Shown here piece by piece: positions 1 through 64,000 of a stretch of 64,000 nucleotides of DNA. The notes beneath the pieces are model-generated. The model worked only from the letters and a program-made list of their open reading frames with translations. It did no database searches and was not told the DNA's origin. Numbering within the stretch: position 1 is the stretch's first letter; each line of letters begins with the position of its first letter. The DNA lies in contig CDROCS010000253.1 in assembly GCA_977020255.1 (NCBI GenBank), forward strand, positions 4,030,001-4,094,000, written 5' to 3'. The stretch comes from Obrimoposthia wandeli. Its lineage: Eukaryota. Made by a program: the position numbers and the translations under genes.

Positions 1-2
1 CT

Positions 3-467
3 ATTTGGATGCAATCTTGTCATCCTGACAAACGTTTACACTCTCAAATGTGTGAATCAAAAGAATATAGAGAAACTTATACAGTACAAGATAGAGAGCC
101 TGTTTACTTAAATCCCGAAGATGCCAAACATCGTGGTATTAAAGATGGTGATGTAGTTCGAGTATTTAACGACCGCGGCCAATTACTTGCTGGTGCGGTA
201 GTCAGTAAAAATTATCCTAAAGGCGTTATTCGTATTCAAGAAGGTGCTTGGTATGGGCCAGTAGGAGATGATGGTGGCGTAACGGGCGGCGCTAAAATTG
301 GTGCACTTTGTAGTTATGGCGATCCAAATACCTTAACCCAAGATATTGGCTCCTCTAAATTAGCTCAAGCTTGCTCTGCTTATACTTGTTTAGTAGATTA
401 TGAGAAGTTTACTGGCAAATTACCGCAGGTAACTTCATTTTCAGGACCATTGGAGATTGGCGCATGA
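3..467 (+). CDS. torA: TMAO reductase molybdoenzyme, C-terminal part (5' end outside window)
   Basis: Reading frame is open from the window start. It has the molybdopterin dinucleotide-binding domain motifs ([36 protein letters not shown]) and overlaps a TorD gene. Confidence 0.85.
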
Positions 468-1147
468 ATAAAATAGCAAAAGAAGTGTCACCAGAGCTTA
501 TGTCTGAAAATCAGGCTAGAGTTGTTGTGTATAACTTCCTTTCTTCACTCTTTGCTAAAGAAGTGAATAAAGACTTAGTTAGCCAATTAACATCCGAGCA
601 GGGACAAAGTTTTTTAAGTGCTCTTGCGCTTGAGCCAACATTAACACCGAGCATTAAAGTGATATCCGCTGAGTTAGCACAGCTTAACTCAAAAGAGTCA
701 CTACTAGAGTTGGCTGCAGATTTTTGTGGCTTATTTTTAGTTGATGGCAGAACGAGTGTTTCACCTTATGCAGGACAATATATTACCAATGAGCTCCGTA
801 ATAATGCTATTAGTAATAGTGAAGCCACTAAGAATAAGAGAAAAGCCGATAAGATTCAGATTTTTGGTGAATTACATCAGTCTATGACTGAGTTTTTAAC
901 AACAAGTGATATGCAGATACACAGTGACTTTCCAGAGCCCGCAGATCATATTGCGGTAATGCTAGCCTACCTTGGTCACCTTTGTTTATCTGCGAGTATA
1001 GACAAGCAGATTAGCTTCATCGACACCTATTTAATGACTTGGCTAAGTAATTTTACTCAGCAAGTAACAAAGCATGACGCTGGTCATTTCTACACCGCAG
1101 TTGCGGAGTTAACGTTAGAGTGGTTAAAGTTAGAGGTAAGTAGCTAA
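464..1147 (+). CDS. torD: TorD-family molybdoenzyme maturation chaperone
   Basis: Motifs [12 protein letters not shown]...Y and [10 protein letters not shown] are present; ATGA overlap with torA. Confidence 0.85.
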
Positions 1148-1172
1148 ATCACAAAGTTAATTACATTTATAT

Positions 1173-1198
1173 AAAAGCTGATTCGTTCAGCTTTTTTT
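1173..1198 (+). terminator. Rho-independent terminator of the tor operon
   Basis: AAAAGCTGA-TTCGT-TCAGCTTTTTTT. Confidence 0.75.
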
Positions 1199-1544
1199 AT
1201 TGCCAAAATTTAGATAAGTACTGCTTTATGAGTTAAAAATTTGGTATTTTATACAATACATTTTTTCTGCGATGAAATTAATGAATCACCTTTAGCCATG
1301 TGGGAAAAAATTGAGGATGATATTTTGGGTTTTAAATTGGGTTTAACACTATCATGATGAAACTCAAGGTTAGTAGAGCTAGAATAGTTTCGACGGCCAA
1401 TTTTACTCTGTCTTTATTTATATTACTAATATGTGCCTTTAAACCGCACTTCAATCAAATATGGTGTGGCAAAAGCTCATTAACTGTTAATCTTGCTACT
1501 TACCTAAATGCTCACTATGTTACTAACGACATCGTAGCGCCTAA

Positions 1545-1585
1545 TAATACCAATTCCAATAACCAGCTATTACTCAATCAAGCGC
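1545..1585. repeat. Fragment of an ERIC-like MITE (TAATACCAATT end plus core)
   Basis: Reverse complement of 1551-1579 matches 47251-47279 at 25/29 nt. Confidence 0.5.
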
Positions 1586-1844
1586 ATGAACGTGTGTATG
1601 ACGTATTAATCCATTATAAATTTCACAGGTATAGATAGGAGAAGTAATGGTAAAAGTAGATAAATAGTCTCAGGACTGGAGATATTATGGCTATGAAATT
1701 AAATATGGTTCTAAATGGATGTTTTCGAGACGTATAAAAAGCGTTAAAAGCTAAATTTGTGATTATTAATAATGATATTGAGTAAGATGTTTACTGGGGG
1801 GGATGTAAAAATTGATTAACTGAGGTAACTGAACTTTGTAAAGA

Positions 1845-1929
1845 TGGTACCCGGAGCCGGACTTGAACCGGCACGCTTTTCGGCGAGGGATTTTAAATCC
1901 CTTGTGTCTACCAATTCCACCACCCGGGC
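1845..1929 (-). tRNA. tRNA-Leu(TAA)
   Basis: 85-nt class II cloverleaf, anticodon arm AGGGA-TT-TAA-AA-TCCCT, encoded CCA. Confidence 0.97.
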
Positions 1930-2049
1930 ATTGTATCTTTACGGCTTACACCAAAAGATAAGGGAGTATTTTTATAGTAGGTTGGTACCTACTCTTCATA
2001 AATTTATTTATCATTGCTGATTGACACTTGTCATAAACTTATAAAGATT

Positions 2050-2125
2050 TGGAGCGGCTAACGAGACTCGAACTCGTGACATTCACGTTGGCAACGTGAT
2101 GCTCTACCAGCTGAGCTACAGCCGC
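2050..2125 (-). tRNA. tRNA-Gly(GCC)
   Basis: 76 nt, anticodon arm TCACG-TT-GCC-AA-CGTGA, T-loop GTTCGA, CCA. Confidence 0.97.
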
Positions 2126-2166
2126 TTCATTAGAGCTTTACTTTTACTACTTTACTTCTAAATAAA

Positions 2167-2251
2167 TGGTACCCGGAGCCGGACTTGAACCGGCACGCTT
2201 TTCGGCGAGGGATTTTAAATCCCTTGTGTCTACCAATTCCACCACCCGGGC
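2167..2251 (-). tRNA. tRNA-Leu(TAA)
   Basis: Identical to the 1845-1929 copy. Confidence 0.97.
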
Positions 2252-2326
2252 ATTATTATCTAATAAGATAAAGGGAGTTTTTTATAGTAGGTATTGGTAA
2301 CCTACTTATTCATTTCAGTGAAATTT

Positions 2327-2402
2327 TGGAGCGGCTAACGAGACTCGAACTCGTGACATTCACGTTGGCAACGTGATGCTCTACCAGCTGAGCTACAGCC
2401 GC
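2327..2402 (-). tRNA. tRNA-Gly(GCC)
   Basis: Identical to the 2050-2125 copy. Confidence 0.97.
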
Positions 2403-2471
2403 TTCGTAGAATATTTATTTTCACTTACTACTTTTACAGGTAAAACTTCTTTTAGTATTACTAACTAAAAT

Positions 2472-2547
2472 TGGAGCGGCTAACGAGACTCGAACTCGTG
2501 ACATTCACGTTGGCAACGTGATGCTCTACCAGCTGAGCTACAGCCGC
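2472..2547 (-). tRNA. tRNA-Gly(GCC)
   Basis: Identical to the 2050-2125 copy. Confidence 0.97.
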
Positions 2548-2590
2548 TTCATGAGAGCTTTACTTTTTACTTCCCATCATCGTTAAGGAA

Positions 2591-2675
2591 TGGTACCCGG
2601 AGCCGGACTTGAACCGGCACGCTTTTCGGCGAGGGATTTTAAATCCCTTGTGTCTACCAATTCCACCACCCGGGC
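2591..2675 (-). tRNA. tRNA-Leu(TAA)
   Basis: Identical to the 1845-1929 copy. Confidence 0.97.
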
Positions 2676-2681
2676 ACAAAA

Positions 2682-2755
2682 TGGAGGCGGATACCAGAAT
2701 CGAACTGGTGTACACGGATTTGCAATCCGCTGCATAACCACTCTGCCAACCCGCC
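2682..2755 (-). tRNA. tRNA-Cys(GCA)
   Basis: 74 nt, anticodon arm GCGGA-TT-GCA-AA-TCCGT, CCA. Confidence 0.96.
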
Positions 2756-2815
2756 ATTTTGTTAACGATGTTTTCAATGATATCAATATCCAAGTTTGCT
2801 TTTATTAAGTTAAAT

Positions 2816-2891
2816 TGGAGCGGCTAACGAGACTCGAACTCGTGACATTCACGTTGGCAACGTGATGCTCTACCAGCTGAGCTACAGCCGC
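2816..2891 (-). tRNA. tRNA-Gly(GCC)
   Basis: Identical to the other Gly copies; first gene of the operon, in the glyW position downstream of pgsA. Confidence 0.97.
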
Positions 2892-3000
2892 TAAATTTAA
2901 ACTTAACAATTACAATCTTTAGTAAACCGATTAGCTAGATAATGTAACATCGTCTTGCTTTACTTCGTTTTACTTGCTGACTCCCTGTCAACAAAAACGC

Positions 3001-3028
3001 ATTCTACATCTTAATATTTTCCAGTCAA
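3001..3028 (-). promoter_or_regulatory. Sigma70 promoter of the Gly/Cys/Leu tRNA operon
   Basis: Minus strand TTGACT-16 nt-TAGAAT with an extended -10 TG, followed by GCG. Confidence 0.65.
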
Positions 3029-3141
3029 CTATTAAATCAACTTTTTATTCTAACTGCTTAAAAAGCGACTTGTTTGTGCTATTTTTAACTGAATGGTCTA
3101 TTAATTAGACCACATAGAATAAAACTAAGTTAACGATAAAC

Positions 3142-3723
3142 TTATTGCCCTTTTAATTCAGGCCACGCTGCTTTGAAATAACTAACCCAAGTAGTAACTG
3201 TTAACACTGTTGCTATTGAATAAAAGCCATAAGAGAGGTAATTAATCACTTCGTGAGGTAAATGGAACAGAATTAATGGAATATCATAACTTGGTTGCCA
3301 AATGAGCCCCATGATACCGAGCATTTGCGCTGCTGTTTTATATTTCCCCATATTAGACACGGCAATAATGTCCCGCTTTCCTATGGAAGACATAAATTCA
3401 CGTAAGGCACTAATGAACACTTCTCGAGCTATCATGATAATAGCGGCAATAGAGACCAACCATGAGCTATAGTCTTGTGCAATCATGACCAGAGCAACAA
3501 CAACCATCAGTTTATCAGCTACTGGGTCTATAAAAGCTCCAAATGCAGATGATTGATTGAGTTTTCTGGCAAGGTAGCCATCTAATATGTCACTAACTGC
3601 AGCCAACCAGAAAACGGCGAATGCACCAAAGTTACTCCACGAGAGAGGTAAATAGAAAATTATCAAGAAAACAGGGATCAAGGTGATCCTGAATAAGGTT
3701 ATTTGGTTAGGTATTGTCCACAT
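3142..3723 (-). CDS. pgsA: CDP-diacylglycerol--glycerol-3-phosphate 3-phosphatidyltransferase
   Basis: IPNQITLFRI and the CDP-alcohol phosphotransferase motif D.LDGYLARKLNQ.S.FGAF.DP.ADK; canonical uvrC-pgsA-glyW order. Confidence 0.95.
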   Translation of the reverse strand: MWTIPNQITLFRITLIPVFLIIFYLPLSWSNFGAFAVFWLAAVSDILDGYLARKLNQSSAFGAFIDPVADKLMVVVALVMIAQDYSSWLVSIAAIIMIAREVFISALREFMSSIGKRDIIAVSNMGKYKTAAQMLGIMGLIWQPSYDIPLILFHLPHEVINYLSYGFYSIATVLTVTTWVSYFKAAWPELKGQ

Positions 3724-3883
3724 TTACTTTTCACTGCAAGTATTTTTCTTTAGTTTACACAAGTTGTTATAGCAGTGCTACGGCAGAATAAGACAAGTTT
3801 AAGGAAAAGCTTTGAATAAAGCCTTGTATAGCAAAGCCTTATTAATTTTTTCTATCGGTGGTAGAAAGTACAGCTATTGTCGC

Positions 3884-5803
3884 TTATTTCTCATGTAAAG
3901 CATTATGGATTTTTTCAGCTAAAACATGGCTTATACCGGGTACTTTGGCTAAGGCGGTAATATCGGCCTGTATGACTTCTTGTAAGCCACCTAAAAATGT
4001 TAATAAACTTTGGCGTTTTTTTGCACCTATTCCTTCAATTGATTCCAAGCGAGACTTTTTACTGACCTTTTGTCTTTTTGCTCTGTGCCCTGCTATGGCG
4101 AAACGATGCGACTCATCACGAATATGCTGCACTAAATGCAATGCTGGCGAGGTAGCTGGCAAGGAAATCAACTGATGGCTACCGGCTAAGATTAACGTTT
4201 CTAAACCTGGCTTACGTGACTCACCTTTAGCAACACCCACTAACAATGGCGTTTTTGTTAGTGCAAGCTGACTAAAAAATTCTTCGGCTTTAGCAAGTTG
4301 TCCTTTGCCACCATCTACAAAGACAATATCAGGTAGCTTTTCTAATGCACTATGCTCTTCAGGCTTAGTTGGCTTAGGTTTTAATTTTCCATAACGTTTA
4401 TTTAAAGCAAATGCCATGGCAGCATAATCATCGCCAGGAGTGATGCCGAAGACATTATAACGGCGATAATCCGTTTTAAGTGGCCCCTCTTGGTTAAATA
4501 CAACATTAGAGGCTACTGTTTGTTGCCCCATGGTATGGCTTATATCAAAACACTCAATACGGTGAATACCATTTTCTAGCTCAAATACTTCGTTTAACGC
4601 AACAAAGCGAGCTTGCATTGATTCTTTGTGACTATTTCGGGTAACGAGAGCTGTATGTGCGTTAGTCCCTGCTAACTTTAAGTACTGAGCTCGTTCGCTA
4701 CGGGTATTGGTGGAGATCTTAACGTCATACTCGGCTTGTTCACTAAGTAGTGCAGCTAGCTCTGTTACCTGTTCAATTGACTCTTTAATGACAATCTCTT
4801 TTGGAATACTACGCTGTACTTTGCCATGACTTAACGTTTCATTGCTTAAGTAATGCTGAGCAATAAACGCTTGTAATATTTCACTGTCACTACTTTCACT
4901 GGGCACCGTTGGGAAATAACTCTTACTGCCTAAAATTTTATGCTGCCTAATAAAGAGCAGGTGGATACACACTTGAGTTTTATCTCGATATAAGCCCACC
5001 ACATCAAGCTCAGCCACATGACCACTTACGTGTTGCTGCTGTTGAACTTTACGTAACGTTACTATTTGATCGCGAAATTTTGCCGCGAGCTCAAAGTGTA
5101 GTTCATTGCTTGCTAATTCCATTTTGGTAACTAACTGTTCAATTACCGCTGAGCTTTTTCCTTGCAAAAATAACTTAGCTAGATTGACTTGTACTTGATA
5201 ATCATCAACCGATATTTTATCGACACAAGGCGCTGAGCAACGGCCTAGTTGATGTTGTAAACAGGGTCTTGACCGTGCGCGATAGTAGCTGTCTTCACAT
5301 TGCCTAATCGGAAATATTTTTTGCATCAAGCGCAAGCTTTCCCAAACAGCGCCAACCGTCGGAAATGGACCAAAATACTCACCTTTTACTTTCTTACCAC
5401 CACGGTGCAAACCTAACTTGGGATGCTTATGCGCTGTAATGAGTAAATAAGGATATGACTTATCATCACGTAATAAAATATTGTATTTGGGTTGATACTT
5501 TTTGATGTAGTTATTTTCAAGGATCAGCGCCTCACCTTCCGTATGGGTCACGGTAACTTCAATGGCGGCAATCTGCTTAACTAATACTTGTGTTTTAACT
5601 GAGCCAACATCTTTACGAAAATAACTCGCAAGACGCTTTTTTAGCTGCTTGGCTTTACCTACATAAATGACCACTTGCTTACTATCATACATTCGATAGA
5701 CACCGGCTTGCTCGGTAACTACACGCAAAAAAGCCTCACTATCGAAAGTTGAGGCTTTTTTGGTTTGATTGTGTTCTACATTATCAGTGGTTTTGTCTGG
5801 CAT
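3884..5803 (-). CDS. uvrC: Excinuclease ABC subunit C
   Basis: GIY-YIG (GVYRM..IYVGKA), UVR domain, RNaseH-like ECFDISH, HhH GIGAKKR. Confidence 0.97.
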   Translation of the reverse strand: MPDKTTDNVEHNQTKKASTFDSEAFLRVVTEQAGVYRMYDSKQVVIYVGKAKQLKKRLASYFRKDVGSVKTQVLVKQIAAIEVTVTHTEGEALILENNYIKKYQPKYNILLRDDKSYPYLLITAHKHPKLGLHRGGKKVKGEYFGPFPTVGAVWESLRLMQKIFPIRQCEDSYYRARSRPCLQHQLGRCSAPCVDKISVDDYQVQVNLAKLFLQGKSSAVIEQLVTKMELASNELHFELAAKFRDQIVTLRKVQQQQHVSGHVAELDVVGLYRDKTQVCIHLLFIRQHKILGSKSYFPTVPSESSDSEILQAFIAQHYLSNETLSHGKVQRSIPKEIVIKESIEQVTELAALLSEQAEYDVKISTNTRSERAQYLKLAGTNAHTALVTRNSHKESMQARFVALNEVFELENGIHRIECFDISHTMGQQTVASNVVFNQEGPLKTDYRRYNVFGITPGDDYAAMAFALNKRYGKLKPKPTKPEEHSALEKLPDIVFVDGGKGQLAKAEEFFSQLALTKTPLLVGVAKGESRKPGLETLILAGSHQLISLPATSPALHLVQHIRDESHRFAIAGHRAKRQKVSKKSRLESIEGIGAKKRQSLLTFLGGLQEVIQADITALAKVPGISHVLAEKIHNALHEK

Positions 5804-5830
5804 TGAGGCTAATCTTTTTAAAGAGATCTA

Positions 5831-6094
5831 GGGTCTGTTGACCTTTCGCGGTTAAATTTTGTTCGAGATAAAAGCGTTTTAATCGCGGCGAGTAGTGTGT
5901 AGCCTAGTCACTCTAAGCAAATACTATTCAACAAAGAGTAAAGCGCTTTTAGCCGAATTCTTCGGACAGCCTTTGTTGGACATTTTTACGGCGTTATCGT
6001 CTTTTTATGTGGAACAACCACATGACAAAGGCTCTGCCTGGTATAAATCCCCAACAAATAGCTGCAAAAACAATCTCGAAAGTTCAACAGACCC
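5831..6094. mobile_element. 264-bp non-autonomous MITE with 18-bp terminal inverted repeats and TA target duplication
   Basis: Left end GGGTCTGTTGACCTTTCG; right end reverse-complements to GGGTCTGTTGAACTTTCG (17/18). Flanked by TA at 5829-5830 and 6095-6096. No transposase. Confidence 0.85.
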
Positions 6095-6747
6095 TACAGT
6101 TTTTCTGTTTTTAACATACCATAGCGAATTGCTAAATGCGTTAGCTCAACATCATTACTGACATTAAGTTTTTCAAACATCCGATAACGATAACTGTTAA
6201 TCGTTTTAGTACTCAAATTTAGATGCTCAGAAATAGCGGGTACTTTATCACCACGCGTTATCATGATCATAATCTGTAATTCTCGATCAGATAAAGTATT
6301 AAAAGGGTTATCTTCAACCGATTTAAATTGGTTCAATGCCATTTTTTGAGCTATATCAGAAGGAAGATAGCGTTGACCACTATGGACAGCACGAATAGCA
6401 TTAACCATTTCATCTGGGCCAGCTTCTTTGGTTAAATAGCCAGCGGCACCCATCTGCATTACCTTACTAGGAAACGGGTCTTCGGTATGTGCAGTTAACA
6501 CAATAATTTTAACATCTGGCGCAAAGCGTAAGATTTTCTTGGTCGCCTCAAGTCCACCCATGCCCGGCATATCCATGTCCATGAGTAAAACATCAGGTTC
6601 ACTGTTTCGACAGTATTTAATTGCCTCTTCACCTGTTTCACATTCGCCAACAACCTTCAATCCTTTGACGCACGTTAAAATTTTACTAATACCGACACGT
6701 ACAAGGTGGTGATCATCAACCAATAAAACATTTATCACGCAAGGCAA
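6094..6747 (-). CDS. uvrY: NarL/LuxR-family response regulator UvrY/GacA
   Basis: REC domain (LLVDDH, DVLLMDMDMPG) plus LuxR HTH (LSDRELQI..STKTINSYRYRMFEKL); directly upstream of uvrC. Confidence 0.95.
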   Translation of the reverse strand: MPCVINVLLVDDHHLVRVGISKILTCVKGLKVVGECETGEEAIKYCRNSEPDVLLMDMDMPGMGGLEATKKILRFAPDVKIIVLTAHTEDPFPSKVMQMGAAGYLTKEAGPDEMVNAIRAVHSGQRYLPSDIAQKMALNQFKSVEDNPFNTLSDRELQIMIMITRGDKVPAISEHLNLSTKTINSYRYRMFEKLNVSNDVELTHLAIRYGMLKTEKL

Positions 6748-6905
6748 CCTTAATTAGATATAAAAGCAGCAAGAATATAGCTAAACCACTGACTATTCAA
6801 TTTAATACTCTCAAATATTATAGAATACTAATACTATTAAGCGTTTTTACTCTAACCATTATGTAAAAAGCACAACTACCTATGAATTATTTTTATTAAC
6901 TACAA

Positions 6906-7187
6906 TTAGAGCTTATTATTTTTTAACCAGCTATTTAACAAACCTACTTGGCCATTTTTATAAGCCGCATACGTTAGTCGTACCGCATTACTCAATATAA
7001 CACTATCAGACCAGTTAGTTTGCTCACTAATAAGTTGATAACAATGCTTGGCTTCAGGTGACATATAACCGCGCATTTCCTGTAAACCACGCTCTTTTTG
7101 TCGTTCGCGATAGCGCTTTTGCTTCTCAGCATTGCTCATGGCAACTTTTTTAATAGGCAACTCATTCGTTTGTTCGACGTTTTTCAT
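6906..7187 (-). CDS. Small hypothetical protein, possibly DNA-binding
   Basis: 93-aa ORF with the basic motif MSNAEKQKRYRERQKERG typical of small RHH-like proteins; function not assignable. Confidence 0.65.
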   Translation of the reverse strand: MKNVEQTNELPIKKVAMSNAEKQKRYRERQKERGLQEMRGYMSPEAKHCYQLISEQTNWSDSVILSNAVRLTYAAYKNGQVGLLNSWLKNNKL

Positions 7188-7292
7188 GACAACTTAGTTT
7201 ATTTCTAGTTACATACACCTATAATTACGTATAACAGCAGCATAATCAAGATATGAAATAAATTTGATGTGACACAAATTTTTTAAATATTT

Positions 7293-7309
7293 AACTGTTC
7301 AGAGTTGTT
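7293..7309 (+). promoter_or_regulatory. FadR-binding site upstream of fabA
   Basis: AACTGTTCAGAGTTGTT resembles the E. coli fabA FadR site AACTGATCGGACTTGTT (14/17, site recalled from memory). Confidence 0.7.
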
Positions 7310-7310
7310 T

Positions 7311-7328
7311 AGTGTACAAGTGTACGCT
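7311..7328 (+). promoter_or_regulatory. FabR-binding site upstream of fabA
   Basis: AGTGTACAAGTGTACGCT resembles the FabR palindrome (G/A)GCGTACAnnTGTACGCT and sits immediately after the FadR site, as at E. coli fabA. Confidence 0.75.
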
Positions 7329-7369
7329 AAAGTAACCCTCTAAAATTTATTATCGGATTTCAGCTTATT

Positions 7370-7891
7370 ATGGCTATGCCACAACAAAACTCATACAGTA
7401 AAGAAGATCTAGTAAAAGCAGGCACAGGGGAATTATTTGGTGAAGGTAATTCACAACTTCCTTCTGATAACATGCTGATGATGGATCGTATTATTACCAT
7501 CTCTGAAGACGGTGGTGAAAATGGTAAAGGCTACATCTTAGCCGAATTAGATATTACACCTGATCTATGGTTTTTTGATTGTCACTTTAAGGGTGATCCG
7601 GTAATGCCTGGTTGTTTAGGTTTAGATGCTATGTGGCAACTTGTTGGATTTTTCTTAGCTTGGACTGGTGGTCCGGGTAAAGGTCGTGCCTTAGGTGTCG
7701 GTGAAGTTAAATTTACCGGTCAAATCCTACCTACAGCAAAAAAAGTTACCTTTAAAATAGACTTTAAGCGTGTTATTAAACGCAAACTTTACATGGGTCT
7801 TGCTGACGGTAGCGTAAGTGTTGATGGTCGTGAGATTTACACTGCTAAAGATCTTAAAGTAGGTTTATTTACTGATACCAGTAAGTTCTAA
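7370..7891 (+). CDS. fabA: 3-hydroxydecanoyl-ACP dehydratase/isomerase
   Basis: [29 protein letters not shown] active-site motif. Confidence 0.97.
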
Positions 7892-7920
7892 AGCAATACC
7901 TACGCGATAAGTTTACATTG

Positions 7921-7949
7921 AAAAAGCCCAGCAAGTTGCTGGGCTTTTT
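7921..7949. terminator. Bidirectional terminator between fabA and rmf
   Basis: AAAAAGCCCAGCAA-G-TTGCTGGGCTTTTT. Confidence 0.85.
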
Positions 7950-8020
7950 AATATATTGATTAAGCTTAATTCAAATTAATTCAAATACTGTTGAGCTATT
8001 GTTGATAAAACAAAAAATGT

Positions 8021-8197
8021 TTATTTAAACAGCCCCTGTTGTTTCTCATCTATGGCTTCTCGCCATCCGCCAAGCCATTGTGACTTTATTGAGTCAGTCT
8101 GGTACGGGCAATGTTCCTTAGAACGACCAGATATACCTGCTTGGTAACCTCTTGTATGTGCCCTATTTTGGCGATCGCGTTTTTGCCGCTTCATCAT
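8021..8197 (-). CDS. rmf: Ribosome modulation factor
   Basis: MKRQKRDR...RGYQAGISGRSKEHCPYQ....SQWLGGWREA; start placed after the AAGGAG SD rather than at 8272. Confidence 0.95.
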   Translation of the reverse strand: MMKRQKRDRQNRAHTRGYQAGISGRSKEHCPYQTDSIKSQWLGGWREAIDEKQQGLFK

Positions 8198-8357
8198 AAA
8201 TACACGCTCCTTGGTTGTACTTAATAGAGACATCAATATCAATGTAAATATGAATGAAAATTCAACAGTCATTCATCAAATAGATATTGGACAACTCCAT
8301 TAAGCATAGCTCAAGAAAATCGAAATACAATGAATTTCAACATCAATTTTTGGTCAT

Positions 8358-8385
8358 AAAAAAAGCACTCTACAGTGCTTTTTTT
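8358..8385 (-). terminator. Terminator downstream of the DUF3466 gene
   Basis: AAAAAAAGCAC-TCTACA-GTGCTTTTTTT. Confidence 0.65.
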
Positions 8386-8440
8386 ATATGCTTAACAATC
8401 AATAATTAAGCGTTTAAATTTAATTTTCTTTCTGAAAAAA

Positions 8441-10282
8441 TTATCCATTAAACTTTCTACGACGAAGACCCAATAAACTAAACAAGGCTAATATAGCAAC
8501 ACTGCTAATACTTGCCCCTTGCTTTTCAACCTTGTCTTCAACACTACCACAGTCGTCTACTTTACCAAGGGGAATAGGCTTAAGTAGTACAGCTCTAACG
8601 ACATCAATTCTGACGGGGTTACCGCTTTCATCAAGTCTCAACTCACCTTTAGCATCATAACTATCTGATTTAACAACGGCAGTAGCCGATATGACTCCTT
8701 CATCATTAATATCATTCGCTTTGAGTATATTGTACTCAGACTTACACACTAACAGGGTATTAATATCAATGATAACGGGTGATTCACTTGCTGAATCAAA
8801 CATAAAACCGGCAGTACGACGGGGGTTATTGGCACTATCATTATGGGTTTCTATTTCTCCTTCACCAACAATAACACCTGATGCGTTTACTGCAAAAGCA
8901 GTACTCTTTGAGGTTGTAAAGAAATCTTTTGGCATGATAATTTTCATTTCACTATCAGGAACGCTGGTGTCGACATAAAAAAACTTTTTAACAAGAGTAT
9001 TAATATCAGTGGTATAACCAACAACTAAACCATTATCATTAATATCATTAGCTCTAGAAAATGAAACGACTGAATTGGTATTAAACCTATAATGCAGCTG
9101 ATTAAAGTCAAAAACGACTTTATTACCCGCTTCATCCTCTTTAAATATCACCGCATAAGAGCCAGTTCTACGTTCATTTACTGCTGGCGTGATAACATCT
9201 TTATTATCCCAGCCGTGAGCATAACCAACAGCAACACCACTATTATTAACCGCAAGCGCTTGACTAGTGAAGGCCCTATCATCGTCAGCATGAGGAGTCA
9301 CTAACAGACCCAATTGCTCTGTTTCCACAACGTTATCAGCCGATAATGTCGCCTTGAATGCTTGAATGTAATACATACCGCTTTGAACTTTTTGTACACA
9401 AACCTCATAAGGGATGTCGTCTAAAATATTAGGATCAGCACAACCACCTGACTCGTCAAGTATATAAGTCTCCCTAAGTTCACTCAGTTTATAACTACTA
9501 TAGCCAACAGCGGTGCCATTTTCATTCATATCAAAAATAGCTGAAATACCCCCACCATAACGAGTTTCAATAGGTTGAACAGGATAAATTGTCGCACCAT
9601 TGTCTGGAGAGAAAAATCCTCGTTGCCCGTGTTCCCTTACCCAATGGGTTTTAAGTGTATTATTACTGCCTGTGACAACCCCATCGATAGGTAAATAAGG
9701 CGCGGTTGCGTTACCAAACATAATACCATTATTGGTAACGCCTTCAATGACATCAACTGTCGAAAGCGTACTTGAGCCTCCCGCACTGTAAATACCGTCA
9801 AAAGCGGTATCAAATATTCGTACTTCCGTAGACTTACTACCCTCTCCACCTTGATTAATCATGGCCGCAGTATCGCCAACGACTTGATATTCAAAGTTTG
9901 TAAGATTAATATTTCTATCTATTAGGTATAACTTTGTCCAAGCTAAGTCATTAGCTGTTGGCTCGGCAGCTTTCAATGCATCAAAATCTTCAATCACTTC
10001 AAGACCAAAATAATAGTCATGTTTTAAAAGTGCAAAACTTCTTATATTATTAAAATCATTTTCACTTAAGTATTGAAACTGCACCGGAAAATTATAGATA
10101 TTAGTACCAGAAACGGCCATAACCCCTTGGTTATTTTGTTTTTTACCGTAAGTATGCTCAAGATTTTCTGCATTACCTTTGTCGACTACTTCATAAGTAG
10201 CAGCGTGGCTGAAATTAAGGAAACCAACGCTTAACGCACTAGTAACCCCTAACACCAATATATTTTTTGCAAATTGCTTCAT
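8441..10282 (-). CDS. DUF3466-family exported protein with GlyGly-CTERM-like sorting tail
   Basis: Signal peptide, repeated A.DIN..G.VVG beta-propeller-like units, C-terminal G(A)S-hydrophobic helix-RRRK; conserved uup-DUF3466-rmf position. Confidence 0.8.
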   Translation of the reverse strand: MKQFAKNILVLGVTSALSVGFLNFSHAATYEVVDKGNAENLEHTYGKKQNNQGVMAVSGTNIYNFPVQFQYLSENDFNNIRSFALLKHDYYFGLEVIEDFDALKAAEPTANDLAWTKLYLIDRNINLTNFEYQVVGDTAAMINQGGEGSKSTEVRIFDTAFDGIYSAGGSSTLSTVDVIEGVTNNGIMFGNATAPYLPIDGVVTGSNNTLKTHWVREHGQRGFFSPDNGATIYPVQPIETRYGGGISAIFDMNENGTAVGYSSYKLSELRETYILDESGGCADPNILDDIPYEVCVQKVQSGMYYIQAFKATLSADNVVETEQLGLLVTPHADDDRAFTSQALAVNNSGVAVGYAHGWDNKDVITPAVNERRTGSYAVIFKEDEAGNKVVFDFNQLHYRFNTNSVVSFSRANDINDNGLVVGYTTDINTLVKKFFYVDTSVPDSEMKIIMPKDFFTTSKSTAFAVNASGVIVGEGEIETHNDSANNPRRTAGFMFDSASESPVIIDINTLLVCKSEYNILKANDINDEGVISATAVVKSDSYDAKGELRLDESGNPVRIDVVRAVLLKPIPLGKVDDCGSVEDKVEKQGASISSVAILALFSLLGLRRRKFNG

Positions 10283-10373
10283 ACTACTTATTTACTCTTT
10301 AAGGTTATTCTGTTCAATTCGTTTACGTTACACGAATTGAACGCTATTATTTAGGACAACAATGAGTTAATGA

Positions 10374-12311
10374 CTATTGATCATCAAGTTCTTGCCATCT
10401 GGCGTAGACGATTTCAAGGTTTGACTCACTTTCTGCCAGCTGGTTCAAAACTTTTTGCGTTATCTTTTCATCTTTGCTAAAAAAGTTCGCATCATTAACT
10501 TGTGCTTGCAGTGAATCAATCAACTTCTCTAATTCATCAACTTTTTCAGGTAACATTTCAAGTTCACGAGCATCTTTAAATGATAACTTTTTCTTTTTCG
10601 CTTCAGGCTCGGTCGACCCATAGTTTTGTTCAGCACTAGCACTGCTTTTAGTCTGCTTTTCTTGGTTGCTTTTTTGTTCCGCGCCTTCAGCCATATTTTG
10701 GCGCTGACCCTTTTTTAAAGCAAGGTAATCATCTACATCGTCATAACCGCCAACAATCTGATTAATCTGCCCTGTTCCATCAAAATACAGGCAAGTATTC
10801 ACACAATTATTAACAAAATCGCGATCATGGCTCACTAAAAGAACGGTGCCAGCATAATTTGCAACAACTTCTTCCAGTAATTCTAATGTTTCGATATCAA
10901 GATCGTTGGTCGGCTCATCGAGAATAAGTAAGTTACTAGGACGTAAAAATAATCGAGCCAGTAATAATCTATTTTTCTCTCCACCTGATAAAGCTCTTAC
11001 CGGAGTACGGGCTCTTTTAGGACTGAATAAGAAATCTTGTAGGTAACCTAACACATGGCGAGAACGACCATTAACCATAACCTCTTGCTTACCTTCACCA
11101 ACAATTTCTTGCACAGTTAGGTTTAAATCAAGGGCTTCGCGATGTTGATCAAAATAAGCAATATCTAAATTAACACCTGAGCGCATTTTGCCACTCGTTG
11201 CTGCTTGCTTTTCCATGATAAGTTTAATTAAAGTTGATTTACCCGTACCATTAGCACCTATTAAGGCTAATCGATCATTACGAGAAATAAGTAGATTGAG
11301 GTTTTCAATCACTACATTATCACCAAAGGCTACGCTAACATCTTCAGCTTCAAAGACCAGTTTGCCAGAACGATCACCTTGGGTAATATTCATGGTGCTT
11401 TGATTACGCACATCACGACGAGCGGTACGTTCAAGACGAAGTTTTTCTAGCGAGCGAACTCGACCTTCATTACGGGTACGACGGGCTTTAACCCCTTGAC
11501 GGATCCATACTTCTTCTTCCGCTAGTTTTTTATCAAATAGTGAATTCTGTTGCTCTTCTACTTGTAAATCATGCTGTTTTTGCTCGATATACAAATCGTA
11601 ATCACCCGGATAGCTTTTCAATTTACCGCGATCTAAATCTAAAATACGGGTAGATAAACCACGGATAAACGCTCTATCATGACTAATAAAAATAATAGTA
11701 CCGGCAAAGTCTTTTAAGAATTGCTCTAGCCATAACACACTTTCAATATCTAGATGGTTAGTTGGCTCATCAAGTAATAAGATATCAGGACTGGTCACAA
11801 GCGCTTTAGCCAACGCAACTTTACGTAACCAACCACCAGATAAGTCACAAATTCTTGCGTCTGCATCCAATGATAAAGTAGTCATGGCTTGGTCAATGCG
11901 CTGTTCATCTAACCATGCATTGGCTTTTTCAAGCTCTTCTTGCACGTTTGCTAACTTGTTAAGATTTTTGTCACTTGGATCTTCACCAATCAAGTGAATT
12001 AAAGCATGATAACGACGGATAAGTTCGGCGTTTTCTTTTACCCCTTCAGCAACGTAATCAAACACTGTGATATCAGATGATTCAGGTGGATCTTGTTCTA
12101 ACATTGACATCTTCATGGTACTAGACTTTAAAATCTGACCATCGTCTAAACCTTGCAAGTCCATTAATATCTTCATTAACGTAGACTTACCTGCACCATT
12201 ACGCCCTACTAAACAGATGCGTTCGCCGGTTTGTACACTTAAATCTGCTTTGTTTAAAATTTTATCTTCGCCGAAGGCAAGCTCACCATTGGCTATTCTT
12301 AATAATTCCAT
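10374..12311 (-). CDS. uup: ABC-F family ATPase Uup
   Basis: Two ABC domains (GRNGAGKST, LSGGWLRK, LDEPTNHLD; GANGTGKST, LSGGEKNR), no TM segments, C-terminal coiled coil; downstream of rlmKL. Confidence 0.93.
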   Translation of the reverse strand: MELLRIANGELAFGEDKILNKADLSVQTGERICLVGRNGAGKSTLMKILMDLQGLDDGQILKSSTMKMSMLEQDPPESSDITVFDYVAEGVKENAELIRRYHALIHLIGEDPSDKNLNKLANVQEELEKANAWLDEQRIDQAMTTLSLDADARICDLSGGWLRKVALAKALVTSPDILLLDEPTNHLDIESVLWLEQFLKDFAGTIIFISHDRAFIRGLSTRILDLDRGKLKSYPGDYDLYIEQKQHDLQVEEQQNSLFDKKLAEEEVWIRQGVKARRTRNEGRVRSLEKLRLERTARRDVRNQSTMNITQGDRSGKLVFEAEDVSVAFGDNVVIENLNLLISRNDRLALIGANGTGKSTLIKLIMEKQAATSGKMRSGVNLDIAYFDQHREALDLNLTVQEIVGEGKQEVMVNGRSRHVLGYLQDFLFSPKRARTPVRALSGGEKNRLLLARLFLRPSNLLILDEPTNDLDIETLELLEEVVANYAGTVLLVSHDRDFVNNCVNTCLYFDGTGQINQIVGGYDDVDDYLALKKGQRQNMAEGAEQKSNQEKQTKSSASAEQNYGSTEPEAKKKKLSFKDARELEMLPEKVDELEKLIDSLQAQVNDANFFSKDEKITQKVLNQLAESESNLEIVYARWQELDDQ

Positions 12312-12333
12312 AATTCCATAATTCTTGTAATTG

Positions 12334-12597
12334 CTACAGGCTTAGTTGTTCAACTTGCGCTTGGGTAAATGGCCAAAACAGTTTAGTATTTTCACTGCTG
12401 TTTTGTGCTAACTTTTCGAGTACGGGAATGTGCACACCATACAACTCGACCAGTGTTTTCGTTTCATGGTCAACATTTTCTTGTTCAATAATGTCAACTT
12501 GCGTTAACTGCTCAACAGGTAATACCGTTAAACAAATGGCTAACGCTTGTTCACATAAATGACAGCCATCGCTGCCATACAAATTATACTTAGTCAT
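12334..12597 (-). CDS. Glutaredoxin-like protein (DUF836 type)
   Basis: GCHLCEQA CxxC motif, YGVHIPVL, LFWPF. Confidence 0.8.
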   Translation of the reverse strand: MTKYNLYGSDGCHLCEQALAICLTVLPVEQLTQVDIIEQENVDHETKTLVELYGVHIPVLEKLAQNSSENTKLFWPFTQAQVEQLSL

Positions 12598-12634
12598 TAT
12601 GATTAACTACTTACTTATGTCTAAATATGCCTAC

Positions 12635-14782
12635 TTATGTCGCTGTACGCTTAATAGACCAACTATTATGAATGTGCTTGTTACGAGCGAAATCTTTATC
12701 ACGCGTCACATCAGACATTGCTTCTGCGCTTAAGCCCAGTTCAGTCAATGCTTCAAAATCTATCTTAAAATTACGTTTGTTATTAGTGAAAAATATTTCA
12801 CCGCCCCTATTAAGTGATTTTAACGCATCTGTAATTAATGCAACATGATCTCTTTGTACATCAAAGCTATCTTCCATACGCTTTGAATTAGAAAATGTTG
12901 GTGGGTCAATAAAGATGACATCAAACTTGTTAACATTCTTCTTCAACCAATCTAAACAGTCTGCTTGAATAAATTGATATTTATGACCGTTCAGCTTATT
13001 TAAGGCAAAGTTATCTTCTGCCCAATTTAAATAGGTATTAGACATATCAACGGTGGTAATCGACGCAGCGCCTTGAACAGCAGCTTGCACTGATACCGAT
13101 CCCGTATAAGCAAATAAATTAAGTAATGATTTGCCTTGAGATTTTTTCGCAACTATTTGACGGGTTTTACGGTGATCTAAAAACAAGCCCGTATCGAGAT
13201 AATCCCATAAGTTAATTTTAAACAATGCACCATGTTCATTAATAGTCAGTGATTGTTTCGTTTTTTCTAATCGTTCATATTGATTTGCGCCTCTTTGCTT
13301 AGCACGCGTTTTCAAAATCACTTTATCTCTTGGAATACCTAATACCTTCGGCGCCCAATAAATAACTTCTTGCAGACGTTTTTGCGCTTTATCTTCTTCA
13401 ATAGTTTTTGGCGCGGCGTACTCTTGTATTACTAAATACTCACCGTAAAGATCAATGGCAACATTATATTCTGGAATATCACCATCATATAAACGGTATG
13501 CTTCAATTTCATTTGATTTCAACCAGCCCTTTAAACTTTTACGGTTTTTCTTTAAGCGGTTAGCAAAGGCACTATCTTCTTCAGCAAAGTCAGATTGTGG
13601 ATTTGCCACATCTTTTGCCCCTTGTCTTGCATCAAGGTTATATAAAGCTAATTGACAATCTAACGGACCATTTTTAAATTTATAACGCTTAAAACTCGAC
13701 AGTTTCAACATAGAGAGCAAATCAACATTCGCCGTCAATATGGCAATACGCCAATCTTTAAACTGTGTTTTAAGTTTTTGACCGAATAAAACGAAGTTTT
13801 CTACTAACTCAGGTAATTCACCAATACGTTCACCATAAGGTGGATTAAATAAAATAGTACCCGGTTGTCCAAAGGTATTATCCATGTCATTGGTGTTTTT
13901 ACAGGTATACTCTATATATTGGTGTAACTGTGCATTACGGGCATTTTGTTGCGCCGTTCTTATTACACGTTCATCTATGTCGATACCAAAGACTTTCACT
14001 TTGAGATTCGTCATATTTTCTTCAGAGCTGTCTATTGCTAGCGTTAATTGCTTTTGCCAAATAGCGTTATCATGAGATAACCACGATTCAAAGCCCCATG
14101 ATAACCGATTAATAGCAGGTGCTTGCTTAGCAGCCATTGAAACAGCTTCAATCAAAATTGTGCCTGAACCACACATAGGATCAACCAACGGCTTGCTGGT
14201 ATCATTTAACCAACCCGAACGTATTATTAATGCTGCCGCTAAATTTTCTTTTAAAGGAGCTGCGCCACTGTGCTCGCGATATCCTCGTTGGAATAAACCT
14301 CGGCCGGAAAAATCAAGAAAAATAGTAACGTTATCTCTTAATAGACGAGCCTGAAAACTAATTTGTGGTGCTTTTTTATCAACGTTAGGACGTTCGAAAC
14401 CTTGATCTCTAAATTGATCAACTATCGCATCCTTAATTGTTAAGCCACCAAACTGACTATTACGAATTTCTTCGCTATAACCAACAAAGTCGACTGCAAA
14501 GGTAGTAGTAGACTTAAATATATCTGGCCAGTTAATACTACTAGCGGCTTTAAACAATTCATCTTTATCTTTTGATTCACCCTCACCTAGTTTAAGCATG
14601 ATACGTGTAGCAAGACGTGTCCAAAGAGAAATTTTATATCCCAAAGCTAAAGAAGCTTGAAAATAAACCCCTTCAGGTTTTTGTATAACGTTAAATGCGC
14701 CGAGACTTTTTATTTCATCGAACAGTAAAACTTCAATACCAGGAGAAGTTAAAGCTAAAAATTGTTGTGTGGATTCTTTCAT
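12635..14782 (-). CDS. rlmL: Bifunctional 23S rRNA m2G2445/m7G2069 methyltransferase RlmKL
   Basis: THUMP + APLKENLAAA + DPMCGSGT + NPPYGER; second MTase domain LNLFAYTGS, DPPTFSNSK. Start moved from 14860 to the ATG at 14782. Confidence 0.95.
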   Translation of the reverse strand: MKESTQQFLALTSPGIEVLLFDEIKSLGAFNVIQKPEGVYFQASLALGYKISLWTRLATRIMLKLGEGESKDKDELFKAASSINWPDIFKSTTTFAVDFVGYSEEIRNSQFGGLTIKDAIVDQFRDQGFERPNVDKKAPQISFQARLLRDNVTIFLDFSGRGLFQRGYREHSGAAPLKENLAAALIIRSGWLNDTSKPLVDPMCGSGTILIEAVSMAAKQAPAINRLSWGFESWLSHDNAIWQKQLTLAIDSSEENMTNLKVKVFGIDIDERVIRTAQQNARNAQLHQYIEYTCKNTNDMDNTFGQPGTILFNPPYGERIGELPELVENFVLFGQKLKTQFKDWRIAILTANVDLLSMLKLSSFKRYKFKNGPLDCQLALYNLDARQGAKDVANPQSDFAEEDSAFANRLKKNRKSLKGWLKSNEIEAYRLYDGDIPEYNVAIDLYGEYLVIQEYAAPKTIEEDKAQKRLQEVIYWAPKVLGIPRDKVILKTRAKQRGANQYERLEKTKQSLTINEHGALFKINLWDYLDTGLFLDHRKTRQIVAKKSQGKSLLNLFAYTGSVSVQAAVQGAASITTVDMSNTYLNWAEDNFALNKLNGHKYQFIQADCLDWLKKNVNKFDVIFIDPPTFSNSKRMEDSFDVQRDHVALITDALKSLNRGGEIFFTNNKRNFKIDFEALTELGLSAEAMSDVTRDKDFARNKHIHNSWSIKRTAT

Positions 14783-14954
14783 GGTGAATTTCCGAAGTAA
14801 GCAGCAAGAGCAGCAGCAGAGTAATCTATGGGCGCGATTATATACGCAAACGCAAAGCACATAAACAAAAGTTAACTTTTACTGACCTAAACTGCCTGAT
14901 TTTTACACGTAACGATTGAGAATCATGCGAACAGTAATTTATTTATAAAAGCGC

Positions 14955-14983
14955 TTGCTTTATCGATGCTCTATCCTTACTAT
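14955..14983 (+). promoter_or_regulatory. Sigma70 promoter of the tRNA-fMet array
   Basis: TTGCTT-17 nt-TACTAT followed by a GC-rich discriminator (ACGCATCGC). Confidence 0.7.
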
Positions 14984-15096
14984 ACGCATCGCTTTCAGGG
15001 AGTAACCTTTCTTAAAGCAACTTCACGCAATAAGAAGTAAAATATTGTGGCTTGTTTAAATATTTATTAGCAATAGTAATATTTGAACCATTCGGA

Positions 15097-15112
15097 CGCG
15101 GGATGGAGCAGC

Positions 15113-15147
<35 letters not shown>

Positions 15148-15173
15148 CAGTTCAAATCTGGCTCCCGCAACCA
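15097..15173 (+). tRNA. Initiator tRNA-fMet(CAT), copy 1
   Basis: 77 nt, C1:A72 mismatch, three G-C pairs in the anticodon stem (TCGGG-CT-CAT-AA-CCCGA), CCA. Confidence 0.97.
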
Positions 15174-15279
15174 ACTTGTTTATTTAAAAATAAGTATAAA
15201 AATAATTCCTGAGTTTGAATTAAAATAACTTGGCTTGTTTAGGTATTTACTAGCAATAGTGATACTTAAACCATTCGGA

Positions 15280-15295
15280 CGCGGGATGGAGCAGC

Positions 15296-15330
<35 letters not shown>

Positions 15331-15356
15331 CAGTTCAAATCTGGCTCCCGCAACCA
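15280..15356 (+). tRNA. Initiator tRNA-fMet(CAT), copy 2
   Basis: Identical to copy 1. Confidence 0.97.
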
Positions 15357-15517
15357 ACTTATTTCTTTAGAGAGATTTAAAGAGATAAGTATAAAAATCA
15401 GGTCGTCAGTTCCCTCTTCATAAGATAAGGGCTCCGAAAACCAATTCTTAAGTTTGAATTAAAACAACTTGGCTTGTTTAACATTTACTAGTAATAGTAA
15501 TAATTAAACCATTCGGA

Positions 15518-15524
15518 CGCGGGA

Positions 15525-15568
<44 letters not shown>

Positions 15569-15594
15569 CAGTTCAAATCTGGCTCCCGCAACCA
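15518..15594 (+). tRNA. Initiator tRNA-fMet(CAT), copy 3 (D-loop C>T variant)
   Basis: GCAGTCTGG instead of GCAGCCTGG. Confidence 0.97.
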
Positions 15595-15734
15595 ACTTTT
15601 CTCAAGTATAAAGAGAAGGTCATCAGCTCCCTCTTCATTAGATAAGGGCTCCGAAAACCAATTCTTAAGTTTGAATTAAAACAACTTGGCTTGTTTAACA
15701 TTTACTAGTAATAGTGATAATTAAACCATTCGGA

Positions 15735-15741
15735 CGCGGGA

Positions 15742-15785
<44 letters not shown>

Positions 15786-15811
15786 CAGTTCAAATCTGGC
15801 TCCCGCAACCA
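15735..15811 (+). tRNA. Initiator tRNA-fMet(CAT), copy 4 (T variant)
   Basis: Identical to copy 3; 217-bp period. Confidence 0.97.
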
Positions 15812-15951
15812 ACTTTTCTCAAGTATAAAGAGAAGGTCATCAGCTCCCTCTTCATTAGATAAGGGCTCCGAAAACCAATTCTTAAGTTTGAATTAAAACA
15901 ACTTGGCTTGTTTAACATTTACTAGTAATAGTGATAATTAAACCATTCGGA

Positions 15952-15958
15952 CGCGGGA

Positions 15959-16002
<44 letters not shown>

Positions 16003-16028
16003 CAGTTCAAATCTGGCTCCCGCAACCA
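15952..16028 (+). tRNA. Initiator tRNA-fMet(CAT), copy 5 (T variant)
   Basis: Identical to copy 3; 217-bp period. Confidence 0.97.
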
Positions 16029-16151
16029 ACTTTTCTCAAGTATAAAGAGAAGGTCATCAGCTCCCTCTTCATTAGATAAGGGCTCCGAAAACCAATTCTT
16101 AAGTTTGAATTAAAACAACTTGGCTTCCTACTTTCTAGTAGGTCATTCGGA

Positions 16152-16167
16152 CGCGGGATGGAGCAGC

Positions 16168-16202
<35 letters not shown>

Positions 16203-16228
16203 CAGTTCAAATCTGGCTCCCGCAACCA
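16152..16228 (+). tRNA. Initiator tRNA-fMet(CAT), copy 6
   Basis: Identical to copy 1. Confidence 0.97.
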
Positions 16229-16600
16229 ACTTTTATCAAGTATAAAGAGAAGGTCATCAGTTCCCTCTTCATTAGATAAGAGCTCCCGAAAGAAATATCA
16301 ATGTAAACTCCCTATTAATATTATCCAGTCCAGCAGCTAATACTAAATAACTGATAAATCTACTTTATCTTTTTATTATCTTAATTCCTTACAACAAAAT
16401 AATATCCCAATACTCCCTATTGCTCAATCAAGCACCTTGTTCTTGAACAATTAATTATCATTAAATTCTGTAACCTTAATTAATCCAAAGGGTATAATTC
16501 CCCTTTAACTATTGTCATTGACAATTTATCATTGAATAATACCGTTAAGATAAATATAGTATCGATCTAGCACTAATAATTTATACGAAAAAGGATTTCT

Positions 16601-17563
16601 ATGGCTGGTGCAAGTTTACTAACCTTATTGGATGATATTGCCATGCTACTCGATGATGTAGCTGTTTTATCAAAGGTAGCCGCAAAAAAAACCGCAGGAG
16701 TTTTAGGTGATGACTTAGCTGTAAATGCCGAGCAACTTTCTGGTGGCTTAAAAGCAGATCGAGAACTACCCGTTGTTTGGTCTGTTTTTAAAGGATCTAT
16801 GCGTAATAAGGCTATTTTAGTGCCTATTGCTTTATTACTGAGTTACTTTCTACCTATGATAATAATGCCCTTGCTAATGCTAGGTGGTGCTTATTTATGT
16901 TATGAAGGTTTTGAGAAAGTTTGGCATAAATTTTCCCATAGAAATGAACATTTACAGCAACATGAAGCGCTAGTGACTGCACTACAAGATGAAAGTATAG
17001 ATATTACCCTTTATGAAAAAGATAAGATAAAAGGTGCTATTCGTACCGATTTCATCCTCTCAGCAGAAATTATTATTATTGCTTTAGGTACTGTGGCAGA
17101 TAAGCCAATAACGACTCAAATATCAGTGTTAGTTTTCATTGCCATTTTGATGACAATAGGTGTTTATGGCTTAGTCGCTGGTATTGTCAAAATTGATGAT
17201 GGTGGTCTGTTACTGATTAAAGATAAATCAGTTAGCCTTTGGGCAAAAGCAAAACGTGCGTTAGGTTACTTTATGATTTCTTTTGCACCGAAATTAATGA
17301 AGTTTCTAGCGTTTGCAGGCACTGTCGCTATGTGGCTAGTGGGCGGCTCACTTATTACTCACGGCATACCTGCTTTTCATCACATCATTGAATCAGCAAC
17401 ACACTTTGCCGCTAACCTCCCTATCTTTTCAGGACTATTGGTTGCGATTACCCCAATGTTAATAAACTTATTAGTTGGCTTTATTTTAGGAGCAATACTG
17501 GTATTTATCTCTTTGGTGATAATGAAAGTAACTAAAAAACAAATATTTAATGGCATAAAATGA
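16601..17563 (+). CDS. DUF808 (YedI-like) inner-membrane protein
   Basis: MAGASLLTLLDDIA.LLDDVA.LSKVAAKKTAGVLGDDLAVNAEQ; GAIRTDFILSAEI. Confidence 0.85.
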   Translation: MAGASLLTLLDDIAMLLDDVAVLSKVAAKKTAGVLGDDLAVNAEQLSGGLKADRELPVVWSVFKGSMRNKAILVPIALLLSYFLPMIIMPLLMLGGAYLCYEGFEKVWHKFSHRNEHLQQHEALVTALQDESIDITLYEKDKIKGAIRTDFILSAEIIIIALGTVADKPITTQISVLVFIAILMTIGVYGLVAGIVKIDDGGLLLIKDKSVSLWAKAKRALGYFMISFAPKLMKFLAFAGTVAMWLVGGSLITHGIPAFHHIIESATHFAANLPIFSGLLVAITPMLINLLVGFILGAILVFISLVIMKVTKKQIFNGIK

Positions 17564-17586
17564 GTGGTGAGCTAATAGGTCGTCTA

Positions 17587-18588
17587 TTAGCTCACAAGTA
17601 AAACTAATTTCCCTACATTTTCATTCTTAGCCATTTTTTCATGAGCCTGCTCGACTTGCTGCCATGGATAAACCGAATCAATTATCGGTTTTATTTTGCC
17701 CTCGGCTAAATCAGCATAAAAATCATTGATGAAACTCGTAACCAGCTGGGCTTTATAGTCATCACTGCGGTTGCGTAATGTTGAAGCAGATAACGTTAAT
17801 CTTTTTGCCAACAGTTTTGCTATATCAACTTGTGAACAATATCGCCCACCTAACATTGATAAAGTAACTATATGGCCATCAAGTGCGGCTACATTAATAT
17901 TTTTAGCTAAATACTCACCACTAACAACATCAATGATGACATCAAAACCTGAGGGGACATTTTTTTTAGACCAAGAAACAAAATCATTTTTCTGGTAATT
18001 TATAGCTGAGTCAGCGCCAAGTGTTAGGCACGCTTGCACTTTAGATTCACTGCCCACAGTCACTGTTACATGACATTGTTTCGCTTTCGCAAGTTGTATT
18101 GCAGCACTGCCTACACCACTTGCGCCAGCATGGATAAGTACTCTACTTTTATCCGCTAATTTAGCGATACTGAATAAGCTTTGATAAGCGGTTAAAAACA
18201 CTTCTGCACATGCTGCACCTTGCTCAAAAGTAAACCGCTCTGGCAAAAAAAATAGTTGCGTAGCTTTTACTTTGACATATTGAGCGTATCCGCCACCAGC
18301 AACTAAAGCGAAAACTTTATCACCGACTTGCCATGGCTTTGCTAAATGATTATCAGAAACCGCCTCGCCACATTGTACGATTTCACCCGAAACTTCCAAA
18401 CCAAGGATCAATGACTCCCCCGCAGGTGGCGGATATTTACCAGCACGCTGCAACAAATCTGCTCGATTAATACCTATAGCGTGAACTTTAATCAAACACT
18501 CATCAGAGGCTATTTCAGGCATAACGGTTTGACTCAACACTAATGATTGCTGGTTATCAACATGGATATATTTCAAGGGGGATATCAC
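17587..18588 (-). CDS. NAD(P)H-quinone oxidoreductase, PIG3/zeta-crystallin family
   Basis: GINRADLLQRAGKYPPP.G.S.ILGLEVSG; VLIHAGASGVGSAAIQLAK. Confidence 0.9.
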   Translation of the reverse strand: MISPLKYIHVDNQQSLVLSQTVMPEIASDECLIKVHAIGINRADLLQRAGKYPPPAGESLILGLEVSGEIVQCGEAVSDNHLAKPWQVGDKVFALVAGGGYAQYVKVKATQLFFLPERFTFEQGAACAEVFLTAYQSLFSIAKLADKSRVLIHAGASGVGSAAIQLAKAKQCHVTVTVGSESKVQACLTLGADSAINYQKNDFVSWSKKNVPSGFDVIIDVVSGEYLAKNINVAALDGHIVTLSMLGGRYCSQVDIAKLLAKRLTLSASTLRNRSDDYKAQLVTSFINDFYADLAEGKIKPIIDSVYPWQQVEQAHEKMAKNENVGKLVLLVS

Positions 18589-18630
18589 CTTAGGTTGGGC
18601 TTTATTGGTTAAATCGAGAGAGGTATTAAG

Positions 18631-18708
18631 CTAAACCCTGTAGTCTTTGATCGAAGATCCATCACTTTTGGGAAGCTGAATCACCGATTAATACACAACG
18701 GGGATGAC
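18631..18708 (-). repeat. Degenerate CGTCAT/ATGACG REP-like doublet
   Basis: Minus strand CGTCATCCCGTTGTGTATTAATCGGTGATTC ... ATGGATCTTCGATCAAAGAC; arms match 30874 and 54973/60464. Confidence 0.6.
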
Positions 18709-18789
18709 GTCTCTGAGCTATGTGCATAAGTGCATAAACTAATGCACTTAAGCTAACATATTTAAGCTAATGTACTTAACTAGGGGAAG

Positions 18790-19158
18790 TTAAGTTAGTG
18801 GCGTTAAAGCAACAGAATTGAACTCAACCTTGCTCCAACCGTTTTGCATAAAGTTACGAATATTACCGTGGTCTGTTCCTTGTGGATTATTTACCACATC
18901 ATCACGATAAAAACGACCAAAACAAGCCAACGTCTGTTGCTCTGTTAACTTATTAAGCTTGGCAAAATAAAATATCTTGCAAGAGCCTTCATTGGTACCG
19001 GCTTCACTAACTAAATCACCGTTACTGAACGTTGCAGCGAGGTAATTATAGTTTTCACTAATAACTTGCATCACTTGCTCAAAACTTACCTTGTCAGCAT
19101 CTGAATCTAGCTGACGAATAAAATCAGCTAAGGTAATGTTTACTGCTTGATTACTCAT
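18790..19158 (-). CDS. HopJ-family protein
   Basis: F.NG.L.SEAGTNEGSCKIFYFAKL..L...QTL.CFG.FYR.DV...P.G.DHGNIRNFM..GW. Confidence 0.85.
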   Translation of the reverse strand: MSNQAVNITLADFIRQLDSDADKVSFEQVMQVISENYNYLAATFSNGDLVSEAGTNEGSCKIFYFAKLNKLTEQQTLACFGRFYRDDVVNNPQGTDHGNIRNFMQNGWSKVEFNSVALTPLT

Positions 19159-19418
19159 TAAACATCACCTGCTTTTAATCTAGCTTTTGCTTCCTCTACT
19201 TTAGAGAAATCTAAACCGAGTTCATTAACAGCTTGCTCAATAAGACTAGGGTCTGCCATTACTAAGCTCATAATAGCTTGTAGCTTTTCTGGTGGAATGC
19301 CAAGCTGTGTAATAAATGCCATTGCCATCATAGGGTTTTCAGTGAGTGCTTGAAACATCTCACTAATTTTTTCATCACTGATATTTAGTTCTTTTAAAAT
19401 TTGTATGATCGGGTTCAT
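19158..19418 (-). CDS. DUF2999-type small helical protein
   Basis: MNPIIQILKE...MFQALTENPMMAMA.I.QLGIPPEKLQ; start placed at MNPII. Confidence 0.7.
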   Translation of the reverse strand: MNPIIQILKELNISDEKISEMFQALTENPMMAMAFITQLGIPPEKLQAIMSLVMADPSLIEQAVNELGLDFSKVEEAKARLKAGDV

Positions 19419-19663
19419 TAATTTTCTCAATTTAATAGTGGGTTTAGCGCTAGTAATAAGTAGGCTGCGTTATGCTGATTATAATATCAAATTCTAAAGA
19501 ACTTTACAGAAGGCAGCTTGTTAAAAAATCAAATAGTTAATTAACTAACCTCATTATCTACACTATTGGAAAAGAAAAAGTATAATAGCGGTGAATTGAC
19601 GCTGACTAAATGCTCATATAACGCTAACGCACCTAATTATCTATCTATTATCTATCACGACTT

Positions 19664-20203
19664 ATGCCATCAAAATTTAAAATGACAAAATCGCAGTCCC
19701 CTAAATTAAAGTATTTGTCTGCTTACTCAGCACAAATACAAATGCAAGTTCAGCAAATGATTGAACAAAATAATTTAGCGCAATATTTATTAAAAAAATA
19801 CCCAACGGTACATGAGGTCAGTAACGACAAAGCCTTACGTGGTTATGTTATGTCATTAAAGAATCAATACTTGAAAAAGTCAGCACCTTTAAGTCAGATA
19901 AAGTATGACGATAAAATTCATATCATCAATAATGCTTTAGGCCTGCACACATACATATCTCGCGTACAAGGTAATAAACTAAAAAGTAAAAATGAGATTC
20001 GCATTGGTAGCCTTTTTAAGAAAGCGCCTGAAGACTTCTTAGCCATGATAGTAGTTCATGAGTTGGCACACCTAAAAGAGAAGGAGCATAACAAAGCCTT
20101 TTATAAGCTATGCCAAAGCATGTTGCCTGATTATCACCAATTAGAATTAGACTTACGCATTTACCTTACCCAAATAGAGTTAATTGGCGATATCTATAAC
20201 TAA
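19664..20203 (+). CDS. YgjP/DUF45-like (M48-type HExxH) hydrolase
   Basis: LKYLSAYS, NALGLHT..SRVQG.KLK.K.EIRI, VHELAHLKEKEHNKAFY. Confidence 0.8.
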   Translation: MPSKFKMTKSQSPKLKYLSAYSAQIQMQVQQMIEQNNLAQYLLKKYPTVHEVSNDKALRGYVMSLKNQYLKKSAPLSQIKYDDKIHIINNALGLHTYISRVQGNKLKSKNEIRIGSLFKKAPEDFLAMIVVHELAHLKEKEHNKAFYKLCQSMLPDYHQLELDLRIYLTQIELIGDIYN

Positions 20204-20305
20204 ATTCTGAATATCTTAACTACTAAAAAACACCTTCACCACTTGTTTGATAAGGTAACTTTATATAAATTATCAAGCTACAACCAAAAAGAATAAAATA
20301 CCAAG

Positions 20306-20476
20306 ATGTCTGAAACTAAAATTAAATTTGAACTCGAAAAACAAAATAAGAATAGTGTCCGCTATAAAGAAATCCCTAAAGACGGCATGCCACCAATTTT
20401 AGGCTCTATCTATGTACAGAAGTGGTATGCAGGTAATAGTAAATATCTAGAAGTGACTGTTAATAAGGTCGATTAG
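20306..20476 (+). CDS. Small hypothetical protein, 56 aa (not in ORF track)
   Basis: MSETKIKFELEKQNKNSVRYKEIPKDGMPPILGSIYVQKWYAGNSKYLEVTVNKVD; followed by a terminator; weak SD. Confidence 0.55.
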   Translation: MSETKIKFELEKQNKNSVRYKEIPKDGMPPILGSIYVQKWYAGNSKYLEVTVNKVD

Positions 20477-20511
20477 CGCATTGTGCTTTAAACGGCTATA
20501 GCATTTAAAGC

Positions 20512-20553
20512 AAAAAACCAGAATACCTTATTAAGGTGATTCTGGTTTTTTTT
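20512..20553. terminator. Bidirectional terminator between two convergent small ORFs
   Basis: AAAAAACCAGAAT-ACCTTA-T-TAAGGT-GATTCTGGTTTTTTT. Confidence 0.75.
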
Positions 20554-20594
20554 GATTAACCGCTAGTAAAACTAACGGTTACGATTTCTGCTTG

Positions 20595-20762
20595 TTACGC
20601 TTGATATAACATAGCTAGAAAATCTTTAGACTCATTCAATTGGCTAAATTTAAACAATTTTGAACCTGCTTGATCTTTAACAACAACATTTAATTTGTTG
20701 ATTGAAATAGACTTTACTGGTGCTTCAATAGCGTAAATCTTACCTTGATAAGTATAAGACAT
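20595..20762 (-). CDS. Small hypothetical protein, 55 aa (not in ORF track)
   Basis: MSYTYQGKIYAIEAPVKSISINKLNVVVKDQAGSKLFKFSQLNESKDFLAMLYQA with SD AAAGGAG 7 nt upstream. Confidence 0.7.
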   Translation of the reverse strand: MSYTYQGKIYAIEAPVKSISINKLNVVVKDQAGSKLFKFSQLNESKDFLAMLYQA

Positions 20763-21127
20763 AATATAACTCCTTTAATTGCGTAAAAACGCAATATTAA
20801 AAAGCCCATAACTGCATATACATAATTGATAATAATACGATGAACTAACCGAAAATGACTCGGGATCTCATGCAGCAAAAAGCTTTAATTTAATAACTTT
20901 TTATTAAGGTGTTGGCTGACTGTGAAAGGGAAAGACAAAACACGAAAAAATCACTGGGGATTAACATCAATTAGATGAGGAAGGCTAATTGATGTTGTGC
21001 AATATACTGGGCTTTGTTGAAAAAGTAAACATTTATTTTAATAGTTACTAAAATATAATGAAAAAAGAGTGAATTATTAGTTATTATTTCACTAAATATC
21101 AATATTAACCTTAGCAACTCCCCTCAA

Positions 21128-22051
21128 TTAGCTCAGGCACTTAATCGATAAAATATCACAATCAACCTTGTCGAGTATCTTTTCAATGGTATTACCAATG
21201 AATTTACCATTATTACCCATGCCCATTACGAGTAAATCTACTTTGTGCACTTTCACCAACTCGGGTAATTCATATTCTGCTGAGCCCATAGCGAGGTGAG
21301 TCAACTTTTCATCAAAAGTAAAATGACTAAGTAGCTCATCAAATATAATTTTGTGATGCTGCTTTATCGCATCACTGTAATCATTAAAGTCACCATCAGC
21401 TAAACTGTGATCCATACCCACTGCGCTCATACCTTGCCATAGTTCTATGCCCATAGGCTGATAACAATGACAAACATGGGCTTCGCTATCAAATAGTTCA
21501 GCCATTACCAACCCCGCTTGGAGAATCTTGGTATCTAATTTTTCGGCTTTATCGTGTGTTTTTTCAGGATCAACCGCAGCCATAATACAACGATATGAAT
21601 ATTCACTAATATTCTTAGTAAGTAACAAAGGAACCGGGCAATGCTCTAGCAATTGCCAATCACTGGGAGTGAAAAATATCTGATTAATCGTCGAATCTTG
21701 TTTGGTTGACTTAATGACCAGAGAAGCGTCAGTACTTGCCACCTTAGCTAAAACCGCGCAACTAACATCTGAATGCCAAACAACATCCATATTAACAACA
21801 ATATCAAGCGCTTTGACTTCAAGTAAATACGTTTCTAACCAGCGTAATTTCGACGCCACATATTCTTTTTGTAAGGCATCTAACTGTGCTTGATTAAAGT
21901 TCCAATGACTAACAAATTGACTATTATAAGCCACAAGAAAAAGATCTATATTTGCTGACGTTTTCTCTGCAATCTTAATTGCTTGTACTAATGCTGTTTG
22001 GTGGTCTGTGGTAGAGTCCATCACCACCAAAATATTTGTCATCTTTTTCAT
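21128..22051 (-). CDS. uspE: Tandem universal stress protein (UspE-like)
   Basis: Two Usp domains; FFTPSDWQLLEHCPVPLLL, IMAAVDP, GNTIEKILDKVDCDILSIK. Confidence 0.8.
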   Translation of the reverse strand: MKKMTNILVVMDSTTDHQTALVQAIKIAEKTSANIDLFLVAYNSQFVSHWNFNQAQLDALQKEYVASKLRWLETYLLEVKALDIVVNMDVVWHSDVSCAVLAKVASTDASLVIKSTKQDSTINQIFFTPSDWQLLEHCPVPLLLTKNISEYSYRCIMAAVDPEKTHDKAEKLDTKILQAGLVMAELFDSEAHVCHCYQPMGIELWQGMSAVGMDHSLADGDFNDYSDAIKQHHKIIFDELLSHFTFDEKLTHLAMGSAEYELPELVKVHKVDLLVMGMGNNGKFIGNTIEKILDKVDCDILSIKCLS

Positions 22052-22297
22052 AATATTCCCTTAATTATTAACTATCTAAAGTGCAACCTCTTCTAACAGA
22101 ACCTTTACTAATTTAGAAAGTAATATTAATAACTTCTCTTACTTTAAAATTAGTTGAAAGGACAACTTATAGCAACGTATATACATTAAGTTCGCACACA
22201 AGTTGATCTAAGTAATATATCACTTATCGGTAGTGTTACGCCTAGCCCTTTCAATGAAAAATGGCGCGATTCTTGAGAATAACTGACCACTAAACTC

Positions 22298-23470
22298 TTA
22301 CAATAATGCCTTTATACCTTGAGTTAAACCTTCAAGCGTTAGAGGATACATTTTATTCCCCACAATGTTTTTCATAACATCGATTGAACCATAATAAGAC
22401 CAATATCTTTCTTCCTGTGGGTTTAACCAAATGCTCTTATCAAAATGTGTCAATAACCTTTTCATCCACACACTGCCCGCTTCTTCATTCCAATGTTCTA
22501 CACTACCGCCAGGATGAGTAATTTCATAAGGTCCCATAGTGGCATCCCCGATAAAAATCACTTTATAGTCACTACCATAGGTATGAATGACTTTATGTAT
22601 GTCAACGGGTTCGCTAGTTCTACGATTATTGTCTCGCCATACATGTTCATAAACACAATTATGGAAATAAAAGAATTCTAAATGTTTAAATTCAGTGTGC
22701 ACCGCTGAAAAAAGTTGTTCGCATATCTTAATATGATCATCCATTGAGCCGCCAACATCAAAAAACATCAATAATTTAATGGCGTTATGGCGGACAGGTT
22801 TCATCTTAATATCAAGATAACCGGCATTACGGGCAGTAGCCGATATCGTCTCATCAAGTGCCAATTCATCACTGGCACCGCTGCGCGCAAACTTTCGCAG
22901 CTTTCTAAGGGCAACCTTAATATTTCGAGTGCCAATTTCAACATTATCATCTAAATTACGATATTGGCGCTTGTCCCATACTTTCACGGCTTGACGATGA
23001 CGAGAGTTTTCTTGACCTATTCTTACCCCTTCAGGGTTGTAACCATTCGCGCCAAAGGGTGATGTTCCCCCCGTACCTATCCATTTATTACCACCCTCAT
23101 GACGCTTTTCCTGCTCTTTTAACCGTTCAGCTAAGGTTTCCATTAACTTATCTAAACCGCCCAGAGCGGATATTTTTTCCTTTTCTTCATCGGAAAGCAT
23201 TTTTTCAAAATGTTTCTTTAACCAATCTTCAGGTATTGCTGACAAGTCAAGTTCAATGGTTGAAACGCCTTTAAAATAATCAGCAAAAGCGCGATCAAAT
23301 TTATCAAAATAACTTTCGTCTTTTACTAACACCGCGCGGCTAACGATATAAAAATCATCAATATCAGCAAAAACAACGTGCTGCTCTAATACCCGAATTA
23401 AGTCTAATAATTCTCGTATCGTACAAGGCACCTTGTAGTCACGTAATTTGCAAAAAAAATCAATTAACAT
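22298..23470 (-). CDS. VWA-domain protein (CoxE-like partner of MoxR)
   Basis: MIDAS-like FFDVGGSMD, GDATMGPYEI, WIGTGGTSPFG; downstream of the AAA gene. Confidence 0.85.
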   Translation of the reverse strand: MLIDFFCKLRDYKVPCTIRELLDLIRVLEQHVVFADIDDFYIVSRAVLVKDESYFDKFDRAFADYFKGVSTIELDLSAIPEDWLKKHFEKMLSDEEKEKISALGGLDKLMETLAERLKEQEKRHEGGNKWIGTGGTSPFGANGYNPEGVRIGQENSRHRQAVKVWDKRQYRNLDDNVEIGTRNIKVALRKLRKFARSGASDELALDETISATARNAGYLDIKMKPVRHNAIKLLMFFDVGGSMDDHIKICEQLFSAVHTEFKHLEFFYFHNCVYEHVWRDNNRRTSEPVDIHKVIHTYGSDYKVIFIGDATMGPYEITHPGGSVEHWNEEAGSVWMKRLLTHFDKSIWLNPQEERYWSYYGSIDVMKNIVGNKMYPLTLEGLTQGIKALL

Positions 23471-23497
23471 ATGCTTTTTGACCTCTGGTGATTTTAT

Positions 23498-24355
23498 TTA
23501 TCGAGTAGAACGGTGCATAAAAGCGAGCTTTTCGAATAAATGTACATCTTGCTCATTTTTCAATAAAGCGCCGTGTAAAGGCGGGATCAGTTTTTTAGTA
23601 CGTGTTTCGTGTAACACGTCAATATCGATGTCTTCCGCTAAAAGTAGTTTTAACCAATCGATTAGTTCAGAGGTAGAGGGCTTCTTTTTAAGGCCAGGGA
23701 TTTCGCGAAGACCAAAGAATAATCCTAACGCTTCATCAAGCAGTTTTTGTTTGATATTAGGAAAATGTACATCAACAATCGCTTTCATCTCTTCTGCTTC
23801 AGGAAAACTAATGTAATGAAAGAAACAACGACGCAAAAACGCATCAGGTAGCTCTTTCTCATTATTTGAAGTGATGATAATGATGGGTCTTTGCTTAGCA
23901 ACTATTTTCTCTTGAGTTTCATAAACAAAGAATTCCATTTTATCCAATTCTAATAAAAGGTCATTCGGAAATTCAATATCGGCCTTATCAATTTCATCAA
24001 TTAATAACACGGGCCTTTGATCCGCTGTAAAAGCATGCCACAACTTTCCTTTTACAATATAGTTACTAATATCATGTACTTTTTCATCGCCTAACTGACT
24101 ATCTCTAAGACGTGAAACGGCATCATATTCGTATAAGCCTTGTTGGGCTTTAGTCGTTGATTTAATATGCCACGGAATTAACTCTGTTCCTAAACTCAAT
24201 GCTAACTCTTCGGCAAGCATAGTTTTGCCCGTGCCCGGCTCCCCTTTAATAAGCAAAGGTCGTTCGAGTGTTATTGCGGCATTTACTGCAAGTTGCAGTG
24301 CTTTAGAGGCAATATAGTTACCCGTGCCATTAAATGATTTCATGTTTTTCTCCAC
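23498..24355 (-). CDS. MoxR-family AAA+ ATPase
   Basis: LLIKGEPGTGKT, LLIDEIDKADIEFPNDLL, ITSNNEKELPDAFLRRC. Confidence 0.9.
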   Translation of the reverse strand: MEKNMKSFNGTGNYIASKALQLAVNAAITLERPLLIKGEPGTGKTMLAEELALSLGTELIPWHIKSTTKAQQGLYEYDAVSRLRDSQLGDEKVHDISNYIVKGKLWHAFTADQRPVLLIDEIDKADIEFPNDLLLELDKMEFFVYETQEKIVAKQRPIIIITSNNEKELPDAFLRRCFFHYISFPEAEEMKAIVDVHFPNIKQKLLDEALGLFFGLREIPGLKKKPSTSELIDWLKLLLAEDIDIDVLHETRTKKLIPPLHGALLKNEQDVHLFEKLAFMHRSTR

Positions 24356-24699
24356 TTATTGTTTACAATTCGTGCTCAAGATGTTGATTATAAGTGCCAT
24401 TTTGTTATATAACATAGAAAGAATGGCACGTCTCTTTTCATAAGAGGCTAACTTTAACCTGTTAATGAAAATATGCCACAGGATTTCACTAATAGTTAAA
24501 ATAACGGGTATATATGAATACTCTTCCTTATTACCTGCATTGTGCCCATAAGAAGTTCCCTGCAGTAGATCAATAAACCGGTAACTAGTGGTTATATTTA
24601 TAATTTAAGCGCTATACAATCGCACCAGAGTAGCACTTGCTTAGGATGAGCTGTGTTTAATAAAAGGAATTATTTATTGTTATAATAGGAACGGTCAAT

Positions 24700-26307
24700 A
24701 TGTTAACAAATTTGTCGCTGGCTAAAAAAATTCACTTAGCACTCACCTTAATCGGTGCCATATTTTTAAGTACCACAGTTTTCTTTTTTCATCATGATGA
24801 AAAGGAGCTTGCCGAGCACTTTGTTGAACGAAATCTTGAAAGCCTTGCACTTAATTATTTTGACTCAGTCAATACTATGATGCTCACAGGCACTATTGCT
24901 AATCGACAACTTATTCAAAATAAAATCCTCAGCCAAGACGATATTGTCGAAGCAAGAATATTACGTTCTCAAGCGGTGAATAAAATATTTGGTGAAGGCT
25001 TCTCTGATCAGAGTGCACAAAGTGCATTTGAACGAGAAGGTCTTGCTGGGAAAAGAGCATTTGAAAAATTTGAGCTTGATGGTAAACGTATGATGAGCTT
25101 TATTATACCTGTCAGAGCGAGTGAAGATTATCGCGGCACCAACTGTTTGACTTGCCATCAAGTCAGTGAAAATGAAATATTGGGTGCGGTAAAACTTACC
25201 TATGACTTATCAACAGTAGATAAAGAAATCACAAACTCCATTACCCAAGCTGCCATTTTACAGTTCATCATTACCTTAATTTGCTTTACCTTATTAAGCC
25301 TTACGTTAAGAAAGCTAATTTTCTTCCGATTAAAGCGGTTAAGTAACTCGATTAAAAATGCTGCAGAAGAGCTCGATTTAAATAAAGAAATCAAAGTGCA
25401 TTATCAAGATGAACTCGGTTCGGTAAGCGTTGCATTAAATGAAATGATGAATAAATTTAAAGTTAGCTTTATATCAATTGCTCAAGCTAGCGAACAGCTA
25501 ACTGAATCAGCTAAAGAAGTTGATAAAATATCTACGCTAACACTTGCAGCCGTATTAGAGCAAAAGAATGGTACTGACTCTGTCGCTGCCGCAATCAATG
25601 AGTTAGATACTTCTGCTAATGAAGTCCAACATAATACCAAAAGTGCGGCCGATAAATCAGTTTCAGCGAATGAAAGAACTTCACAAGGCTTAGTACTTGT
25701 TGAGCAAGCAAGAGTTGGCATCAATGAACTCAGAGATAAAGTGGTCGAAAACACCGCGATGATTACCGACTTAAGTAATAAAACCAATGAAGTTGGCAAT
25801 GTTTTAGAAGTCATTACGGCCATTGCCGAACAAACAAATTTATTGGCGCTAAATGCTGCGATAGAAGCGGCACGAGCTGGCGAACAAGGTAGAGGTTTTG
25901 CTGTTGTTGCCGATGAAGTGCGCTCATTAGCAACACGTACTCGTGAATCAATTGAGCAAATACACGCAACCATGAGTCGATTACAAGTTGGTGCAAAAGG
26001 TGCTGTTGATTCAATGAATATAGTGAGTCAACAGGCCAGTGAAAAAGCTGAAGATGTTGCGAACGTTGCCAATGTCTTAACAAATATCAGCGGTGAGATT
26101 CAAGAGTTAGACGAATTAAACTGTCAAATTTCAAATGCCGCGATGCAACAGAATTTAGCCGCTGATGAAATTAACATTAATGTCGTTAATATAAGTAATG
26201 TTGCTGAAAAAGCGAGTGATGATGCTATTCGTGGTAAAGAGATTAGTGAGCATTTATTATCACTTGCCTATGAATTAAATACCCAGCTAACAAAATTTAA
26301 ATTATAG
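24700..26307 (+). CDS. Methyl-accepting chemotaxis protein
   Basis: Two TM helices, periplasmic sensor with CLTCH, HAMP, signalling domain [34 protein letters not shown]. Confidence 0.95.
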
Positions 26308-26314
26308 CGCTAGT

Positions 26315-26348
26315 GGTAGTGGTTAACACATGTTGACCACTACCTTTT
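26315..26348 (+). terminator. Terminator after the MCP gene
   Basis: GGTAGTGGTTAACA-CA-TGTTGACCACTACC-TTTT. Confidence 0.75.
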
Positions 26349-26409
26349 ATTCAAGCTAGATCTGCTACTTTCTAGTTAAATCACTTGTTACCTACCTTTA
26401 TTATTAACA

Positions 26410-27228
26410 TCAAGCTTTTACAGCTAAAGTCTCTATCAAACTAATGCGTTCACTATCAAGATTACGACGCATATTATAGGCTTTAGTCTTAATGTCATTA
26501 CCAATTAGCATATGCAAACCTAGTTCTGGCAGTGTCGACTCTCCCTTAGGTTCTTTCATGCGTGCAAAAGCCTTTTGTGCCAAATCGGTCTTGTCGTTCC
26601 AACCTTCAATCTTAAAACCAGTCGATACAATTAAATTACGAAATGGTTCTTTTGGTATCAAAAAGCTCATCGAACTGTCTTGAGCCCATGGTACTGGAAA
26701 GTAAATAGCTTTATCTTCGTGACCACACACCTCATACAATACAGCACGCGCACCAGGTTTGAGTACACGATACATTTCCTTTAACCAACCCTGCTTATCT
26801 TCGACATTCATATTCATCTGAATAGACCAAGCACCGTCAAAGGTATTGTCATCAAAGGGTAAATCAAGCGCACTGCAAGCATGAAATTTAACACGCTCTT
26901 GCATGTTAAGTAATTGTGTCAATCTTTCTGCGGCATCAATGTATTCATCACTTAAATCTATACCTGTCACATGACAACCCGTTTCATGTGACAAGCGACG
27001 TGTTGAACCACCAACACCACAGCCTAAATCAAGTATGTGCATATCGGGTGTAAAATTAGCGAGTTCAATCAGTTCTTTAGTTGCCGTATCGCCACGAATA
27101 TGAAATTCATCAACCGGCTGAAGATCATCAGGAGTGACTGAAGATAAATCTTTACCTAGATTATTGAGACCCTCAATTATTTTGTTATATAAATTGTTCG
27201 GTGAGTAATAACTGTGAATATGTTTCAT
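26410..27228 (-). CDS. Class I SAM-dependent methyltransferase (sarcosine/dimethylglycine-MTase-like)
   Basis: VDEFHIRG, ILDLGCGVGG, VTGIDLS, LPFDDNTFD; start likely MKHIHSY (27228), the ORF track gives 27282. Confidence 0.75.
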   Translation of the reverse strand: MKHIHSYYSPNNLYNKIIEGLNNLGKDLSSVTPDDLQPVDEFHIRGDTATKELIELANFTPDMHILDLGCGVGGSTRRLSHETGCHVTGIDLSDEYIDAAERLTQLLNMQERVKFHACSALDLPFDDNTFDGAWSIQMNMNVEDKQGWLKEMYRVLKPGARAVLYEVCGHEDKAIYFPVPWAQDSSMSFLIPKEPFRNLIVSTGFKIEGWNDKTDLAQKAFARMKEPKGESTLPELGLHMLIGNDIKTKAYNMRRNLDSERISLIETLAVKA

Positions 27229-27612
27229 ATAGTTAATCTTATCTCCAAAATAACACGTAAAAATCCTCTTCAAACTATACATGATAATTTCAGATAGTTA
27301 AGACAAATTAGCAACTGGTGTAAGTGTGTTACTGAGGTATATCAATAACATGACAAACTTAGTTCATTCCACAGAAATAAGAATCACTCCAGTTTTGACG
27401 TATTATTTTTTGGCACTATTTCTCGGTACTATAGAGCGACATCTTTTTAAACCAGATAATGAAAGCCTTCACCTAGAGCTAACACATACTTTTATCGGTA
27501 AATAGTGTGTGAATCACATCTTTTTAAGAGATAATGCGCCACTGAATACCCGCAACTTTATTACACCAATAACATCAACAAGACTGATGAAGTTCTAATA
27601 AACAGAGATATT

Positions 27613-28479
27613 ATGAAAACACTGACTAAATTACTCGCACTATGTGCGTTAATGCTAAGCCTCTTTGTGACTAGCAGCGCAATCTCAGCCACCTTTACTT
27701 TTACCGCCATCCCTGATGCAGACGAATCCCAACTGAGAACGCGCTTCGAAAAAGTTGCTCTTTATTTAGAAGAGCAACTTGGTGTTGAAGTAAAATATGT
27801 TCCGGTTAAATCCTATTCAGCTGCGGTAACTGCCTTTAGAAATAACCAAGTGCAACTTGCCTGGTTTGGTGGTTTATCTGGAGTACAAGCCAGACGATTA
27901 GTGCCCGGCTCGCAAGCCATTGCACAAGGTTATGAAGATCAGTTTTTTAAAAGCTACTTTATTGCCCACTACAGCACAGGCTTAGCAATGAGCGATAATT
28001 TTCCTGATATCACCGAGAAAACCTTTACCTTTGGTTCAAAAGGTTCCACCTCAGGTAGATTGATGCCGCAATATTATATAGAGCAACATTTAAAGCAAAA
28101 GCCACAACAAGCATTTAAACGCGTTGGCTTTTCTGGTGACCATAACCGCACTATTGTGCAAGTTCAATCGGGTACTTACCAAGTTGGCGCTGTGAACTAT
28201 AAAGTGTGGGAAAGTGCCCTAGCCGCGGGTAAAATTGACACCAATAAAGTGAAGGTGATTTGGAAAAGTCCTACCTACCCTGATTACCAATGGACAATAC
28301 GTTCAGATGTTGAAGCCAATTTTGGTCCAGGCTTTGCTGATAAGGTTCAAGCTGCACTGCTCAATATGGATAGCCCTGAGCTGTTAAATAGTTTTCCGCG
28401 ATCTTCCTTTGTCAAAGCTGAAAATAAAGATTTTCAGCCCGTGGAAGATGTGGCTAAAAAAATAGGACTTATCGATTAA
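27613..28479 (+). CDS. PhnD/SsuA-like ABC substrate-binding protein ('putative selenate ABC' subfamily)
   Basis: Signal peptide; FTAIPD, YSAAVTAFRNNQVQLAWFGGLSGVQAR, FGSKGSTSGRLMP. Confidence 0.8.
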   Translation: MKTLTKLLALCALMLSLFVTSSAISATFTFTAIPDADESQLRTRFEKVALYLEEQLGVEVKYVPVKSYSAAVTAFRNNQVQLAWFGGLSGVQARRLVPGSQAIAQGYEDQFFKSYFIAHYSTGLAMSDNFPDITEKTFTFGSKGSTSGRLMPQYYIEQHLKQKPQQAFKRVGFSGDHNRTIVQVQSGTYQVGAVNYKVWESALAAGKIDTNKVKVIWKSPTYPDYQWTIRSDVEANFGPGFADKVQAALLNMDSPELLNSFPRSSFVKAENKDFQPVEDVAKKIGLID

Positions 28480-29189
28480 TGATCATCATTGACAACCTAA
28501 ACCTTCATTATGATAAAAATGCCGGCTATAATACCCGTAAGAAAACCGGTAAAAAAGAGAGGTCTACTCAGGTTATTTTTGATCTGAGTCTGACCATCAA
28601 TGAAGGTGAAAAGGTTGCCATTATAGGTCCCTCTGGTGCAGGTAAATCTAGCCTGCTACACCATATTTATCAACAGTTACAAACCAGTGCTGCACTGTGC
28701 TCACAGCGACAAGGTTTGGTTGATAATTTAAGCATCTATCACAATATATTTATGGGTGCTTTAGCTCGCCATCACTGGTTATTTAACTTAGTTAATTTAA
28801 TTAGACCTTTCAAAAAAGATTTACACGATATTGCTGCACTGTGTCAGCTGTTAGAATTAGACCAACCACTGGCAAAAAAAGTGGATAAACTCTCTGGTGG
28901 GCAAAGGCAACGAGTGGCGTTAGCAAGAGCCCTTTATCAACAACAAGATACCTTTATCGGTGATGAGCCCTTTTCAGCGCTTGATCCCTTAATGAAATCA
29001 AGACTACTCGACACCGTATTAGCACGGCATAAAAGTGTCATCATGGTTGTTCATGACAGAGAGTTGGCTATTAACGATTTTGACCGTGTTATCGCATTAG
29101 ATAAAGGCCATTTGGTACTTGATAGTCAAAAGCAAAGTATCGACCAACAGCAAATCACCGCGTTATATCAAACTAGCGCAGTCGCGTAG
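28479..29189 (+). CDS. PhnC-like ABC ATP-binding protein
   Basis: GPSGAGKSS, LSGGQRQRVALARAL, GDEPFSALD. Confidence 0.85.
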   Translation: MIIIDNLNLHYDKNAGYNTRKKTGKKERSTQVIFDLSLTINEGEKVAIIGPSGAGKSSLLHHIYQQLQTSAALCSQRQGLVDNLSIYHNIFMGALARHHWLFNLVNLIRPFKKDLHDIAALCQLLELDQPLAKKVDKLSGGQRQRVALARALYQQQDTFIGDEPFSALDPLMKSRLLDTVLARHKSVIMVVHDRELAINDFDRVIALDKGHLVLDSQKQSIDQQQITALYQTSAVA

Positions 29190-29198
29190 GCCGATTTT

Positions 29199-30734
29199 AT
29201 GTCGCAGCCCAAGCAAGTGCAGCAAATGAAAAACGCACATTATTCCTTATGTGACTGGAAAATAGGCTATTGGCAAAAAGTTACCTTATCTATTTGGCTT
29301 ATTGCACTGGTTATTATTCCTTTTGCCGATATAGAGATTGTCAGCTTCGACCCTTTCCTCGAGTTAACTCGTATGCTAAATGGGCTAATGACACCTGATT
29401 TTTTTGCAACTGAGTACCTGTTTCAAGCTATCATTCAAACTGTTAACTTTGCCATTATCGGTGTTTGTTTAGGCCTAGTACTTGGCGCTCCCCTCGCCCT
29501 AATTTACCAACACCCAATTATTTCAAGCTGCTGCGCTTTTTTACGTGCGATTCATGAAATTTTCTGGGCGCTGCTATTTTTACAAGTCTTTGGCCTGTCT
29601 CCCATTACCGGAATATTGGCTATCGCAATCCCGTTTTCCGCTACTTTTGCCCGCGTTTTTCACGACATTATCAATCAATCGTCAGATAGCCCATTAGAGA
29701 GTATCGATAGTCGCGCCGATATTATTAGCCGCTTCACTTATGGTAAAATCGCCCAAGTCATGCCACAACTGATGAGCTACACGCGCTACCGTTTTGAGTG
29801 TGCCCTGCGCAGTAGCGCCGTACTCGGGTTTATTGGCATGCCAACGTTAGGTTTTTATATGGAAACCGCGTTTAGGCAGGGAAACTACAGTGAGGGGGCA
29901 GCATTATTGATAATATTTATTGCCCTTATTGGCTCAATTCGTTACTGGTGTCCACCCAAGTTACTTGGAATTTATCTTGTTATTGCTTGCGTGACACTGG
30001 TTGAAATTCCTAACGTTGATAGCAGCCTACTGATACGTTTCATCAGCCAAGATATTTTGCCTCCTGCGTTAGCAAACGTCGCGACGTTGGCAGAAGTTCA
30101 ATGGTCAGCACTCTCTGCTTGGTTTAGCACTATCCTGTCGGAGCAAGCCATTCCAGGGGCAATAGCAACCATTACCTTAGCGTTATTGGCTTTAGCTGCC
30201 ACTCATTTTATTACGTTAAGCGCCCATGCTGTCGCTAGTAAGCACTTATCGCCTACACCACTGACTTGGCTTGGTCGATTCATCTTATTAATAGGCCGTT
30301 CAGTACCTGAATATATCTTAGCCTTTATCTTTTTAATGCTGCTCGGCCCATCGATGTTACCAGCGGTTATCGCATTAGCTATACACAATGGTTGCGTTAT
30401 CGCTTACTTGGCTGTTAAACAAAGTAACACTATTGCCCCACAGCAAATGCAGATGAGTAGGTTAAATCAGTTTAACTACCACATCATGCCGACTATTTAT
30501 CCCAATATGATGGCCTTGATGTTTTATCGCTTCGAGATAATAGTGCGAGAAACCGCAGTGTTTGGCATTTTGGGGATTATGACCTTAGGCTTTTATATCG
30601 ACAGTAATTTCAGCGAAATACGCTATAGTAATGCACTAGTGCTTATCACGTGTACAGCGTTGCTCAATGTCGCTATTGATATTATCTCAAGACGACTGCT
30701 TAAATCAACCCAAGCGAGTCAGGCTAGCTGTTAA
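29199..30734 (+). CDS. Fused double PhnE-like ABC permease
   Basis: Two permease halves (RAIHEIFWALL..RFECALRSSAVLGFIG; RSVPEY..RFEIIVRETAVFGILG). Confidence 0.8.
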   Translation: MSQPKQVQQMKNAHYSLCDWKIGYWQKVTLSIWLIALVIIPFADIEIVSFDPFLELTRMLNGLMTPDFFATEYLFQAIIQTVNFAIIGVCLGLVLGAPLALIYQHPIISSCCAFLRAIHEIFWALLFLQVFGLSPITGILAIAIPFSATFARVFHDIINQSSDSPLESIDSRADIISRFTYGKIAQVMPQLMSYTRYRFECALRSSAVLGFIGMPTLGFYMETAFRQGNYSEGAALLIIFIALIGSIRYWCPPKLLGIYLVIACVTLVEIPNVDSSLLIRFISQDILPPALANVATLAEVQWSALSAWFSTILSEQAIPGAIATITLALLALAATHFITLSAHAVASKHLSPTPLTWLGRFILLIGRSVPEYILAFIFLMLLGPSMLPAVIALAIHNGCVIAYLAVKQSNTIAPQQMQMSRLNQFNYHIMPTIYPNMMALMFYRFEIIVRETAVFGILGIMTLGFYIDSNFSEIRYSNALVLITCTALLNVAIDIISRRLLKSTQASQASC

Positions 30735-30873
30735 CCTTGCTAAGCTAAGTGATAATGTTGTTCAAAAGTCATAGAAGATACTTAAAAATACCTTTCTGAT
30801 GAAATGAAAACCACTTAAGCAATGTCTATTCCAGTATCAATTGAATTACGTGGCTATGCACATGGCTCAGGAA

Positions 30874-30905
30874 CGTCATCCTCGTGGAGTGTTAATCGGG
30901 GATCC
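30874..30905 (+). repeat. CGTCAT REP-like left arm
   Basis: CGTCATCCTCGTGGAGTGTTAATCGGGGATCC; similar to the 18678-18708 arm. Confidence 0.55.
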
Positions 30906-30952
30906 TGTTTGCTAAAAATCTTAAATCATCAAGCCTAATTACGGAGCTGAAT

Positions 30953-31846
30953 ATGTCTGAATCTACTTATGTACCACCAACAATCTGGCAATGGAAAACA
31001 GAAAGTGGAGGCCAATTCGCCAGTATTAATCGTCCTATCGCTGGCGCAACACATCAAGCCGAGTTACCCGTAGGTAAGCATCCTCTTCAGCTTTATTCCT
31101 TAGCGACACCTAATGGCGTGAAAATTACTATCCTATTGGAAGAATTATTAGCGTTAGGCATAAAAGAAGCCGAATACGATGCGCATTTAATTGAGATAAT
31201 GGAAGGAGATCAATTTGGCTCAGGGTTTGTCGACGTAAACCCCAATTCTAAAATTCCCGCTTTAGTGGACACTTCTGCTGACATTAATGGCGATAAGGGT
31301 GGCGAAAATAAACTGCCCATGTTCGAATCTGGCGCGATACTGCTGTATTTAGCAGAAAAGTTTGATGCTTTTTTACCTACAGAGCAGTTACTTAAATCAC
31401 AATGTTTGTCGTGGTTATTTTGGCAAGTGGGTAGTGGTCCCTATTTAGGTGGCGGTTTTGGTCATTTCTACGCCTACGCACCCGAAAAATTTGAATACCC
31501 GATAGAGCGCTTTACCATGGAAGTAAAACGACAACTTGACGTACTAGACCGACATTTGGCTAATAATAAATACATGTGCGGCGATCAATATACTATTGCC
31601 GACATCGCTATTTGGCCATGGTATGGCGCATTGATACAAAATAAAGTTTATGAAGCCGCTGAATTTCTACAAACTAAAGAGTATAAACACCTAGTTCGAT
31701 GGACCGAAGAAATAGGTCAACGAGCAGCAGTTAAGCGTGGAGTAATGGTTAATCGTACTTGGGGTGAGTTAAACGAGCAATTGCATGAACGCCATGACGC
31801 CAGTGATTTTGAACTCAAAACGCAAGACAAACTAACCATCATCTAG
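30953..31846 (+). CDS. yghU: GST-like disulfide-bond oxidoreductase YghU
   Basis: HPLQLYSLATPNGVKITI, NPNSKIPAL, FESGAIL, GGGFGHFYAYAP. Confidence 0.9.
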   Translation: MSESTYVPPTIWQWKTESGGQFASINRPIAGATHQAELPVGKHPLQLYSLATPNGVKITILLEELLALGIKEAEYDAHLIEIMEGDQFGSGFVDVNPNSKIPALVDTSADINGDKGGENKLPMFESGAILLYLAEKFDAFLPTEQLLKSQCLSWLFWQVGSGPYLGGGFGHFYAYAPEKFEYPIERFTMEVKRQLDVLDRHLANNKYMCGDQYTIADIAIWPWYGALIQNKVYEAAEFLQTKEYKHLVRWTEEIGQRAAVKRGVMVNRTWGELNEQLHERHDASDFELKTQDKLTII

Positions 31847-31933
31847 ATAAACACTCATTTAACTAAGCTGGCTTAAATACGCTCACTTAAATAAACCGAC
31901 TTATACTCATCAAGGCGGCGATTAAGTCATATC

Positions 31934-31967
31934 AAAACAACTTGAGTTAAATAGCTCAAGTTGTTTT
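31934..31967. terminator. Bidirectional terminator between yghU and the TonB receptor gene
   Basis: AAAACAACTTGAG-TTAAATAG-CTCAAGTTGTTTT. Confidence 0.8.
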
Positions 31968-31999
31968 AAAGCATGCATATTAATTGGAATAAAAACCTA

Positions 32000-34561
32000 T
32001 TAGTAATTAATACTTATACGACCATAAACAAATCGACCATCAGTACTGTATGGTGAGAACGATGAAAATGGAATGATTCGGCCAAACGTACTAATACGAG
32101 CGCTGCCATCCTCATTTACAAATTCATTGGCTACTTTAGGATAATCATCAAATAAATTGTTAACACCTAACGTCAGCTTAATATTATTCGTTACCTGATA
32201 AGCAACATCTAAATCAGTAATCCATTGTGCTTCAAACTTTTCAACATAGCCCAATTGTGATTTATCACTATTGGATTGCGCATCTGTCCACTCACCAAAG
32301 CGTGTAGAACGAAGACTAATTTGCAGATCATCTATATTCCAAATGGCAGCTAAATTAAGTTTATTATCTGGTGTGCTTGTTTCAAAACGAGAGATTTCAC
32401 GCGCACTAAAAAGAATATAACTGTCACCTAATGCATCTAACTCTGGAGGATTATCTTTTAAGGTAGTCACTTGTGTATCATTAAGGTTAAGTGCTGCACT
32501 TAACGCTAAACTCCCCATGTCATTTAAATCAAGATCATAAGTTGCAACAACATCAACACCTTGAGTTTTTGTATCAATAGCGTTAGTAAAGTAAGTTGCA
32601 CTACCGACACCATTTACACCTGCAGCGTCTAAAATATCATTCACCGCCGAGCCAGATAACCCTTCAGATAAGACAATACGGTCATCAATAGTGATATTGT
32701 AAGCATCAACCGTAAAGTTAAAGGCTCCTTGTGTGTATATAAAACCCAGTGTCATGTTCACTGATTCTTCCGGCGTTAATTCTTTTGCACCAAGAGCTTG
32801 AGCAACATCGGTATTTACAGGGAACAAGCCTTTTTCTTCTGGGATCTGACCACCATTACCATCATCAACAAATACCGTTGAAACCGTTGAATAAGATGTT
32901 TGTGCAAGCGATGGCGCTCTAAAACCTGTACTAACGGAACCACGGAAAGATAAGTTATCCGTCATTTCATAACGTGCCGCCAGTTTGCTAGTAAAGTTTG
33001 TGCCAAAATCACTGTAATCTTCATAACGACCAGCAAGCGTAACATTTAAGTTATCAGTTAAGTCTGTATCTAATTCAATGAAAAGACCTAAGTTATTACG
33101 TCCTTGATCAGTCGAAGTAGGTAAACCTGGAAAACCTTGACTACCGCCATTAATGTATGAAGCTTCTTCTCCAGCAACAATTTTATAATTCTCTTTACGA
33201 TACTCTGCACCTATCGCAACGAATACATCGTCGTGCAAACCAAAATCAAGCATATTATCAAACGTTAAATTAACAATAGTTTGGTCATAAACTAAAGCGC
33301 CATTATTAAAACTTGTTGGTGAGTCATCGCCTAATGACGCATTAACTGTATTTTCATTAGCTAAACCAAAATCATTTTTACCGTAATCAACACTTGCATC
33401 CCAATTCCACTCACCAAGTTCGCCATTAACACCAACGATAACTGAGGTATCTACAACATCAGTTTTGATATGAGGTAAAAAACCATCAGGGAAAATACCT
33501 AATGATTTACCCTGTTTAGGTTGGCGATAAAAGGCGGCAGAATCACCATCACGTTGTCCATAAGTACCAAACGAATATAATTCAGTACTATCATTTAAAC
33601 TATAACCAAGGTTATAAACAAAGGTTAAATCTTGAATGTCTGCGCGACCAACACGAAAGTTTGTCGCATGGTCAAATGCTAATTCGCGTGGATCAACAGA
33701 ACCATCCGCAAGTGGGCTATACACAGGACGTCCTTCATAACCATTACGGCGAGTAGGTGCACGATCACGTGATTCAAAGGCGAGATGTAAAAAACCATCT
33801 TCACCAAGACTCAACCCAATATCACCGGCAATCGTCGTGGTTTCACCATCCGTTTTATTAAGGTTGTCACCGTCTTCAAAAATCAGTTCGTTACCAACAA
33901 TAGTTTTACTTTTTATTTGTTTAACACCGTCAACTTCAGTGTTGTATTGACCGTAAGTAACATCAAAAGAACCACCTTCACTACCATCTTTTAAAATAAT
34001 ATTAATAACACCGGCAATGGCATCTGAGCCATACTGTGCAGCAGCACCGTCACGTAATACTTGAATGCTTTTAATAGCAGACGTTGGAATCATGTTTAAA
34101 TCAACGGCTGTTGACCCACGACCAATTGACCCACCCAAGTTAAGAAGCGCACTAGAGTGGCGACGTTTACCATTAATAAGAACTAAAGTATGATCCGGCG
34201 CTAAACCACGTAACGTGGCAGGAGAAGAATGATCAGTACCATCATTTAATGTTGCTTTTGGGTAGTTAAAGCTTGGTAATAAGTTAGAGAGTATTTGGCT
34301 TACTTCTAATTGTCCTGTCGACGCCATACTATCAATATTAATGACATCTACTGGCGATGTACTTTCGGCAACCGTGCGGTCATTACGGCGTGAGCCAGTA
34401 ACCATTATTTTTTCTATATTTTCGTCTATTGTAGACTCTTCTGCCATAACACTAGCAGTGAATGTCATTGCTGATAAACCAGATAAAGCGATAGCTGATG
34501 CAATTAATGACAGTTGTGATTTAAAATTTACAGTCCGTTTCATGTTTTTCTTATTTCCCAT
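32000..34561 (-). CDS. TonB-dependent outer-membrane receptor
   Basis: Signal peptide, TonB box (EKIMVTGSR), plug LRGL.PDHTLVLINGKRRH, RDGAAAQYGSDAIAGVINIILK, C-terminal aromatic. Start may be 34543. Confidence 0.92.
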   Translation of the reverse strand: MGNKKNMKRTVNFKSQLSLIASAIALSGLSAMTFTASVMAEESTIDENIEKIMVTGSRRNDRTVAESTSPVDVINIDSMASTGQLEVSQILSNLLPSFNYPKATLNDGTDHSSPATLRGLAPDHTLVLINGKRRHSSALLNLGGSIGRGSTAVDLNMIPTSAIKSIQVLRDGAAAQYGSDAIAGVINIILKDGSEGGSFDVTYGQYNTEVDGVKQIKSKTIVGNELIFEDGDNLNKTDGETTTIAGDIGLSLGEDGFLHLAFESRDRAPTRRNGYEGRPVYSPLADGSVDPRELAFDHATNFRVGRADIQDLTFVYNLGYSLNDSTELYSFGTYGQRDGDSAAFYRQPKQGKSLGIFPDGFLPHIKTDVVDTSVIVGVNGELGEWNWDASVDYGKNDFGLANENTVNASLGDDSPTSFNNGALVYDQTIVNLTFDNMLDFGLHDDVFVAIGAEYRKENYKIVAGEEASYINGGSQGFPGLPTSTDQGRNNLGLFIELDTDLTDNLNVTLAGRYEDYSDFGTNFTSKLAARYEMTDNLSFRGSVSTGFRAPSLAQTSYSTVSTVFVDDGNGGQIPEEKGLFPVNTDVAQALGAKELTPEESVNMTLGFIYTQGAFNFTVDAYNITIDDRIVLSEGLSGSAVNDILDAAGVNGVGSATYFTNAIDTKTQGVDVVATYDLDLNDMGSLALSAALNLNDTQVTTLKDNPPELDALGDSYILFSAREISRFETSTPDNKLNLAAIWNIDDLQISLRSTRFGEWTDAQSNSDKSQLGYVEKFEAQWITDLDVAYQVTNNIKLTLGVNNLFDDYPKVANEFVNEDGSARISTFGRIIPFSSFSPYSTDGRFVYGRISINY

Positions 34562-34730
34562 AGTAATTAACTTTCAATACTCTATAAGTATCAATAATTT
34601 GCTTTCATGTTATTCATATGTTCTAAAGTGATTACAATATTAAAAACAAAGTTACATATTAACAATAAAATAATGAGACAACGGTCATATTTTATTAAAA
34701 TATATCGTTAAAATTGTAACAATATTTAGG

Positions 34731-35185
34731 TTTATCGCTCGTCTACTCAGCTCTCAAGGCTATCATTTATCGATTTTAAACCACAGTCCAAGTCAAATTG
34801 AACTGTTGAAAAATTTGGCAATAAAGTGTTTTACGGTGATGCTGCACGTAGAGACTTATTAGCAGCATCAGGAGCCAAAGAAGAACAAAGTAAAATACAG
34901 ACTTGCCCATCACCGATCAAAAAATACAAAAAACAAACTACAATGAATACTATGACTTGGATGCTTGGGAATATTTACCCACTCCTAACGCTGAGGTTAT
35001 CAAACATGAAGAAGTCTATTCAAGATATCAACGTGATAGAAACTGTAGAGGTAAATGGCTGCTACTTAAAAGAGCACCGGCAGCAAAGTGAACGTCGTAA
35101 AATGTTAAAACTTCATTTTATTTACTATGAGAGACGCTTACGCAAGCATCGTAGACAATCGCTTGAACTCGATATTCAGGCTTAA
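34731..35185 (+). pseudogene. Relic of a KefB/KefC-type K+ efflux gene (RCK/TrkA-N domain only)
   Basis: Two frames join to FIARLLSSQGYHLSILNHSPSQIELLK/KFGNKVFYGDAARRDLLAASGAKE. There is a -1 frameshift in the A-run at ~34809-34813, further shifts downstream, and no membrane domain. Confidence 0.75.
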
Positions 35186-35245
35186 CTCCTAGCAAGCTAG
35201 TAACAAGAAAAGCGGCATGGTCATTAACCATTACCGCTGTAGTAT

Positions 35246-36217
35246 TTACTTCGTTTGCTTGTTTTTATTTTTACTCAATGCCGTAACACCCGAACCAATA
35301 ACTAAGATAATCGCACCGAAGATGCTCATGGTATTTAGTGGTTCGTTAGTGATTGCTCCGGGTAAAATATAATTGGTGATCTGCATAAAAATTAACGTTA
35401 ATAACGGTGTTATTGCTAACGTTGCACTCACACGAGATGCCTCCCAATGCTCAAGAGCTTCAGCAAAAGCGCCATAGGCCACCAGCGTATTTGCCCCACA
35501 AAATAGTAACAATAACCAGCCGATGGTATCTAACTCTAAGGCTAACGATGGTACAGATGAGGGTAAAAATGCCAAAGTGCCCGCTAAATAAATGAGTATC
35601 ATAATTTCTTCTGAGGCAAAATGTTTCAATAATTGTTTCTGGGCTAAGGCATAAATAGCCCAAAGAATTGCTGCAAGAATAATAAATAACAACCCAAGAG
35701 CATAATCACCTTTAAAATTAAGCAATTGTTCAAAACGTTGATTAAAAAATAATAGAAGTCCTAAAAAGAAGGTTAATAAGCCCACTTTTTGCTTAGCGTT
35801 AAATGATTCTTTAAAAACACAAACACCACCGATAAGTAATAACATTGGCGCTATTTGAATCATGACTTGCGTGCTTTCTGGCGATGTTAAATCCAGCCCC
35901 ATCATATATAAAATGTAATTTGCTAATAAGCCAAATATAGTGAGTACCATTAACACCATTATTCGTTTATTTTTTAGTGACGATAATGAGGGTAAACGCT
36001 TAGTGATAACTAGGTAACCACCTAAAAATGTTGCAGCTATAAGGAAACGAAACCACGTAATGGTATTTACATCCATATATTGCAATAGTCCTTTGAGCGC
36101 AATCGGTAAAACACCCCATAAAATGGCAGTAGTAAGAGATAAAAACAAACCCAGTCGCCATCGACCACTAATTTCATGCATAGAAAAATACTCAATTAAC
36201 AATGCTAAAATTAGCAT
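35246..36217 (-). CDS. EamA/DMT-family transporter
   Basis: Ten hydrophobic segments; LWGVLPIALK, TWFRF, YAL.QKQLL, EALEHWEASRVSA. Start may be 36181. Confidence 0.88.
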   Translation of the reverse strand: MLILALLIEYFSMHEISGRWRLGLFLSLTTAILWGVLPIALKGLLQYMDVNTITWFRFLIAATFLGGYLVITKRLPSLSSLKNKRIMVLMVLTIFGLLANYILYMMGLDLTSPESTQVMIQIAPMLLLIGGVCVFKESFNAKQKVGLLTFFLGLLLFFNQRFEQLLNFKGDYALGLLFIILAAILWAIYALAQKQLLKHFASEEIMILIYLAGTLAFLPSSVPSLALELDTIGWLLLLFCGANTLVAYGAFAEALEHWEASRVSATLAITPLLTLIFMQITNYILPGAITNEPLNTMSIFGAIILVIGSGVTALSKNKNKQTK

Positions 36218-36385
36218 TGCTTTAAAAATGAGAATTATCTAGAAAGCGGTCGCTAAAAGCTATTATTATTAAGTATTTATTGCATTTAAAACGGTAATAT
36301 CATTATTTTATCTGCGATAACGCTTCAAATAATTTTTATCAGGATCTCTTTGATAGGAAAGGCTGACATTTCAATTTACCTAACG

Positions 36386-36859
36386 TTAATATATGCCAAT
36401 ATCAAGTCCGGCAGCCATCGTCATACCAAGTTCTTCACACTGGTCAATAAACGTTGTTTGCCAGTCTCCACGGCACACTAATGGTGTTTGAATCCAGTGC
36501 CAACGCAAACCTGTACAAATCGATTCGACAGCCCGGCAAGTACCAGTACCATCACTCCCCGCACGAACATATAACGCACAAGGCAAGCCCTGTTTTACTT
36601 CCAGACAAGGATAATAGCAGCGATCAAAAAAATCTTTCAACGCACCACTCATATAAGCGAGGTTTTCAGTCGTCCCCAAAATTATCGCATCACAAGCTAA
36701 TACATCCTCTGGTGTAGCTTCTAATGGTTGAATCCAACGCGTTTGCACTTGTTCAATATCAGGGTGCTGTGCTCCTTTCAACACCGCATTAGCCATCAAC
36801 TTCGTATTTTCAGAAGGTGCATGCGCTACAATTAAAAGTGTTTTCATTGTTATACTCAC
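36386..36859 (-). CDS. Flavodoxin-like (WrbA/NADPH-dependent FMN reductase family) protein
   Basis: HAPSENT, DAIILGTTENLAYMSGALKDFFDRCYY. Confidence 0.8.
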   Translation of the reverse strand: MSITMKTLLIVAHAPSENTKLMANAVLKGAQHPDIEQVQTRWIQPLEATPEDVLACDAIILGTTENLAYMSGALKDFFDRCYYPCLEVKQGLPCALYVRAGSDGTGTCRAVESICTGLRWHWIQTPLVCRGDWQTTFIDQCEELGMTMAAGLDIGIY

Positions 36860-36946
36860 TTTGATTTAACCGCCTATGTGGAAATAAAAAGCTCAGTAAA
36901 ACTTAGTCATCAGCATGACTTGTATCACTGCAACATTAGATAACGA

Positions 36947-37621
36947 TTAGTTAGTATTTAAAACATTTAAATTTAATAAATTAATGTCGCAGCTATTATT
37001 TATAAAAATACTAATTTTAGTTTCATGTATGGATTTTTTAGAAAACTGCAGTCGCTTTTTATCTACTGATTTCAAATTAGCGTATGAAATATTGTCTATC
37101 ATTGCAATATCCACCCTTTGTAATAAAACCATATTAATAGCCGCTTGAATCGTTTCAACATACACAATGTCAAGACCAGCCTTTTTAAACGGCATTGAAA
37201 ATTTGGATTTTTCACCCGTTCTCAGTAAAACAACGACCTGTCCTTTTAAATCATCAAATGATGACCAGTTGAATGGCGTTGATTGAGATAGTCTAACTAA
37301 GCCAATCTTGATCGCGTCTTTTCTGAGTTCATACTGTTTGAATTTATTTTGACCAAACACAGGATAAAAACTAGCACACCAATCACCTGCTTGAATTGTT
37401 TTATAGGCTCTTTTGGGGGGTAAAAAGAATGGCTTCCATTGTATATTTTTATTAGCCGTTAAATCGTTTAATAATTCGAATGCTATTCCCCCTTCAGGAT
37501 GATTACTCGTGGTAAATGGTGGGTATTCAACAGCTATAACATTAACTTCATTACTACTTTCAAATGCAAAAAGCGAGTTAACCGTTATCAGAGTTAGTAA
37601 TAGGAAAACCATTCTTAACAT
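36947..37621 (-). CDS. Family-3-like solute-binding protein (orphan)
   Basis: Signal peptide; EYPPF, P.KRA, MVLLQRVDIAM. Confidence 0.6.
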   Translation of the reverse strand: MLRMVFLLLTLITVNSLFAFESSNEVNVIAVEYPPFTTSNHPEGGIAFELLNDLTANKNIQWKPFFLPPKRAYKTIQAGDWCASFYPVFGQNKFKQYELRKDAIKIGLVRLSQSTPFNWSSFDDLKGQVVVLLRTGEKSKFSMPFKKAGLDIVYVETIQAAINMVLLQRVDIAMIDNISYANLKSVDKKRLQFSKKSIHETKISIFINNSCDINLLNLNVLNTN

Positions 37622-37655
37622 GTTGGATAACCTCTTGTTTTAGCTTGTTAAAGTA

Positions 37656-37779
37656 TATACCCGTTACCATTCAAAGTGCAGGATTTCAGTGGGAATTAAA
37701 ATGACTTTAGGCAAGGAAAATAATTTAAGCATAGTCACTTTAAACCCATCGCAGAAGCGCTTGAATGGTGACGGGTATA
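37656..37779. mobile_element. 124-bp ERIC/IRU-like MITE
   Basis: 19-bp TIRs TATACCCGTTACCATTCAA / TTGAATGGTGACGGGTATA (1 mismatch); TA ends; size close to enterobacterial ERIC. Confidence 0.85.
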
Positions 37780-37809
37780 TGTAGTAGTCAACAAATTTGT
37801 AAAGTAAAC

Positions 37810-38110
37810 GAACTCCTCTGTGGTAATTTTTATAGTCAATACCTACGGAGTATTATGTAATGTTCGATGAACTGGACAGCGCTCAGCTATTTTCAGTAAC
37901 TTAGTGTGATAAAGATACTTCCACATGTTCAAATGGAAGTATCTTATGGTCAGCATACCTACGAATTATCATCGAGGTACTGGTACCTAAAGCAGTAGAT
38001 AAATGCAAATAGATAGTTTTCCCTGAATATTAACCTTGTGTTATCTGCACTTTGCTGCACCTGCAGCATTATTATCTATTGAAGTAATCCACGAGTTAAT
38101 TTACTTTTAC
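37810..38110 (-). pseudogene. OsmC/YhfA-family relic
   Basis: Minus-strand fragments STALGTSTSMIIRRYADHKILPFEHVEVSLSH* and LLKIAERCPVHRTLHNTP* match OsmC-family motifs; internal deletion, stops, first Cys lost. Confidence 0.7.
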
Positions 38111-38114
38111 TGGC

Positions 38115-38615
38115 TCACTTTACTGAGGGTAATACCCAGTCACTTCGAGGGAAATGACAAGTATAACCATCAGGCATTTCTTGTAGATAATCTTGATGTT
38201 CTGCTTCGGCTTCCCAAAAATCGCCTGCAGGAGCCAATTCAGTAACAACAATCCCAGGCCATAAACCTGATGCATTAACATCGGCAATGGTTTGTATAGC
38301 TACCGCATTTTGTTCAGCTGAACAGTAATAAATAGCTGAACGATATGAAGAGCCGAGATCGTTTCCTTGTTGAAGCTCTGTTGTTGGATCATGGATCTGA
38401 AAGAATAATTCAAGGATACGGCGGAAACTAACAACATCAGTATCGAATGATATTTCTATGCCTTCTGCGTGACTACCATGATTACGATAAGTTGCGTTGA
38501 TAACATCACCGCCCGTATAACCAACTCGCGTTGACGTAACGCCAGGAAGTTTACGTATAAGATCTTGCATGCCCCAGAAGCAACCGCCAGCCAAAATAGC
38601 GCGTTCAATTGTCAT
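38115..38615 (-). CDS. msrA: Peptide-methionine (S)-S-oxide reductase
   Basis: [35 protein letters not shown]. Confidence 0.95.
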
Positions 38616-38616
38616 T

Positions 38617-39063
38617 TTATATACTCTCCACTTGATCTATATATTCGCCATAACCATTATTGTCCATCTCATCAAGAGGGATAAAACGAAGTGACGCTGA
38701 ATTAATACAGTAACGTAACCCACCTTTACTTGTTGGTCCATCGGTAAATACATGACCTAAATGACTGTCACCATAACTTGAACGTACTTCGGTGCGCACC
38801 ATAGCGTGGCTGCTATCAGTAATTTCTTGTATGTTTGTTGATTCAATAGGTTTAGTAAAACTTGGCCAACCGCAGCCAGATTCATATTTATCCGATGAAG
38901 CAAATAGCGGTTCACCTGAAACGATGTCTACATAAATACCCGGTAAAGTATTATTAAGGTGCTCACCACTACCCGCTTGTTCTGTGCCACTTTGTTGCGT
39001 TACACGATATTGTTCTTGAGTTAACGCTGAAATTGCATCGGTGGATTTTTGATAGATTGTCAT
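38617..39063 (-). CDS. msrB: Peptide-methionine (R)-S-oxide reductase
   Basis: [37 protein letters not shown]. Confidence 0.95.
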
Positions 39064-39173
39064 AACTTTCTGTCCTCGGAACTTTGATTGCTAATATTAC
39101 ATTTTTCTCATAAGAGTGAGTATGTTTTTCCGCATTTTCTAAAATTGTCTCGGATTTTTAAAACTTTTTAAAT

Positions 39174-40619
39174 TTAAAGCTTAATAACAGCCATTTTATC
39201 CTGAGACATATCATGCATGGTATAAGCAATGCCGCCAGTATTATAACCAGACTGCTTACGTCCGGCGAAAGGCATCCAATCAACACGGAAAGCGGTATGG
39301 TCATTTACCATTACCGCAGTAGCTTCTAATTCACGTATTGCCTTCATTGCCACATCAAGATTTTTTGTGAACACCGAAGCTTGAAAAACATATTCCAACG
39401 AATTAGCTTGAGCAATGGCTTGCTCAATATCTTTATAACCATAAACACAAACGACGGGGCCAAAAATCTCCATGGTAGAAACTTTGGCATCGGCTGGTGG
39501 CTCAAGCAGTACCGTCGGTGTATAAGTAGTTTCTCCCAATCGTTTACCGCCCGTTACGAGTGTTGCGCCTGCTGCCACCGCTTCATCAACCCACTCGGCA
39601 ACACGATCAACTTCTTTAGGGCGAATAAGCGGACCACATTCAGTAAATTCATCAATAGCGTTACCGACAATAAGTTTTGCTGCGCCGTCAGCCAACAGTT
39701 GTGCAATAGCCTTTGCTTTATTTTTAGGTGCAAAAATACGCTGTACCGACACACACACTTGTCCTGAATGATAAAATCCGCCTTTTAGTAAACTTGGGAT
39801 CATCGCCTCAACATCGGCACTTTCTTCAATAATAACAGGAGCAACGCCACCATGTTCTAGTGCGCAACGCGTACCCGGTGCTAACTTAGAACGCAGCATC
39901 CAACCCACGTTAGCTGAACCAATAAAGCTGAAAAAGGCGACACGCGGGTCGGTGATCATTTTTTCAGAGGTCGGAATATCACAGGCAATAAAACGGCACC
40001 ATTGTGGCGGCAAGCCTGCTTCATGCAAAATATCAACAAATGCTTTACAGGATAATGGCGTATCTCGTGCGGGTTTAACTAACACCGGACAACCCGCCGC
40101 AATGGCTGGTGCAACTTGATGTACAATTAAGTTTAACGGATGATTAAATGCTGAAACAGCAACCACAACGCCAATAGGCTCTTTGCTAGTAAAGGCTATT
40201 CTACCCGCACCCGCTTGGGTTAAATCCATTGGTATTTGAGTACCCGTTAAGTTAGAAATTTCTTTAGCACAAAGCTCTACGCCATCAATAGCTCTGGTGA
40301 CTTCAACGCGCGCATCAACAAGCGGCTTTCCGCCTTCATTAGCGATCAAAAATGCTAATTCATCAGCTCTTTGTGAAATTAATACCGCTGCTTTTTTAAG
40401 AATTCTCACTCGCTCAAAAGCAGGAAGCCATTGATGACAGTCTTTAAAAAGTTGATGAGAAGTCTCTAAGTATTTATCAATATCATCCCACATTACTGTG
40501 GGTACCGATCCTATGTGGGTTTGATCATAAGGGTTAACAACGTTGAGTGTTGCAGATACCTTACTCTTGTCAGATACTTTGTTTTTTTTAGCTGTACTGC
40601 TTTTTTTTGAATTAACCAT
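39174..40619 (-). CDS. Aldehyde dehydrogenase family protein
   Basis: AFNHPLNL, KPA, FIGS, LEHGG, catalytic GQVCVS, EIFGPV, MPFAG. Confidence 0.9.
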   Translation of the reverse strand: MVNSKKSSTAKKNKVSDKSKVSATLNVVNPYDQTHIGSVPTVMWDDIDKYLETSHQLFKDCHQWLPAFERVRILKKAAVLISQRADELAFLIANEGGKPLVDARVEVTRAIDGVELCAKEISNLTGTQIPMDLTQAGAGRIAFTSKEPIGVVVAVSAFNHPLNLIVHQVAPAIAAGCPVLVKPARDTPLSCKAFVDILHEAGLPPQWCRFIACDIPTSEKMITDPRVAFFSFIGSANVGWMLRSKLAPGTRCALEHGGVAPVIIEESADVEAMIPSLLKGGFYHSGQVCVSVQRIFAPKNKAKAIAQLLADGAAKLIVGNAIDEFTECGPLIRPKEVDRVAEWVDEAVAAGATLVTGGKRLGETTYTPTVLLEPPADAKVSTMEIFGPVVCVYGYKDIEQAIAQANSLEYVFQASVFTKNLDVAMKAIRELEATAVMVNDHTAFRVDWMPFAGRKQSGYNTGGIAYTMHDMSQDKMAVIKL

Positions 40620-40679
40620 AATGCTGCTCTTTAATAAGTTGAAAGTCGCTTGCTAACAAGCGGGGTATAAATAATAGCG

Positions 40680-42338
40680 TTATATCAAACACACCTTTTT
40701 GGCCAATTCATCAATTAATACTTTTTGATTTTCAGAGTAATCAACCGGTAATTCCACAAGATGAACTCCCCCTGCTGAAAATGCTTTTTCATACGTAGGG
40801 ATCAGATCTTCAGCAGACATAACTCGATGCCCTGTTGCACCATAACTTTCTGCGTATTTAACAAAATCAGGATTACCAAATTCTAATCCCCAATCAGCAA
40901 AACCCGCACTGGCCTGCTTCCAACGGATCATGCCGTAAGAATTATCATTTAAAACGGTTACCACTAAGTTTAACCCTAAGCGAATGGCGGTTTCTAACTC
41001 TTGTGAATTCATCATAAAACCACCATCACCACAAATGGCCATAACCCGTTTGGTTGGATTTAACATGGCAGCCATCATACCTGAGGGTAAACCAGCTCCC
41101 ATGGTGGCAAGGGCATTATCAAGCAACACGGTATTGGGTTGATAAGCTTTATAATTACGGGCAAACCAAAGTTTATAAATGCCATTATCCAAAGCAATAA
41201 TATCGTTATCACTCATCACCTTGCGAATATCGGCAACAAATCGTTGTGGAATAATAGGAAAACGTGTGTCATCTGCCCCTTCCTCAATATGCTCATCAAT
41301 GGCAACTTTGATCATTTCAAAATAGCTGCGATCGAACTTAACTTCTCCGCCGAGCTTATCTTTTAATGCAGCAACGGAAGCGGCGAGATCGCCAATAATT
41401 TCTAGCTGTGGAAAATAAACTTGATCAACCTGCGCCGATTTATAATTAACATGAATAACCTTTTTCCCGCCTTCTTCCATAAAAAATGGCGGTTTTTCAA
41501 TAACATCATGACCAATATTAATAATTAAATCTGAACGTTCAATAGCACAATGTAAGTAATCACCAGCCGATAAAGCAGCTGTACCTAAAAACAGACTAGA
41601 GCGTTCATCAACAACACCTTTACCCATTTGCGTAACAAAAAAGGGAATACGGGTTGAATGAACAAAGTCACACAGTGCTGTGCGAACATTTTTACGATTC
41701 GCACCCGCGCCAATTAATATTAGCGGCATTTTAGCAGCCTTTATTAATGCAACAGCCTCTTCTAGCGGCACATTACTCGGACTAGCATAATAACGTTTAT
41801 GTGGTGTCATCACACTTTCAGTGCAATCTTCAGCAGCAATATCTTCAGGTAACTCTAACAGCACAGCACCGGGTCGCTCTTCTTCTGAAAGACGGAACGC
41901 TTCACGCACTAATGAGGGTATAGTGTCACCGTGCACAATTTGTTTAGACATCTTACAAATCGGCGCAAACAAACCAACCACATCAATAATTTGAAACTGT
42001 CCTTGTTTCGATTTTTTGATTGGCTTTTGTCCAGTAATCATAAGTAAAGGCATGCCACCTAAATGAGCATAAGCCGCAGGGGTTGATAAATTTGTTGCGC
42101 CAGGACCCAAGGTTGCCATACAAACACCTGTTTTACCGGTAAGACGACCATAGGTAGCCGCCATAAATCCCGCGCCTTGTTCATGGCGGGTCAAAACGAG
42201 CTTAATAGATGATTTGCGTAAAGATTCAACCATATCCAAGTTCTCTTCACCTGGCACAGCAAAGATATGGTCTACCCCTTCTGCTTCTAATGCTTGCACA
42301 AATAAATCAGATGCTTTTATCTTATTATTCTTACTCAT
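40680..42338 (-). CDS. ThDP-dependent acetolactate-synthase-like enzyme (large-subunit family, no small subunit nearby)
   Basis: TRHEQGAGFMA, GPGATN, ThDP motif GDGGFMMNSQELETA...NDNSYG. Confidence 0.88.
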   Translation of the reverse strand: MSKNNKIKASDLFVQALEAEGVDHIFAVPGEENLDMVESLRKSSIKLVLTRHEQGAGFMAATYGRLTGKTGVCMATLGPGATNLSTPAAYAHLGGMPLLMITGQKPIKKSKQGQFQIIDVVGLFAPICKMSKQIVHGDTIPSLVREAFRLSEEERPGAVLLELPEDIAAEDCTESVMTPHKRYYASPSNVPLEEAVALIKAAKMPLILIGAGANRKNVRTALCDFVHSTRIPFFVTQMGKGVVDERSSLFLGTAALSAGDYLHCAIERSDLIINIGHDVIEKPPFFMEEGGKKVIHVNYKSAQVDQVYFPQLEIIGDLAASVAALKDKLGGEVKFDRSYFEMIKVAIDEHIEEGADDTRFPIIPQRFVADIRKVMSDNDIIALDNGIYKLWFARNYKAYQPNTVLLDNALATMGAGLPSGMMAAMLNPTKRVMAICGDGGFMMNSQELETAIRLGLNLVVTVLNDNSYGMIRWKQASAGFADWGLEFGNPDFVKYAESYGATGHRVMSAEDLIPTYEKAFSAGGVHLVELPVDYSENQKVLIDELAKKVCLI

Positions 42339-42683
42339 AATTTTTCCCTAATCAGCCTATACATAACCGATAAAAGCCCACACAGGCTTTTAAAAAGAAT
42401 ATCAACCCATCATTAAATGTGATCTAAAGTGCCTTGTAATACGTTTAATGAAAGCGTAACTTTTGTCTACTATAAGATTCTAGACCATAGAGAAAATGCT
42501 TCCATCAATGTCGCTATTTAAGACTTACATTTAGCTAATGAATATACGCTGCGCCTGCATTTTTAATGATTACGGGTAGTTATTGTTCTATTGTGATGGA
42601 ATTGTGATAACTCAGTGATTAAATAGGGATATAGGTAGTTTATAATTTAGCTTAAGTTTAACAAATCAAGCTCACTTCAATGG

Positions 42684-44060
42684 TTGAGTCAGGATAAATT
42701 TATGAAAAATATATTGTTCATCATAGCTATCGCATTAGTCTCGGTACTTACCTTTTATGCTGTGGCACCAAAATCCACTGAGTATTCAGCTACAGGCTCA
42801 GCTCAAATTCAAAGTGATATCGAAAAAATGATGCCTAACTCATCAAACTCAACCAACAAAATGCCTGCAACCGCACATTTAGACACCATTGTATTAGGTG
42901 CTGGTTGTTTCTGGGGGGCAGAAAAAAGATATCAAGCCATTCCCGGTGTTGTTGATGCTATCTCTGGTTATGCCGACGGTAAAAATGTCAGTGCTAATTA
43001 TCGAGAAATTACCAAGCGAAAGAATAAGTTCAATGCAAATAACCATGCAGAAGTAGTTAAAGTCGTTTTTAATCGCTCAATGGTCAGCTTGGAAACTATT
43101 TTACATAGTTACTATGAAGGACATAATCCAACGCAACTTAATCGTCAAGGCAATGATGTTGGCACGCAATACCGTTCAACTATTTTAACGAGTAATGAAC
43201 AACAAAATGAAGTAGCACTAAAAGTAACGGCGCAATATCAACAATTATTAACTGACGCTGGTTATGGAAAAATAGAAACAAAAATCAGCTCACTGACTGA
43301 GTTTTTTGAAGCTGAGCAATATCACCAAGATTACTTAGTCAAAAATCCAAAGGGTTACTGCCCAGATCACTCTACTGGCGTTAAATTTAATGCAGATGCA
43401 AATAAATCGATACTCGCTAATCAAAAAATTGACAACACCCCCTTACTAAAAGGCAAACATATTGTTGTTATTGAATCAGAAAACTATTGCCCTTACTGTG
43501 AGAAATTCAAAAAGAATGTCGCTAATGATTACCAAGGCACTATTGCTATAAACTTTCGTTTAGCTAGCCAACTTAAAGGCCTAACCATTAAGACTGAAAC
43601 TTGGGCGACTCCCACTATTATATTTATTGAAGACGGTGAAGAAGTCTTTGGTAAGCAAGGATACATGAGCCCTGAGTATTTTTATAAAGCATTAGGTGCT
43701 TTTAAATTAGGAAAGAGTGAAGCCTTTAATGTCGCGTTTGATGAAGGAACCGATGGACGTTTTTGTAAAGAATATGAAATATTCAAGAACACACCCGACG
43801 GTGTTTTTATAGACAAGCTTAGCGGCGCACCATTATTTGATACTGACGACCGTTTTAACTCCGCGTCTGGTTGGTTATCTTTTACTAAAGCGGTTGATGG
43901 TTCAGTGATTGAAAAGCCTGATAACCGTTACGGTATGGTACGCACAGAAATTCGCTCTAAAACGTCCGGTATTCATTTGGGTCACGTATTTCCAGATGGT
44001 CCGAATGGACAACCAAGATTTTGTATTAACGCCACGGTATTAGAGTTCAAAGCAAGATAG
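42684..44060 (+). CDS. Exported MsrA-thioredoxin-like-MsrB three-domain fusion
   Basis: N-terminal hydrophobic anchor; MsrA GAGCFWG...AEQYHQDY..GYC; central CPYC / WATPT; MsrB GWLSF, RTEIRS, HLGHVF, RFCIN. Confidence 0.85.
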   Translation: MSQDKFMKNILFIIAIALVSVLTFYAVAPKSTEYSATGSAQIQSDIEKMMPNSSNSTNKMPATAHLDTIVLGAGCFWGAEKRYQAIPGVVDAISGYADGKNVSANYREITKRKNKFNANNHAEVVKVVFNRSMVSLETILHSYYEGHNPTQLNRQGNDVGTQYRSTILTSNEQQNEVALKVTAQYQQLLTDAGYGKIETKISSLTEFFEAEQYHQDYLVKNPKGYCPDHSTGVKFNADANKSILANQKIDNTPLLKGKHIVVIESENYCPYCEKFKKNVANDYQGTIAINFRLASQLKGLTIKTETWATPTIIFIEDGEEVFGKQGYMSPEYFYKALGAFKLGKSEAFNVAFDEGTDGRFCKEYEIFKNTPDGVFIDKLSGAPLFDTDDRFNSASGWLSFTKAVDGSVIEKPDNRYGMVRTEIRSKTSGIHLGHVFPDGPNGQPRFCINATVLEFKAR

Positions 44061-44088
44061 TAGTCTTAGAATCACGTTTAGTTTTAAG

Positions 44089-45723
44089 TTAGCGAACGCC
44101 GTGCATACCCCGCTTTAATAGTGGTGATATCAGTAAAAGAACTATGCCTGTACCAATGCCAATCCACATTAAAAACTCAAACAACTGTGTATAAATCATA
44201 AGATTGTCACTAACACTAGCAAGCTCACCACTTTGGGTATCAATGGCCGCTAATTTTCCTAAACGCATGGCCAGCGTTTCAGATAGCGCCGTGGCCAAAA
44301 ACCACACGCCCATTGATAAACCTACCACACGGTGTATAGCAAGCTTAGTCACTGCCGAAAGACCTACCGGAGAAAGACACAACTCACCCGTAGTATGAAT
44401 GAAATAAGCTAAAACTAACCACCATAAACTGATTTTCCCAGCCTCATTAGGAAATTGTGCCCCTATAACCAAAACGCCAAAACCTAAACCCGCTTGAATA
44501 ATACCTAAAGCAAATTTTATCGGAATATTAGGATTTAGCCGAAACTTCTCTAACCATACCCACAACGCAGCAAAAGGTAAGGCCAACATAATAATAAAAC
44601 CTGCATTGAGAGCGCCAAATTGACCCGCAGTTATCTCAATGCCAGCAATATTTCTCTCAACGACTCTGTCAGCAAATAACGTCATCGACCCCGCTGCTTG
44701 CTCAAACAAGGCCCAAAAAACGATGGTAGAACCAATTAACACCATCAGCACCAGCATTTGCTGGAACTCTTCCCTGCTGCCTTTTAATGCCGCATAAGCG
44801 ATTAACCCTACGCCCGAAACAATCAATAAAACCTGCTGAGCCGCAAAAACTACTGGTTCATGTTGAATAACCAGCCAAAATACCGACAAACTTAAAATAG
44901 CCGTTAAATAGATTAAGTACTCTCGACTAATCAAACCCCAAACTTTCTCGCTCAATACGGCAACATCTGGTGGCTCTGCCAAACCACGTAAATATTTAAG
45001 GCCCTTAGTAAACGTCACTAAACCAAATAACATGCCTATGCCAGCAGCACCAAAACCGTAACGCCATCCGTAGGTTTCCCCTAAGTAAACACAAATAATA
45101 GTGGCGGCAAAAGAGCCAAGATTAATGCCCATATAAAAAATGGTAAAACCCGAATCTCTACGGGGATCGTCTTTACTATAGAGTTGACCCACTATGGTAG
45201 AAATATTGGGTTTTAAAAAACCAACGCCAACAACAATAAGCGATAGTGCAAAATAGAAAACATTCAGCGCCGCTAAATCTTGAATTTTAATCGTTTCTGT
45301 TAAGAGCGTCCCCGCACTAAGTACCGCGCCATTATTAAGGGTGAGGTCTGACGTTAAAATGGTACCTGCCGCATATTGAACCGCTTGATGGCCTTCAACA
45401 GCCATCAATAAATGCCCTAAACAAAGTAAGGTTCCACCGAATATAACTGACTTTTTCATGCCAAGGTAGCGATCGGCTAACATGCCGCCTATCACGGGCA
45501 AGGTGTAAACTAAACCAGCATATGAGCCTAATACTTCCAGACCTTCTCCGTCAGAGAATAGATGGTATTTAGTTAAATATAAGAGCAGCAAATACTTCAT
45601 ACCATAGAATGAAAATCGCTCCCATAGTTCAGTAGCAAAACAAATATACAAACCTTTAGGGTGACCAAATAATTCATCTGTATTGACTTGTTTATCAATA
45701 TCAATGTTATCTGTCTTATCCAT
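44089..45723 (-). CDS. POT/PTR-family proton-dependent peptide transporter
   Basis: GHPKGL..ELWERFSFYGM, FLKPNIS, RDSGFTIFYMGINLG, ELCLSPVGLS; start likely MDKTD (ORF track gives 45774). Confidence 0.92.
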   Translation of the reverse strand: MDKTDNIDIDKQVNTDELFGHPKGLYICFATELWERFSFYGMKYLLLLYLTKYHLFSDGEGLEVLGSYAGLVYTLPVIGGMLADRYLGMKKSVIFGGTLLCLGHLLMAVEGHQAVQYAAGTILTSDLTLNNGAVLSAGTLLTETIKIQDLAALNVFYFALSLIVVGVGFLKPNISTIVGQLYSKDDPRRDSGFTIFYMGINLGSFAATIICVYLGETYGWRYGFGAAGIGMLFGLVTFTKGLKYLRGLAEPPDVAVLSEKVWGLISREYLIYLTAILSLSVFWLVIQHEPVVFAAQQVLLIVSGVGLIAYAALKGSREEFQQMLVLMVLIGSTIVFWALFEQAAGSMTLFADRVVERNIAGIEITAGQFGALNAGFIIMLALPFAALWVWLEKFRLNPNIPIKFALGIIQAGLGFGVLVIGAQFPNEAGKISLWWLVLAYFIHTTGELCLSPVGLSAVTKLAIHRVVGLSMGVWFLATALSETLAMRLGKLAAIDTQSGELASVSDNLMIYTQLFEFLMWIGIGTGIVLLLISPLLKRGMHGVR

Positions 45724-45905
45724 ATGTTTACCATGCCTTGCAACAGAAAAAGTCATAGAATAAGTATAGAGCAATTCATCGCCAGCGCATTACTAAGTCC
45801 AAAGCCGAAGGTTTTATAAGCGCAGCGTAAAAATCGACTTTGGCTTGTAGAATGTTTATTAATTCTAATATAACATGGCGCCAAATAACGTGAAGTAGTC
45901 TACTT

Positions 45906-46280
45906 ATGTCCGCAGTACAGGAATATATTAAATTAAAGTGTAGTGATTGTGAACACTACAAAAAAGTCGAAGTTTCAGGTAAAAGAATGGTCTTACAATG
46001 CACAACCCCCGATGCATTCAAAGAAGATCAGGGAGCCACAAAAGTCGGATACATCAATTCCAATATAGCTAGGCGCTTTGAGAAGTATTGTGGAAAAAAT
46101 GCGTTTTACTTTCTCGAAAAAGCACCTGAACCTGAACCCGAGCCAAAAGAAACGTTAAGCTGGAAAACTTTTGCCAAGGCAATTTTAGGTAGTGACAACA
46201 AAGAAATAATCGTCGGACTTTTCACAAAAGGGCTTATTTTTCTAGTTATTACAGTCATTTTAATTCTTGCTATTTTTTAG
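45906..46280 (+). CDS. Hypothetical protein (CxxC, C-terminal TM helix)
   Basis: 124-aa ORF, KCSDC...C...C and a hydrophobic tail; 3' end overlaps the MaoC gene tail-to-tail. Confidence 0.5.
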   Translation: MSAVQEYIKLKCSDCEHYKKVEVSGKRMVLQCTTPDAFKEDQGATKVGYINSNIARRFEKYCGKNAFYFLEKAPEPEPEPKETLSWKTFAKAILGSDNKEIIVGLFTKGLIFLVITVILILAIF

Positions 46281-46686
46281 GCGGCATCACTGTTGCTACC
46301 CCAGTAACGACCACATCGCCATGTTGATTAACTAAACTGCAATGTAATTTAACAATGTTTTTGTCTTTGATAATCTCAATAACTTCACACATTGCAGTTA
46401 CTGTATCATCGATAAAAACAGGCGCTTTAAATTTACTTTCTTGCCCCAGATATATTGTGCCTTCTCCCGGTAACTTCTCTCCTAACAACGCCGAAATAGT
46501 GCTTAATACAAACGCGCCATGAACAACGCGTTGACCGAACACACTATTTTTTGCTGCAATGTCATTAATATGTACGGGATTCTTATCTCCAGAAATTTCC
46601 GCAAATAACATCACATCGGAATTGGAAAAGGTTTTTTCGAAATGATCTTTTTGACCTAAATGTAACTGCTCAATTGTAAAAGACAA
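46270..46686 (-). CDS. MaoC/PhaJ-family (R)-specific enoyl-CoA hydratase
   Basis: FAEISGDKNPVH, RVVHG, LPGEGTIYLGQ..KF.APVFIDD. Confidence 0.9.
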   Translation of the reverse strand: MSFTIEQLHLGQKDHFEKTFSNSDVMLFAEISGDKNPVHINDIAAKNSVFGQRVVHGAFVLSTISALLGEKLPGEGTIYLGQESKFKAPVFIDDTVTAMCEVIEIIKDKNIVKLHCSLVNQHGDVVVTGVATVMPPKK

Positions 46687-46834
46687 ATTAACTCCTTTAA
46701 TTCATACAATAACCATAAATAAAGCGATAACCGCTTAATATGGAGTCTTATCAGTAATATCCATCTGATAACTATTTATTAGTATAATATCCCATAGTTT
46801 CATAGTTTTATAAACTACAGAGCTGGTTTATTAC

Positions 46835-46902
46835 GTAGGTCGAGCTTGCCTCGACAAAATTCGTATGAGCTGTCGGACCTCGCTACGCTCGTGACGACCT
46901 AC
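46835..46902. repeat. Inverted GTAG-type REP doublet (REPIN-like)
   Basis: GTAG-GTCGAG-CTTGC-CTCGAC on +; GTAG-GTCG...CCGAC on - ending at 46902. Confidence 0.6.
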
Positions 46903-46946
46903 AAAAGCTAAGGTGATTTCTTTCCTACTGCGTCCTAAAGGCAACG

Positions 46947-46987
46947 GCTAGCTAAAGCTACTCATCTAAAGATGAGGGTTTTAACCC
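46947..46987. mobile_element. Possible IS200/IS605-type end relic
   Basis: AGCTAAAGCTA-CTCATCT-AA-AGATGAG-GGTTTTAACCC: a perfect subterminal hairpin plus an AGCTTTAGCT-like motif reminiscent of IS200 ends; no tnpA. Confidence 0.35.
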
Positions 46988-47186
46988 TACGTTCGGACTA
47001 ATAATATGGGTATAAGTCAATGAAATGAATTTTGTTCAAAAGTAGCAAAGCTATAAGCTCCCTCATTTTTATAATTATCGCTATACTTTTACGGCTATCC
47101 AACTCAAAATAACACCCTAAGCTGATTTACCTGATAGCATTTTGCTTGAAAGTAAGGTGTTAGCACTTATTATTTTAATAAAAATC

Positions 47187-47346
47187 ATACCCGTTTCATT
47201 AAATTTGTAATCTTGTTGTACGTAGAAAAATATTTCAGGGCAAGGCGATCGATTGAGTAATAGCAGGCTATTAGGATTGAGAGCAACGCCGACATGGGCT
47301 ATTTTAACCAGTACAAGTAAGTAATAATTAAATCAAATTGATATTA
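47187..47346. mobile_element. Degenerate ~160-bp ERIC-like MITE
   Basis: Starts ATACCCG; core CAAGGCG..GATTGAGTAATAGC..GCTATT..GCAACG; degenerate right end; core shared with 1551-1579. Confidence 0.55.
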
Positions 47347-47360
47347 GATAAGGCCAGAGT

Positions 47361-48680
47361 TTGAAAGTTATCCTAAAACGCACATTTTATATTTTATGTT
47401 CATTCATCATTTTAATCTTTGCGCTAATATTACTCGCATTACAATCATCACCACATATAAAAAAAATTCACCAAATTGATGCTAATTTTGCCGCCGAAAA
47501 CAAAAAAACATTACAACGCATTATTCAAACGATTAAATCAAAAAATCAGCCGGTATTATTAAGTGTTACCCAACATGAAATGGATGGTCTCACTGCTCTA
47601 GGCCACCGTGCTATTCCACAGCTTACGTCAAACATTGTACTGATAGCAGGCAAAGGTTTTTTCCGATTTTCCGTTGAGTTACCCTTACCTAACTTTATTC
47701 GTTTTTTAAACCTTGAGATTATCTTAAATACTTCTCAAACTGGATTAGATCTCGACACAGCCTATATAGGTAGCATTCCAATACCCGGTAATTGGTTAAT
47801 TTCGATAGGTGAATTAGTCAGCAATACCTACATTGAAAAAGAGTTTGGCACGTCTTTATTAAAAAGTGTTTCTAACATTGAAATTTTGCCTTCAAGTTTA
47901 CACGTTAAGATTCAAATGCCCGAAAGTCTGAATAACAAAAAGAAAAGCGCTAAAGCATCGTTATTTGCATTACGTGACCAATTAGCATTATTTGGCGATG
48001 TTGACGATATTCGCTTTTATCACCAATCATTACTCAACTTTATTGCAACCAATAACAATAAAAAATCGCTAACCGCTTATATTGCTCATGTATTTTCAGC
48101 CGCTAAAAAACGTAGTGCCATTTCAGGTGCACAAGCCGCTGTAGAAAATAAAGCCGCGTTAACGGCATTAGTTTTGTATTTTGGTACAGATGAATTTGAA
48201 TTACTTATTGGTGACATCTCACATTACTCATCAAAACAAGCCTTACAGCGAACAAAATTACAAAATAGTGTCACCTTAAGAGATCGAGCTGATATTCAAA
48301 AGCACTTTATTTACTCCATTGCTTTACAACTATTTGGTAGTAGCGATGCAAGTGATGCTATTGGTGAACTAAAAGAATTTTTAGACTCAAATAAAGGTGG
48401 CAGTGGTTTTAGCTTTGCCGATTTAATGGCTGATCGCGCAGGAACAAGATTAGCGATGATATCAACCCAATCAAATAAAAGTGCTTTATTAGTACAAGCC
48501 CATTTAGCACAAACAAAGAGTGAGTCGGCTATCATTCCAACATTAGCAAAATTACCCGAAGGGATAACGCAACAAGCATTTAAAAAGCACTACCAAAATA
48601 TACAGTCTAAAAATTATATTGCGATGTTAAACCATATCGACGAGCAACTATTACAAATACCCTTATATCAAATTCAATAA
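47361..48680 (+). CDS. Conserved hypothetical membrane-anchored protein
   Basis: N-terminal TM helix; C-terminal DIQKHFIYS..GELKE..DS..GGSGFSFADLMADRAG motif; function unknown. Confidence 0.75.
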   Translation: MKVILKRTFYILCSFIILIFALILLALQSSPHIKKIHQIDANFAAENKKTLQRIIQTIKSKNQPVLLSVTQHEMDGLTALGHRAIPQLTSNIVLIAGKGFFRFSVELPLPNFIRFLNLEIILNTSQTGLDLDTAYIGSIPIPGNWLISIGELVSNTYIEKEFGTSLLKSVSNIEILPSSLHVKIQMPESLNNKKKSAKASLFALRDQLALFGDVDDIRFYHQSLLNFIATNNNKKSLTAYIAHVFSAAKKRSAISGAQAAVENKAALTALVLYFGTDEFELLIGDISHYSSKQALQRTKLQNSVTLRDRADIQKHFIYSIALQLFGSSDASDAIGELKEFLDSNKGGSGFSFADLMADRAGTRLAMISTQSNKSALLVQAHLAQTKSESAIIPTLAKLPEGITQQAFKKHYQNIQSKNYIAMLNHIDEQLLQIPLYQIQ

Positions 48681-48750
48681 CTTACGATAAATTACAATAA
48701 TTAAAAATGGTAACCTACCACTAATAAAGCACTAAATTAAAAGGATTTTC

Positions 48751-51700
48751 ATGAACACTACGGGTATCTATGAACAACTAATTACTCAATTAGTTGAACA
48801 AAACTTAGATCGTGAATCCTTTCATGTTGGCGAACGCTTATTAGAGTCTGGTGAAGCGGCAATGTGGTTATCACGTTTCTTAACGCGCATCATTGAAGTT
48901 GCTATGGATTCTGTTCCTGCGGGTGACACTAGAATTAGTGAACAAATAGGCCTCGCCAATACCATTGTTCAGTGGCTTAGTAAGCATATTAAAGATGACC
49001 AACTAATCAGTGAAAACCTACTAGATAGCCAAGGGAAAATTCTTACTGCGCTATTTGATAAAACTAATCCTATTGCAGCTGACTTACCCAAGTACGTTGA
49101 AGCAATAATGCCGATAACAGGGCTAACACAGAGTGAATTATTTTGTGGTAGTAACGTTGGCGTGTCGTTAGAGACAGAGATAAAAAGAGAAATTCAATCT
49201 TCTGATAAAATTTACTGGCTGGTTTCATTTATAAAATGGACAGGCATTCGGATATTCAAAAAAGAGTTAGAGTCGTTTACCCGTAGTGGTAAGCATCTAA
49301 AAATAATCACCACCTCTTACATGGGCGCTACCGATGCCAAAGCCGTAGAGTTTTTAGCATCATTGCCCAACACCGAAGTAAAGCTTAGTTACAATACGAA
49401 CCGTGAACGCCTGCACGCAAAATCGTATCTATTCATGCGTAATACTGGCTTTGATACCGGTTATATTGGCTCTTCTAATTTATCTCATTCAGCCTTAACC
49501 AGTGGTTTAGAGTGGAACCTAAAAATCACCTCGCAAGAAATCCCACACATTATTAAAAAATCACTCAGTACCTTTGAAACCTATTGGGAATCACCTGACT
49601 TTGAACATTTTGATGGTGAAATGGAAAGTCGTGAAAAGTTAAGTAATGCATTACAAGAAGCAAGAGGCAGCTTTAATCCTACAACGCCTAGTTTCTATTT
49701 TGATATCAAACCACATTCTCATCAGCAAACAATATTAGAAAAATTACAGGTTGAGCGTGATCTACATGGTCGCTATCGAAACTTGGTGGTGGCAGCAACA
49801 GGCACAGGTAAAACTATTATTTCTGCGTTTGATTTTTCACGTTTCTATAATGAAAATCCCGAAGCTAAGTTTTTGTTTATTGCCCACAGAGAAGAAATTC
49901 TAAAACAAGCATTGGGTGCGTACCGTGGCGTATTAAAAAATAGTGATTTTGGTGAGTTGTGGGTTGGTAATAACAAACCGAGTAAGTATCAACACCTGTT
50001 CGCCTCAATTCAAAGTCTGCACACTCAATTTGGCAATCAACTTAACAGTCAAACTAATACCTTAGCGCTAAGTGAAGATTACTTTGATTATATTGTTATT
50101 GATGAAGTTCATCATATTTCAGCGAGTAGCTACCGCTCTGTATTAAAGCACTTTAGTCCTCAAATATTATTGGGATTAACGGCAACACCTGAACGACACG
50201 ATGGTACTGACATTTTAAGTGACTTTTGTAATGTTATTGCCGCAGAAATCAGGTTACCTGAAGCGATTAATCAACGTCACCTTTCACCCTTTCAATATTT
50301 TGGCATAGATGATAATACTGACTTAACTAAAATACCATGGTCTAAAGGCCGTTATGATATTGCCGAATTAACAAACCTTTATACGCATAACGATCAACGG
50401 GTCTTGCGTATTCTGCAAAGTCTTAGTGAGGTTATTACTGATACCTCTCAGATGCGAGCATTGGCGTTTTGTGTTAGTAAAGAACATGCAAAATTTATGG
50501 CACAAAAGTTCACGTTACATAATATTGCTTGTGGCGTATTGACCAGCGATAACAGTAAAGACCGTGAATTTATGCAGCAACAGCTAAGATCAAAAAAAAT
50601 CAATGTATTGTTTGTCGTCGATATATTTAATGAGGGTGTCGATATACCCGAATTAGACACGTTATTATTTTTACGCCCTACCGAAAGCTTAACGATATTT
50701 CTTCAGCAACTCGGCCGTGGACTGCGATTAACCAACGATAAAGAATGTTGCACTATTTTAGATTTTGTCGGTAATTCACGTCCTGAATATGACTTTTCCC
50801 ATAAATTTAGAGCATTAGTGGGTAAAACTAATCAGGCAATAGCGAAAGAAGTTAAACAAGGCTTCCCTCACCTGCCATTAGGTTGCCGCATTGAGTTACA
50901 AGAAAAAACTCAAGCAATGATCCTTAAAAACATTAGCCAAGCGACATTAAACAAAAACAAGTTAATCGGCTTAATAATCAGCTTCCAGCATGATACAAAA
51001 TTACCGTTAACGCTGACTAACTTTTTACACCTCAACGATAGCATTACCCTAGAAGATATTTACAAAATTAAAATTGGCAAGTTTGGTGGCTGGTCAGTAT
51101 TACTTACCGCTAGCAAAGGCAAAGAGCAAAACAACGAAATAGCGCCAGCGAATAAAGACCTTTATGCGGCTTATTATCGAGCCATTAATAACCGCTTACT
51201 CAATTGCTCATCAATCTCGTATTTACGTTTTATTAAAGCGCTTTGCGATAACGATTTTTCCATATCGTCAATTAGCGATGTCAACACAGATAAAAACCTA
51301 CAAAATCATCAGCAACAGTTTGCTTTGATGTGCCATTATGATTTTTGGGACAAAACAGGTAAATCACTTGGCTTTAGTGACGTGGCGACAAGCTTATTAG
51401 CACTGAGAAACACAACACTACTTAGCGAGTTAACCGAAGTTATTTCAATACTTATTGAACGACTTGAAGTGAGCGAGTTTACTATGCCAAAAGTTAACAA
51501 TTCGGTAGTAGATTCATCGCCACTTAACATGCATGTTCGCTACCCGAAAGAACATATTCTGGTCGCATTTGGTGATAGTACCTTTACTAAAAAATCATCT
51601 AGTCGTGAAGGTGTTTTAAATATCGCTAACGCGAATACTGAACTATTGTTTGTGACGTTGAATAAATGTGAAAAGCAATTTTCCGCCACCACCATGTATC

Positions 51701-52065
51701 ACGATTACGCCATTAGCCCGACCTTGTTTCATTGGCAAACGCAAAACAGCGCTAGGCCAAATTCAGGTCGAGGTTTAGGTTATATTGAGCAGAAAGAAAA
51801 CAACAAAACCTTCCTGTTATTTGTGCGTGAGCAAGGCAAAGATGAAAATGGCAGAACCATGGGCTTTGTCAACTTTGGCCCTGTCGATTTTGTTAAATAT
51901 GAAGGCAGTCAGCCGATGAATATCACATGGAAACTTAAACATCCCATGCCAGCATATTTGTGGCATGAGACGGCTAAGCTGGCGGTTTTAAAAGGGTTAA
52001 CTTGTATAAAACAGTCATTAAAACTTGTACTTAGGCCATTGCCATTTATGAAAATAGCAAAATAA
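48751..52065 (+). CDS. PLD nuclease-SF2 helicase-DUF3427 protein (SauUSI-like type IV restriction enzyme)
   Basis: PLD HxK (RLHAKSY) + GSSNLS; Walker A ATGTGKT; DEVHH; GLTATPER; DIFNEGVDIP; QQLGRGLR; DUF3427-like C-terminus (YHDYAIS..LFHWQTQN). Confidence 0.85.
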   Translation: MNTTGIYEQLITQLVEQNLDRESFHVGERLLESGEAAMWLSRFLTRIIEVAMDSVPAGDTRISEQIGLANTIVQWLSKHIKDDQLISENLLDSQGKILTALFDKTNPIAADLPKYVEAIMPITGLTQSELFCGSNVGVSLETEIKREIQSSDKIYWLVSFIKWTGIRIFKKELESFTRSGKHLKIITTSYMGATDAKAVEFLASLPNTEVKLSYNTNRERLHAKSYLFMRNTGFDTGYIGSSNLSHSALTSGLEWNLKITSQEIPHIIKKSLSTFETYWESPDFEHFDGEMESREKLSNALQEARGSFNPTTPSFYFDIKPHSHQQTILEKLQVERDLHGRYRNLVVAATGTGKTIISAFDFSRFYNENPEAKFLFIAHREEILKQALGAYRGVLKNSDFGELWVGNNKPSKYQHLFASIQSLHTQFGNQLNSQTNTLALSEDYFDYIVIDEVHHISASSYRSVLKHFSPQILLGLTATPERHDGTDILSDFCNVIAAEIRLPEAINQRHLSPFQYFGIDDNTDLTKIPWSKGRYDIAELTNLYTHNDQRVLRILQSLSEVITDTSQMRALAFCVSKEHAKFMAQKFTLHNIACGVLTSDNSKDREFMQQQLRSKKINVLFVVDIFNEGVDIPELDTLLFLRPTESLTIFLQQLGRGLRLTNDKECCTILDFVGNSRPEYDFSHKFRALVGKTNQAIAKEVKQGFPHLPLGCRIELQEKTQAMILKNISQATLNKNKLIGLIISFQHDTKLPLTLTNFLHLNDSITLEDIYKIKIGKFGGWSVLLTASKGKEQNNEIAPANKDLYAAYYRAINNRLLNCSSISYLRFIKALCDNDFSISSISDVNTDKNLQNHQQQFALMCHYDFWDKTGKSLGFSDVATSLLALRNTTLLSELTEVISILIERLEVSEFTMPKVNNSVVDSSPLNMHVRYPKEHILVAFGDSTFTKKSSSREGVLNIANANTELLFVTLNKCEKQFSATTMYHDYAISPTLFHWQTQNSARPNSGRGLGYIEQKENNKTFLLFVREQGKDENGRTMGFVNFGPVDFVKYEGSQPMNITWKLKHPMPAYLWHETAKLAVLKGLTCIKQSLKLVLRPLPFMKIAK

Positions 52066-54585
52066 GCTCTGGCCCCATTATTCTATAATTAAACTTCATT
52101 GAAACAATCATTTCGAATTAATTGTATTTTTCTATTACTCTAAATTTTAGCAGTATAAACTCAAAAGATATCCTGTCTAGAACTCAAATTATTCATTTGC
52201 CCACTCTAAGTGACTTACAAACTTAAAACATATATCTGAAATTTCAATTCGTTAAACTCAATCTTCTGTTCCTAGCAAACAGTCCCAACCAATTACTGGT
52301 TAAGAGTCCATCTTGCATGCTTCTTGTAACTGGCTCCAGTAGATAATTTGTTTTCAGCTTTGATTTTAACTGAAATATATCCTTCAGTAATGACATGTTT
52401 TTAATTAATTTATACCACTCTGAACTATTCTAAATATTTTCTTAGAGTATTCCTGAAAATTGTGGCTAGCACTTCTAAACCAAGGTTTCGTAAAAGGTTA
52501 AGCTTGTAAAATACAAATAAAAATCATCTCGAAGTACTTTTTAATGTCTTCTTTTGCATTAGCCGTAACAAAATGAAAAAATCGATCATAATCAGTTAAA
52601 ATTTCTTCATCGGTTATTATCAACTACTGGGGCTACAATCTCTGACGTTGCCTATGTTCTCGTAAAGTAATTTTTTTTTTGGGTTTACTGAAAGTATATT
52701 CGATAATCTTTTAAACAACTCTTCATTTGTCATTTGAGATTCAAATACCTAACAAAATGCTAAATATCCAGCTAATCCTCAACCATTGAACTTCTTCACT
52801 TAGTTAAAATATAGATTTGTAAATATTCTCAGAAACTCTATTTATAAACCCAGCCCCCGGTATTGGCTTTGAGATTTTTCATTATTAATTTGTGGAAAAA
52901 AGCCCAATCTACACTGTTTGAGCTTTCATTATTTGATATTCGACCTTTTCATCATATTTTTGACCTTTGCAAATGGCATATCTTGCCTCAAATTTAGCTC
53001 ACCAATAAAACGGATTAATCTATAAAATAACTTTTTTACCAAACATATGAGAGCTTTTAAGTATTTTGTCGATCACCTCTATATTCAATCGGTTTTGTAT
53101 AACAAAGTTTCTAAATTCTTTTCGGTTTGAGCCAAATTGATTTCGATTGTTGCCACCATTCATATATTCAAGGTTTCATCTGAATCTGGTTACAGGAATT
53201 TGAACTTAATAACTATTAATCTTTGTAATATGCAGAAATCCGAGGAATAAGTGAATCATCAGTGATTCAATCCGTTTCCTGCGCCAATAATTTTAGTTCT
53301 ATTAAGGATTTCATTGTAGCAACGATCTTAATAGCAGCTTTATTTATTTTTCATAAAAGACCGAATCTGGTATTAATTAAAAGCATCCTCTGCACCATTT
53401 ATTCTTGTTTTCAATTTTCATTGAAAGGTATATGTAGACGCATTTTCCAAAATTATTATCATCCCACTGAACTACAGGGCTCTGCATTTATTACATTCTA
53501 AATAGCCATTCTTTCCAATTAAAAACAATCAATTTAAATACGTGTCATTATACATTATCAATTTTCATACATTTTTCTTACCATTCACTGTTGAAAAATA
53601 CTCTTCAGCTGTTTTTCAATAATCTAATTTTCACTGAATATTCTATTAGAACTATAACGTAATCAAATCCAGCATTTTTATGATGCATGAGGGCTTTGCC
53701 CAAAGCCGAGGGGCTCAAGTATGAGTTGATATCAATATTCACAAATACCTGCATTGCCACCAGTGTTGAATGAGTTAACTAATTGATCTTTTCACCGATT
53801 TACTTGTTTTTCTTCGTAAACGGCTTATCACTATTAGAAAAAAAGGCATGCTGTGATATCTTCTGTATACCCAGCTTTTACCCGCATCTGACCAAACACA
53901 GCATATCACTCAAACATTTTACATTTCAGTAGTTTATTGTATAATCTTCAATACCATAATGAGTATGTGAATTTGCACCAATAGATTCCATTTTATTATT
54001 AACCCGCCATTTTCTCGCTTTTTAGTAATCCAGCAAACAAGTCAATTTAAATTATAATCAAATAATTTACTCTCAAGAACACTGCTCTAATTTGTCAAAA
54101 AATCCAACAACCGTATGTTTTAAAGCTCTTCAGATTAGTTGGACAATAGCTGAGAGAATTTAGCTTCGGTAATATTTTAAATCTATCTAACAGCTTTCAT
54201 AAAACCCATGATTTTGATCTATTACTTAAAAAAAAGCCGGATGACAGCATGCACCATTGAAGTTTGCTTTATTTAACGCTTGTGCTGGAGGCGGCACCGC
54301 CATCGTGAATTTGATAATAGACTCTCAGATTTATTCATTAATTTCTATATCCAAATAAGAACCTTTAAATTTTGTGATTGAGTATGCATAATTTTGATTT
54401 CGTCGGTAAAATTAGTTCAATAAGGAAATAACAAGTTTTCCATTACTACCATTCCCTCAATTGTTGCATTCTTTTCAATCGCTCACGTTGCATAACCAAT
54501 GCTTCAAATAAATCATCGACTGATGAGTTATCTGAGATTTAATTACCAGCAGCGCAATATTAGCTCAGCAAAAACTTGGCATACT
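51988..54585 (-). pseudogene. ~2.6-kb AT-rich block of heavily decayed, unidentified minus-strand gene(s)
   Basis: No long ORF, but several protein-like 30-60 aa fragments interrupted by stops (e.g. VFESQMTNEELFKRLSNILS, LIITDEEILTDYDRFFHFV, SEWYKLIKNMSLLKDIFQLK); visibly lower GC than the flanks. Confidence 0.5.
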
Positions 54586-54761
54586 GCAAGGTGTTTGGCA
54601 TCACGACCTGAGCCTGCACCTAAATCTAGAATTCTCGCATGAGCATTATTTATAACGGATTGTACAAATTGAGACCAGCTTTTATGTACCTGTTCAAATG
54701 GCTTTGACAGGTATTGCTGGGCTAGTTCATTGGCATTTTCATTATAAAATTGAGGTGACAA
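54543..54761 (-). pseudogene. 3'-truncated class I SAM methyltransferase
   Basis: FYNENANELAQQY...ARILDLGAGSGRDAKHLA, then out-of-family sequence and a stop right after motif I. Confidence 0.8.
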
Positions 54762-54972
54762 TCGCGTGGTCCTTTCGCGTGGGTATTTCTACAATTCCAT
54801 TTTACCCAAAGAGAATCTACTAATCATTGTTCTTTGTCAATACAATGCACATTAAAAAGTACAATGTCATACTTAAAATACCTATAAAAATCAGTAGTAT
54901 TGCATGATTACTAAAATCTACTTGGTTTTACATACGTATACTTATTAAACGGCAATGCAAAGCTTAATGATA

Positions 54973-55005
54973 ATGGATCTTCGACTAGTAACTTCGAAGA
55001 TGCCG
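54973..55005 (+). repeat. ATGACG-family REP-like right arm
   Basis: ATGGATCTTCGACTAGTAACTTCGAAGATGCCG; hairpin ATCTTCGA/TCGAAGAT; near-identical to 60464-60496. Confidence 0.65.
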
Positions 55006-55092
55006 ATTACAGTGAGATCCTGAGTAAACTTCATCGGCATATTATTTTATCTATTAACTCGCCCTACCCCATTAAAATTCGTCTTTAAATTT

Positions 55093-55108
55093 AGTGATGC
55101 AAATCACA
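55093..55108 (+). promoter_or_regulatory. Possible CRP site upstream of the amino-acid symporter
   Basis: AGTGA-N6-TCACA. Confidence 0.4.
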
Positions 55109-55273
55109 ATGTAAATAAGAATGACAAAGAGTTACTACACTAAGTCAGCATAATAGCGTACAGTTGCGAAAAAATTGGCCCTACTCAGCGATGATCGCTA
55201 TACCAGCGATATTAGGTAAACCCTGAGTTGTTATCAATTCTCGCCAATTATTCACCTGCAATACGAGTAGTCT

Positions 55274-56686
55274 ATGTTAGAAACATCAATCAATTTAATT
55301 AATTCCCTTTTATGGGAGACCGTACTTATTTATGGCCTAGTCGGTGCTGGTATCTTTTTCACTTTACGTTTGGGCTTTATTCAAATATCTCATTTTGGTC
55401 ACGCGGTAGGTTTGATGAAAATTAGCCGTCATGGGGCTAAAGATGGGTTATCTTCATTTCAAATATTTTGTACCAGTATGGCTGCCCGTGTGGGAGCAGG
55501 TAATATGGCTGGTGTCGCTGTGGCATTAACCACAGGTGGCCCAGGGGCCATTTTTTGGATGTGGCTTATTGCCTTTTTAGGTATGGCAACATCAATGGTT
55601 GAGTCTACCCTTGCGCAAGTATTTAAAGTAAAAGATGGAGAAGGACAATTTCGTGGTGGCCCCTCTTATTACATGGATAAAGGCTTGGGACAAAAGTGGA
55701 TGGGCTATTTATTCGCGATACTGCTAATTATTGCCTTTGGTCTGGTCTTCAATGCTGTGCAAGCCAATACCATTACCGGTGCGATGAGTGCAGTGTTTGA
55801 CTTTGATGCCACGGTAGTTGGTATTGTTATCTCGATAGCCAGTGGTTTGGTGATTATGGGAGGACTGAACAAAGTCGCTAAAGTGTCTGAGGTTTTAGTG
55901 CCTATTATGGCGTTAACCTATTTGTCTGTTGCCACTGTCGTTGTGTTGATGAATATAGAAAAATTACCCAGTGTTTTTAGCCTTATTATTAATAGTGCCT
56001 TTGGTTGGCAAGAAGCAGCAAGTGGCGGTGTCGCTTTTGCAATTGCACAAGCAATGAAAGCGGGTATCGCCCGTGGTTTATTCTCTAACGAGGCGGGCAT
56101 GGGTAGCGCAGCAAATATAGCAGCAAGTGCTACACCTAATCCAAATCATCCTGCTTCACAGGGTTTCATTCAAATGTTTGGCGTTTTTGTCGATACCTTA
56201 GTTATTTGTACCGCAACTGCCGCAATAATTCTGCTCGCAGGTGATACGGGTAATGCTGCCGATGGTATTGCTATTACGATTGCCGCCTTAGAATTTCACG
56301 TGGGCGCTTGGGGTGGCACCTTTATCGCTGGTTCAATAATCCTGTTCTGCTTTACCTCTATTATTGCTAATTACAGTTATGCAGAAACTAACATTATGTT
56401 TCTCTCGAACCATAAAACTACCTTTTTACCGCTGTTTCGCGTGTGTGTTGTTGCCATGGTAATGTTTGGCGCCGTCGCAAAAATAGATATAGTTTGGGCA
56501 CTTGCTGATGCTTCTATGGGAATGATGGCATTAGTCAATTTAATCGCGTTGTTATTGCTCTCAAATATTGCCATCAAGGTAATTAAGCATTACAAAGCGC
56601 AGCGCAAGGCTGGTATTGAACCAAACTTTGTTGCTGCTGATTTTCCTGAATTGAAGGGTAAAACTGAAGACGGAATTTGGAAGTAA
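55274..56686 (+). CDS. Alanine/glycine:cation symporter (AgcS/AlsT family)
   Basis: ARVGAGNMAGVA, GGPGAIFWMW, RGGPSYY, RGLFSNEAGMGSA, FVDTLVICT. Confidence 0.93.
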   Translation: MLETSINLINSLLWETVLIYGLVGAGIFFTLRLGFIQISHFGHAVGLMKISRHGAKDGLSSFQIFCTSMAARVGAGNMAGVAVALTTGGPGAIFWMWLIAFLGMATSMVESTLAQVFKVKDGEGQFRGGPSYYMDKGLGQKWMGYLFAILLIIAFGLVFNAVQANTITGAMSAVFDFDATVVGIVISIASGLVIMGGLNKVAKVSEVLVPIMALTYLSVATVVVLMNIEKLPSVFSLIINSAFGWQEAASGGVAFAIAQAMKAGIARGLFSNEAGMGSAANIAASATPNPNHPASQGFIQMFGVFVDTLVICTATAAIILLAGDTGNAADGIAITIAALEFHVGAWGGTFIAGSIILFCFTSIIANYSYAETNIMFLSNHKTTFLPLFRVCVVAMVMFGAVAKIDIVWALADASMGMMALVNLIALLLLSNIAIKVIKHYKAQRKAGIEPNFVAADFPELKGKTEDGIWK

Positions 56687-56731
56687 CGCCTTTGCAATAG
56701 TGCCTGATTGCATTAGCTATCGTATTAATTA

Positions 56732-56759
56732 GCGACTATTGCCCATTGGTAATAGTCGC
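56732..56759. terminator. Hairpin (probable terminator) after the symporter gene
   Basis: GCGACTATT-GCCCATTGGT-AATAGTCGC. Confidence 0.6.
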
Positions 56760-57024
56760 AATGAAATAACTAGGACGTTTTAGGGATTTTCTTTAACCGT
56801 CACTTTTACCACCAAGAAGACGTTAGATGGTGCGATTTACATCTGGTTTTTGAGGGCTCTTAGAAAGAAGAGACGTAGGAGGATTGGATCATACTATCGT
56901 GCCTGCATATAAATTAGTACACTTTACGATCCACTTATCCTACTTAAAACCTTCTGATTTCATTGGCTTTCACAAAAACTGAAAGGGGTCAGGCCCTGTT
57001 AGACTATTACATTGTCTTTGGCAC

Positions 57025-57987
57025 TTACTGTAACTTATCCATTATGCTTTGCCAAAAGTACTCTGCCGCACCTTCCTGCGTTAATTTTCGATCTTGGTTC
57101 TGTCTTCCCCAATGGCTCATACCCATTGATTCAAAATACAAAACGTGGTCATCTGAAGATACCGACATGTTGTCATTACATGAATTATCCGAAGCTTTAA
57201 TATCAGCCGAATACAAAATGTCACCCATATAATTATTGCCGCCTATCCAAATTTTACATTCAGAAATACTTGCACCATCATTATAAACAACAGCAGAAAA
57301 ATGCTCTGCGTCTAACCTTTTAAATCTATGGGACAACTGAGGGTTCCTGTTACATAACTCCTGTAATGAGCCTTCAAAGTAATTTGCTATATATTCAAAA
57401 GTCTGATCAATAAACTCATGCTTATCTTGATCAGTAAACTCTTGCTTTACCCTTAAATTGCTAGATCTGATTATTCTTTTTGTTTCAATGGCAGAGTTAG
57501 TGCTTAACCTTTTAGATTGACTGCTTTGATTATCAATATCTTTCGTTTTATTTAGTCGACTAACTGCGGTTTTTATCGCATTTGTGATATCTAAAAATGC
57601 ATCATGCAAATTAGTATGTTTTGAAACTGGTTTACCGTCTGTCGGGGTAGCCATCAATTTACTAAAAATAGTGCTTTGCCAATCACACGGATGCAATATA
57701 ACAGGTATAACGACCGCATCTCCCGCTTCATGTCTTTCCATAGCCCTTTGCATTTCTTTTTCATAACAATAATCAGACGCTAAAAAATAAGAACTCACTA
57801 ATAACAAAACCACATCAGCTTCATCCAAAGCTAAATCTATAGATGCACCTAACTCACTACCCGCTATAATCCTTCTATCATGCCAAGTATCAATAATCCC
57901 TGATCTTTTTAACACTGCAAGGTGGGTCTCAAGTTCATCCCGTAAATCTTCGTCTCGATGAGAATATGAGAAAAATAATGTAGCCAT
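57025..57987 (-). CDS. TIR-domain protein with uncharacterised C-terminal domain
   Basis: LFFSYSHRD, W.DRRI..G, LLLVSSYFLASDYCYEKE (candidate catalytic Glu), VIPVIL.PCDW; ~170-aa extra C-terminal domain. Confidence 0.9.
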   Translation of the reverse strand: MATLFFSYSHRDEDLRDELETHLAVLKRSGIIDTWHDRRIIAGSELGASIDLALDEADVVLLLVSSYFLASDYCYEKEMQRAMERHEAGDAVVIPVILHPCDWQSTIFSKLMATPTDGKPVSKHTNLHDAFLDITNAIKTAVSRLNKTKDIDNQSSQSKRLSTNSAIETKRIIRSSNLRVKQEFTDQDKHEFIDQTFEYIANYFEGSLQELCNRNPQLSHRFKRLDAEHFSAVVYNDGASISECKIWIGGNNYMGDILYSADIKASDNSCNDNMSVSSDDHVLYFESMGMSHWGRQNQDRKLTQEGAAEYFWQSIMDKLQ

Positions 57988-58037
57988 ATATTTTAATTCG
58001 CCTTTTAAAAAGAGTAGTGTTTTATTTCATCTAAAAA

Positions 58038-58316
58038 TTAAAATAGATTATGAGGATTAATTCGAGAGTAATTAAGTGATAACCGCTCCCAAGCATCAAG
58101 AGCTTTTTGTTCCAAATTATTTGGTTGTCGGTAGCTTCCACTTCCACTAGGGTAATCTTTACTACTCAAGAATAAGTTAATGTTTTTATGATTAATCTTA
58201 ACACTTAGTACGACTGGTAAATTTTCTACCAAACAGCGTTGAATAGAATCAAAAAATATTCTTTTATCTAATGATCTTAATTCTACTTCAATACTATTTA
58301 ATTGAACTATTACCAC
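58038..58316 (-). CDS. Small hypothetical protein in the AbiE-TIR operon (possibly 3'-truncated)
   Basis: GTG start with AAGGA SD, 12 nt after the AbiEii stop; frame continues FLDEIKHYSF to 58005 after the stop. Confidence 0.6.
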   Translation of the reverse strand: MVIVQLNSIEVELRSLDKRIFFDSIQRCLVENLPVVLSVKINHKNINLFLSSKDYPSGSGSYRQPNNLEQKALDAWERLSLNYSRINPHNLF

Positions 58317-58328
58317 GACTAATTCCTT

Positions 58329-59288
58329 TTAGTTGTTAATTTCTATTGCGTCCAAAATATCATTCGTAAATGATTTAAAAACGGTAAATGCATCAGTCCA
58401 TGTGATCGGTATACGCCCATATACCATTGGAGCAACATACTTGTTAAACCGCTCTTCAAATTGGGGATTTTTTTCAAGTAGCATTAAGCCGTATTTTAAT
58501 TCTTTTATCGGATTTTCAACAAATTGAGGATGCTGGGTACCAAACCGTTCAACATCTTCATCTATAACTTGTCGAACTAGAGCTATTACGTCTTTTAAGT
58601 TTGCACTACCTGCGCTTTGAATATAAAAAGTATCATAGATATGCCGGATTAATGCAGGATCTTCACCTCTACTCTGATCTCGGTCAAAGCTTGCAGTCCG
58701 CCTGAGCATTGAAATGATTTTTTCGGCTTGTGTACTCAATATACTGGTGAATTCCATCGCATCAACTTCGGCCTTATTTTTATAAGCTTCGGCAGTTAAT
58801 GATTTTATGGCACGAGTTTCTGTTTCATCGTGAAGTGTTGTCTCAATTAACTCTAATTTAATAAAAGGTCTTAAACATGGGGCTATAGAGTGGGATTGTG
58901 TATAACGAATATTAATTACTTGATACCTATATTCATCACGCTTAATTGGCTCACCTTCAACAGAGAAGATACTGCTTTTTTCAATAGCGTCAACTATTGT
59001 CAGATAAACTTGTTTTCTTGCTTTTTTGCAAGCACCTCTTGAAGCTAATTTTTCAAAAGCATCTTGAGGGATCAGTTTAATATCAACGTCTTCTGACATT
59101 CGATGTGTTTTGATACCAGATTTAGCCAAGGCGGTACCGCCAGAAAACACCATCAGGTGAGTATCAAATGAAAGTTCAGCTAGCAACTTTAATAGTGAGA
59201 CAACGTAATAATCTTTTTCAACAATCGCAGGGTTGCCCATTTCTAAGGCATCGGAAACCTCAATAAAGGTGTTTTGATTAACCTGCAT
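58329..59288 (-). CDS. AbiEii-family nucleotidyltransferase toxin (type IV TA)
   Basis: VEKDYYV, VFSGGTAL.K, RMSEDVD (GG-T / DxD NTase), EKI, RHIYD. Confidence 0.9.
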   Translation of the reverse strand: MQVNQNTFIEVSDALEMGNPAIVEKDYYVVSLLKLLAELSFDTHLMVFSGGTALAKSGIKTHRMSEDVDIKLIPQDAFEKLASRGACKKARKQVYLTIVDAIEKSSIFSVEGEPIKRDEYRYQVINIRYTQSHSIAPCLRPFIKLELIETTLHDETETRAIKSLTAEAYKNKAEVDAMEFTSILSTQAEKIISMLRRTASFDRDQSRGEDPALIRHIYDTFYIQSAGSANLKDVIALVRQVIDEDVERFGTQHPQFVENPIKELKYGLMLLEKNPQFEERFNKYVAPMVYGRIPITWTDAFTVFKSFTNDILDAIEINN

Positions 59289-59676
59289 TAATTGCTCTAT
59301 TACTTACGATTATTTTACGCTTAAATCGATTATTAGTGATAATTTGAAATGATGCAGGGATTTGTAAACTATCTCCATCAATACTTCGTTGAGAGAAATC
59401 ATCAAATTTATAATCAATACCTAACTTCTCAATAGCTTCTAAAATCACACCATCAGGACCACCAGGTGACGCAGGCATAATTTTTCCTGTGATGCTATTT
59501 GTTCTAGCTTTAGTGTAAAGACCATAAGCAATACGAAGTAACAAGCCATTTTTAACAAGTTTTCTTAACTCTCGACCTACTTGATCATATCCAGCAATAT
59601 CAGAGAAGTCGGCACGAGAAAAAACATATCGCTTTGAACGATTAATTCTTGTTTTTACTTTATTTGCTATCGTCAT
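59278..59676 (-). CDS. AbiEi-like / DUF6088 antitoxin (winged HTH)
   Basis: VFSRADF...YDQVGREL..LV..G.L.RIAYGLY; overlaps the toxin start by 11 nt; ATG at 59676 with AGGAG SD. Confidence 0.85.
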   Translation of the reverse strand: MTIANKVKTRINRSKRYVFSRADFSDIAGYDQVGRELRKLVKNGLLLRIAYGLYTKARTNSITGKIMPASPGGPDGVILEAIEKLGIDYKFDDFSQRSIDGDSLQIPASFQIITNNRFKRKIIVSNRAINAG

Positions 59677-59703
59677 GACAATTCTCCTATGAAGCACACT
59701 TTT

Positions 59704-59771
59704 AATATAGCAAATATACGACACCTAAACAACGCAAACATACGACATCAATCCGGTATAAAAATACGACA
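59704..59771 (-). promoter_or_regulatory. Promoter of the AbiE operon with three ATACGACA direct repeats at a 24-bp period
   Basis: Repeats at 59716, 59740 and 59764; minus-strand TTGTTT-17 nt-TATATT, with the first repeat inside the spacer. Confidence 0.6.
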
Positions 59772-59803
59772 TAACACAATAGGTATCATCTTTTAAATTA
59801 GCA

Positions 59804-60429
59804 TCAATTAAATAAACCACTATTTTTTTGTGCTGACGGATGCGTATCATTATAAACTTGGGTAAGTTTTTTACGGCTAACATGTGTATATATCTGTGTT
59901 GTAAGAATGCTAGCATGACCTAACATTTCTTGAATATGCCTTAAATCAGCGCCATTATCTAACATGGTAGTTGCAGTGTTATGGCGAAATAAATGACAAG
60001 CTCCTTTGCGGTCAAACCCTGCGAGCTTTACATACTGAGAGGCCATATAAGAAAGCTTTCCCGGTACATAGCGTTACCATTGTTTACTAAGAATAGTGCC
60101 TTTCCTGAGCTTATAAATGCAAACATTGGGCGTATTTTTCCGAGATAAAAAGCTAGCCATTCACAACCCCTGAGGCTCATTGGAACTAATCGTTCTTTCT
60201 TACCTTTACCGTGAACACGAACCATGCTTCCATTGAAATCAATATCATCAACATTAAGTTTTACTAATTCTCCTCGACGAATTCCAAAAGCAAAAAAACA
60301 CTCAAGTATTGCTCTGTCCCGTAATCCTTTAATCCCAAAAAGCAATGGCTGCTCTAAAATGACTTCTATCTCCTCTACTGTATATAGTGCTTTAGGTATT
60401 TGTTCTCCTTTGCTTGGTAATTCAATGCC
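59804..60429 (-). pseudogene. XerC/XerD-like tyrosine recombinase, 5'-truncated and frameshifted
   Basis: GIELP..., LRDRAILE.F.AFGIRRGEL, HGKGKKER; frameshift near 60060-60065; then [33 protein letters not shown]-terminal domain absent. Confidence 0.88.
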
Positions 60430-60496
60430 ATCCTATGTGTTTGTCGGTCTAAGCTCGAAGACAATGGATCTTCGACTAGAGACTTCGAAGATGACG
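60426..60496 (+). repeat. CGTCAT/ATGACG REP-like doublet at the recombinase breakpoint
   Basis: Degenerate left arm TGCCATCCTATGTGTTTGTCGG plus right arm ATGGATCTTCGACTAGAGACTTCGAAGATGACG. Confidence 0.65.
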
Positions 60497-60630
60497 TTAT
60501 TAATTAACACCTCAATAAAATGATGTTATAGATTAACTATTGAGTGAAATACTTAGGAAACAAAAGAAATTATTTTTCCAGCTAAAGGTTCTATTATTAA
60601 TATAACCTTTATTTTCATTAACAAAGAGCC

Positions 60631-60945
60631 GTGCCTATGAAATTAATTTACAGTAATGAAAATCAATTTTTAGTAAATAACGCTAAAAACATTCTTGAAA
60701 ATCACAATATAGAAGTCACTTTAAAAAATGAGTTTGCCTCAGGTGCTGCCGGTGTATTAGCGCCTATAGATACTTGGGTAGAGTTGTGGGTAATTAATGA
60801 TATTGATGAGGAAAAAGCGGAAATAACCTTAGCGAAGGCGTTAAAACAACAAGGAGAACACGATTGGTTTTGTCAGCAGTGCCAAGAACAAAATGATGCC
60901 TCTTTTGACAGTTGTTGGCAGTGCCAAACTGAAAAGGCTTCGTAG
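60631..60945 (+). CDS. DUF2007 'putative signal-transducing' protein with C-terminal zinc ribbon
   Basis: AKNILE..NIEV.LKNEF..GA.G.L.PIDTW.ELWV; W.CQQC.EQN..SFD.CWQC. Confidence 0.85.
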   Translation: MPMKLIYSNENQFLVNNAKNILENHNIEVTLKNEFASGAAGVLAPIDTWVELWVINDIDEEKAEITLAKALKQQGEHDWFCQQCQEQNDASFDSCWQCQTEKAS

Positions 60946-61046
60946 TACGCAGTATATATAGAACAAATAGCACGAATAGATAAAACGAAAAAATAGGGTT
61001 AGACACACTTAATTTTTCTATTTCAGTGTTCGTTTCCTCTTTTTTT

Positions 61047-61352
61047 TTAAACTGCCACGTTCGCTGTATTAGGCTCTACCTTTAACTTTAGCCCTAAACC
61101 ATGAATCACTTGAGTAAAGCTTGTTAATTTAGGGTTACCTGTAGATGAAAGCATTTTGTACATACTTTCTCGTCCTAAATTAGAGCGTGCAGCTAAGCCA
61201 CTAATACCATCTTCTTGCGCTTCAGCAATATTTCTCAACACCATTAAAATGACTGAAGCATCGCCATCTTCAAACGCTTCACTTAAATATTCGGCTGCTA
61301 CTTCTGGATCCCGTAGTAACTCATTATGAGTTTGTCTTACATTACGTGTCAT
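61047..61352 (-). CDS. Putative addiction-module antidote (HTH_XRE)
   Basis: L..PE.AAEYL.EA.E.GD...L..LRNIAEA..GISGLA..S.LGRES.YK.LS..GNP.L; ATG at 61352 with GAGGAG SD. Confidence 0.88.
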   Translation of the reverse strand: MTRNVRQTHNELLRDPEVAAEYLSEAFEDGDASVILMVLRNIAEAQEDGISGLAARSNLGRESMYKMLSSTGNPKLTSFTQVIHGLGLKLKVEPNTANVAV

Positions 61353-61383
61353 TTTTATTTCTCCTCTTATGATTTTTCCAACA

Positions 61384-61686
61384 TTATTTTGCTTTCTTAA
61401 TGTCTTTAGACTGTGTTGATTTATCACCGCCACACAAAAGCAAATATACCTGCTGACCTTCTTTACCGTAATACACTCGATAACCAGGCCCATAATGAAG
61501 TCTAAGTTCACTTAGTCCATCGCCAATGGGTTCAACGTCACCAAATAAACCCAACTCCATTTTATCGATTTGGATCATGACTTTAGCTTTTGCTTTAGCA
61601 TCTTTTAGGCTTTTCAACCAATCTGCATAAAGGCTTTTACCTGAATCATCAATGTATTCATTTATTGTGTTGTTTATATCTCGCAT
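61384..61686 (-). CDS. RelE/ParE(HigB)-type addiction-module killer, apparently nonsense-truncated
   Basis: GNFGD-like GLFGDVEPIGDGLSELRLHYGPGYRVYY..LLLCGGDKSTQ.KDI.KAK*; frame continues CWKNHKRRNKNDT to 61342. Confidence 0.85.
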   Translation of the reverse strand: MRDINNTINEYIDDSGKSLYADWLKSLKDAKAKAKVMIQIDKMELGLFGDVEPIGDGLSELRLHYGPGYRVYYGKEGQQVYLLLCGGDKSTQSKDIKKAK

Positions 61687-61762
61687 GCACCAATCGTATC
61701 CCAAAGGATACATAAAGAAAATTTTACTTTTAATCTAAAAACAAAAACGTCCATTGTACGCA

Positions 61763-61781
61763 ATACCCGTTACCATTCAAA
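61763..61781 (+). repeat. Solo terminal repeat of the ERIC-like MITE
   Basis: ATACCCGTTACCATTCAAA, identical to 37657-37675. Confidence 0.7.
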
Positions 61782-61790
61782 ATACTTATG

Positions 61791-62981
61791 TCAGTGCGTT
61801 CGTGTGACCGCTAAAACACTAACAACAAGATAATCAATATCTTTTTCAGGAATTGAGGCAAGATTAATTCGTCCGTTATTCAAGCCGTATATGGCATATT
61901 CATCTCTGAGACTTTCCATTTGCTCTTCTGTTGCGGGCAACATAGCAAACATGCCTTCTTGAGATAAAATATAATCAAAATAGTTATCGCCTGAGTGTTG
62001 GCGAAAAGCAGCGCAAAGTTTTTCTCTTATGCCTTTAATTTTACCATTTATCTGCGTAAGTTCATCTGACCACATTTTTCTCAATGCAGGTGTTTTCAAA
62101 ATGGTTTTGACAATTTCAGCACCATTAGACGGAGGTACCCAATAGGTGGTTTTACTCATAATAGCGAGTTGAGATTGTGCTTTATCTGCTTCTTCTTGTG
62201 TTGGACTTAGAATATAAGCCGCGCCTACTCTATCACTGTATACACCGAAATTTTTCGAACAACTCACGCAAAGCGCTAAGCGTTCAACCGTATTGGCAAC
62301 AATAAGCAAGCCCGCAGCATCTTCATTTAATCCGTCGGCAAAGCCTTGATAAGCGGTGTCGATTAAAGGCAAGAAGTTAGTTGCTTTTGCTAGCTGGGCA
62401 ATTTGCTGCCAATGTTGCGCTGTTAAACGTAATCCTGACGGGTTATGGCAAGAGCCATGCAGTAACACCACGTCATTTTCGCCTAATTGCTCTAGTGTAT
62501 TGAACATGCCATGTGCATCAAGGGTCATGGTTTTATGGTCAATAAAAGGATATTCCTCATAAGCCAAACCTGCGGCGATAATGGTGGGGATATGGTTGGC
62601 ATACGTTGGGTCACTTACCCAAATTTTGGCCGTAGGGTTTGCGAGTTTAATTAACTCTAATATGGCGCGTAAACCGCCACTGCCACCAGCCGTTTGAACA
62701 CCACTGACATAGCCATTAACGGCTTGGTTGGCAAACACCAGATCTTGTAGTAATTGAACGTATTCAAGATCACCTTTTGAACCAACATAACTTTTATTTC
62801 GTCCTGCATTGGCGAGCTGTTGGTCAGCTTGCTTCACTGCTTTCATTAACAAGGTGTTGTCATTGCTATCTTTATAAACACCGACGGTTAAGTCCACTTT
62901 AAAAGGTCTTTCATCTTTAGATGAACGTGCCATTAAGTCTATGATTTCGTCAACAACAGGTAGGGAAATATTGGCAAACAT
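61791..62981 (-). CDS. Aromatic-amino-acid/aspartate aminotransferase (AspC/TyrB family)
   Basis: KVDLTVGVYKD, VQTAGGSGGL, LLHGSCHNPSG, DTAYQGF, PLP-Lys SCSKNFGVYSDRVG, GRIN. Confidence 0.92.
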   Translation of the reverse strand: MFANISLPVVDEIIDLMARSSKDERPFKVDLTVGVYKDSNDNTLLMKAVKQADQQLANAGRNKSYVGSKGDLEYVQLLQDLVFANQAVNGYVSGVQTAGGSGGLRAILELIKLANPTAKIWVSDPTYANHIPTIIAAGLAYEEYPFIDHKTMTLDAHGMFNTLEQLGENDVVLLHGSCHNPSGLRLTAQHWQQIAQLAKATNFLPLIDTAYQGFADGLNEDAAGLLIVANTVERLALCVSCSKNFGVYSDRVGAAYILSPTQEEADKAQSQLAIMSKTTYWVPPSNGAEIVKTILKTPALRKMWSDELTQINGKIKGIREKLCAAFRQHSGDNYFDYILSQEGMFAMLPATEEQMESLRDEYAIYGLNNGRINLASIPEKDIDYLVVSVLAVTRTH

Positions 62982-63033
62982 GGGATCTCTTCAATTAAAT
63001 AGCAAAAAAAATACATTCAAAGCAAGAGTATAC

Positions 63034-63135
63034 TATACCCATGCCCCTTCAAAATATATCTGTTGTGGAAGAATAAGTAATTTAGACCAAGGCACTATAG
63101 AGAGTTAACTCGCAAGTATATACCCATGTTACATG
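63034..63135 (+). repeat. Two orphan TATACCC MITE left ends
   Basis: TATACCCATGCCCCTTCAAA at 63034 and TATACCCATGTTAC at 63119; no matching right ends seen. Confidence 0.45.
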
Positions 63136-63232
63136 GATGGTGTTATGAGATAATGCAGGAGTAATTATCCTGAGCACATTGTCGTAACAACCCTTAATAA
63201 AAAACTTTACGTTTTCAATAAAAAACTAATCA

Positions 63233-63256
63233 CTACTGACACCATGCTGTCAGTAG
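63233..63256. promoter_or_regulatory. Palindromic operator upstream of the VOC gene
   Basis: CTACTGACA-N6-TGTCAGTAG, perfect 9-bp arms, no U-tract. Confidence 0.6.
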
Positions 63257-63322
63257 CACAGTGCTATTGTTCCCTTATCGCAATCAAATCGATTGCGAAT
63301 TTATTAATTAAGGGAATACAAT

Positions 63323-63706
63323 ATGTTAGAGCATTCACCATTGGTATGGGCTGAAATATCTGTTACTGATATGAACCGAGCAGTTTCATTTTATCAAACG
63401 CATTTTGGTTTAACGTTTAAACACGAAGTAATGAATGACATGGAAATGTCTATTGCTGAAACGGCCAATATAGGCGATCCAAGTTTTGCCCTTTTAAAAC
63501 ACGATATGATGGTGCCAAGTCGAGATGGCAGCACAGTGTATTTACATCTTAGTTTGACGTTAAATGACAAAGTGAATGAGATTAAAGCAGCGGGAGTTGA
63601 AATTTTATTACCTCCAATGCCGATTAAAGATGGCGAATGTGGCTACATTGCTATTTTTGTAGATAGCGAAGGAAATAAAGTTGGGTTGTGGTCTCAAAGT
63701 CTGTAA
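63323..63706 (+). CDS. VOC/glyoxalase-family protein
   Basis: VWAEISVTDM.RA..FY, G..VYL, GYIA.F.DSEGN.VGLWS. Confidence 0.88.
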   Translation: MLEHSPLVWAEISVTDMNRAVSFYQTHFGLTFKHEVMNDMEMSIAETANIGDPSFALLKHDMMVPSRDGSTVYLHLSLTLNDKVNEIKAAGVEILLPPMPIKDGECGYIAIFVDSEGNKVGLWSQSL

Positions 63707-63707
63707 C

Positions 63708-63974
63708 TATACCCAAGCCACTTGAAGATGCGTATTTCAGGACGCCTGAGCGATTTATGATCAAGGCGCATCTTTTTATTAAGGGTTATTCCCTTAAAAA
63801 ACGAGGCAACGAAGAGCATAAACTGCTCAGGAGTCCCCGTAGGGCTGGTTTAGAAACGCTTTATGCTACGTTATTGATTTCGACAATAGAATAACTATTC
63901 TCTTCAATCAATGCCTTGCCTAAAAGCGTTTCTAATTCCAGCTGAAACCTGCATCTTCAAGTGACTTGGGTATA
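63708..63974. mobile_element. 267-bp composite ERIC-like MITE
   Basis: 24-bp TIRs TATACCCAAG(C/T)CACTTGAAGATGC (1 mismatch); two internal AAGGC...AACG cores in opposite orientation. Confidence 0.85.
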
Positions 63975-64000
63975 TACCCGTTCCTCTTGAAGATCCAGGT
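63973..64000 (+). mobile_element. Start of a second ERIC-like MITE sharing the TA with the preceding element (runs off window)
   Basis: TATACCCGTTCCTCTTGAAGATCCAGG. Confidence 0.7.

Follow-up and report, generated by a model that had tools for sequence, protein, structure and literature searches.

AbiE systems belong to the type IV toxin-antitoxin class and are bicistrons of a winged-helix antitoxin and a nucleotidyltransferase of the DNA-polymerase-beta type; in the parts consulted of the work of Dy et al. 2014 (PMC3985639) they are described with motifs I-III in the nucleotidyltransferase, with promoter repeats and with a location on mobile elements. The promoter of AbiE operons is self-repressed and the operons can stabilise plasmids (PMC3985639; PMC7725324, in excerpts). 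TIR defences as such are also well known already. Thoeris ThsB is a TIR protein with a catalytic glutamate, and the TIR effectors of CBASS and Pycsar carry STING, SAVED or cNMP-binding domains. As far as the consulted sections of the respective papers go, TIR-I to TIR-IX (Wang et al. 2024, PMC11350192) and SpbK (PMC12847820) combine a NADase fold with a candidate sensor domain, and Vulcan (NIR-HEAT, 10.64898/2026.09.04.749371) is a fusion of NADase and sensor; all of them share with the locus described here the lack of a cyclase and a defence-island setting.

This locus lies in a window of 64,000 nt on the 4.68-Mb contig C253 of a 1.35-Gb assembly. tRNA clusters and housekeeping genes identify the window as bacterial DNA, and a Colwellia sp. 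MAG is the source of a 97% identical copy of its small protein. Four genes, an abiEi-abiEii pair, a small gene and a TIR gene, had been described as co-oriented and tightly packed, with abiEi and abiEii overlapping by 11 nt and a small ORF with its own SD sequence following 12 nt past abiEii. This layout was confirmed: all four genes are on the - strand, the overlap covers 59278-59288, and AAGGA is located 8 nt before the GTG start of the small ORF. The GC content of the four genes is 29-37%, whereas the flanking genes for an alanine symporter and an aminotransferase have 42-43%.

The TIR protein shares the catalytic glutamate with ThsB, but carries a Y4lF domain (PF27176) as its second domain, which also sets it apart from the TIR effectors of CBASS and Pycsar. 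Neither this domain nor a 100-aa partner is named in the consulted parts of the descriptions of TIR-I to TIR-IX, SpbK and Vulcan. With slightly better than even confidence, we read the locus as two independent units, namely the AbiE pair and a pair of the small gene and the TIR-Y4lF gene. The TIR protein would then likely be a phage-sensing, NAD+-cleaving abortive-infection protein, and the small protein likely an optional helper. This reading is based on the observed gene order, domains, intact catalytic residues, a premature stop, co-occurrence and the defence-rich neighbourhoods of relatives.

The TIR-Y4lF protein

The TIR gene (57987-57025, - strand) encodes a protein of 320 aa. Residues 1-145 (57553..57987, -) form a TIR domain (Pfam TIR_2, E 1e-13; VIA Z 16 to TIR domains). 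The YCYEKE motif with a catalytic glutamate, previously reported as intact, was indeed found at residues 73-78; the glutamate is E78, it is invariant among 105 aligned relatives, and its position in the family profile is aligned with the glutamate of WCWD-E in the TIR NADase Cat1. The C-terminal domain had been regarded as unassigned. It corresponds to the Pfam domain TIRY4lF (PF27176), comprising residues ~172-320 (57025..57474, -) behind a disordered linker and predicted to be a sensor or oligomerisation part. The protein thus shows the N-terminal TIR_2 and C-terminal PF27176 domains of the TIRY4lF family, and PF27176 was present in all 120 relatives listed out of 261 found for residues 150-320, the nearest being 98% identical. 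In an AlphaFold model (pLDDT 89.7), the TIR domain is followed by the linker, disordered over residues 160-169, and then by a compact domain of a helix, six strands and a further helix. Fold searches with the whole protein were uninformative on Y4lF, as all top matches were to the TIR domain. Judging by architecture only, the Y4lF domain is likely a sensor.

PF27176 occurs in at least 546 genome stretches. A whole solo TIR-Y4lF homologue (WP_112826263.1), 42% identical, is located beside hsdM in E. coli, where broken homologues exist too. Another homologue, 45% identical over the full length and likewise composed of TIR and PF27176, is encoded on pNGR234a of Sinorhizobium fredii NGR234 (WP_010875294.1 region). 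The record is entitled TIR domain-containing protein, and we take it to be the gene named y4lF. In contrast to the locus described here, this gene is followed by a partner of ~160 aa and is not preceded by a 100-aa gene. The literature searched yielded no function for y4lF and no relevant paper on PF27176, TIRY4lF or PDLC00420, nor on the pair of small gene and TIR-Y4lF; in the consulted parts of PMC13069673 and 10.1101/2025.01.08.631966 nothing was found on the pair. The E. coli survey of Wang et al., in which, according to the sections consulted, only 12 of 32 TIR candidates were active, may include the TIR-Y4lF homologue (PMC11350192).

Among the best 80 of the 546 GTDB stretches, TIR-Y4lF was accompanied by the small gene in five loci and by an unrelated gene of ~160 aa directly downstream in 12, and 63 loci had neither; a recurring third gene was not found around TIR-Y4lF in these 80 loci. 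The neighbours of relatives, scanned as chosen subsets of 74, 52 and 84, include type I, II and IIG restriction-modification systems, Mrr, BrxL, GajB, SoFic, PD-T7-5 and parts of CBASS. Most simply, the TIR protein may be a direct NADase. A phage cue would bring the Y4lF domains together, their gathering would lead to assembly of the TIR domains and to NAD+ hydrolysis by E78, and the loss of NAD+ would result in abortive infection. A sensor and an effector in one chain, comparable to Vulcan, are favoured because the TIR protein is mostly partnerless and has a second domain of its own.

The main rival to this reading is signalling of the Thoeris type, which we consider rather unlikely: the TIR protein would make an ADPR-derived messenger, and the reader would be a distant effector or the small protein itself. 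The PADLOC label points to signalling, as the whole protein fits the ThsB model PDLC00420 end to end (E 5e-117). Furthermore, ThsB and SLATT are encoded downstream of the pair in Desulfocapsa, and among 176 metagenome stretches with the small gene, the best 80 show this gene next to ThsB TIRs in two loci and next to a caspase gene in one. The 29 putative Thoeris types of Yirmiya et al., some of which have unnamed effectors according to the consulted parts of that work, could also include this pair (10.64898/2025.12.03.692087). On the other hand, both recurring partners are missing from the 63 of 80 TIR-Y4lF loci mentioned above, and the small protein has neither a membrane helix nor a match to an enzyme family. 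No known Thoeris effector (SIR2-SLOG, TM-Macro, SLOG, caspase) was found among the operon genes, as had been stated before, and a PADLOC scan of a chosen subset of 84 neighbours of relatives did not detect ThsA or any other of these effectors. Six matches to SIR2_2 (PF13289) exist in the assembly, none of them on contig C253. Profile searches with PF20016 and PF18185 gave no match, but the controls remained silent, too. The earlier statement that no cyclase lies nearby also held within the scan, which covered 12 ORFs from 48.7 to 61.7 kb.

The small gene and its pairing with TIR

The small gene (58038..58316, -) encodes 92 aa in the window and 103 aa in relatives and is a divergent member of a family of ~100 aa. 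The preliminary description had treated the ORF of 92 aa as a whole gene; it is a prematurely stopped copy, relatives 98% identical to it having 103 aa. Codon 93 is TAA in the window. The old reading frame extends as far as 58005, which leaves 17 nt up to the start of the TIR gene, and the part past the stop (58005..58037, -) encodes the terminal portion of the last helix with F94, a residue invariant in the family. Three sequencing runs (X2, X16 and X9) have a sense codon at 58040 and thus a whole small gene, and the stop codon is present in a run that is identical to the window letter for letter and is perhaps its source. Judging by this sequence, the small protein is probably inactive in this strain.

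The family profile matched 684 clusters (50% identity); of the 150 listed, almost all have ~100 aa, and none of 124 members had a credible match in Pfam (best E 0.002, one member). Conserved residues are W20, C36, C55, R63, E69, W76, L81 and F94. In the Colwellia protein W20, C36 and C55 are absent, and its identity to the family is 26%, whereas the other members average 50%; the Colwellia TIR domain shows no unusual divergence (61% versus 65%). A model of the small protein was obtained with a pLDDT of 89.5. Foldseek against PDB returned no match at E<=0.001 and the viral library none either, which does not imply a new fold; the best VIA match (Z 4.5) was to a designed protein, and Atlas feature matches were all <0.9. 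Profile comparison indicated no kinship of the small family with the ~160-aa partner or with Y4lF, and none between the tails of DUF4062 proteins and Y4lF. The small gene was not found in plasmids.

Of the best 80 among the 176 metagenome stretches, 61 have a TIR gene, or one resembling it, next to the small gene. This share leans high because the seed used for ranking itself adjoined a TIR gene and common descent links the loci; when the loci are grouped at 70% identity, such a neighbour is present in 25 of 35 groups. A gene of the TIR-Y4lF type is located directly downstream in 42 of the 80 loci, with Y4lF visible in 37 and the contig ending in five. Nine loci have an adjoining Y4lF gene of another lineage (two downstream, six upstream, one convergent; TIR_2 confirmed in six), seven a DUF4062 protein or its contig-cut end, two a ThsB TIR and one an incomplete TIR_2. 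No TIR-like neighbour is present in eight loci with flanks of at least 600 nt, and the remaining 11 have short flanks. An even draw of 300 genomes added one new copy of the small gene with TIR-Y4lF directly behind it; widening the draw to 400 genomes added one broken copy with no TIR within 1.5 kb. One viral copy lies between genes for a portal and a head protease and has no TIR-like neighbour. Seen from the TIR side, the five small genes among the best 80 GTDB loci are distant relatives (26-31%) located directly upstream of TIR-Y4lF, four of them in MAGs of the Desulfobacterota type. The link is one-sided: the small gene is mostly found with TIR, and TIR mostly without the small gene.

The TIR protein had also been called stand-alone, which does not apply here, where it pairs with the small gene. 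As for the conserved unit proposed earlier, the association of the small gene with TIR-Y4lF persisted and the inclusion of AbiE did not. The sequence comparisons point to a real, conserved and widespread pair of small gene and TIR-Y4lF, apparently undescribed in its function. Within this pair, the small protein would tune the TIR enzyme as an extra sensor, an adaptor or a damper and would be dispensable for killing and survival. Its additional occurrence beside DUF4062 and ThsB suggests that it acts on a shared TIR-like enzyme or its product. DUF4062 is described as an anti-phage NADase in the consulted part of 10.64898/2026.09.04.749371. We therefore put forward, tentatively and as less likely than the reading given above, that the 100-aa family may be a new portable regulator of immune enzymes that have a TIR fold and cleave NAD+. 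It would have been recruited to two TIR-Y4lF lineages, to DUF4062/NIR NADases and to ThsB TIRs and would bind the TIR fold or a nucleotide product; the pair would be an undescribed two-gene anti-phage system with Y4lF as a new phage sensor. If this is true, the widespread orphan domain PF27176 and a Pfam-less family of 684 clusters would gain a function, and the pair, being small and clonable, would allow the activation or restraint of bacterial TIR NADases to be tested with two genes.

Alternatively, the small protein could be an antitoxin that restrains a constitutively active TIR NADase, which would make the two genes a second toxin-antitoxin pair. The order of a small gene first and a large enzyme gene second agrees with this, as does the gap of 8-46 nt between the profile matches in 38 of the 42 loci; protein distances also correlate (rho 0.42-0.48, 16 pairs), which shared descent also explains. 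However, 75 of the 80 TIR-Y4lF loci do not contain the small gene, and here the TIR protein is intact although its small neighbour is shortened and has lost W20, C36 and C55. We thus consider an antitoxin improbable and prefer the optional helper.

The AbiE pair and the decayed island

A broken tyrosine recombinase had been noticed beside the genes, and this was substantiated. Its XerC-like remnant (59804..60430, -) is the C-terminal half of a gene with a frameshift and an internal stop; two fragments match PF00589/NF002331 and the N-terminal half is missing. At the break point of this gene lies a dispersed chromosomal repeat of 38 bp (60459..60498, strand not assigned), of which contig C253 holds five more copies, one at 54960-55028 of the window. 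The other edge of the island is marked by a coding relic of an Rhs core of ~50 nt (56885..56933, -) just behind the TIR gene. It has DNA matches of 84-97% within RHS/polymorphic-toxin genes carried by Alteromonadaceae plasmids, and its translation contains a stop; a Paraglaciecola plasmid carries an Rhs gene with a tyrosine recombinase nearby. Because of the recombinase remnant upstream and the Rhs relic behind the TIR gene, the four-gene block is placed inside a decayed XerC/Rhs locus of Colwellia. The mobile element proposed earlier as carrier of a defence-type cassette is thus supported, in decayed form. Neither att sites nor an empty site were found, the latter because the 400 Gammaproteobacteria drawn included no close Colwellia genome, and Rfam gave no matches between 52 and 62 kb of the window.

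Such decay raises the possibility that the genes are leftovers of the island with no present role in defence. The recombinase, the Rhs relic and the small gene are all broken, and the Colwellia small protein has drifted to the 26% identity to its family mentioned above, against 50% among other members. The reading frames and catalytic residues of TIR, abiEii and abiEi are intact, however, and three other samples carry an unbroken small gene, which makes this explanation quite improbable.

The first of these units begins with abiEi (59278..59676, -), encoding a DUF6088 winged-helix protein of the antitoxin/repressor type with 132 aa from ATG (Pfam PF19570, E 2e-6; PADLOC AbiEi PDLC02229 over the full length, E 2e-47). 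It is followed by abiEii (58329..59288, -), which encodes a nucleotidyltransferase toxin of 319 aa (Pfam PF08843, E 7e-25; PADLOC PDLC02297 over the full length, E 3e-118). The arrangement of abiEi before a DUF1814/AbiEii nucleotidyltransferase gene, with both PADLOC models matched end to end, is that of an AbiE bicistron. Motifs I-III, by reference to the consulted parts of PMC3985639, are present in AbiEii (G50-G51, R63, D67, D69 and K190 in EKIISMLRR at 189). At the position of motif IV, RHIYD is found at 215 and not +DxxD; of the 22 aligned rows of the clade, 20 show R-H-x-Y-D and the other two are gapped. The pair further differs from the AbiE described there in its short antitoxin and in promoter repeats that are mainly direct, and AbiE activity is predicted here. 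Three direct repeats of 12 nt, 24 nt apart, are located upstream of abiEi (59712..59771, -) as a candidate operator of the abiE promoter; within the window, their 8-mer core is confined to these three sites, and upstream of the Pseudoalteromonas homologue it is found twice at a spacing of 24 nt. The promoter region also holds one inverted repeat of 10 nt. Going by these features, the pair appears to be an ordinary toxin-antitoxin pair. It might contribute a promoter that it represses itself, and it might stabilise the island, a possible role which would fit the AbiE literature.

No terminator-like site was found between the four genes by a terminator scan, but the promoter scan and the terminator scan each yielded chance-level counts (12 versus 16.2 and 2 versus 2.7). 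Two metatranscriptome runs contained short pieces of abiEi, abiEii and TIR in small shares, which are no evidence of co-transcription. In run X16, a contig of 3430 nt covers 57402-59747, and the four genes are contiguous in this near-identical strain; this shows only joint inheritance among near-identical Colwellia. An abiEii-bearing contig of run X10 departs from the window sequence at 58344, which speaks for AbiE as an independent unit.

Coupling of AbiE to the other genes was analysed in 162 loci and in 20 AbiEii loci. The 162 loci comprise the 80 best TIR stretches out of 546 in GTDB, the 80 best small-family stretches out of 176 in metagenomes, many of the latter short, and two single loci. 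Of the AbiEii loci, 15 with flanks of 1.5 kb came from 13 genomes among 400 Gammaproteobacteria, and five were taken from 52 plasmid records. In none of the 162 loci was abiEii directly beside TIR or the small gene; AbiEii profile matches occurred in three, each 1-3 kb from TIR, and AbiEi matches in none. Conversely, the profiles of TIR, Y4lF and the small gene matched none of the 20 AbiEii loci, 15 of which have flanks of 1.5 kb only. Adjacent co-occurrence with AbiE, the point on which the earlier proposal was to be judged, is thus absent from these loci outside near-identical strains; conservation of the four genes was rejected, and because of these counts their description as one undescribed system is not supported. 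Joint action of AbiE and TIR in a single four-gene system is highly improbable, despite the co-oriented, packed genes with no terminator-like site between them and the contiguous block in the strain of run X16, given the missing adjacent co-occurrence in the 162 and 20 outside loci and the type I restriction-modification genes that fill the same slot in four of five plasmids.

In four of the five plasmid loci read, out of 52 records, hsdM starts 7-19 nt after abiEii. The slot behind abiE may accordingly accept swappable defence cargo, and the slot behind this AbiE clade would be a place for mining such cargo. A recombinase gene was located directly before DUF6088 in two of these five plasmid loci.

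Variable partners of the TIR-Y4lF gene and the small gene

A second protein without Pfam assignment, about 160 aa in length, is encoded directly downstream of TIR-Y4lF in 12 of the 80 loci analyzed, which represent the best 80 of 546 GTDB stretches retrieved for the TIR protein (L007, L025, L029, L040, L041, L043, L049, L050, L055, L064, L065, and L077). These loci belong mostly to Alphaproteobacteria; furthermore, this ~160-aa protein likewise directly follows TIR-Y4lF in Sinorhizobium fredii NGR234 (L165:3983-4468). TIR-Y4lF and the ~160-aa protein are a candidate for another two-gene TIR system.

Further partners of the small family are DUF4062/NIR proteins, the C-terminal domain of which has no assigned family (seven loci: L123, L125, L132, L133, L147, L149, and L150). 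Additionally, a phage contig carries a small-family member (L164:4001-4300) that is flanked by a portal gene and an S49 head-protease gene; no TIR gene accompanies it. At window position 57988, contigs from two ice metagenomes end precisely at the junction that separates the small gene from the start of the TIR gene. These breaks may reflect more than one TIR allele or a different gene occupying that slot.

The slot downstream of AbiE, and TIR-Y4lF in E. coli

On Vibrio and Shewanella plasmids (L195-L198), type I restriction-modification genes start 7-19 nt after the DUF6088-AbiEii pair; the slot downstream of this DUF6088-AbiEii clade may be a defence hotspot. The TIR part was matched in 96 of 5426 E. 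coli genomes, and in two E. coli loci (L204 and L205) the TIR-Y4lF alleles are broken, with hsdM adjoining.

Genes flanking the block and the host chromosome

A second defence gene lies 5 kb from the block (48751-52065, + strand); it encodes a PLD-helicase-DUF3427 protein that matches PADLOC's model for type IV methyl-directed restriction at E 6e-217. A second toxin-antitoxin pair, consisting of Gp49/RelE-like toxin and HI1420-type antidote genes, adjoins the island (61047-61713, - strand). The stretch 52100-54800 has a low GC content (31-35%) and no long ORFs; it contains, alongside a methyltransferase fragment (54543-54761), other frames that appear to be broken.

A partly palindromic 38-bp repeat, for which Rfam gave no match, is scattered across the chromosome, with window copies at 60459-60498 and 54960-55028. 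The whole contig (C253) is a Colwellia-like chromosome of 4.68 Mb within a 1.35-Gb assembly of 6912 contigs, and genes for bacterial-type recombinase and SIR2_2 are also present on other contigs of this assembly.
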